This document shows, piece by piece, positions 1-32,000 of a stretch of 32,000 nt of DNA. This DNA comes from Xanthomonas campestris pv. campestris str. ATCC 33913 (GTDB lineage Bacteria; Pseudomonadota; Gammaproteobacteria; Xanthomonadales; Xanthomonadaceae): assembly GCF_000007145.1 (NCBI RefSeq), contig NC_003902.1:4763426-4795425 (forward strand). Reading direction: 5' to 3'. A program made the translations under genes and the position numbers. Numbering within the stretch: position 1 is the stretch's first letter; the number at the start of each line of letters is the position of its first letter. Below the pieces are notes generated by a model, which was given only the letters and a program-made list of their open reading frames with translations, ran no database searches and was not told where the DNA came from.

Positions 1-251
1 GCCACGGCGAGCATGCATTGCCGCACCTGGAATGGCTGCGCGAAGCGTATGCCGGCATGTCGATCACCGATGGGCATTTCCTGTTCGTCCGCGGGCTGCC
101 GTTCTTCGAAACGTTTCTGGAGCGCAGCACACCACTGTTGCGCGTCTGCCTGCCCGCCGATGCGCTGGCCGACTGGTATCTGCAGATGCAGCCGGCGCTG
201 GATGCACCGGGCCAGGCGGCAGTGGCCGCGCACGTCGCCTCACTGCAATGA
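1..251 (+). CDS. C-terminal end (~83 codons) of a gene that starts upstream of the window; function not recognised
   Basis: Frame 3 is open from the window edge (HGEHALPHLEWLREAYAGMSITDGHFLFVRGLPFFETFLERSTPLL...VASLQ*). The stop TGA at 249-251 overlaps the next start codon (ATGA at 248-251). Third codon positions are GC-rich. Confidence 0.55.
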   Translation, partial: HGEHALPHLEWLREAYAGMSITDGHFLFVRGLPFFETFLERSTPLLRVCLPADALADWYLQMQPALDAPGQAAVAAHVASLQ

Positions 252-817
252 ACCGCACGCGGTCACCGGCAACGCGCGGCGGGTTCGTCACGCCAATGGC
301 GTGGGTGTCGCTGCTGCTGGGCGTGGCCAGCGCGCTGACCAACCTGCTGCAGATCCTGCTGATCGGGCTGGTGCCCGGCTCCACCACGCTGCCACTGCCC
401 CCGGGAATGCGCATGCCCGCTTCCTGGCAATGGCTGATCGACCATGCGGTGAGCTTGTCGGTGCTGGGCATGGTGCTGTCGGTGGCCTTCGCCTGGATGA
501 GCTGGGCCTTGCTGCAGCGGCGCGAGTGGGCGCGGATCGGCTTCGTGCTGGTGCTGGTGGTCACCGGATTGCTTAATTTCGCTGGCTTGGCCCTGATAGG
601 GCCGCTGTTCGATGGCCTGCAGTCGATGCTGCCGGCCGACATCCTGCACAGCCCGGAGTGGCCGCAGATGCAGGCGCGCCTGCAGACCACGCGACTGATG
701 GCGCTGCTGCTGACCGGCATCGGTGCGCTGGTGATCGCGCTGTTTCAGTGCGCCCTGGCGTGGCGGCTGTGCGCGCCTGCGGTGCGCGCGGAGTTTGCGG
801 CCTCGCCACGGGGCTGA
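248..817 (+). CDS. small integral membrane protein (189 aa, about 4 TM helices), function unknown
   Basis: The ATG at 248 (MNRTRSPATRGG...) overlaps the upstream stop. Hydrophobic segments are WVSLLLGVASALTNLLQILLIGLV, AVSLSVLGMVLSVAFAWMSWALL, IGFVLVLVVTGLLNFAGLALIGPLF and LMALLLTGIGALVIALFQCALAW. GC3 is very high. The track start at 32 lies in frame upstream but overlaps the previous gene. Confidence 0.75.
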   Translation: MNRTRSPATRGGFVTPMAWVSLLLGVASALTNLLQILLIGLVPGSTTLPLPPGMRMPASWQWLIDHAVSLSVLGMVLSVAFAWMSWALLQRREWARIGFVLVLVVTGLLNFAGLALIGPLFDGLQSMLPADILHSPEWPQMQARLQTTRLMALLLTGIGALVIALFQCALAWRLCAPAVRAEFAASPRG

Positions 818-1109
818 TCGTTCGCCTGGAATCACGGCTGGGAGCGGTTGTCTTCAATCGAAGAGACCTCGCGTGCGTGGCGCCCGCACTGCCTGCGGGG
901 CACGGCGCCGATCCAGCCTGGAAAACGCCTTCGCGACCGCCCTGCCGCCCCAAGCCCCTGCACGCAGTGATGGCTCTGCACCTCCACGGTGGATCGGCGT
1001 GGTGGCGACAACCTGGCGGCCCTGCACGCGAACGACCAGACGACCCACCGCGTCGCACGCGACACCTTGGCGCGGGTGCGAAATGCACGCAGCGCGGTGC
1101 ACCGCTTAG

Positions 1110-2018
<909 letters not shown>

Positions 2019-2294
2019 ATGTCCAAACGCGTCACCGATGAAACACAGTGTTGATTCACGGATTAAATCGGCCCTATTTAAATTTGTGATTGCGGACGAA
2101 ACCAGTCGCCCCGTCGTTCGATGAACTGGTTATGTTGCGCTGCACGCAGTGACGCGTGCATTGTGGCTGTCAGCACGCTCAGTAAAAGCGCTGAAGAGTG
2201 CCATCCGCCACTGCCGCTACGCTGTAGGCGCTGAGTCCGATTCACCGCTGTAGCACTGCGGCATACATGGCCAGCATGAGAAATCGCGGGCAAT

Positions 2295-2330
2295 AAAAAG
2301 CCCCGCAGACCAGGGGGAGGTCGGCGGGGC
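2295..2330 (-). terminator. Rho-independent terminator (3' hairpin of the sX13-type sRNA)
   Basis: A 12-bp GC-rich stem with one C/T mismatch (GCCCCGCCGACC/GGTCTGCGGGGC) and a 7-nt loop, followed immediately by a T5 run on the minus strand. Confidence 0.8.
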
Positions 2331-2415
2331 CAGGGAACGGAAACTTGGGGAGGAGTTTCCGCTCCGAGATCTGCTCCAGGGGATGGGAGAGATCTGCCGA
2401 CAGGCGTTGCGCCCG
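2295..2415 (-). ncRNA. sX13: sX13-type small RNA (three hairpins with CCCC/CCCCC loops plus an intrinsic terminator)
   Basis: On the minus strand, hairpin 1 is AGATCTCTCC-CATCCCCT-GGAGCAGATCT (2367-2397). Hairpin 2 is GGAAACT-CCTCCCCA-AGTTTCC (2339-2360). Hairpin 3 is GCCCCGCCGACC-TCCCCCT-GGTCTGCGGGGC (2300-2330), followed by TTTTT (2295-2299). A -10-like TATATC lies at 2422-2427 on the minus strand. The 5' end is estimated only. Confidence 0.7.
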
Positions 2416-2568
2416 TCGAGGGATATAACACCATTTTCTACATTGATGGATCGTGAAGATCGCCGTTAAGAATTTGTAGAATTTAGCGGTTATTCAGTGC
2501 TGCGGCGCGGTGCGAGTTTCTGAATATTCTGATCTGCGTATTCAGCATACGAGGCATGCGCTGCGCCA

Positions 2569-5352
2569 TCAATGCGCCTCGTCCCAGTTATCGCCCACGC
2601 CCGAATCGACCACCAGCGGCACGCGCAGGCTGGCGGCCGCAGACATGCGCGCGGTGACCTCGGCCAGCAGCGTGTCGACGAAGTCGGCGTCGGCCTCGAA
2701 CACCAGTTCGTCGTGCACCTGCAGGATCATCAGGGCGCGCTGCGCGTGATCGGCAATCCAGCCATCCACGCTGACCATGGCGCGCTTGATGATGTCGGCG
2801 GCGGTGCCCTGCATCGGCGCGTTGATGGCCGCGCGCTCGGCGCCGGCGCGTTGGCCCTGGCTGCCGGCGTTGATGAAGTCCAGATACAGCCGGCGGCCGA
2901 ACACGGTTTCCACGTAGCCCTTGTCGCGGGCCTGCTGCCGGGTGGTTTCCATGAAGTCACGCACGCCCGGGTAACGGCTGAAGTACAGCGCGATGTAGTC
3001 CTGCGCCTCGCCACGGCCGATGCCGAGCTGGCGGGCCAGGCCGAACGCACTCATGCCGTACATCAGGCCGAAGTTGATCGCCTTGGCGGCGCGGCGCTCA
3101 TCCCCGCTGACCGTATCGATGGTGCGGCCGAACACTTCGGCGGCGGTGGCACGGTGCACGTCGGCGCCGGATTCGAATGCGCCGACCAGGCCGGGGTCGC
3201 CGGACAGGTGGGCCATGATGCGCAGCTCGATCTGCGAGTAGTCGCAGGCGATCAGCTTGCGTCCGGCCGGGGCGACAAAGGCGCGGCGGATGCGGCGGCC
3301 GTCTTCGGTGCGGATCGGGATGTTCTGCAGGTTGGGGTCGGACGAAGACAACCGCCCGGTGGCCGCGCCGGCCTGGTGGTAGCTGGTGTGCACGCGCCCG
3401 GACTGCGGGTGGATCATCTCCGGCAGCTTGTCGGTGTAGGTGCTGCGCAGTTTGGCCAGGCTGCGGTAGTCCAGGATCACCCGCGGCAGCTCGTGCTGGT
3501 CGGCGATGGCTTCCAGGGCTTCTTCGTTGGTCGAGGGCTGGCCCTTGGGCGTCTTGACCACGGCGGGCAGCTTGAGCTCGTCGAACAGCAGCGCCTGCAG
3601 CTGTTTGGGCGAGTCCAGGTTGAAGGTGCGCCCGGCCAGTTCGGTGGCCTTCTGCTGGGCGGCGAGCATGCGCTTGGACAGGTCCGCGCTCTGGCGGCGC
3701 AGCTCGGCTGCGTCCACGCACACGCCGTTGGCCTCGATGCGCTCCAGCACGCCCACCAGCGGCATTTCGATGTCGCGGTAGACACTCTCCAGCGCCGGCT
3801 CGGCGGCCAGGCGCTTGCCCAGCACCTGGTGCAGGCGCAGGGTGATGTCGGCGTCTTCGGCGGCGTAGCGGGTGGCGTCTTCCAGGCTGACCTGGGCGAA
3901 CTTGATCTGCTTGGCGCCCTTGCCGCAGATGTCTTCGTACTTGACGGTGTCGTAGCCCAGGTAACGCTTGGCCAGGCTGTCCATGTCGTGGCGGGCACTG
4001 CCGGAGTTGAGCACGAAGCTCTCCAGCAGGGTGTCGTCGGCGTAGCCGGCCAGGGCGATGCCGTGGCGGCGCATCACGTGCAGGTCGTACTTGCCGTGCT
4101 GGCCGAGCTTGCGCACCGCCGGGTCGGTCAGCAGCGGCGCCAGCTGCGCCAGCGCCTGCGTGCGGTCGAGCTGGGCCGGTGCGCCGGGGAAATCGTGGCC
4201 GAACGGCAGGTAGGCGGCCTGGCCGGGCTCGGCGGCGACGCTGAGGCCGATCAGGTTGGCCTGCAGCGCGTCCAGGCTGTCGGTTTCGGTATCGAAGGCG
4301 AACTGCCCGGCCGCGCGCAGCCGCGCGATCCAGCTGTCGAGCTGCGCCTGGGTGAGGATGGTCTCGTACTGGCCGGGCGCCGACAGCGCCGGGTCCAGCT
4401 CCACCGGAGCGGCAGCCGGCGCCGACACGAAGCCGGTGCCGCGTGCGCGGCCAGGCTCGGTGCGCGCCACCGCCATCGGTGCGGTCAGCCCGCCGGCCTC
4501 GGCGGCGGCGCCGCCGAGTTCGCGCAGCGCCTGGGTGAAGCCGTAGCGCGCGTACAGCACCGCCAGCGCTTCGGCGTTGGGTTCGCGCAGGTCCAGCGCG
4601 CGCGGACCGCTGGCCAGCACCACGTCGGTCTTGATGGTGACCAGCTCGCGATTGAGCGGCAGCCGCGGCAAGGCGGCGCGCAGGTTCTCGCCGATCTTGC
4701 CCTTGATCTTGTCGGCATTGGCGATCACGCCGTCGAGCGAGTCGTATTCGGCCAGCCATTTGGCGGCGGTCTTGGGGCCGCACTTTTCCACGCCGGGCAC
4801 GTTGTCGACGGTGTCGCCCATCAGCGCCAGCAGGTCGACGATCTGGTTCGGGCGCACGCCGAATTTGGCGATCACCGCCTCGTCCGAATCCATGCGGCTG
4901 CCGCTCATGGTGTTGACCAGTTCCACGCCCGGGCGCACCAGCTGCGCGAAGTCCTTGTCGCCGGTGGAGATGGTGACGGCCAAGCCGTCGCTGGCGCCTT
5001 GCAGCGCCAGCGTGCCGATCACATCGTCCGCTTCCACACCGTCGATGCGCAGGATGTCGATGCCCAGCGCATGCACGATGTCGCACATCGGCTGCACCTG
5101 TGCACGCAGGTCGTCGGGCATCGACGGGCGATTGGCCTTGTAGTCGGCATACAAGTCATCACGAAATGTCTTGCCGGGCGCATCCACCACGAACGCCACA
5201 TAGGCCGGGCGTTCCTTCAAGGTGGCGCGCAGCATGTTGACCACGCCGAACAACGCACCGGTGGGCTCGCCCTGGGCATTGGTCAGCGGCGGAAGCGCGT
5301 GGAACGCGCGATACAGGTAACTGGACCCGTCGATCAGGACTAATCTGCTCAT
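2569..5352 (-). CDS. polA: DNA polymerase I
   Basis: 927 aa. It has a 5'-3' exonuclease N-terminus (MSRLVLIDGSSYLYRAFHALPPLTN), a 3'-5' exo block (FAFDTETDSLD) and polymerase motifs (LIACDYSQIELRIMAHLSGD, RRAAKAINFGLMYGMSAFGL, QVHDELVFE). Confidence 0.99.
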   Translation of the reverse strand: MSRLVLIDGSSYLYRAFHALPPLTNAQGEPTGALFGVVNMLRATLKERPAYVAFVVDAPGKTFRDDLYADYKANRPSMPDDLRAQVQPMCDIVHALGIDILRIDGVEADDVIGTLALQGASDGLAVTISTGDKDFAQLVRPGVELVNTMSGSRMDSDEAVIAKFGVRPNQIVDLLALMGDTVDNVPGVEKCGPKTAAKWLAEYDSLDGVIANADKIKGKIGENLRAALPRLPLNRELVTIKTDVVLASGPRALDLREPNAEALAVLYARYGFTQALRELGGAAAEAGGLTAPMAVARTEPGRARGTGFVSAPAAAPVELDPALSAPGQYETILTQAQLDSWIARLRAAGQFAFDTETDSLDALQANLIGLSVAAEPGQAAYLPFGHDFPGAPAQLDRTQALAQLAPLLTDPAVRKLGQHGKYDLHVMRRHGIALAGYADDTLLESFVLNSGSARHDMDSLAKRYLGYDTVKYEDICGKGAKQIKFAQVSLEDATRYAAEDADITLRLHQVLGKRLAAEPALESVYRDIEMPLVGVLERIEANGVCVDAAELRRQSADLSKRMLAAQQKATELAGRTFNLDSPKQLQALLFDELKLPAVVKTPKGQPSTNEEALEAIADQHELPRVILDYRSLAKLRSTYTDKLPEMIHPQSGRVHTSYHQAGAATGRLSSSDPNLQNIPIRTEDGRRIRRAFVAPAGRKLIACDYSQIELRIMAHLSGDPGLVGAFESGADVHRATAAEVFGRTIDTVSGDERRAAKAINFGLMYGMSAFGLARQLGIGRGEAQDYIALYFSRYPGVRDFMETTRQQARDKGYVETVFGRRLYLDFINAGSQGQRAGAERAAINAPMQGTAADIIKRAMVSVDGWIADHAQRALMILQVHDELVFEADADFVDTLLAEVTARMSAAASLRVPLVVDSGVGDNWDEAH

Positions 5353-5429
5353 GCCGTAATTCTACGCTGCACGCCCACGCCACACCCGGCCAGCGCATAC
5401 TCGGTGACGACCTCACACGGACCATCACG

Positions 5430-5711
5430 ATGAAGAGAGCAAGTCTTTTGCTGTTGCCGCTGCTGCTGCTCGGCGGCTGCGCCACCACCGGTGGCGGCGG
5501 CGATGTGCCGGCCAACGCGGATGTCACCAGCAAGACCATGGGCAACGGCGACAAGGTCGACGAATACCGCGTCAACGGGCAGCTGGAAATGGTGCGCGTG
5601 ACCCCCGCACGTGGCGCGCCGTACTTCCTGTACGACCGTGACCATGACGGCCATACCGACGCCGAGCGTGACAAGGTCAACAAGACGTATTGGCAGTTGT
5701 ATAGCTGGTGA
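5430..5711 (+). CDS. small lipoprotein (93 aa), possibly DUF2782-like
   Basis: It has a signal peptide with a lipobox (MKRASLLLLPLLLLGG|C) and is divergent from polA. The DUF2782 assignment rests only on my memory that small proteins of this type sit next to polA in gammaproteobacteria. Confidence 0.8.
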   Translation: MKRASLLLLPLLLLGGCATTGGGGDVPANADVTSKTMGNGDKVDEYRVNGQLEMVRVTPARGAPYFLYDRDHDGHTDAERDKVNKTYWQLYSW

Positions 5712-5750
5712 TTGGGGAGCGGTGATTGGGAATTCGGGATTGGGGATTCG
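5710..5750. repeat. imperfect GATTGGG/GGGGATT heptamer microsatellite
   Basis: gattggggagcggtgattgggaattcgggattggggattcg starts inside the stop codon of the lipoprotein gene. It belongs to the same heptamer family as 31588-31637. Confidence 0.6.
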
Positions 5751-5979
5751 CTAGGCGAAGAGCTCAGCGATTGCGTCGCCCGGTGCTTGTTTGGTGAGTC
5801 CTGAAGGCGTCGTGCGTGGTGTAGATGCTGCGGGCCAAACGGGCCCGCAGGTTTCGGTGCGACGAAGCACTGAAGCAGGCTTGCTGGGCGAGCGGATCCG
5901 GCAATCCTGCAGCGCCCGGCGAGCGGCTGGTAGCGCCGCTGCTGTCGCCCTGCGGCAGCTGATAGCGGTGAGCGCGTTG

Positions 5980-6812
5980 TCAGCTGTTCTCCAGCGGGCC
6001 GGTGACGCGTTGCAGTTCATCGATCCCGCCTGGCGCCAGTTCCTTCATCAGCGCCAGGACGTCGCAGCCAACCAGTCGCTGCGCGCGCCGCAACAACATC
6101 GGCACCGGGCTGGACGGTTCGTTGCGGGCGTAATAGGCGCAGATCTCCTCCAGCCGCCGCATGACATCGTCCGGGCCGGCGATTCCCCGGTGCGACGCGT
6201 CGGGCTACCCGCAGCGGTGGCACCGTCATCGCCTGAATGCTCGGTGCTGTCGGCGGCCTCTCCCGTGCTGCCTTGCCGCGCCTGCCAGTGCGGCAGCACG
6301 AAGCGCTCCAGATCGCGCAGGTCGGCCAGCAGCGGACGCAGGTCCGGCGCGGCGGTGCCGAGCTGTTCGGTGAGCCAGGCATCGATCGCCCGTGCGGTGG
6401 CGGCGGCGTCGGTAATCGCCTTGGCCGAGGCCGCCAGCGTGTCGAGCGGGCAATCCAGGCAGCAGGCCTCGATCTCGGCCAGGCTGGGCACGGCCTGCCC
6501 TTCGGCCAGCTTGAGGCTGCCGTTGGCGGCGCGCAGGTCGCGCAGGCTGAAGCGGCCCAGCCGCGGCGACTGCACGAAGGCGGTGGTGCGCAATGCGCCA
6601 AGCAGGCCCATCGGGTCGCTCAGGCCCACCAGCGCGTTGACCCGCGCGGTGGGGTCGTTGTCGTCGTCGGCATCCAGTTGCGGGTGCACGCTGTCCCAGT
6701 GCTGGCCGAGCAGGCCGTGGATCAGCGCCAGGGCGTCTGCCCAGCCAGGCAGCCCGCGCAGCCGCAGCCAGGCGGCGCCGAGCTTGCTGGCGATACGCAC
6801 GTCGCGGCTGCG
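5980..6812 (-). pseudogene. tssA: remnant of a type VI secretion tssA/impA (ImpA_N family) gene, 5'-truncated and frameshifted
   Basis: ORF 6048-6800 reads RSRDVRIASKLGAAWLRLRGLPGWADALALIHGLLGQHWDSVHPQLDADDDNDPTARVNAL... (central ImpA_N-type block). The conserved TssA C-terminus (RGIAGPDDVMRRLEEICAYYARNEPSSPVPMLLRRAQRLVGCDVLALMKELAP) is in a different frame (5980-6204), so an indel lies near 6165-6205. Upstream the reading frame hits TAG at 6825-6827, inside a REP half-site. No start codon and no N-terminal ~75 aa remain. Confidence 0.7.
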
Positions 6813-6816
6813 CCTT

Positions 6817-7135
6817 GGGCGCTCCTACAATGATCCGCATGCATCACGCTGCGCGTGCCGGTGAGCGCGCTGCTGCCGAGCTACCTCAGACGAATGACCA
6901 ACTGCACACACCTGCGTAGGAGCGCGCTTGCGCGCGATGAGCCTTCCCGGTAATGCCCATCGCGCCCAAGGGCGCTCCTACGGTGATCCGCACGCATCAC
7001 GCTGCGCATGCTGCTGAGCGCGGCTGTTGCCGAGTTACCTCAGGCGAATAACGAGCTGCACGCCCTGCGTAGGAGCGCGCTTGCGCGCGATGAGGCCTTC
7101 CCGGTAATGCCCATCGCGCCCAAGGGCGCTCCTAC
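6817..7135. repeat. tandem duplication (2 x ~153 bp), each copy ending in a GTAG-type REP palindrome
   Basis: The units are about 6829-6981 and 6982-7135. The hairpins GTAGGAGCGCGCTTGCGCGCGATG...CATCGCGCCCAAGGGCGCTCCTAC lie at 6916-6981 and 7069-7135. An isolated right half-site GGGCGCTCCTAC lies at 6817-6828. Confidence 0.85.
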
Positions 7136-7203
7136 AAACGTTCTGCACGACTAGCCTGGACTCGATTGATCATCGCGCTCGCATCAACGCATCAACCCCG
7201 ATC

Positions 7204-7650
7204 TCAACGAATCACCAGCACCGGAATCGTGCTGTGTGTGAGCACTTCCACCGTCTGGCTGCCGAGCAATACGCGGCTCATGCCGCGGCGGCCGTGCGAG
7301 GTCATCACGATCAGGTCGCTCTTGCACTCCTCGGCGGTCTGCACAATGCCCTCGGCCGCAAAACGGTCAAGCACGTGCCGCGCGGTCGCCTTGAGGTTCG
7401 CAGCGATCGCCAACTCCACAGCCGGGCGCAGGATCTTTTCCGCAGCCGCTTCGCGCTCCTTGCGATAGTCCGGGCTGGCTTCGTACCCCACGCTCCAACC
7501 CATCGCGTCGTACATGCCCATCGCCCACGGCTCGGAGACGGTGACGATATCGACCTTGGCGCCAGTGGCCTTGGCCAGTTCCAGACCCTGAAACAACCCG
7601 CGGTGGGACAGCTCGGACGCATCGATGGCGATCAGGATACGTTTGTACAT
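7204..7650 (-). CDS. universal stress protein (UspA family), 148 aa
   Basis: MYKRILIAIDASELSHRGL...DLIVMTSHGRRGMSRVLLGSQTVEVLTHSTIPVLVIR. The ATG at 7650 is preceded by AGGAGG (7654-7659, minus strand). The track start at 7680 has no RBS. Confidence 0.9.
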   Translation of the reverse strand: MYKRILIAIDASELSHRGLFQGLELAKATGAKVDIVTVSEPWAMGMYDAMGWSVGYEASPDYRKEREAAAEKILRPAVELAIAANLKATARHVLDRFAAEGIVQTAEECKSDLIVMTSHGRRGMSRVLLGSQTVEVLTHSTIPVLVIR

Positions 7651-7750
7651 GGTGGCCTCCTGGAATGCCGGCACATCCACCGGCGGAAATCAGCGTGACA
7701 GCGCAGCGCAACTATCGCCTTGAGACAGATCAATGCAGCGGGAAACGCGG

Positions 7751-8329
7751 TCAATCGGTCGGCGTCGCCTGCGGATCGGTGCGCGCCATGCGCACACGCG
7801 CAGGATTCCCCACCGCAGTGGCGCCTGCCGGCACATCGCGGGTGACCACCGCACCGGCCCCGATCAACGCATCGTCGCCAATGCGCACGCCCGGCAGAAT
7901 GATCGCACCGCCGCCGATCCACACATTACGTCCCACATGAATCGGGCGGCCAAACTCCAGCCCGCTGGCACGATCGGTCGCATCGCGCGGATGGTCGGCC
8001 GCGTAGAACTGCACCGCCGGGCCGATCTGCGTGCCATCGCCGATGCTGACCTCGCACACATCCAGAATCACGCAATTGAAGTTGAGAAAAACCCCCGCAC
8101 CCAAACGGATGTTGTAGCCATAGTCGCAATGGAACGGCGGGCGAATCACTGCACCCGCGCCCACCTCGGCCAGACGTTCGACCAGCAAGGCATGGCGCTG
8201 CGCAGCGGGCTGTTGCGCAGCGGCGTTGTAACGCGCCATCCACGCGGCGGCGGCAGCCTGATCGGCCTGCAGTTCGTCATCGGCCGCGTTGTACAGCTCG
8301 CCTGCGAGCATCTTCTTTTTTCGGTGCAC
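7751..8329 (-). CDS. maltose/galactoside O-acetyltransferase family (hexapeptide-repeat) enzyme
   Basis: 192 aa. KMLAGELYNAADDEL, VIRPPFHCDYGYNIRLGAGVFLNFNCVILD, IGPAVQFY and VWIGGGAIILPGVRIGDDALIGAGAVVTRDVPAGATAVGNPARV are typical of Maa/LacA-type left-handed beta-helix acetyltransferases. Confidence 0.9.
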   Translation of the reverse strand: MHRKKKMLAGELYNAADDELQADQAAAAAWMARYNAAAQQPAAQRHALLVERLAEVGAGAVIRPPFHCDYGYNIRLGAGVFLNFNCVILDVCEVSIGDGTQIGPAVQFYAADHPRDATDRASGLEFGRPIHVGRNVWIGGGAIILPGVRIGDDALIGAGAVVTRDVPAGATAVGNPARVRMARTDPQATPTD

Positions 8330-8659
8330 ATCGGGCTGTGTGCCTTCATAAAGTCGGTTCGACCGCAGCTTGTCACGAAAGCTGTGGCGAATGCATCGAG
8401 CAGCGCACCACCGCGTTTGGCTGTCTGGATCTTCTGACCTGACTCGTTGCCTGTGCCGTATAGAACCAGTGAGAGATCACTGGCTCGGCCCTAGTAGCGC
8501 CAAGGAAGGTGGCGAGCAATTGCCAGGCGGCTGTTAAGGGCGCGCAGAAGCCGCAATATTCGCATCGTCAGATGCAGATGCGTTGTGACGCGGCGGCGGC
8601 ATAAGTAATACTCGCTCCGACAGTGCCGTTCCACGCTGTGCGCTCTCAAGGATGACCCC

Positions 8660-9081
8660 ATGAAAAACGTTTTTACGTTTGCCTGGCCGCGCTGCTTGCG
8701 ATCTGCTGCAGCGCACCCGCTTACGCCACCTCAAGCCTTTCCTTCGAAGGCGGCGGCTACGCAATGACATTTGAAGTCGGCAACGACGGCCGCCCTGTTA
8801 TCGCCAGCATCCATTTCTACGCGCCGGGCGACTGCAAGGGCGTCCCATTGCAGAACGACTTCGAGGTAAAAACCTTCGATACCAAACGCAGAGTATTGCG
8901 GTTGATTTACCCGGGTGGCGGCCAGGGAGTGCCACCATTTGCACTAGTTGTGCTCGCGGACAAGTCGACGCTCACCATAGGAGGTAAGCGAATCAACTCC
9001 ACCTTCAGCTGGGAAATGTCGGCGTACGGCACCAAAGTCGATGCAATGCCATCTCCCATAAGGCTGGTCGTCAAGCGATGA
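8660..9081 (+). pseudogene. small secreted protein gene interrupted by a 1-nt frameshift in an A5 run (or a sequencing or slippage variant)
   Basis: An RBS AAGGA (8648-8652) precedes the ATG at 8660. The ATG frame dies after 35 codons. The -1 frame reads (M)KKRFYVCLAALLAICCSAPAYA|TSSLSFEGGGYAMTFEVGNDG... straight into track ORF 8764-9081 and has a clean Sec signal. One extra A in the run 8663-8667 would restore a ~140-aa precursor. The frame carrying the signal peptide has no start codon of its own. Confidence 0.55.
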
Positions 9082-9201
9082 AGCAATCTCGGCGGGCTTG
9101 GTGAGCTCCGACATCAGCCAGCCTTTCCGCCCTACCGATAAGCGCCAGCTTGCCCTGATAGCTTCACCCGGGCGACAGGATTGGCGCTGGTAAGGGCTCG
9201 C

Positions 9202-11388
9202 CTACACCACCGTCAGATTCGCGTACGCCATCACCAGCCACTTGGCGCCCACTTCATCGAATTGCACCTGCACGCGTGCATGCGCGCCGGCGCCTTCGTA
9301 GTCGACAACCACGCCGCCACCGAACTTGGGGTGTTCGACATTGGCGCCGAGCTTGATCGGCGCGGCGTCCACCACGGCATGTACCGGGCCGCCGCGTGCG
9401 GCGCCCAGCGAGGCGGTGCGCGAGACCTGCACCTTGGGCCGCACTTCATGCAGCAGGTCGCGCGGGATCTCGCGCAGAAAGCGCGACGGCACGTTGTAGT
9501 TGTCCTGGCCGTGGATGCGCCGCGATTCGGCGTAGCACAGCACCAGCTTCTGGCGCGCGCGGGTGATACCCACGTAGGCCAGGCGGCGTTCTTCTTCGAG
9601 CCGGCCGCTTTCTTCCAGCGAGCGTGCGCTGGGGAACAGGCCGTCTTCCAGCCCGACCAGGAACACGATCGGAAATTCCAGGCCCTTGGCCGAGTGCAAC
9701 GTCATCAGCTGCACGCCTTCTTCGCCGGCCTGCGCCTGGCCTTCGCCGGCTTCCAGCGAGGCGTAGGCGAGGAAGGCCACCAGTTCGGTCATGCCCTGGC
9801 TGTCTTCATCGTCCGGGCGGGTGAAGCGCGAGGCCACCGAGACCAGTTCGTCCAGGTTCTCGGTGCGCGATTCCGAATCCAGCCCGCCGCGGCTTTCCTT
9901 GGCCCAATGCTCGCGCAGGCCCGAGCGCATCAGCACATGGTCGATGCGCTCGGCCAGGTCCATCTCGCCGGTTTCGGCCTGCAGCTGGCCGACCAGGCTC
10001 AGGAACGTAGCCAGCGCATTGCGTGCACGCGCCGCAAGAGTATTTTCCTGCGTGCACAGCATTGCCGCTTCCCACAGCGACAGCGCATTGGCGCGTGCCA
10101 GCCGGCGCACTTCATCCAGGGTGCGATCGCCAATGCCACGCGTGGGCGTGTTGACCGCGCGCTCGAACGCCGCATCGTCGCTGCGGTTGGTGAGCATGCG
10201 CAGGTACGCCAGCGCGTCCTTGATTTCGGCGCGTTCGAAAAAGCGCATGCCGCCATACACGCGGTACGGCAGTTGTTCGGCAATCAGTGCTTCTTCCAGC
10301 GCGCGCGATTGCGCATTGCTGCGATAGAGCACCGCCACTTCGCCATAGCTGCCGCCATCGCGCACCCACTGGCGCGCGCGCTCGACTACATAGCGGGCCT
10401 CGTCGACTTCGTTGTAGGCCGCGTACAGATCGATCGGGTCGCCATCGCCGGAATCGGTCCACAACTGCTTGCCGATGCGGTCGGGGTTATGCGCGATCAC
10501 CGCATTGGCCGCGCCCAGAATATTGGCGCTGGACCGGTAGTTCTGCTCCAGCCGCACCGTCTGCGCACCGGGGAAATCCTTGAGGAAGCGCTGCACGTTC
10601 TCGACCTTGGCACCGCGCCAGCCGTAGATGGCCTGGTCGTCGTCGCCCACCACGAATACGTGGCCGCTCTCGCCGGCAAGCACGCGCACGAAGGCGTACT
10701 GGATGGCGTTGGTGTCCTGGAACTCGTCGACCAGAATTTCGCGGAAGCGCGCGCGGTAATGCGCCAGCAAGGCCGGGGTGTCGCGCAGTAATTCGTGCGC
10801 GCGCAGCAGCAGCTCGGCGAAATCCAGCAGCCCGGAGCGGTCGCAGCGTTCCTGGTAGGCGGCGTACACCTGCCGGCGCACCTCGGTCCAGTCGTCGTTG
10901 GGCTCGGGCTGGATGTGTTGCGGGCGGCGGCCTTCGTCCTTCTGCTCGTTGATCCACCAGCCCATCTGCTTGGGCGGATACTTGGTCTCGTCCAGCTCCA
11001 GCGACTGCACCACGCGCTTGACCAGCCGTAGCTGGTCGTCGCTGTCCATAACCTGGAAGCCTTCCGGCAGCCGCGCGTCCTGCCAGTGCAGGCGCAGCAG
11101 GCGATGGGCCAGCCCATGGAAGGTGCCGATCCACATCCCGCGGCTGCCGTTGCGCAGTTGCAGGTCGGTGCGGTGGCGCATTTCGCCGGCGGCCTTGTTG
11201 GTGAAGGTCACCGCGAAGATGCCGTGGTTTGGCACGCCCTGGACTTCATTGAGCCAGGCAATGCGATGGATCAGCACGCGCGTCTTGCCGGAGCCGGCGC
11301 CGGCCAGCACAAGGTAATGCCCCGGCGGCGCGGAAACGGCCTCGCGCTGGGCGGGGTTTAAATGATCGAGCAAATGAGAGACATCCAC
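9202..11388 (-). CDS. uvrD: DNA helicase II (UvrD)
   Basis: 728 aa. MDVSHLLDHLNPAQREAVSAPPGHYLVLAGAGSGKTRVLIHRIAWL...AVTFTNKAAGEMRHR is near-colinear with E. coli UvrD, and the SF1 helicase motifs are present throughout. Confidence 0.97.
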   Translation of the reverse strand: MDVSHLLDHLNPAQREAVSAPPGHYLVLAGAGSGKTRVLIHRIAWLNEVQGVPNHGIFAVTFTNKAAGEMRHRTDLQLRNGSRGMWIGTFHGLAHRLLRLHWQDARLPEGFQVMDSDDQLRLVKRVVQSLELDETKYPPKQMGWWINEQKDEGRRPQHIQPEPNDDWTEVRRQVYAAYQERCDRSGLLDFAELLLRAHELLRDTPALLAHYRARFREILVDEFQDTNAIQYAFVRVLAGESGHVFVVGDDDQAIYGWRGAKVENVQRFLKDFPGAQTVRLEQNYRSSANILGAANAVIAHNPDRIGKQLWTDSGDGDPIDLYAAYNEVDEARYVVERARQWVRDGGSYGEVAVLYRSNAQSRALEEALIAEQLPYRVYGGMRFFERAEIKDALAYLRMLTNRSDDAAFERAVNTPTRGIGDRTLDEVRRLARANALSLWEAAMLCTQENTLAARARNALATFLSLVGQLQAETGEMDLAERIDHVLMRSGLREHWAKESRGGLDSESRTENLDELVSVASRFTRPDDEDSQGMTELVAFLAYASLEAGEGQAQAGEEGVQLMTLHSAKGLEFPIVFLVGLEDGLFPSARSLEESGRLEEERRLAYVGITRARQKLVLCYAESRRIHGQDNYNVPSRFLREIPRDLLHEVRPKVQVSRTASLGAARGGPVHAVVDAAPIKLGANVEHPKFGGGVVVDYEGAGAHARVQVQFDEVGAKWLVMAYANLTVV

Positions 11389-11439
11389 CCGGGCATTTTA
11401 CCGGTTGTGGCGTCGCTGCGGCTGAGATTGGGATGAAGG

Positions 11440-11657
11440 GGTTTGGGATGCGAGGCTTCGCTCGGACCCTCATCCGCTCCTTCGGGGCACCTTCTCCCGA
11501 TGGGAGAAGGGAACAAAGCCCCTCTCCTACGGGAGAGGGGTTGGGGTGAGGGTACGGGGCGAAGCCACTACGAGTGGTGGGTAACACGAAAGCTTCGCTC
11601 GGACCCTCATCCGCCCCTTCGGGGCACCTTCTCCCGGCGGGAGAAGGGAACAACGCT
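11440..11657. repeat. cluster of composite hairpin (REP/MITE-like) modules between the FAD-protein stop and the uvrD start
   Basis: Two copies of module A (about 11449-11515 and 11593-11655) contain CCTTCTCCC-nnn-GGGAGAAGG and GCCCC-nnn-GGGGC hairpins plus GGATGAGGGT. One copy of module B (about 11519-11572) contains CCCCTCTCC-TACG-GGAGAGGGG and GGTGAGGGTACGGGGCGAAGCC. These are reverse complements of the modules in the 19118-20216 array. Confidence 0.85.
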
Positions 11658-11659
11658 CC

Positions 11660-13051
11660 TCACCGCCCAAGCAATACCAGCACATCCCGCGCAATCGCCG
11701 TTGCCTGCTCACGCAGTTCCGGTACCGCCAGGCTTTCCCAGAGCGAGCCGATGCGCAGGCTGCCGATCACCCGCAGGCGTGGATTGGGGCGGCCATCGGC
11801 ATCGAGCAGCGCGCTATTGGACGCGGTGTCCACGCCGATGCCATGCGGGCCGGGCGTGGCGATGCCCTGGCCCAGCAGCTGCTGCAGCAGGCCGTTGCGC
11901 ATGGCCTGCACGCGCATTTCCACGCCGGTGGCGTTGATCAGCGTCTGCACATCCAGCTGCAGCGCATGCCCGGCGCCGGCGCTGGCGCTCACCCGCACAC
12001 AGGCGCCGGCCTGGTACGCCACATCCAGCCGCGCGCGATGCAGTTGCAATTGCCCGCGCGCCTGCATTGCCTGCAGGTGCGCATGCACCGGCGCGGCGAT
12101 GCGGTGGCGGTGCACATCCCAATAGCGCACCACATGCCGCAAGAAGCGGCGCTGGTCGGCGGCCGACAGCGTCTGCCATAGCGCCTGGCTCAACGGGCGG
12201 ATGCGCTCCATCACGCTCTGCCAGGGCAGGCCCTGCGCGGCCGCGTCGCGCGCATGCCGGCGCAATGCGCGCATGCGCGCGCGCAGGGGCAGTGCCAGCA
12301 GCGGTTGCGGGTCGAACGGTGCCGGCGTGGCGTGTGCGTGCGGCAGCGGCAGCAAGCCGTGCCGCGAGACCACGTGCACCGCGCCGCGGTGCTGCTGCGC
12401 GGCCAGGGTGACCACGCTGTCGGCCATGCTCAACCCCGAGCCAATGATGCACACCGCCGCGTCCTGCGGGATCTGCGCCACTGAGGGCGTGTCCCAGGCT
12501 TCCACTCGCTGGCCGGGCGCCAGGCCGGCGGCGCCGCGCAATGGCAGCGGCCGCAATGCATTGCCCACCGCCAGGATCACGCTGGCAGCCTGCAGGTGCT
12601 GGCCGTCATCCAAATGCAGCAGCGCGCCTGCGGCGTTTGGCTGCAGGTCGCGTACGCGAGCGCTGCAGACAGTGAGTGTGGCGGGGCTGCGCGCGCAGGC
12701 CTCTTGCAACCGAGCACGCAGGTACGGGGCATATAGGCAGCGGCCCACGAACTGCTGCGGCAGTTGCGCCGCGTCCAGCGCCGGGCAGGCCTGCGTGGCC
12801 TGCAGGTAGGCGACAAAATCGCCTGGCAACTCGGCCAGCGCGCTCATCCGCGCGGCCGGCACATTGAGCAGATGCTCGGGCCGCGCCGTGGCGTAGGCCA
12901 CGCCTTCGCCCAATGCCGCGCTGGGCTCGATCATGACGATCTGCAGCGGCGCGGTGGCCTGGCGCAGCAGCTGCAACGCCACCAGCACGCCGGACGCGCC
13001 ACCACCGACGATGGCGATCGCTGCATCGCCGGGTACACGCTGTTCGTTCAT
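11660..13051 (-). CDS. FAD/NAD(P)-binding oxidoreductase-like protein (463 aa)
   Basis: The start MNEQRVPGDAAIAIVGGGASGVLVALQL carries a GxGxxG dinucleotide fold. There is a second nucleotide-binding-like block, VCIIGSGLSMADSVV. The track start at 13186 adds 45 Arg/Ser-rich residues with no support. Confidence 0.8.
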   Translation of the reverse strand: MNEQRVPGDAAIAIVGGGASGVLVALQLLRQATAPLQIVMIEPSAALGEGVAYATARPEHLLNVPAARMSALAELPGDFVAYLQATQACPALDAAQLPQQFVGRCLYAPYLRARLQEACARSPATLTVCSARVRDLQPNAAGALLHLDDGQHLQAASVILAVGNALRPLPLRGAAGLAPGQRVEAWDTPSVAQIPQDAAVCIIGSGLSMADSVVTLAAQQHRGAVHVVSRHGLLPLPHAHATPAPFDPQPLLALPLRARMRALRRHARDAAAQGLPWQSVMERIRPLSQALWQTLSAADQRRFLRHVVRYWDVHRHRIAAPVHAHLQAMQARGQLQLHRARLDVAYQAGACVRVSASAGAGHALQLDVQTLINATGVEMRVQAMRNGLLQQLLGQGIATPGPHGIGVDTASNSALLDADGRPNPRLRVIGSLRIGSLWESLAVPELREQATAIARDVLVLLGR

Positions 13052-13357
13052 GCCGCAATTGTAGGCGATGGCCGCGTCGGGCCCATGACCACGGGTGCGG
13101 CGGCAACCGACATGTGAGGTGCTGGATTCGCTGCGCGGCAGCTGACTGCCGGGTGATGTCCGCAGCCCCACGCGGTGGGACTGCACGCAGCACCCAGGCC
13201 GGTACCGGCCGGCGCCACGCTGTGGGTGCGCCGCGCTCTATCACCCGTGGCAGCAGCGTGCGTGCATGCACTACGCCAACGCTGTGCGAATCAGGCCACC
13301 ATGCTGCCCGACGCTTCAATGCCAGGCCTCACCGCGCGACAGCCATCCAGCCGCCCG

Positions 13358-14782
13358 CTACATCAATGCATCCGCCAGGCGTGCGATGCCTTCGCGGCTT
13401 CGCCGCCAGGCCGGGCGGCGGCGCCACTGCGCGATGTCCACCGGCTGCGACTGCGCCAGGTAATCCTGCTCGATCTCGCGCAGGCGTAGCACCACGTTGC
13501 GGTCGTAGCAGAGCATGCCGATCTCGGCATTGAGCGCGAACGAGCGGATGTCCAGGTTGATCGAGCCCACCAACGCAATGTCTTCATCCACGCTCAGATG
13601 CTTGGCATGCAGAAAGTGCGGCCGGTACAGCGCAATCTTCACTCCACAGCGCAGCAACTCTTCGAAATAGGCCTCCTGCGCCCACGCCGCCAGCCGCTGG
13701 TTGTTGTGTTCGGACAGGATCAACTGCACGTCCACGCCAGACATCCCGGCAATGCGCAGCGCACTGAGCATGGCTTCGTCCGGCACGAAATACGGCGTGA
13801 CCAGCACCACCTTGCGGCGCGCCAGATGGATCACTGCGTTGATTGCATCGCGCGCGTTCTCGAACGGATACGCCGGCCCGCTGGGCAGCAACTGGGTGGC
13901 GATGTTGTCGTCGTACACCGGTGCGTCCGGCCACACGTCCAGGCGCTGCCCGGTTTCGGTGAACCAGTCGCTGGCGAACACCGCTTCCAGGTGGTTGACC
14001 ACCGGCCCGCGTACGCGCGCGACCAGTTCGCGATTGGGCGCGCCGGCGATGAAGCCGGGTGCGGCCAGGTTCTGCGAGCCGACAAAGCCGACCTGGTTGT
14101 CGATCACCGCAATCTTGCGGTGGTTGCGCAGGTCCATGCGCCCGCTGCGGCGCCAGCGCAGCCCGCCGGGCAGCAAGGCCAGCACCTCCACGCCACTGGC
14201 CTGCAGGCGCTGGCGATAACGGCGCAGGCCACGCTTGGCGCCCATGGCATCCAGCAGCAAGCGGCAGCGCACGCCGCGTGCGCAGGCGCGTTCCAGCGCA
14301 GCCACCACCGCCTCGCCCACCGCATCGTCGAACATCAGGTAATACAGCAGATGCACACGTTCCTGCGCCTGGTCGATCGCGGTAATCAACGCCTGCAGCG
14401 AGGCCTCGTAGTCGTCCAACAGTTCCACCGCATTGCCCAGCGTGGGCATGAAATCGCCCTGCCGCTCGATCAACGGCACCACCTCGGCGCTGCTGGTGTC
14501 CGGCTGCGGGGTCCAGCGCAAGGCGTGCAATGGCAGCTGCTGCTCACGGATCACCTGCGAGGCCGTGGCCTGGCGTTGTACGCGCTGCCGCGATAGCCAC
14601 GGGTGGCCGAACAACAGGTACAGCGGCAGGCCCACCACCGGCACGAAGCCGATCAGCAGCAACCAGCTGCGCGCCGCCCCAGGCGTGGTGCGGGTGGGGA
14701 TCCACAGCAGCGCGGCCAGGCGGATCGCCCAGTCCAGCGCCAGCAGCCAGGTCCCTTGCAACCAGTCAGGCAGCATCGGCAT
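13358..14782 (-). CDS. cls: cardiolipin synthase (PLD superfamily, two HKD motifs)
   Basis: 474 aa. It has two N-terminal TM helices, HKD motif 1 (HRKIAVIDNQVGFVGSQNL) and HKD motif 2 (HAKHLSVDEDIALVGSINLDIRSF). Confidence 0.95.
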   Translation of the reverse strand: MPMLPDWLQGTWLLALDWAIRLAALLWIPTRTTPGAARSWLLLIGFVPVVGLPLYLLFGHPWLSRQRVQRQATASQVIREQQLPLHALRWTPQPDTSSAEVVPLIERQGDFMPTLGNAVELLDDYEASLQALITAIDQAQERVHLLYYLMFDDAVGEAVVAALERACARGVRCRLLLDAMGAKRGLRRYRQRLQASGVEVLALLPGGLRWRRSGRMDLRNHRKIAVIDNQVGFVGSQNLAAPGFIAGAPNRELVARVRGPVVNHLEAVFASDWFTETGQRLDVWPDAPVYDDNIATQLLPSGPAYPFENARDAINAVIHLARRKVVLVTPYFVPDEAMLSALRIAGMSGVDVQLILSEHNNQRLAAWAQEAYFEELLRCGVKIALYRPHFLHAKHLSVDEDIALVGSINLDIRSFALNAEIGMLCYDRNVVLRLREIEQDYLAQSQPVDIAQWRRRPAWRRSREGIARLADALM

Positions 14783-14791
14783 CGGGTCTCG

Positions 14792-16096
14792 TCAAGGGGA
14801 GCCCGATTCTGACCGGGCCGCGCATAAACGCAACGGCCCGGACGCCGCCGCGCAATGCCGGAATGGCCCGGCCGCAGTATCGGCCGGCAGCGCGCGGTCG
14901 GCGCACACCTGGCGCACGGTCTGCACGAAGGCCGACTGCGCGCGGGTGGGGTGCCAATCAGCGCGTGTGGTCAGGCCAATCTGCCGGCGCAGCTGCGGCA
15001 CCGCCAGGCCGATCTCGCACAGCAGCCCGGCGCGTTGCTCGAACAGGAACTGGTCGCGCGACATCACGGTCAGCCACTCGTCTTCCAGCAGTAGCCCGCG
15101 GATGACCAGCACCGACCCGCATTCGATGCGCGGCGGCGGCGGCTCCAGTTGCTGGTCGCGGAACATGCGCTCCCAGCGCGCGCGCAGCGGCGTGCCCGTG
15201 GCCGCCACCACCCATGGGTAGTCCAGCAACTGCGCGAAGGCGTAGGCCTGCCCGGCCAGCGGATGCCCGCTGCGCGCCACGATCACCGCCGCATCGTCGA
15301 ATAGCGCGTCCTGCACCACGTCGTGCACGGGCAACGGCTCGCGCAACGCGCCGATCAACAGGTCCAGCCCGCCCTCGCGCAGCTGCGCCAGCAACTCGGG
15401 ATACGGCCCTTCGACCACGCTGACGATGGCGCCGGGGTGGCTGCGTGCGAAGCGCGCCAATGTACGCGGCAGCAATACCGCACGGGCAAGTGGCATCACC
15501 CCCACCGTCACCCGCCCGGCGTGCTGGGAGCGCAGCGCGGCCACCTCGTCCAGCCCGGCGCCCAACTCCGCCAGGGCGAGCCGCACCTGCCGCAGCAGCC
15601 GCAGCGCCACCGGCGTGGCGTGCACGCTCTTGCCGCGGCGCACGATCAACGGCACTTCGACCACATCGGCCAGCGTCTGCACCGCGCGGTAGATGGCCGG
15701 CTGCGAGACCCCGGTGCGCACCGCCGCCAGCGAATAGCTGCCGGCCACGTCCACCGCCACCAGTGCCTGCAGCTGCCCCAGCGACACCCGCCGCTCCAGG
15801 CCCGGGCGGGCTGGCAGCCGCAGCGCGCGCCGCGCCACCCGCAGCCCGCGCCCCAGATGCGCCAATGCGCGCACCACCCGCGGTGCCAGCAGGCGCGTGG
15901 CCTCGGTGCCGGCCATGCCGCCGGGGTGGCGGTCGAACAGCCGCACGCCCAGTTGCTGTTCCAGCCGCGCGATGGCCTGGGTGAGCGCCGGCTGCGACAG
16001 GTTCACCTGTGGCGCGGCGGCGCTGACGCTGCCCGCTTCGGCCACCACATGCATGGCATACAGGTGGCGCAGGTTGATTTCGAAGGGTGTCGACAT
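14792..16096 (-). CDS. LysR-family transcriptional regulator with two tandem N-terminal wHTH domains (434 aa)
   Basis: wHTH 1 spans aa ~7-66 (LRHLYAMHVVAEAGSVSAAAPQVNLSQPALTQAIARLEQQLGVRLFDR). wHTH 2 spans aa ~104-168 (VSLGQLQALVAVDVAGSYSLAAVRTGVSQPAIYRAVQTLADVVEVPLIVRRG). A LysR substrate-binding domain follows (RVTVGVMPLARAVLLPRTLARFARSHPGAIVSVVEG...). The gene is divergent from ligK. Confidence 0.9.
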   Translation of the reverse strand: MSTPFEINLRHLYAMHVVAEAGSVSAAAPQVNLSQPALTQAIARLEQQLGVRLFDRHPGGMAGTEATRLLAPRVVRALAHLGRGLRVARRALRLPARPGLERRVSLGQLQALVAVDVAGSYSLAAVRTGVSQPAIYRAVQTLADVVEVPLIVRRGKSVHATPVALRLLRQVRLALAELGAGLDEVAALRSQHAGRVTVGVMPLARAVLLPRTLARFARSHPGAIVSVVEGPYPELLAQLREGGLDLLIGALREPLPVHDVVQDALFDDAAVIVARSGHPLAGQAYAFAQLLDYPWVVAATGTPLRARWERMFRDQQLEPPPPRIECGSVLVIRGLLLEDEWLTVMSRDQFLFEQRAGLLCEIGLAVPQLRRQIGLTTRADWHPTRAQSAFVQTVRQVCADRALPADTAAGPFRHCAAASGPLRLCAARSESGSP

Positions 16097-16103
16097 GCTC
16101 TAA

Positions 16104-16122
16104 CTATAAGCAGAACCAATAG
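16104..16122. promoter_or_regulatory. candidate LysR box (CTAT-N11-ATAG, contains T-N11-A)
   Basis: A perfect 4-bp inverted repeat spaced by 11 nt lies in the 101-bp divergent region between the LysR start (16096) and the ligK start (16198). Confidence 0.4.
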
Positions 16123-16197
16123 ACATACCTTAAATTGATCTTGAGCCAGCAGGCGCTCCACCAACAGACTCGGCGCATTGCTAACGAGGATGGATGG

Positions 16198-16869
16198 ATG
16201 AGCAAGGTCGTCACCGACATCGCGCGTGCCCCGGTCGCGGTCGTGCAAGGGTTGGCGCAGGCGGGCGTGGCCACCGTGCACGAAGCCATGGGCCGCAGCG
16301 GGCTGCTGCATCACCGGCTGCGGCCGATCTATGCCGGCTGCCGCATCGCCGGTACCGCCGTCACGGTGTCGGTCCCGCCGGGCGACAACTGGATGATGCA
16401 TGTGGCGATCGAGCAACTGCGCGATGGCGACCTGTTGGTGGTCGCGCCCACCAGCGAGTGCTGCGACGGCTATTTCGGCGACCTGCTCGCGACCTCGGCG
16501 CAGGCGCGCGGCTGCCGTGGGCTGATCATCGACGCCGGCGTGCGCGACGTGCGCGACCTCACCGCCATGGGCTTCCCGGTGTGGAGCCGCGCCATCTGCG
16601 CGCAGGGCACCATCAAGGAGACCCTGGGGGCGGTGAACGTGCCGCTGGTCTGCGCCGGGCAGCTGATCCAGCCAGGCGATGTGGTGGTGGCCGACGACGA
16701 CGGCGTCTGCGTGGTGCCAAGCGCCCAAGCCCCGGCGGTCCTGGCCGAGGCCCAGGCACGCGAAGCGCGCGAATTGATCAAGCGCGAGCGGCTGGCGCGC
16801 GGCGAACTGGGCCTGGACATCTACGCCATGCGTGAGCGCCTGGCCGCGAAGGGCCTGCGCTATGTCTGA
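16198..16869 (+). CDS. ligK: 4-carboxy-4-hydroxy-2-oxoadipate (CHA/HMG) aldolase / oxaloacetate decarboxylase, RraA-like fold
   Basis: 223 aa from [19 protein letters not shown]. Blocks are [51 protein letters not shown] and [20 protein letters not shown] lies upstream of the ATG at 16198. Confidence 0.88.
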
Positions 16870-17917
16870 GGGCGTGCGCGCGATGTGGATGCGCGGCGGC
16901 ACCTCCAAGGGCGGGTTCTTCCTGGCTGCGGACCTGCCGGCCGACACCGCCGCGCGCGACGCCTTCCTGCTGCGCGCCTACGGCTCGCCGGACCCGCGCC
17001 AGATCGATGGCATGGGCGGCGCCGACCCGCTCACCTCCAAGGTGGCCGTGGTAAGCCGCTCCGCGCGCGAGGATGCCGATGTGGACTACCTGTTCCTGCA
17101 GGTCTCGGTGGACCAGGCGCAGGTCAGCGACGCGCAGAACTGCGGCAACCTGCTGGCCGGCGTGGGGCCGTTCGCGCTGGAGCGCGGCCTGCTGCCCGCA
17201 CAGGACGGCCAGACTGCGGTGCGCATCTTCATGCGCAACACCGGCACCGTGGCCACCGCCACCGTGTGCACGCCGGGCGGCCAGGTGACCTACGCCGGCG
17301 ACACCCGGATCGATGGCGTGCCCGGCACCGCCGCGCCCATCGCGCTGGCCTTTGCCGAGATCGCCGGTTCCAGCTGCGGCGCGCTGCTGCCCACCGGCAA
17401 CCCGGTGGACCTGCTGGACGGCATTGCGGTCACGCTGATCGATAACGGCATGCCCTGCGTGGTACTGCGTGCCAGCGATGTGGGCATCCGCGGCGACGAA
17501 GACCGCGCCACGCTCGATGCCGATGTCGCGCTCAAGGCGCGCCTGGAAACCCTGCGCCTGCAGGCCGGGCCGCTGATGCGGCTGGGCGATGTGGACACCG
17601 CCACGGTACCGAAATTGATGCTGGTCTCCGCCCCACACAACGGCGGCGCGATCACGGTGCGCTCGTTCATTCCGCATCGCTGCCATGCCTCCATTGGCGT
17701 GCTGGGTGCGGTCACCGTGGCCACCGCCTGCCTGCTGCCCGGCACGCCGGCGCACGCGCTGGCACAGCTGCCGGGCGGCACCACGCAGCAGCTGGAGATC
17801 GAACACCCCAGCGGCGCCAGCAGCTGCCTCATTGCACTGGACGCGCACGGCAACGTGGTGCGCGCCGCTGTCGTGCGCACCGCCCGCAAACTGTTCGATG
17901 GGGTGCTGTTTGGCTAG
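16862..17917 (+). CDS. galD: 4-oxalomesaconate tautomerase (PrpF/GalD family isomerase)
   Basis: 351 aa. [65 protein letters not shown] and [23 protein letters not shown] follow the GalD/PrpF pattern closely. The start overlaps the ligK stop (ATGTCTGA). Confidence 0.85.
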
Positions 17918-18151
17918 TCAGCGGCCCATGCCATTCATGCCGGCCGATGACGGCACGGCCGGGGGCTTGATGCAGCTGCCGGTGCCGGTGCACTCGGCAG
18001 CTCAGGCGGCACCGTCTGCGCGATGTGCCGCCTGCAGCGGCTACCGCCTGCGTAAACGCGCGTATGTAGGCACCTGCCGATCCCGCGCGCCCGGCTGCAG
18101 CGGCTGCAAGCAACCGCGCGATGCGCACGTTCCCTCATATCAGACGACCCG

Positions 18152-19174
18152 ATGATCATCGACTGCCACGGCCACTACACCACCGCACCTGCTGCCCACG
18201 ATGCGTTCCGCAAGGCGCAGATCGCCCATCACGACGACCCGCAGCAACCGGCCCCGCAATACCCGCACATTTCCGACGACGCCCTGCGCGAGAGCATCGA
18301 ACAGCACCAATTGCGATTGCTGCGCGAGCGTGGCGCGGACATGACCATTTTTTCGCCACGCGCCAGCACCATGGCCCACCACATCGGCAACGAAGCGGTG
18401 AGCCAGGTCTGGACGCAGCGCTGCAATGACCTGATCGCGCGCGTGGTGCAGTTGTATCCGCACACCTTCATCGGTGTCTGCCAGCTGCCGCAGTCGCCGG
18501 GCGTTCCGATCAGCCACTCCATCGCCGAGCTGGAACGCTGCGTCAACGAACTAGGCTTTGTCGGCTGCAATCTCAATCCCGACCCGTCGGGCGGGCACTG
18601 GAACGGCGTACCGCTCACCGACCGTGCCTGGTACCCGTTCTTCGAGAAAATGGTGGAGCTGGACGTGCCGGCGATGGTGCATGTGTCCGGCAGCTGCAAT
18701 GCCAACTTCCACGCCACCGGTGCGCACTACCTCAACGCCGACACCACCGCCTTCATGCAGTTCCTGGAAGGCGATCTGTTCCGCGACTTCCCGAGCTTGC
18801 GCTTCATCATTCCGCATGGCGGCGGCGCGGTGCCTTACCACTGGGGGCGCTTTCGCGGGCTGGCCGACATGCTGGGCAAACCGCCGCTGGCCACGCATGT
18901 GATGCGCAATGTGTTCTTCGATACCTGCGTGTATCACCAGCCGGGCATCGACCTGCTGTTCGAAGTGATCGACATCGACAACATCCTGTTCGGCTCGGAA
19001 ATGGTGGGCGCGGTGCGCGGCATCGACCCGCAGACCGGGCATTACTTCGACGACACCAAGCGCTACATCGATGCGCTGACCATCTCCGATGCAGACAAGC
19101 GCAAGGTGTTCGAAGGCAACGCGCGGCGGGTCTACCCGCGCCTGGATGCGCAACTGCGTGCGCGTGGGCTGTAG
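18152..19174 (+). CDS. ligJ: 4-oxalomesaconate hydratase (amidohydrolase_2 family, LigJ type)
   Basis: 340 aa. MIIDCHGHYT, GFVGCNLNPDPSGG, PAMVHVSGS, IIPHGGGAVPY, NILFGSE and ISDADKRKVFEGNARRVY parallel the LigJ sequence as I remember it. Confidence 0.88.
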   Translation: MIIDCHGHYTTAPAAHDAFRKAQIAHHDDPQQPAPQYPHISDDALRESIEQHQLRLLRERGADMTIFSPRASTMAHHIGNEAVSQVWTQRCNDLIARVVQLYPHTFIGVCQLPQSPGVPISHSIAELERCVNELGFVGCNLNPDPSGGHWNGVPLTDRAWYPFFEKMVELDVPAMVHVSGSCNANFHATGAHYLNADTTAFMQFLEGDLFRDFPSLRFIIPHGGGAVPYHWGRFRGLADMLGKPPLATHVMRNVFFDTCVYHQPGIDLLFEVIDIDNILFGSEMVGAVRGIDPQTGHYFDDTKRYIDALTISDADKRKVFEGNARRVYPRLDAQLRARGL

Positions 19175-20216
19175 CGGTGTTCCCTTCTCCCATCGGGAGA
19201 AGGTGCCCCGCAGGGGCGGATGAGGGTACGTGCGAAGCCTCTGGCACTCCAACCACTGCGAGTGGCTTCGCCCCGTACCCTCACCCCTACCCCTTTCCCG
19301 CAGGAGAGGGGATGTAGTCCGCCGCGGTGTAGTGGCCCAGAACGCCAGGCGGGTCTACCCGCGTCTGGATGCGCAACTGCGTGCGCGTGGGCTGTCGCGG
19401 TGTTCCCTTCTCCCATCGGGAGAAGGTGCCCCGCAGGGGCGGATGAGGGTACGTGCGAAGCCTCTGGCACTCCAACCACTGCGAGCGGCTTCGCCCCGCA
19501 CCCTCACCCCTACCCCTCTCCCGCAGGAGAGGGGATGCAATCCGCCGCGGTGTAGTGGCCCAGAACGCCAGGCGGGTCTGCCCGCGTCTGGATGCGCAAC
19601 TGCGTGCGCGTGGGCTGTAGGTGTTCCCTTCTCCCATCGGGAGAAGGTGCCCCGCAGGGGCGGATGAGGGTACGTGCGAAGCCTCTGGCACTCCAGCCAC
19701 TGCGAATGGCTCCGCCCCGTACCCTCACCCCTACCCCTTTCCCGCAGGAGAGGGGATGTAGTCCGCCGCAGTGTAGTGGCCCAGAACGCCAGGCGGGTCT
19801 ACCCGCGCCTGGATGCGCAACTGCGTGCACGTGGGCTGTAGCGGTGTTCCCTTCTCCCATCGGGAGAAGGTGCCCCGCAGGGGCGGATGAGGGTACGTGC
19901 GAAGCCTCTGGCACTCCAGCCACTGCAAGTGGCTCCGCCCCGTACCCTCACCCCTCTCCCGCAGGAGAGGGGATGTAGTCCGCCGAGGTGTAGTGGCCCA
20001 GAACGCCAGGCGGGTCTGCCCGCGTCTGGATGCGCAACTGCGTGCGCGTGGGCTGTAGGTGTTCCCTTCTCCCATCGGGAGAAGGTGCCCCGCAGGGGCG
20101 GATGAGGGTACGTGCGAAGCCTCTGGCACTCCAGCCACTGCAAGTGGCTTCGCCCCGCACCCTCACCCCTCTCCCGCAGGAGAGGGGATGTAGTCCGCCG
20201 AGGCGTAGTGGCCCAG
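19118..20216. repeat. tandem array of five composite units (223, 223, 221, 217 and 215 bp); each unit is the ligJ 3' end plus hairpin module A plus hairpin module B
   Basis: Unit starts (AACGCsnGGCGGGTCT) are at 19118, 19341, 19564, 19785 and 20002, and the array ends after GTGGCCCAG at 20216. Unit 1 begins with the authentic last 57 bp of ligJ. Within unit 1 the hairpins are 19183-19203 (CCTTCTCCC/GGGAGAAGG), 19205-19217 (GCCCC/GGGGC), a long imperfect one pairing 19218-19239 with 19264-19285, and 19290-19311 (CCCCTTTCC/GGAGAGGGG). Confidence 0.92.
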
Positions 20217-20273
20217 GAAGTATGCGGATTTAAACCATTGTTGCGATCAAACCCCGCAACCCTCCACAAACGC

Positions 20274-20301
20274 AAAAACCCCGCCTCTCGGCGGGGTTTT
20301 T
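20274..20301. terminator. bidirectional Rho-independent terminator (ends the rpmB-rpmG transcript; also faces ligJ and the array)
   Basis: AAAAA-CCCCGCC-TCTC-GGCGGGG-TTTTT. The GC stem is perfect, with an A-run upstream and a T-run downstream. It lies 29 nt beyond the rpmG stop. Confidence 0.88.
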
Positions 20302-20329
20302 GTTGGAAGCAGATCACGTAATCGGTGGA

Positions 20330-20497
20330 TTACTTGATCTTGCCTTCCTTGTACATGACGTGCTTACGCACGACCGGGTCGTACTTCATCATTTCCATCT
20401 TCCCCGGAGTGTTTTTCTTGTTCTTATCCGTGGTGTAGAAGTGGCCGGTAGCGGCCGAGGAAATCATACGAATCTTGTCACGCTTGCCTTTTGCCAT
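20330..20497 (-). CDS. rpmG: 50S ribosomal protein L33
   Basis: It is absent from the track because it is under 60 aa. My translation is [59 protein letters not shown] lies upstream, 13 nt after the rpmB stop. Confidence 0.95.
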
Positions 20498-20510
20498 GAC
20501 TGCTTACTCC

Positions 20511-20747
20511 TCAGACCTTTTCGCCGCGCGCACGCAGCTCTTTCAGAACGGCATCAATCCCGTTCTTGTCGATGGTGCGCAACGCATGCGCGGAAACACG
20601 GAGCTTGACCCAGCGGTTTTCGCTGGCGACCCAGAAGCGGCGCTCGTGCAGGTTGGGCAGGAAACGACGACGGGTTCTGTTGTTTGCGTGGGAGACGTTG
20701 TTACCCGTCTGCACACGCTTGCCGGACACTTGGCATACGCGGGACAT
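20511..20747 (-). CDS. rpmB: 50S ribosomal protein L28
   Basis: 78 aa, [40 protein letters not shown]... A GAGGTG RBS lies upstream. Confidence 0.97.
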
Positions 20748-20916
20748 TGCGCACCTCGATAAAGTTTGGTGTCTTCCTTAGCCAGGAAAACGGCGGCCCC
20801 GACAGCGCTTGGCTGCCACGCAACGTTGGGAATCAAGTACTTACGCTGGGAGCAGGCCGGCACCCCATCGCGTTGGGTGCCGCCGTCCGGAGCGATCCGG
20901 GCACAGCGAGCCGCGC

Positions 20917-20945
20917 ATTATGCACGGCATTTCCTTGTGCCGCAA
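20917..20945 (-). promoter_or_regulatory. candidate sigma70 promoter for rpmB-rpmG (TTGCGG-N17-CATAAT)
   Basis: On the minus strand the -35 TTGCGG is at 20940-20945 and the -10 CATAAT at 20917-20922, with an exact 17-nt spacer. It predicts a ~160-nt leader containing the hairpin GGCACCC-N8-GGGTGCC. Confidence 0.45.
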
Positions 20946-21088
20946 GCAGTTAGGGCGCTCCACCGGATGGCTACGCCCGGCTGCCGGGGGCGCGGGGCAC
21001 GGGACTGCATGCGGAGTGGCACGCGCGAACTGGACCAGCTCGCGCGCGCCTGTCGTACAGCGATGCGTCTGCAGCACCCGAGGGAGTG

Positions 21089-25547
<4,459 letters not shown>

Positions 25548-26813
25548 TCAATGATCATGCGACGCCCCCGACTTCCCGATATCCGCCTTCACCAGATAAC
25601 TCTGCTCCACCACCACCACATCCCCCGCCGCCACCCCCGACAGCACCTCCACGTGCTGCGCATCGCGCGCACCCAGCGTCAACGGCCGCACCTCGTAGGT
25701 CTCGCCCACCTGCACGAACACCACCTGCCAATCGCGGAACTGCTGCAACGCGCTCACCGGCATCACCAACTTGGCCGGCTGCTGCGCCACCGTCACCCGC
25801 GCCTTCACTGCCGACCCTGGCCGCCACAGGCCATCGGTATTGCGCAGCACCGCGCGCGCCACCGTGCTCTGGCTGGCGGTTGCCGTGCCTGGCAATACCC
25901 GCTCCAACGTGGTCTGCGCCACCACACCATCGCTGATGCGGGTCACGGTGACCGGCGCGCCGGCGGTGATGTGCCCGGCATCGGCGCCGAAGATGTGCAG
26001 GTCCACCCACAAGGTGGAGAGGTCGGCGATTTCGAACAGTGCCTGGCCTTCGCCGGCATTGCTGCCCACGCTGGCGTTGCGTGCCAGCACGGTGCCGCTG
26101 ATCGGCGCGCTCACGCTGTAGGTGGTCAGGCTCAGATTGCTCTCCACCGTGGCCAGTACCTGCCCGGCGCGCACCTGGTCGCCCACGTTGGCGCGCAGGC
26201 TGCGCACCGGGCCGGGGAAGCGCGCGGTGGCCTGTGCCTGCCCGCCTTCGGCCGGCGTCAACAGGCCCTGTACTTCATGCTGGTCGGCAATGCTGCCGGC
26301 GGCCACCGGCGCCACGCGAATGCCACTTTCCTTGGCGATCGCCGCGGTGATCGTGGTGCGGCCTTCGTAACTTTCATAGGTCCAGCGATGCGCCTTGCCT
26401 TGCACCGTCGCACGCAGCTCGACATCGAACGAATGCGGCTCGGCCACCACGCTGTCGGCCAGCAGGCGGCCATCGGGGCGTGCGCTGAGCCGGTGCACTT
26501 CGGTGGCGCCGCCCAGACGGGTCAGCCGCACCTCCACACTGCCGGCGGTTGCCGGCAGTGGTTTGCCATCGCGGTAGAGCCAGGCCTGGTAGGTGGGCGG
26601 GGTGCCGTCTTCGGCAATCGCCAGCTCGACGCTGTCGCCGTCCTGGCTCAGCAGGCGCCCGCCATGGCTGCCTTTGGCGGCTTCCTCGGCGTGCGCCTCG
26701 CCGCCGTGTTCTGCGGCTTCGCCGGCATGCGCGTGTGCGTCTTCGCCGTCACGGCCGCAGCCGCCCAGCAGCAGCGCCAGCAACAGCGGCGCGATCCAAG
26801 AAGTCGTGGTCAT
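25548..26813 (-). CDS. czcB: RND efflux periplasmic adaptor (membrane fusion protein, CzcB/CusB family), lipoprotein
   Basis: 421 aa from MTTTSWIAPLLLALLLGG|C (lipobox). A His/Glu-rich stretch (DAHAHAGEAAEHGGEAHAEEAAKGSHGG) is followed by MFP barrel and lipoyl blocks. AGGA lies 9 nt upstream of the ATG at 26813. An in-frame alternative start at 27029 is discussed in the findings. Confidence 0.88.
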   Translation of the reverse strand: MTTTSWIAPLLLALLLGGCGRDGEDAHAHAGEAAEHGGEAHAEEAAKGSHGGRLLSQDGDSVELAIAEDGTPPTYQAWLYRDGKPLPATAGSVEVRLTRLGGATEVHRLSARPDGRLLADSVVAEPHSFDVELRATVQGKAHRWTYESYEGRTTITAAIAKESGIRVAPVAAGSIADQHEVQGLLTPAEGGQAQATARFPGPVRSLRANVGDQVRAGQVLATVESNLSLTTYSVSAPISGTVLARNASVGSNAGEGQALFEIADLSTLWVDLHIFGADAGHITAGAPVTVTRISDGVVAQTTLERVLPGTATASQSTVARAVLRNTDGLWRPGSAVKARVTVAQQPAKLVMPVSALQQFRDWQVVFVQVGETYEVRPLTLGARDAQHVEVLSGVAAGDVVVVEQSYLVKADIGKSGASHDH

Positions 26814-27025
26814 GGAAACAGATCCTGTGAGGTGGCCGCGCACTGCGCCTGAGGCAGCAAGCGATGAAGAACAGCGCGTGGCGCTGGTACGCGAGGTGTG
26901 CGTCTGCAGATGTGTGCGTGGCAGCACGCGCAGGCGTGCCGTTGCTGCAAGACAACCGGTGGTGATGCATGCAGGCAGCAGTGCGATCAGCCTGCTGCGG
27001 CACTGCAGGTGCCAGACGTGCAGGC

Positions 27026-28291
27026 TCATGGCGTCACCTGCGCGGGCACGACAAACGGCTGGCCGGTCAGGCGCTGGATTTCGATCAGCGCGGTCTGCGC
27101 CTCCGATGCGGCAGCCAGTTGCTGCTGGCGTGCGTCGTTGTGCTGCGCCTGCAATTGCGCCCAGTCCAGATAACTGGTGGCGCCGGCGCGGTAGGCGCGT
27201 TCGGCAGCAGCATCGGCGCGGGCGAGTGCGGGCAGCACGTCCTCGCGCATGCGGCTGACTTCCAGCTGTGCGGCGCGGTAGCGGCCGTGCGCGTCGGCCA
27301 GCGTGGTGTAGAGCACCAGCACCTGCGACTGCCGTTCGATGTCCAGCAACGACAGCTCCGCTTCGGCCGCGCGGATCTCCGGCCGCGCACGTGCCGCGCT
27401 GCCCAGCGCCAACGACACGCCGCCGACCAGCGCGGTGGCATCGCTGCCCTGCAGGCGGCGCACGCCCACCTGCCAATCCAGATCCGGGCGTGCCTGGCTG
27501 CGGGCCAGCCGCACCCGTGCCTCGCGCACGCGCTGTTCGTTGTTCAAGCGCGCCAGCTCGGGCGTGGCATCGAGCAGCTGCGCCAGCACGTCGAAGTCGG
27601 GAATCGCCGGCAGCTGCAGCGGGTCGCCGGTGACTGCGGCGAAGTCGGGCGTGCGTTCACCCCACAACACCGCCAGCTGCCGACATGCGGCCAACCACTC
27701 CTGCTGCGCGCGATCGCGCTCCAGTTCCGCCCGGGCCTGCAGCGCCTGCGCGGTCAGCACCACCGATTCGGGCGATGCGCCGGCCTGCAGGCGCTGACGC
27801 GCCGCCCGCACGGTGCGCTGCCGTTGCGCCAGCGTCTCCAGCGCCACCGTCTGCCGCTGCGCCGCCAGGCTGATGGCCAGATAGCGCCGCGCCACTTCGG
27901 CCAACACGTCCAGCCGCGCCAGTGCGCGTTGGGGTGCCAGCGCGTCGATGCGTGCCTGGGCCAGGGTGCGGCGCGCGTCGAGCTTGCCGCCGCGTTCCAG
28001 CACGCCGGCCAGGGTGACGGTGAGTTCGGCCTGGTCCAGCACGCGCGCAGGTCCGGTGCCGAACACGTTTTCGACCTGGGCGCCCAGGCGCAACGGCGGG
28101 CGCAGGGCGTCGCGTTCGGCTTCGGCGGTGAGCACCGCACGCTGGCCATCGGCCAGGCGCAGATCGGGATGCTGCCGGGCAACGCGCGCAATGGCGTCGT
28201 CCAGGGTCAGCACGGGTTTGGGCGGTACGTCCTGCGCCATGGCGCACGGCACGACCGCGAAGACGGCAAGTGCCGTCAGTCGCAACCACAT
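27026..28291 (-). CDS. czcC: outer-membrane efflux factor (TolC/CzcC family)
   Basis: 421 aa, with the signal peptide MWLRLTALAVFAVVPCAMA|QD, the start LTLDDAIARVARQHPDLR and two OEP repeats. Confidence 0.9.
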   Translation of the reverse strand: MWLRLTALAVFAVVPCAMAQDVPPKPVLTLDDAIARVARQHPDLRLADGQRAVLTAEAERDALRPPLRLGAQVENVFGTGPARVLDQAELTVTLAGVLERGGKLDARRTLAQARIDALAPQRALARLDVLAEVARRYLAISLAAQRQTVALETLAQRQRTVRAARQRLQAGASPESVVLTAQALQARAELERDRAQQEWLAACRQLAVLWGERTPDFAAVTGDPLQLPAIPDFDVLAQLLDATPELARLNNEQRVREARVRLARSQARPDLDWQVGVRRLQGSDATALVGGVSLALGSAARARPEIRAAEAELSLLDIERQSQVLVLYTTLADAHGRYRAAQLEVSRMREDVLPALARADAAAERAYRAGATSYLDWAQLQAQHNDARQQQLAAASEAQTALIEIQRLTGQPFVVPAQVTP

Positions 28292-28346
28292 GAGGGTGTC
28301 TCCGGAATCGGGATCGATGGACAGGCCGGCAGCTGCCGGCGATGCA

Positions 28347-28733
28347 TCACGCCGCGATCGGGGGACGCAACAGGGTCTCGATCAGGTGCGACCGGTAGAC
28401 GCTGGGCAGCGGCGCCGGCTGCGCCTGCGCGCTGGCCGGCAACGGGCCCCACGCTGCGGCCGACAACAGGGCCGGGCTGTGCCCGTGGCAATAGCCGCTG
28501 TGCATCAGGGCATGCAGCAGGCCGGCGCCATCCTGGTCGCCGCCCGCATCGGCTTCGTCGGCACCGTCGTGGCCATGCGCGGCGGTGTCGTCCAGATGTG
28601 CCTGGTCATGCGCCAGGGCATGCACGTCGCCCAGCGCACAGGCGATGGGCGCGACCAGCACGCCCATCATCAGCACCGCCAGCGCCATCAGGCGCAGCAA
28701 CGGGTGCAACAGGCGGGCGCGGCGAAGCAACAT
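28347..28733 (-). CDS. small His-rich membrane-anchored or secreted protein leading the efflux operon (CzcI/CopL-like)
   Basis: 128 aa. It has an N-terminal hydrophobic helix (LLRLMALAVLMMGVLVAPIACALG), His/Asp-rich DVHALAHDQAHLDDTAAHGHDGADEAD, HALMHSGYCHGH and a C-terminal ...LLRPPIAA. It lies 55 bp upstream of czcC on the same strand. The family name comes from memory of similar small proteins next to metal-resistance operons. Confidence 0.65.
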   Translation of the reverse strand: MLLRRARLLHPLLRLMALAVLMMGVLVAPIACALGDVHALAHDQAHLDDTAAHGHDGADEADAGGDQDGAGLLHALMHSGYCHGHSPALLSAAAWGPLPASAQAQPAPLPSVYRSHLIETLLRPPIAA

Positions 28734-28876
28734 GCCCGCAGCGTATAGAGGCCGGGGGGGTTACACAATCGCAGTGCGGGTGTCTTGTCGCTTTAGGCGT
28801 AGAAACACCGATGCCGGTGTCGGGGTGCGCCTGACGGGTGGACGTCGGTTGGGGATCGGTACGGCTTCGCGGCCAG

Positions 28877-28900
28877 GGCCGCTCCTACGTGGAGCGGGCC
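28877..28900. repeat. single REP-like palindrome (GTAGGAGCG head)
   Basis: GGCCGCTCC-TACGT-GGAGCGGGCC lies between the DUF885 stop and the metal operon promoter region. It has the same GTAGGAGCG core as the repeats at 6916-7135. Confidence 0.5.
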
Positions 28901-28952
28901 ACTGGTGCCGTCTTTCCTGTGCAGGCCGCCGCGTGGCTGCGGGCCCGGGCGA

Positions 28953-30770
28953 TCACGGCGCGGTGGTCGGTGCCGGCTTCTGGTCGGCCGGGCGGGCCTT
29001 GCTCTGCGCGATGAAGGCGCGCACCTGCTGTTCCAGCACCGGCAAGGTCACCGAGCCCTGGCGCAGTACCACGTCGTGGAAGGCCTTGATGTCGAAGCGC
29101 TCGCCCAGCGCCTGTTCGGCTTCGGCACGCAGTTTGACGATGGCGATCTCGCCGAGCTTGTAGCTCAGCGCCTGCGCCGGCCAGGAGATGTAGCGGTCCA
29201 CCTCGGTGGTGACTTCGTGCTCGCTCAGCGCGGTGTGGTCGCGCAGGTAGGCCAGCGCCTGGTCGCGGCTCCAGCCGTCGTGATGCACACCGGTGTCGAT
29301 CACCAGCCGGCAGGCGCGCCACATCTCATAAGTGAGCCGGCCGAACTCTTCGTACGGCGTCTCGTAGATGCCCATCTCCTGGCCGAGTTTTTCGGTGTAC
29401 AGCGCCCAGCCTTCGCCATAGGCGGAGATGTAGTTTTCGCGGCGAAAGGCCGGCTGCTCGCCCTGTTCCAGCGCTAGTGAGCCTTGCAGCGAGTGGCCGG
29501 GCGAAGATTCGTGCAGGGTGAGCGCGGGCAGGTTGTACAGCGGTCGCGACGGCAGGTTGTAGGTGTTGACCCAATAGGTGGTGGCGCCGCCGCGCCCGGC
29601 GGTCCAGAACGGGGCGATATCGTCCGGCACCGGCTTGATGGTGAAGCGCCCGCGCGGCAGCGTGCCGATGAACTTGCCCACCTGCCCGTCCACGCGTTTG
29701 GAAATCCACGCGGCGCGGTCCAGCAACTCCTGCGGAGTCTTGGCATAGAACTGCGGATCGGTGCGCAGGAAGGTCAAAAACTGCGCAAAGCTGCCCTTGA
29801 AACCAACCTGTTGGATGATTGCGTTCATTTGGGTCTGGATGCGCGCCACCTCGTCCAGGCCGATCTGGTGGATCTGGTCCGGGGTGAGATCCAGCGTGGT
29901 GTATTCGCGGATCTGCTGGCGATAAAACGCCTTGCCGTCGGGCATGGCTTCGGCGGCCAGGGTGGTGCGCGCCTTGGGCACGTAGTCGTTGCGGAAGAAA
30001 GTCAGCAACCTGGCGTACGCCGGGATCACCGCGCCGCTCACGGCCGCCTTGGCCTGCGCGCGCAGCTGCGCCTGCTCGGCGGCGGGGATCTGCGCGGGCA
30101 GCTGCTTGAACGGTGCGTAGAAGGTGGACTCGGTGGGGTCGCTCACTTGCGCCACGGTGGCGATGGAGCCATCGCGCCCGTCCAGCACCGCGCGCGGCAC
30201 GCTGAAGCCGCGGGCCAGGCCGGCGCGCATGTTGGCGACCTGCTGGTCGAAATAGCGCGGCACGTCATTGAGGCGGGCGATGTAGGCGCGGTATTCGGCG
30301 GCGGTCTTCATTGGCCGCTGCGCCATGAAGCCCAGGTTGGACCAGAACGAGCTGTCCGAATTGAACGGCATCTCGTAGGCGCGCAGGCGCACTTCGGCGG
30401 CGAGGTTTTCCACCTGCGGGCGGTAGATGGCGTAGTTGACCTGGTTGGCCGGGGAGAGCGTGGCCGGGTCGATGCCGTCCAGCTGCTTGAGCACGCCGTC
30501 CCAGACCGCCAGGCGCGCCTGCTGCGCGGCCGGGCCAACGTCGGGCAGGCGGGTGTTGTCGCCGGTGGTGTCGGTGTCTTCGTCGGCCTGGCCGGTCTCG
30601 GCCTGCCGCCATGCCCATTCTTTCTCGTAGATGGCGCGGAAGCGCGCATCGGCTGGCGCTTCGGCGCGCAGCGTGGCCGGCGCGTTGGCTGCCACCGGTG
30701 GCGCGGCATCGGCGCTGAAGGACAGGCCCAGCAGGGCGAACGAAAGTGCGGCGGCAAGGGGAGATGTCAC
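28953..30770 (-). CDS. secreted DUF885-family protein (putative metallopeptidase-like)
   Basis: About 605 aa from the GTG at 30770 (VTSPLAAALSFALLGLSFSADA|APP signal peptide). It has an HESSPGHSLQG (HExxPGH) motif and WRACRLVIDTGVHH. The start codon is uncertain; the track ATG at 30848 adds 26 non-signal residues. Confidence 0.82.
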   Translation of the reverse strand: MTSPLAAALSFALLGLSFSADAAPPVAANAPATLRAEAPADARFRAIYEKEWAWRQAETGQADEDTDTTGDNTRLPDVGPAAQQARLAVWDGVLKQLDGIDPATLSPANQVNYAIYRPQVENLAAEVRLRAYEMPFNSDSSFWSNLGFMAQRPMKTAAEYRAYIARLNDVPRYFDQQVANMRAGLARGFSVPRAVLDGRDGSIATVAQVSDPTESTFYAPFKQLPAQIPAAEQAQLRAQAKAAVSGAVIPAYARLLTFFRNDYVPKARTTLAAEAMPDGKAFYRQQIREYTTLDLTPDQIHQIGLDEVARIQTQMNAIIQQVGFKGSFAQFLTFLRTDPQFYAKTPQELLDRAAWISKRVDGQVGKFIGTLPRGRFTIKPVPDDIAPFWTAGRGGATTYWVNTYNLPSRPLYNLPALTLHESSPGHSLQGSLALEQGEQPAFRRENYISAYGEGWALYTEKLGQEMGIYETPYEEFGRLTYEMWRACRLVIDTGVHHDGWSRDQALAYLRDHTALSEHEVTTEVDRYISWPAQALSYKLGEIAIVKLRAEAEQALGERFDIKAFHDVVLRQGSVTLPVLEQQVRAFIAQSKARPADQKPAPTTAP

Positions 30771-30916
30771 GTGCGGGCAACCTGCGGTCGAATCGAACCT
30801 CCGATCATCGCAGGCACCGGGCCGGCTGCCATGGGCCGGAAGTCCCAACGCGTGCGTCAGGCTTGCGGCTGGGCTTGCTTCATCTCATGCAGCGCAGCGT
30901 GCGGGGTTACCCCAGC

Positions 30917-31555
30917 TCAGTCCTTGTGCACCACCACCAGGTGACGCTCGCCGTCCAGGCCGGGCACCTGCAACGGATGCACCTCGCCCACGCGCCAGCC
31001 GGCGGGCAATGCGGCGATTTCCTCGTGCGGGTAGACGCCCTTCATCGCCAGCAGGCTGCCGCCCGGGCGCAGCAGATGCCCGCCGACGGCGATGATGCCG
31101 GCCAGCGTATCCAGCGCGCGGGCGGTGAGATGGTCGTAGGCGGCCGGTTCGTCCACGGCTTCGGCACGCGCCTCGGCCACGCGGGCATTGCCCAACGCCA
31201 GGTGCCGCAGCGCCTCGCGCATGAAACGCGCCTTCTTGCCGTTGCTTTCCACCAGCGTCACCTGCAGCTGCGGGCGGGTGATCGCCAGCGGGATGCCGGG
31301 CAGCCCGGGGCCGGTGCCCAGATCGGCCAGCGTGCCGCTGACGATGTAGGGCTGCATGGCCAGCGAATCGAGCAGATGGCGGGTGACCATCTCGCGCGGG
31401 TCGCGCACGGCGGTGAGGTTGTAGGTCTTGTTCCAGCGCACCAGCAGCGTCAGGTAACGCAGCAGCGGCGCGGCAAAGTCCGCATCCAGGGATTGGGCCT
31501 GCAGGCCGTTGGCCAGTGCGGCAGAGACATCGGGGGGAAGCGCAGCATCGTTCAT
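30917..31555 (-). CDS. rsmG: 16S rRNA (guanine527-N7)-methyltransferase RsmG (GidB)
   Basis: 212 aa from [10 protein letters not shown]. Blocks are [56 protein letters not shown] and SLLAMKG. The upstream part of the track ORF is translated microsatellite. Confidence 0.95.
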
Positions 31556-31587
31556 GCCGCGATTATCGCAGCTGGCAGTGGCGCGGC

Positions 31588-31637
31588 GGGATTGGGGATT
31601 GGGGATTGGGGATTGGGAAGCGGGAAGCGGGAAGCGG
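31588..31637. repeat. heptamer microsatellite (GGGGATT)4 then (GGGAAGC)3; G-quadruplex-capable on the plus strand
   Basis: gggattggggattggggattggggattgggaagcgggaagcgggaagcgg gives eight G3-4 tracts with 3-4-nt spacers. It starts 33 nt upstream of the rsmG ATG. Confidence 0.85.
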
Positions 31638-31882
31638 CTGTAGCAGCACACGAGCACGTTGCACACCGACGCCAGCCAGCCCCTGATTCATACCGTGTCG
31701 GGTGCGACACAGCGGCGCATCCCCGGCGCGGCCTGACGCGTTCGGTGGGGGACGCGCGTCAGGCCGTCCGGATCAGCGTGATCCCGGTCACGCGACTTCC
31801 ACCAGTGCCCTCCCGCGGACACGCGGCGGTCAAACAGCCGCGCTACACCTGCAGGCAGCCGCCGCTGACTGAAGGACTGCCC

Positions 31883-32000
31883 ATGTCTGCCTCCGATCCC
31901 GCCCGCCGCCGCCTGCTGCAAGGTCTGGGTGCCGGCCTGCTGTTGCCGGCCACAGCCGGTTGGTCCACACGCACATTGGCGGCGCCCTCCGGGCGTCCGC
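31883..32000 (+). CDS. 5' end of a gene encoding a Tat-signal (twin-arginine) exported protein; runs off the window
   Basis: GAAGGA (31871-31876) precedes the ATG at 31883. The product reads MSASDPARRRLLQGLGAGLLLPATAGWSTRTLAAPSG..., an RRxLL motif followed by a hydrophobic core and an A-x-A-like site. Confidence 0.6.
   Translation, partial: MSASDPARRRLLQGLGAGLLLPATAGWSTRTLAAPSGRP

Follow-up and report, generated by a model that had tools for sequence, protein, structure and literature searches.

A copy-number-variable tandem array that carries the end of ligJ in Xanthomonas campestris

What is the repetitive sequence that follows ligJ in Xanthomonas campestris? It is very likely a lineage-specific tandem amplification, that is, a large repeat locus of variable copy number (VNTR): its units stand head to tail without spacers, and their number differs between strains at one and the same locus, with a single copy in other species. 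The last 19 codons of the gene were amplified along with it, without damage to the gene. Our analysis covered a window of 32,000 nt from the chromosome of strain ATCC 33913; all positions count from its first letter, and the features discussed are collected in Table 1.

Table 1. Features of the ligJ-rpmG interval and the second locus of the core element
Feature	Position	Strand	Description
ligJ (4-oxalomesaconate hydratase, Amidohydro_2)	18152..19174	+	ORF; Pfam PF04909; last 57 bp (19118-19174) open unit 1
Whole tandem array	19118..20216	+	5.0 units, ~220 bp each; Tandem Repeats Finder, unit alignment
Unit 1	19118..19340	+	223 bp; genuine ligJ tail 19118-19174, linker CGG, core 19178-19311, tail 19312-19340
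Unit 2	19341..19563	+	223 bp; ligJ-tail copy 19341-19397, stop changed to TCG; core 19401-19534
Unit 3	19564..19784	+	221 bp; ligJ-tail copy 19564-19620 (Y to C); core 19622-19755; 2-nt deletion after TAG
Unit 4	19785..20001	+	217 bp; ligJ-tail copy 19785-19841; core 19845-19972, 6-nt deletion
Unit 5	20002..20216	+	215 bp; ligJ-tail copy 20002-20058 (Y to C); core 20060-20187, both deletions
Core palindromic element, unit 1	19178..19311	+	Folds; bounds by comparison with the copy at 11445-11664; pair counts
Tail of 29-30 bp, ATGTAGTCCGCCGCGGTGTAGTGGCCCAG	19312..19340	+	X. campestris-specific; outside the dispersed element; absent from orthologous spacers of other species
Two-way intrinsic terminator	20274..20301	.	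A-run, CCCCGCC TCTC GGCGGGG, T-run; between array and rpmG
rpmG (ribosomal protein L33)	20333..20500	-	NCBIfam TIGR01023; convergent with ligJ
rpmB (ribosomal protein L28)	20511..20747	-	NCBIfam TIGR00009
Second locus of the core element	11445..11664	-	One full and one partial copy, spacing 137

Architecture of the array

Tandem Repeats Finder assigned the interval a period of 223, 5.0 copies, 94% matches and a score of 1885, and together with the alignment of the units it agreed with the original prediction of five head-to-tail units after ligJ and with the lengths given for them. Unit 5 is followed by the unique spacer GAAGTATGCGGATTTAAACC. As proposed, every unit opens with the 57-bp end of ligJ, which translates to NARRVYPRLDAQLRARGL followed by the stop, the latter being TAG everywhere except in unit 2, which has TCG. 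All of units 2-5 start with AACGCCAGG; the real ligJ has AACGCGCGG. Further variants are distributed unevenly: units 3 and 5 have in common the Y-to-C change in the ligJ-derived part as well as a deletion, whose presence had been noted correctly and whose size is 2 nt (CG) rather than 3, while a 6-nt deletion (ACCCCT) is common to units 4 and 5. From such sharing, a higher-order duplication of two units (~440 bp) had been deduced, but the units differ pairwise in a mosaic pattern. Over the first 62 alignment columns, units 3 and 5 match completely, yet they differ at 10 sites in the remainder, which leaves no clean two-unit repeat. The array also gives rise to the phantom ORFs described before (111-172 aa, both strands); public gene calls place no genes in the interval.

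Could the array be CRISPR-like, or an artefact of assembly? Its units are contiguous and lack unique spacers, in line with the original prediction, and neither the public gene calls nor the scan of ten flanking ORFs suggests a cas gene; according to both, the neighbours of the array are metabolic, ribosomal, regulatory and efflux genes. Draft assemblies—presumably built from short reads—do fail here, as had been expected: N gaps and contig ends occur at the array, with an N gap in L090, a contig end inside the array in L096 and an N in L084. However, the five-unit array is present in seven complete chromosomes, and arrays of three or seven units elsewhere carry variants of their own. Both readings, to which we attach next to no probability, are refuted as far as public assemblies show. 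An apparent deletion of 62 bp in L084 (unit 3), which includes an N, was set aside as a probable defect of the assembly.

Origin and spread of the units

As had been claimed, it is the genuine 3′ end of ligJ that the array repeats. Among the matches listed, orthologues from Stenotrophomonas, Dyella, the SAR92 clade and others share a conserved LigJ C-terminus, so that the 57 bp are native to the gene and were copied outwards. Across the Xanthomonas loci recovered by exact-protein look-ups, the ligJ-derived part was seen solely at the ligJ-rpmG locus and solely in X. campestris. The idea that the 30-bp tail continues the copied ligJ segment in decayed form, on the other hand, finds no support. 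In-register identity amounts to only 14/30, a value also reached by 2.7% of random 30-mers from the window (p about 0.03), and the drop from ~94% in the adjacent 57 bp is abrupt. Within the window, BLAST matched the tail to common GC-rich words and otherwise just to an inverted 12-mer in ligJ codons 7-10 (E 0.03). Descent of the tail from a lost downstream amidohydrolase gene was likewise rejected: by eye, L094 shares only ATGCGG.

Alternatively, the 223-bp unit as a whole might be a MITE-like composite mobile element that captured the ligJ 3′ end and is bounded by terminal inverted repeats, GCGGCGGGTCTAC/GTAGTCCGCCGC. We consider this very improbable. The RNA fold does pair the ligJ-derived CGCGGCGGG.UCUAC with GUAGUCCGCCGCG of the tail, and GTAG-like motifs recall the heads of REP elements (PMC2817692). 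Yet the left "repeat" is coding sequence conserved in all orthologues, and the inverted match extends over only ~11 nt of very common GC-rich words, with dozens of CCGCCGC occurrences in the window. A REP-like reading of the unit ends, as inverted repeats bearing GTAG heads, was also dismissed as too weak. Contrary to what defines a MITE, the 223-bp unit was seen at one locus only, and its proposed terminal repeats are weak. Among the Xanthomonas loci recovered, the tail and the ligJ-derived part were found only at the ligJ locus of X. campestris, no target-site duplication is seen beside the unit, and the units abut exactly, as in segmental duplication. What is dispersed is only the core of ~134 bp. 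A core common elsewhere next to a local ligJ part is the pattern that the original prediction itself had equated with a plain local duplication.

Comparison between strains speaks to how this duplication was elaborated. Copy number varies in X. campestris, as anticipated, with 3 (CP155982.1, PRDO01000003.1), 5 (seven complete genomes) or 7 units (CP156001.1) in the ligJ-rpmG interval; no single-unit genome was found among the X. campestris genomes compared. In X. arboricola, X. phaseoli, X. oryzae, X. populi and a further Xanthomonas, L320, the same site holds a decayed element in one copy and a single ligJ tail, and the 30-bp tail is missing. The signature CA at positions 6-7 is common to all units after the first, in all strains, which points to a single origin with subsequent unequal crossing-over. 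Unit 1 of L087 combines the genuine ligJ start with the deletion of 2 nt (TAG then GTG) that marks units 3 and 5 of the window. Units 2 and 3 of L095 are adjacent and identical, and such identical neighbours, together with the mosaic sharing of variants, would fit unequal exchange or gene conversion.

We therefore favour local tandem amplification, which probably proceeded as follows. In several Xanthomonas species, the interval from the ligJ stop to the terminator of rpmG contains an old resident copy of a dispersed, compound palindromic repeat of ~134 bp. A single illegitimate duplication in the X. campestris ancestor would have copied a 223-bp segment that took in the last 57 bp of ligJ, the element and ~30 bp beyond it, thereby making one new junction (CCCAG joined to AACGCCAGG), at which no microhomology is visible. 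Starting from two copies, unequal homologous recombination or replication slippage would have yielded 3, 5 or 7 units, and exchange could also have mixed variants among them, resulting in concerted evolution and mosaic units. The strong hairpins may promote replication stalling that favours copy-number events. Since unit 1 starts inside ligJ, crossovers can fall in the last codons of the gene; the copies are almost identical in this part, and the end of the LigJ protein remains intact. The array itself is most likely near neutral.

The hairpin core and its possible roles

The core is a nested palindrome, as described previously: as RNA, a unit folds with -130.4 kcal/mol (z = -7.3) and the core alone with -88.7 kcal/mol (z = -7.6). 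It comprises hairpin 1 (CCTTCTCCC/GGGAGAAGG), hairpin 2 (GCCCC/GGGGC), a long stem (GGATGAGGGTACG..CGTACCCTCACCC) with an inner stem (GCGAAGCC/GGCTTCGC), and hairpin 3 (CCCCTTTCC/GGAGAGGGG). Across the family of related elements, the variable pair of hairpin 2 is G-C in 104 copies, C-G in 71, G-T in 49 and something else in 3; it is retained in 224 of 227 copies, which are non-independent, and wobble is confined to the ligJ sense strand (49 G.T, no A.C). In 20 related core copies, 87.6% of cells are paired, as opposed to 50-63% when partners are slid, and 6 pairs have changed on both sides among these non-independent copies, with compensatory changes in hairpin 2 and the long stem; pair counts for hairpin 3 are unreliable because it is misregistered in some rows of the alignment. 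This pattern may reflect selection at the DNA level or at the RNA level. Over 18 units from four strains, nucleotide diversity (pi) is 0.032 in the core and 0.061 in each of the ligJ-derived part and the tail. A core half as diverse as its surroundings could be under constraint instead of evolving neutrally.

Is the array transcribed? A promoter and terminator scan found neither kind of site inside it, and the sole terminator-like site in 18900-20800 is the one ahead of rpmG (hairpin 20283-20297 plus T-run). With no terminator ahead of it, the array is probably transcribed, and judging from the sequence, ligJ transcripts probably cross ~1.1 kb of structured RNA before they reach that terminator. 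By analogy with REP and ERIC elements, the array may affect the 3′ UTR of ligJ or the stability of its mRNA. It is thus tempting to view it as a multi-hairpin 3′ UTR that blocks 3′-to-5′ exonucleases, gives rise to small RNAs or insulates ligJ from rpmBG, its effect being tuned by copy number, but we regard this as unlikely. Covariation in hairpin 2 with wobble on the sense strand only, the high paired fraction and the low diversity of the core are in its favour, as is probable transcription; however, single-stranded DNA hairpins read by a transposase would give equal covariation, substitutions within the ligJ array are not compensatory, and a conserved A.C mismatch in GGATGAGGG/CCCTCACCC better fits the opposite strand. 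Position is similarly ambiguous. At both loci in the window, the element follows a stop codon directly and in sense orientation (at the second, it starts 3 nt past the TGA of ORF 11660-13186), and 47 of the 227 distinct family members have the end of a coding-like ORF at most 60 nt upstream. Against this, copies downstream of gene ends show a weak orientation bias (71 sense versus 54 antisense, as judged with a crude gene caller), and an array of the core in X. sacchari (pirin-cstA) lies between divergently transcribed genes, outside any 3′ UTR. Moreover, related species manage with one decayed copy, and Rfam 15 contains no family that matches the array at the gathering or a permissive threshold, the best hits being far below threshold. 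A role as RsmA/CsrA sponge was rejected as well, since ~5 GGA per unit (unit-1 count) is roughly what base composition predicts by a rough estimate. In the window as a whole, sX13 at 2294-2408 is the sole Rfam 15 hit above the gathering threshold.

The second locus in the window identifies the core as a dispersed repeat. In X. sacchari, it occurs at 18 places in a 508-kb replicon, and the array mentioned above consists of five copies of 142 bp, at another locus and without any gene tail. The core's 5′ module, made up of hairpins 1 and 2 and GGATGAGGG, is found in at least 119 metagenome contigs, at least 97 IMG/VR contigs and at least 101 plasmid records, and is abundant on plasmids of Rhizobium and Shinella. 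Family members, which are common to Xanthomonas/Lysobacteraceae and Rhizobiales and also occur in prophage regions, share a layout of hairpin 1, hairpin 2 (G[C/G]CCC/GGG[G/C/T]C), GGATGAGGG, a variable centre, CCCTCA[C/T]CC and a terminal hairpin. No target-site duplication flanks the core copies inspected, and the upstream stop codon lies at varying distances. Full-text searches with pieces of the element returned unrelated primer matches only, and no family name. It is a rather long shot that the core belongs to a very widespread structured element of ~130-160 nt, unmatched to any catalogued family. If true, the recurrent arrays (X. campestris ligJ, X. sacchari pirin-cstA, L274 and L139) would represent selected functional units, not neutral duplications, and could block exonucleases, act as scaffolds for bound proteins or be hot spots of recombination. 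A census and structure test of the core family would be worth more than further work on the ligJ array.

Relation to known repeat systems

Minisatellite or VNTR loci serve for MLVA typing of Xanthomonas, and their units mostly measure 6 to about 100 bp. The ligJ array resembles them in its head-to-tail arrangement and strain-variable copy number, but has a unit of 215-223 bp that holds a dispersed element and a gene fragment. With its 3 to 7 units, it offers a ready-made large-unit marker by which X. campestris can be typed and, at the same time, is a known trap for draft assemblies and ORF callers. In its size of ~130 nt, its long imperfect palindrome and its location in transcribed intergenic regions, the core is akin to ERIC/IRU and similar elements of enterobacteria, which can alter mRNA stability, but there is no sequence relation, the host range is another one, and no Rfam match links the two. 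Rhizobial genomes are described as harbouring structured intergenic repeats by the dozen, without known function (PMC2573895), and among the named families are RIMEs, Sm-repeats and the AB and C palindromes; the 5′ module of the core being so abundant on rhizobial plasmids, its possible identity with one of these families is a lead.

X. campestris has REP elements of its own, with the RAYT-associated consensus GTAGGAGCGCGCTCGCGCGCGA (PMC2817692). A true REP/BIME is located at 6817-7137 of the window; this consensus is absent from the array, and the ten scanned ORFs and public gene calls around ligJ include no RAYT transposase. Like the BIMEs and REPs of this species, the core is extragenic, palindromic, high-copy and clustered. 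It differs from them in sequence, in lacking a GTAG head, in its extent (134 nt and four helices versus ~22 nt) and in its direct instead of alternating orientation.

The closest parallel in organization comes from Pseudomonas fluorescens SBW25, whose tandem REPIN clusters follow the order flank 1, element, flank 2 (PMC3116915, Fig. S7 legend). Reiteration "including the flanking sequences" has been reported for REPs and REPINs both there (PMC3116915) and in GTAG/CGTC REP clusters (PMC3733652). The ligJ array is built alike, with the 57-bp ligJ tail, the dispersed core and the 29-30-bp tail reiterated head to tail outside genes. Unlike a REPIN, the core does not consist of two inverted REPs, each bearing a GT(A/G)G head and a ~20-nt palindrome. 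Furthermore, flank 1 is here the 3′ end of a coding gene, and with 5-7 units over 1.1-1.5 kb the array is larger than the SBW25 clusters, the largest of which holds 4 REPINs in just over 700 bp (PMC3116915). Tandem reiteration of a palindrome with its flanks has thus already been described for REP/REPIN clusters, and the ligJ array is a fairly ordinary member of this kind, as well as a clear example of how palindromic intergenic repeats are amplified along with their flanks.

Architecture and origin of the ligJ array

What is the nature of the repeats that separate ligJ from the convergent rpmG gene? We find the array to be real and specific to its lineage, with a copy number that varies: a palindromic repeat resident at the site has been amplified in tandem along with its flanks, which include the last 19 codons of ligJ. 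Tandem Repeats Finder returned a single strong array (period 223, 5.0 copies, 94% matches, score 1885), and unit alignment gave lengths of 223, 223, 221, 217 and 215 bp, as originally noted. Each unit comprises a 57-bp ligJ-derived part, a palindromic core and a tail.

Locations of features in the window
Feature	Position	Strand	Remarks
sX13 small RNA	2294-2408	-	Rfam RF02232, 142 bits
GGGGATT-type heptamer runs	5707-5750 and 31588-31617		
RAYT-type X. campestris REP (GTAGGAGCGCGCTTGCGCGCG)	6817-7137		153-bp x 2.1 tandem, REP in both orientations; BIME-like cluster
Second locus of the element	11445-11664	-	a full copy plus a partial one, head to tail (1.6 copies, spacing 137)
ligJ	18152-19174		340-aa ORF, Amidohydro_2 protein
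ligJ array	19118-20216		five units
Two-way terminator-like hairpin	20274-20301	both	sole terminator-like site from 18900 to 20800; also ends the convergent rpmB-rpmG operon
TGTTGC hexamer	25084-25153		about 11 times (Tandem Repeats Finder)

The first 57 bp of each unit are the same or nearly the same as the final 57 bp of the ligJ ORF, whose public name is 4-oxalomesaconate hydratase of Xanthomonas campestris pv. campestris. On translation, the copies encode NARRVYPRLDAQLRARGL, with a Y-to-C change in units 3 and 5, followed by the expected TAG in units 1, 3, 4 and 5 and TCG in unit 2. The C-terminus NARRVYPRLDAQL[K/R]ARGL* is kept in orthologues of Stenotrophomonas, Dyella, the SAR92 clade, Caulobacter and others, and is the same in all Xanthomonas alleles examined save that of X. 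populi, which ends in V. This conservation marks the 57 bp as native to ligJ and units 2-5 as copies, so that the array has indeed duplicated the 3′ end of the gene. Across 18 units from four strains, pi was 0.061 in the ligJ-derived part, 0.061 in the non-coding tail and 0.032 in the core; being as diverse as the non-coding tail, the copies are free of coding constraint. The LigJ protein is unaffected by the array in all strains compared.

Every unit after the first begins with AACGCCAGG, where ligJ itself has AACGCGCGG, and carries CA for GC at positions 6-7 in all strains, which argues for one founding junction; no microhomology was seen there. Units 2 onwards (19341-19352 and equivalents) read AACGCCAGGCGG versus AACGCGCGGCGG in ligJ, both changes being synonymous, and their GCCAGG is native ligJ sequence in X. 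populi (locus L325, near 3468). Later changes would have come about by unequal exchange and gene conversion. Units 2 and 3 of the seven-unit array (L095) are identical, and unit 1 of one three-unit array (L087) combines the genuine ligJ start with the deletion characteristic of the window's third and fifth units. This deletion is of 2 nt, not the 3 nt first reported; units 4 and 5 share another of 6 nt. The window's units 3 and 5 are identical in their ligJ-derived part and differ at 10 positions downstream, where unit 4 is closest to unit 5. A higher-order duplication of ~440 bp had been proposed from such shared differences; since unit similarity is mosaic, its simple form is excluded.

The 29-30-bp tail, ATGTAGTCCGCCGCGGTGTAGTGGCCCAG, lies outside the element when the array is aligned with the second locus. 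It had been read as a decayed extension of the ligJ copy, but in-register matches number 14 of 30, a level reached by 2.7% of 30-mers drawn at random from the window, and such decay needs identity to jump from 47% to 94% at one point. On sequence grounds, a decayed ligJ continuation is thus unsupported. A 12-mer of the tail, GGTGTAGTGGCC (19326-19337), matches ligJ codons 7-10 (18170-18181) exactly in reverse complement (BLAST E 0.03), probably by chance.

Unit number among strains and species

Intervals between ligJ and rpmG, retrieved from other genomes by exact-protein look-ups (L-numbers denote the loci), revealed the same five units in seven complete X. campestris chromosomes (L081-L083, L085, L086, L088, L089), three in CP155982.1 (L087) and PRDO01000003.1 (L098), and seven in CP156001.1 (L095), whose LigJ allele is annotated by NCBI from X. 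campestris pv. raphani. The suspected variation in unit number between strains is therefore genuine. The expectation that short-read assemblies would collapse the array was borne out in part, as mishandling in drafts that are presumably short-read: CM002562 has a run of N at the array, JAYIWD010000027 ends within unit 2, and HF570389.2 has an N within unit 3. In L081, L083 and L086 (2703-3847), an IS3-family transposase gene (381 aa, rve domain), not in the window, lies between ligJ and a PrpF-like 4-oxalomesaconate tautomerase gene.

X. arboricola, the X. phaseoli/citri group, X. oryzae pv. leersiae, X. populi and Xanthomonas L320 carry a single element copy directly 3′ of the ligJ stop, variously decayed or expanded; tail and extra ligJ end are absent at ligJ in these species. 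From these single copies it follows that the element is old at this site and that only X. campestris has amplified it in tandem there. In Xanthomonas sp. AM6 and other Lysobacteraceae (L001-L005, L094), a second Amidohydro_2 gene overlaps or abuts the ligJ stop, without the element; this gene is absent in X. campestris, X. arboricola, X. phaseoli, X. oryzae and X. populi, which have the element instead.

The core as a dispersed, structured repeat

Alignment of the array with the second locus, which begins 3 nt past the TGA of ORF 11660-13186 (a FAD-binding-like protein), delimits the element at about TGTTCCCTTCTCCC ... GGAGAGGGG, a length of some 134 nt. By BLASTN, the core has matches in 101 plasmid records, including 18 places on a 508-kb X. 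sacchari replicon, and its first ~50 nt are common to 81 Rhizobium and 12 Shinella records. The exact pattern GGAGAAGGTGNCCCGNAGGNNCGGATGAGGG was present in at least 119 metagenome contigs and 97 IMG/VR contigs. Among ~230 distinct copies, the inverted partner CCCCTCATCC (at most 2 mismatches) lies within 260 nt in 176 of 227, and ~100 close with a CCCTCTCCC/GGGAGAGGG hairpin (median total length ~146 nt), an architecture that is the same as that of the array core. Tandem reiteration is a habit of the family, given arrays without a gene fragment in X. sacchari CP010410.1 (142 bp x 5.0, head-to-tail, between the divergent pirin and cstA genes; L103 1361-2064, about 196.5-197.2 kb), L274 (167 bp x 2.9) and L139 (191 bp x 2.0).

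The nested palindrome noted in each unit is reflected in a strong computed fold outside the ligJ-derived part (whole unit as RNA, -130.4 kcal/mol, z = -7.3; core alone, -88.7 kcal/mol as RNA and -47.6 kcal/mol as DNA, z about -8). In 20 mutually related Xanthomonas-like copies, with hairpin 3 out of register in part of the alignment, the four-helix structure (hairpins 1 to 3 and a long stem) pairs 87.6% of cells versus 50-63% with partners slid, and hairpin 2 and the long stem show compensatory changes (U-A/G-C, A-U/U-A). The free pair of hairpin 2 was G-C in 104, C-G in 71, G-T in 49 and unpaired in 3 of 227 distinct copies; as none had A-C or C-A, wobble there is confined to the ligJ sense strand. 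The copies are interrelated, and a conserved A.C mismatch in the core would fit the opposite strand better; with these reservations, the pairing supports a conserved single-strand structure, be it RNA or single-stranded DNA.

Neither a sigma-70-like promoter nor an intrinsic terminator was found within the array, and public gene calls place no gene there; the phantom ORFs noted on both strands are present (111-172 aa). By inference, the array would form a long, structured 3′ UTR on ligJ transcripts. REP and ERIC hairpins can slow 3′ exonucleases, and by analogy those of the array can be envisaged to do so on ligJ mRNA.

Relation to known repeat systems

Rfam holds no family matching array or core. 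We found no published name for the core family; rhizobial RIMEs, Sm-repeats and AB/C palindromes are candidate identities. Elsewhere in the window, the GGGGATT-type runs look like the G-quadruplex-forming repeat that is reported to be enriched in Xanthomonas (PMC4692102).

As originally judged, this is no CRISPR array, and a MITE reading for the whole unit was rejected. The array core lacks a GT(A/G)G head and is hence neither REP nor REPIN; the true X. campestris REP lies in the window outside the array. In Pseudomonas fluorescens SBW25, 16 ordered REPIN clusters are described as repeated in tandem 'including the flanking sequences'; a unit consists of flank 1, REPIN and flank 2, and the largest cluster has four REPINs in just over 700 bp (Bertels and Rainey, PMC3116915). 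The ligJ array has exactly their flank-element-flank architecture.
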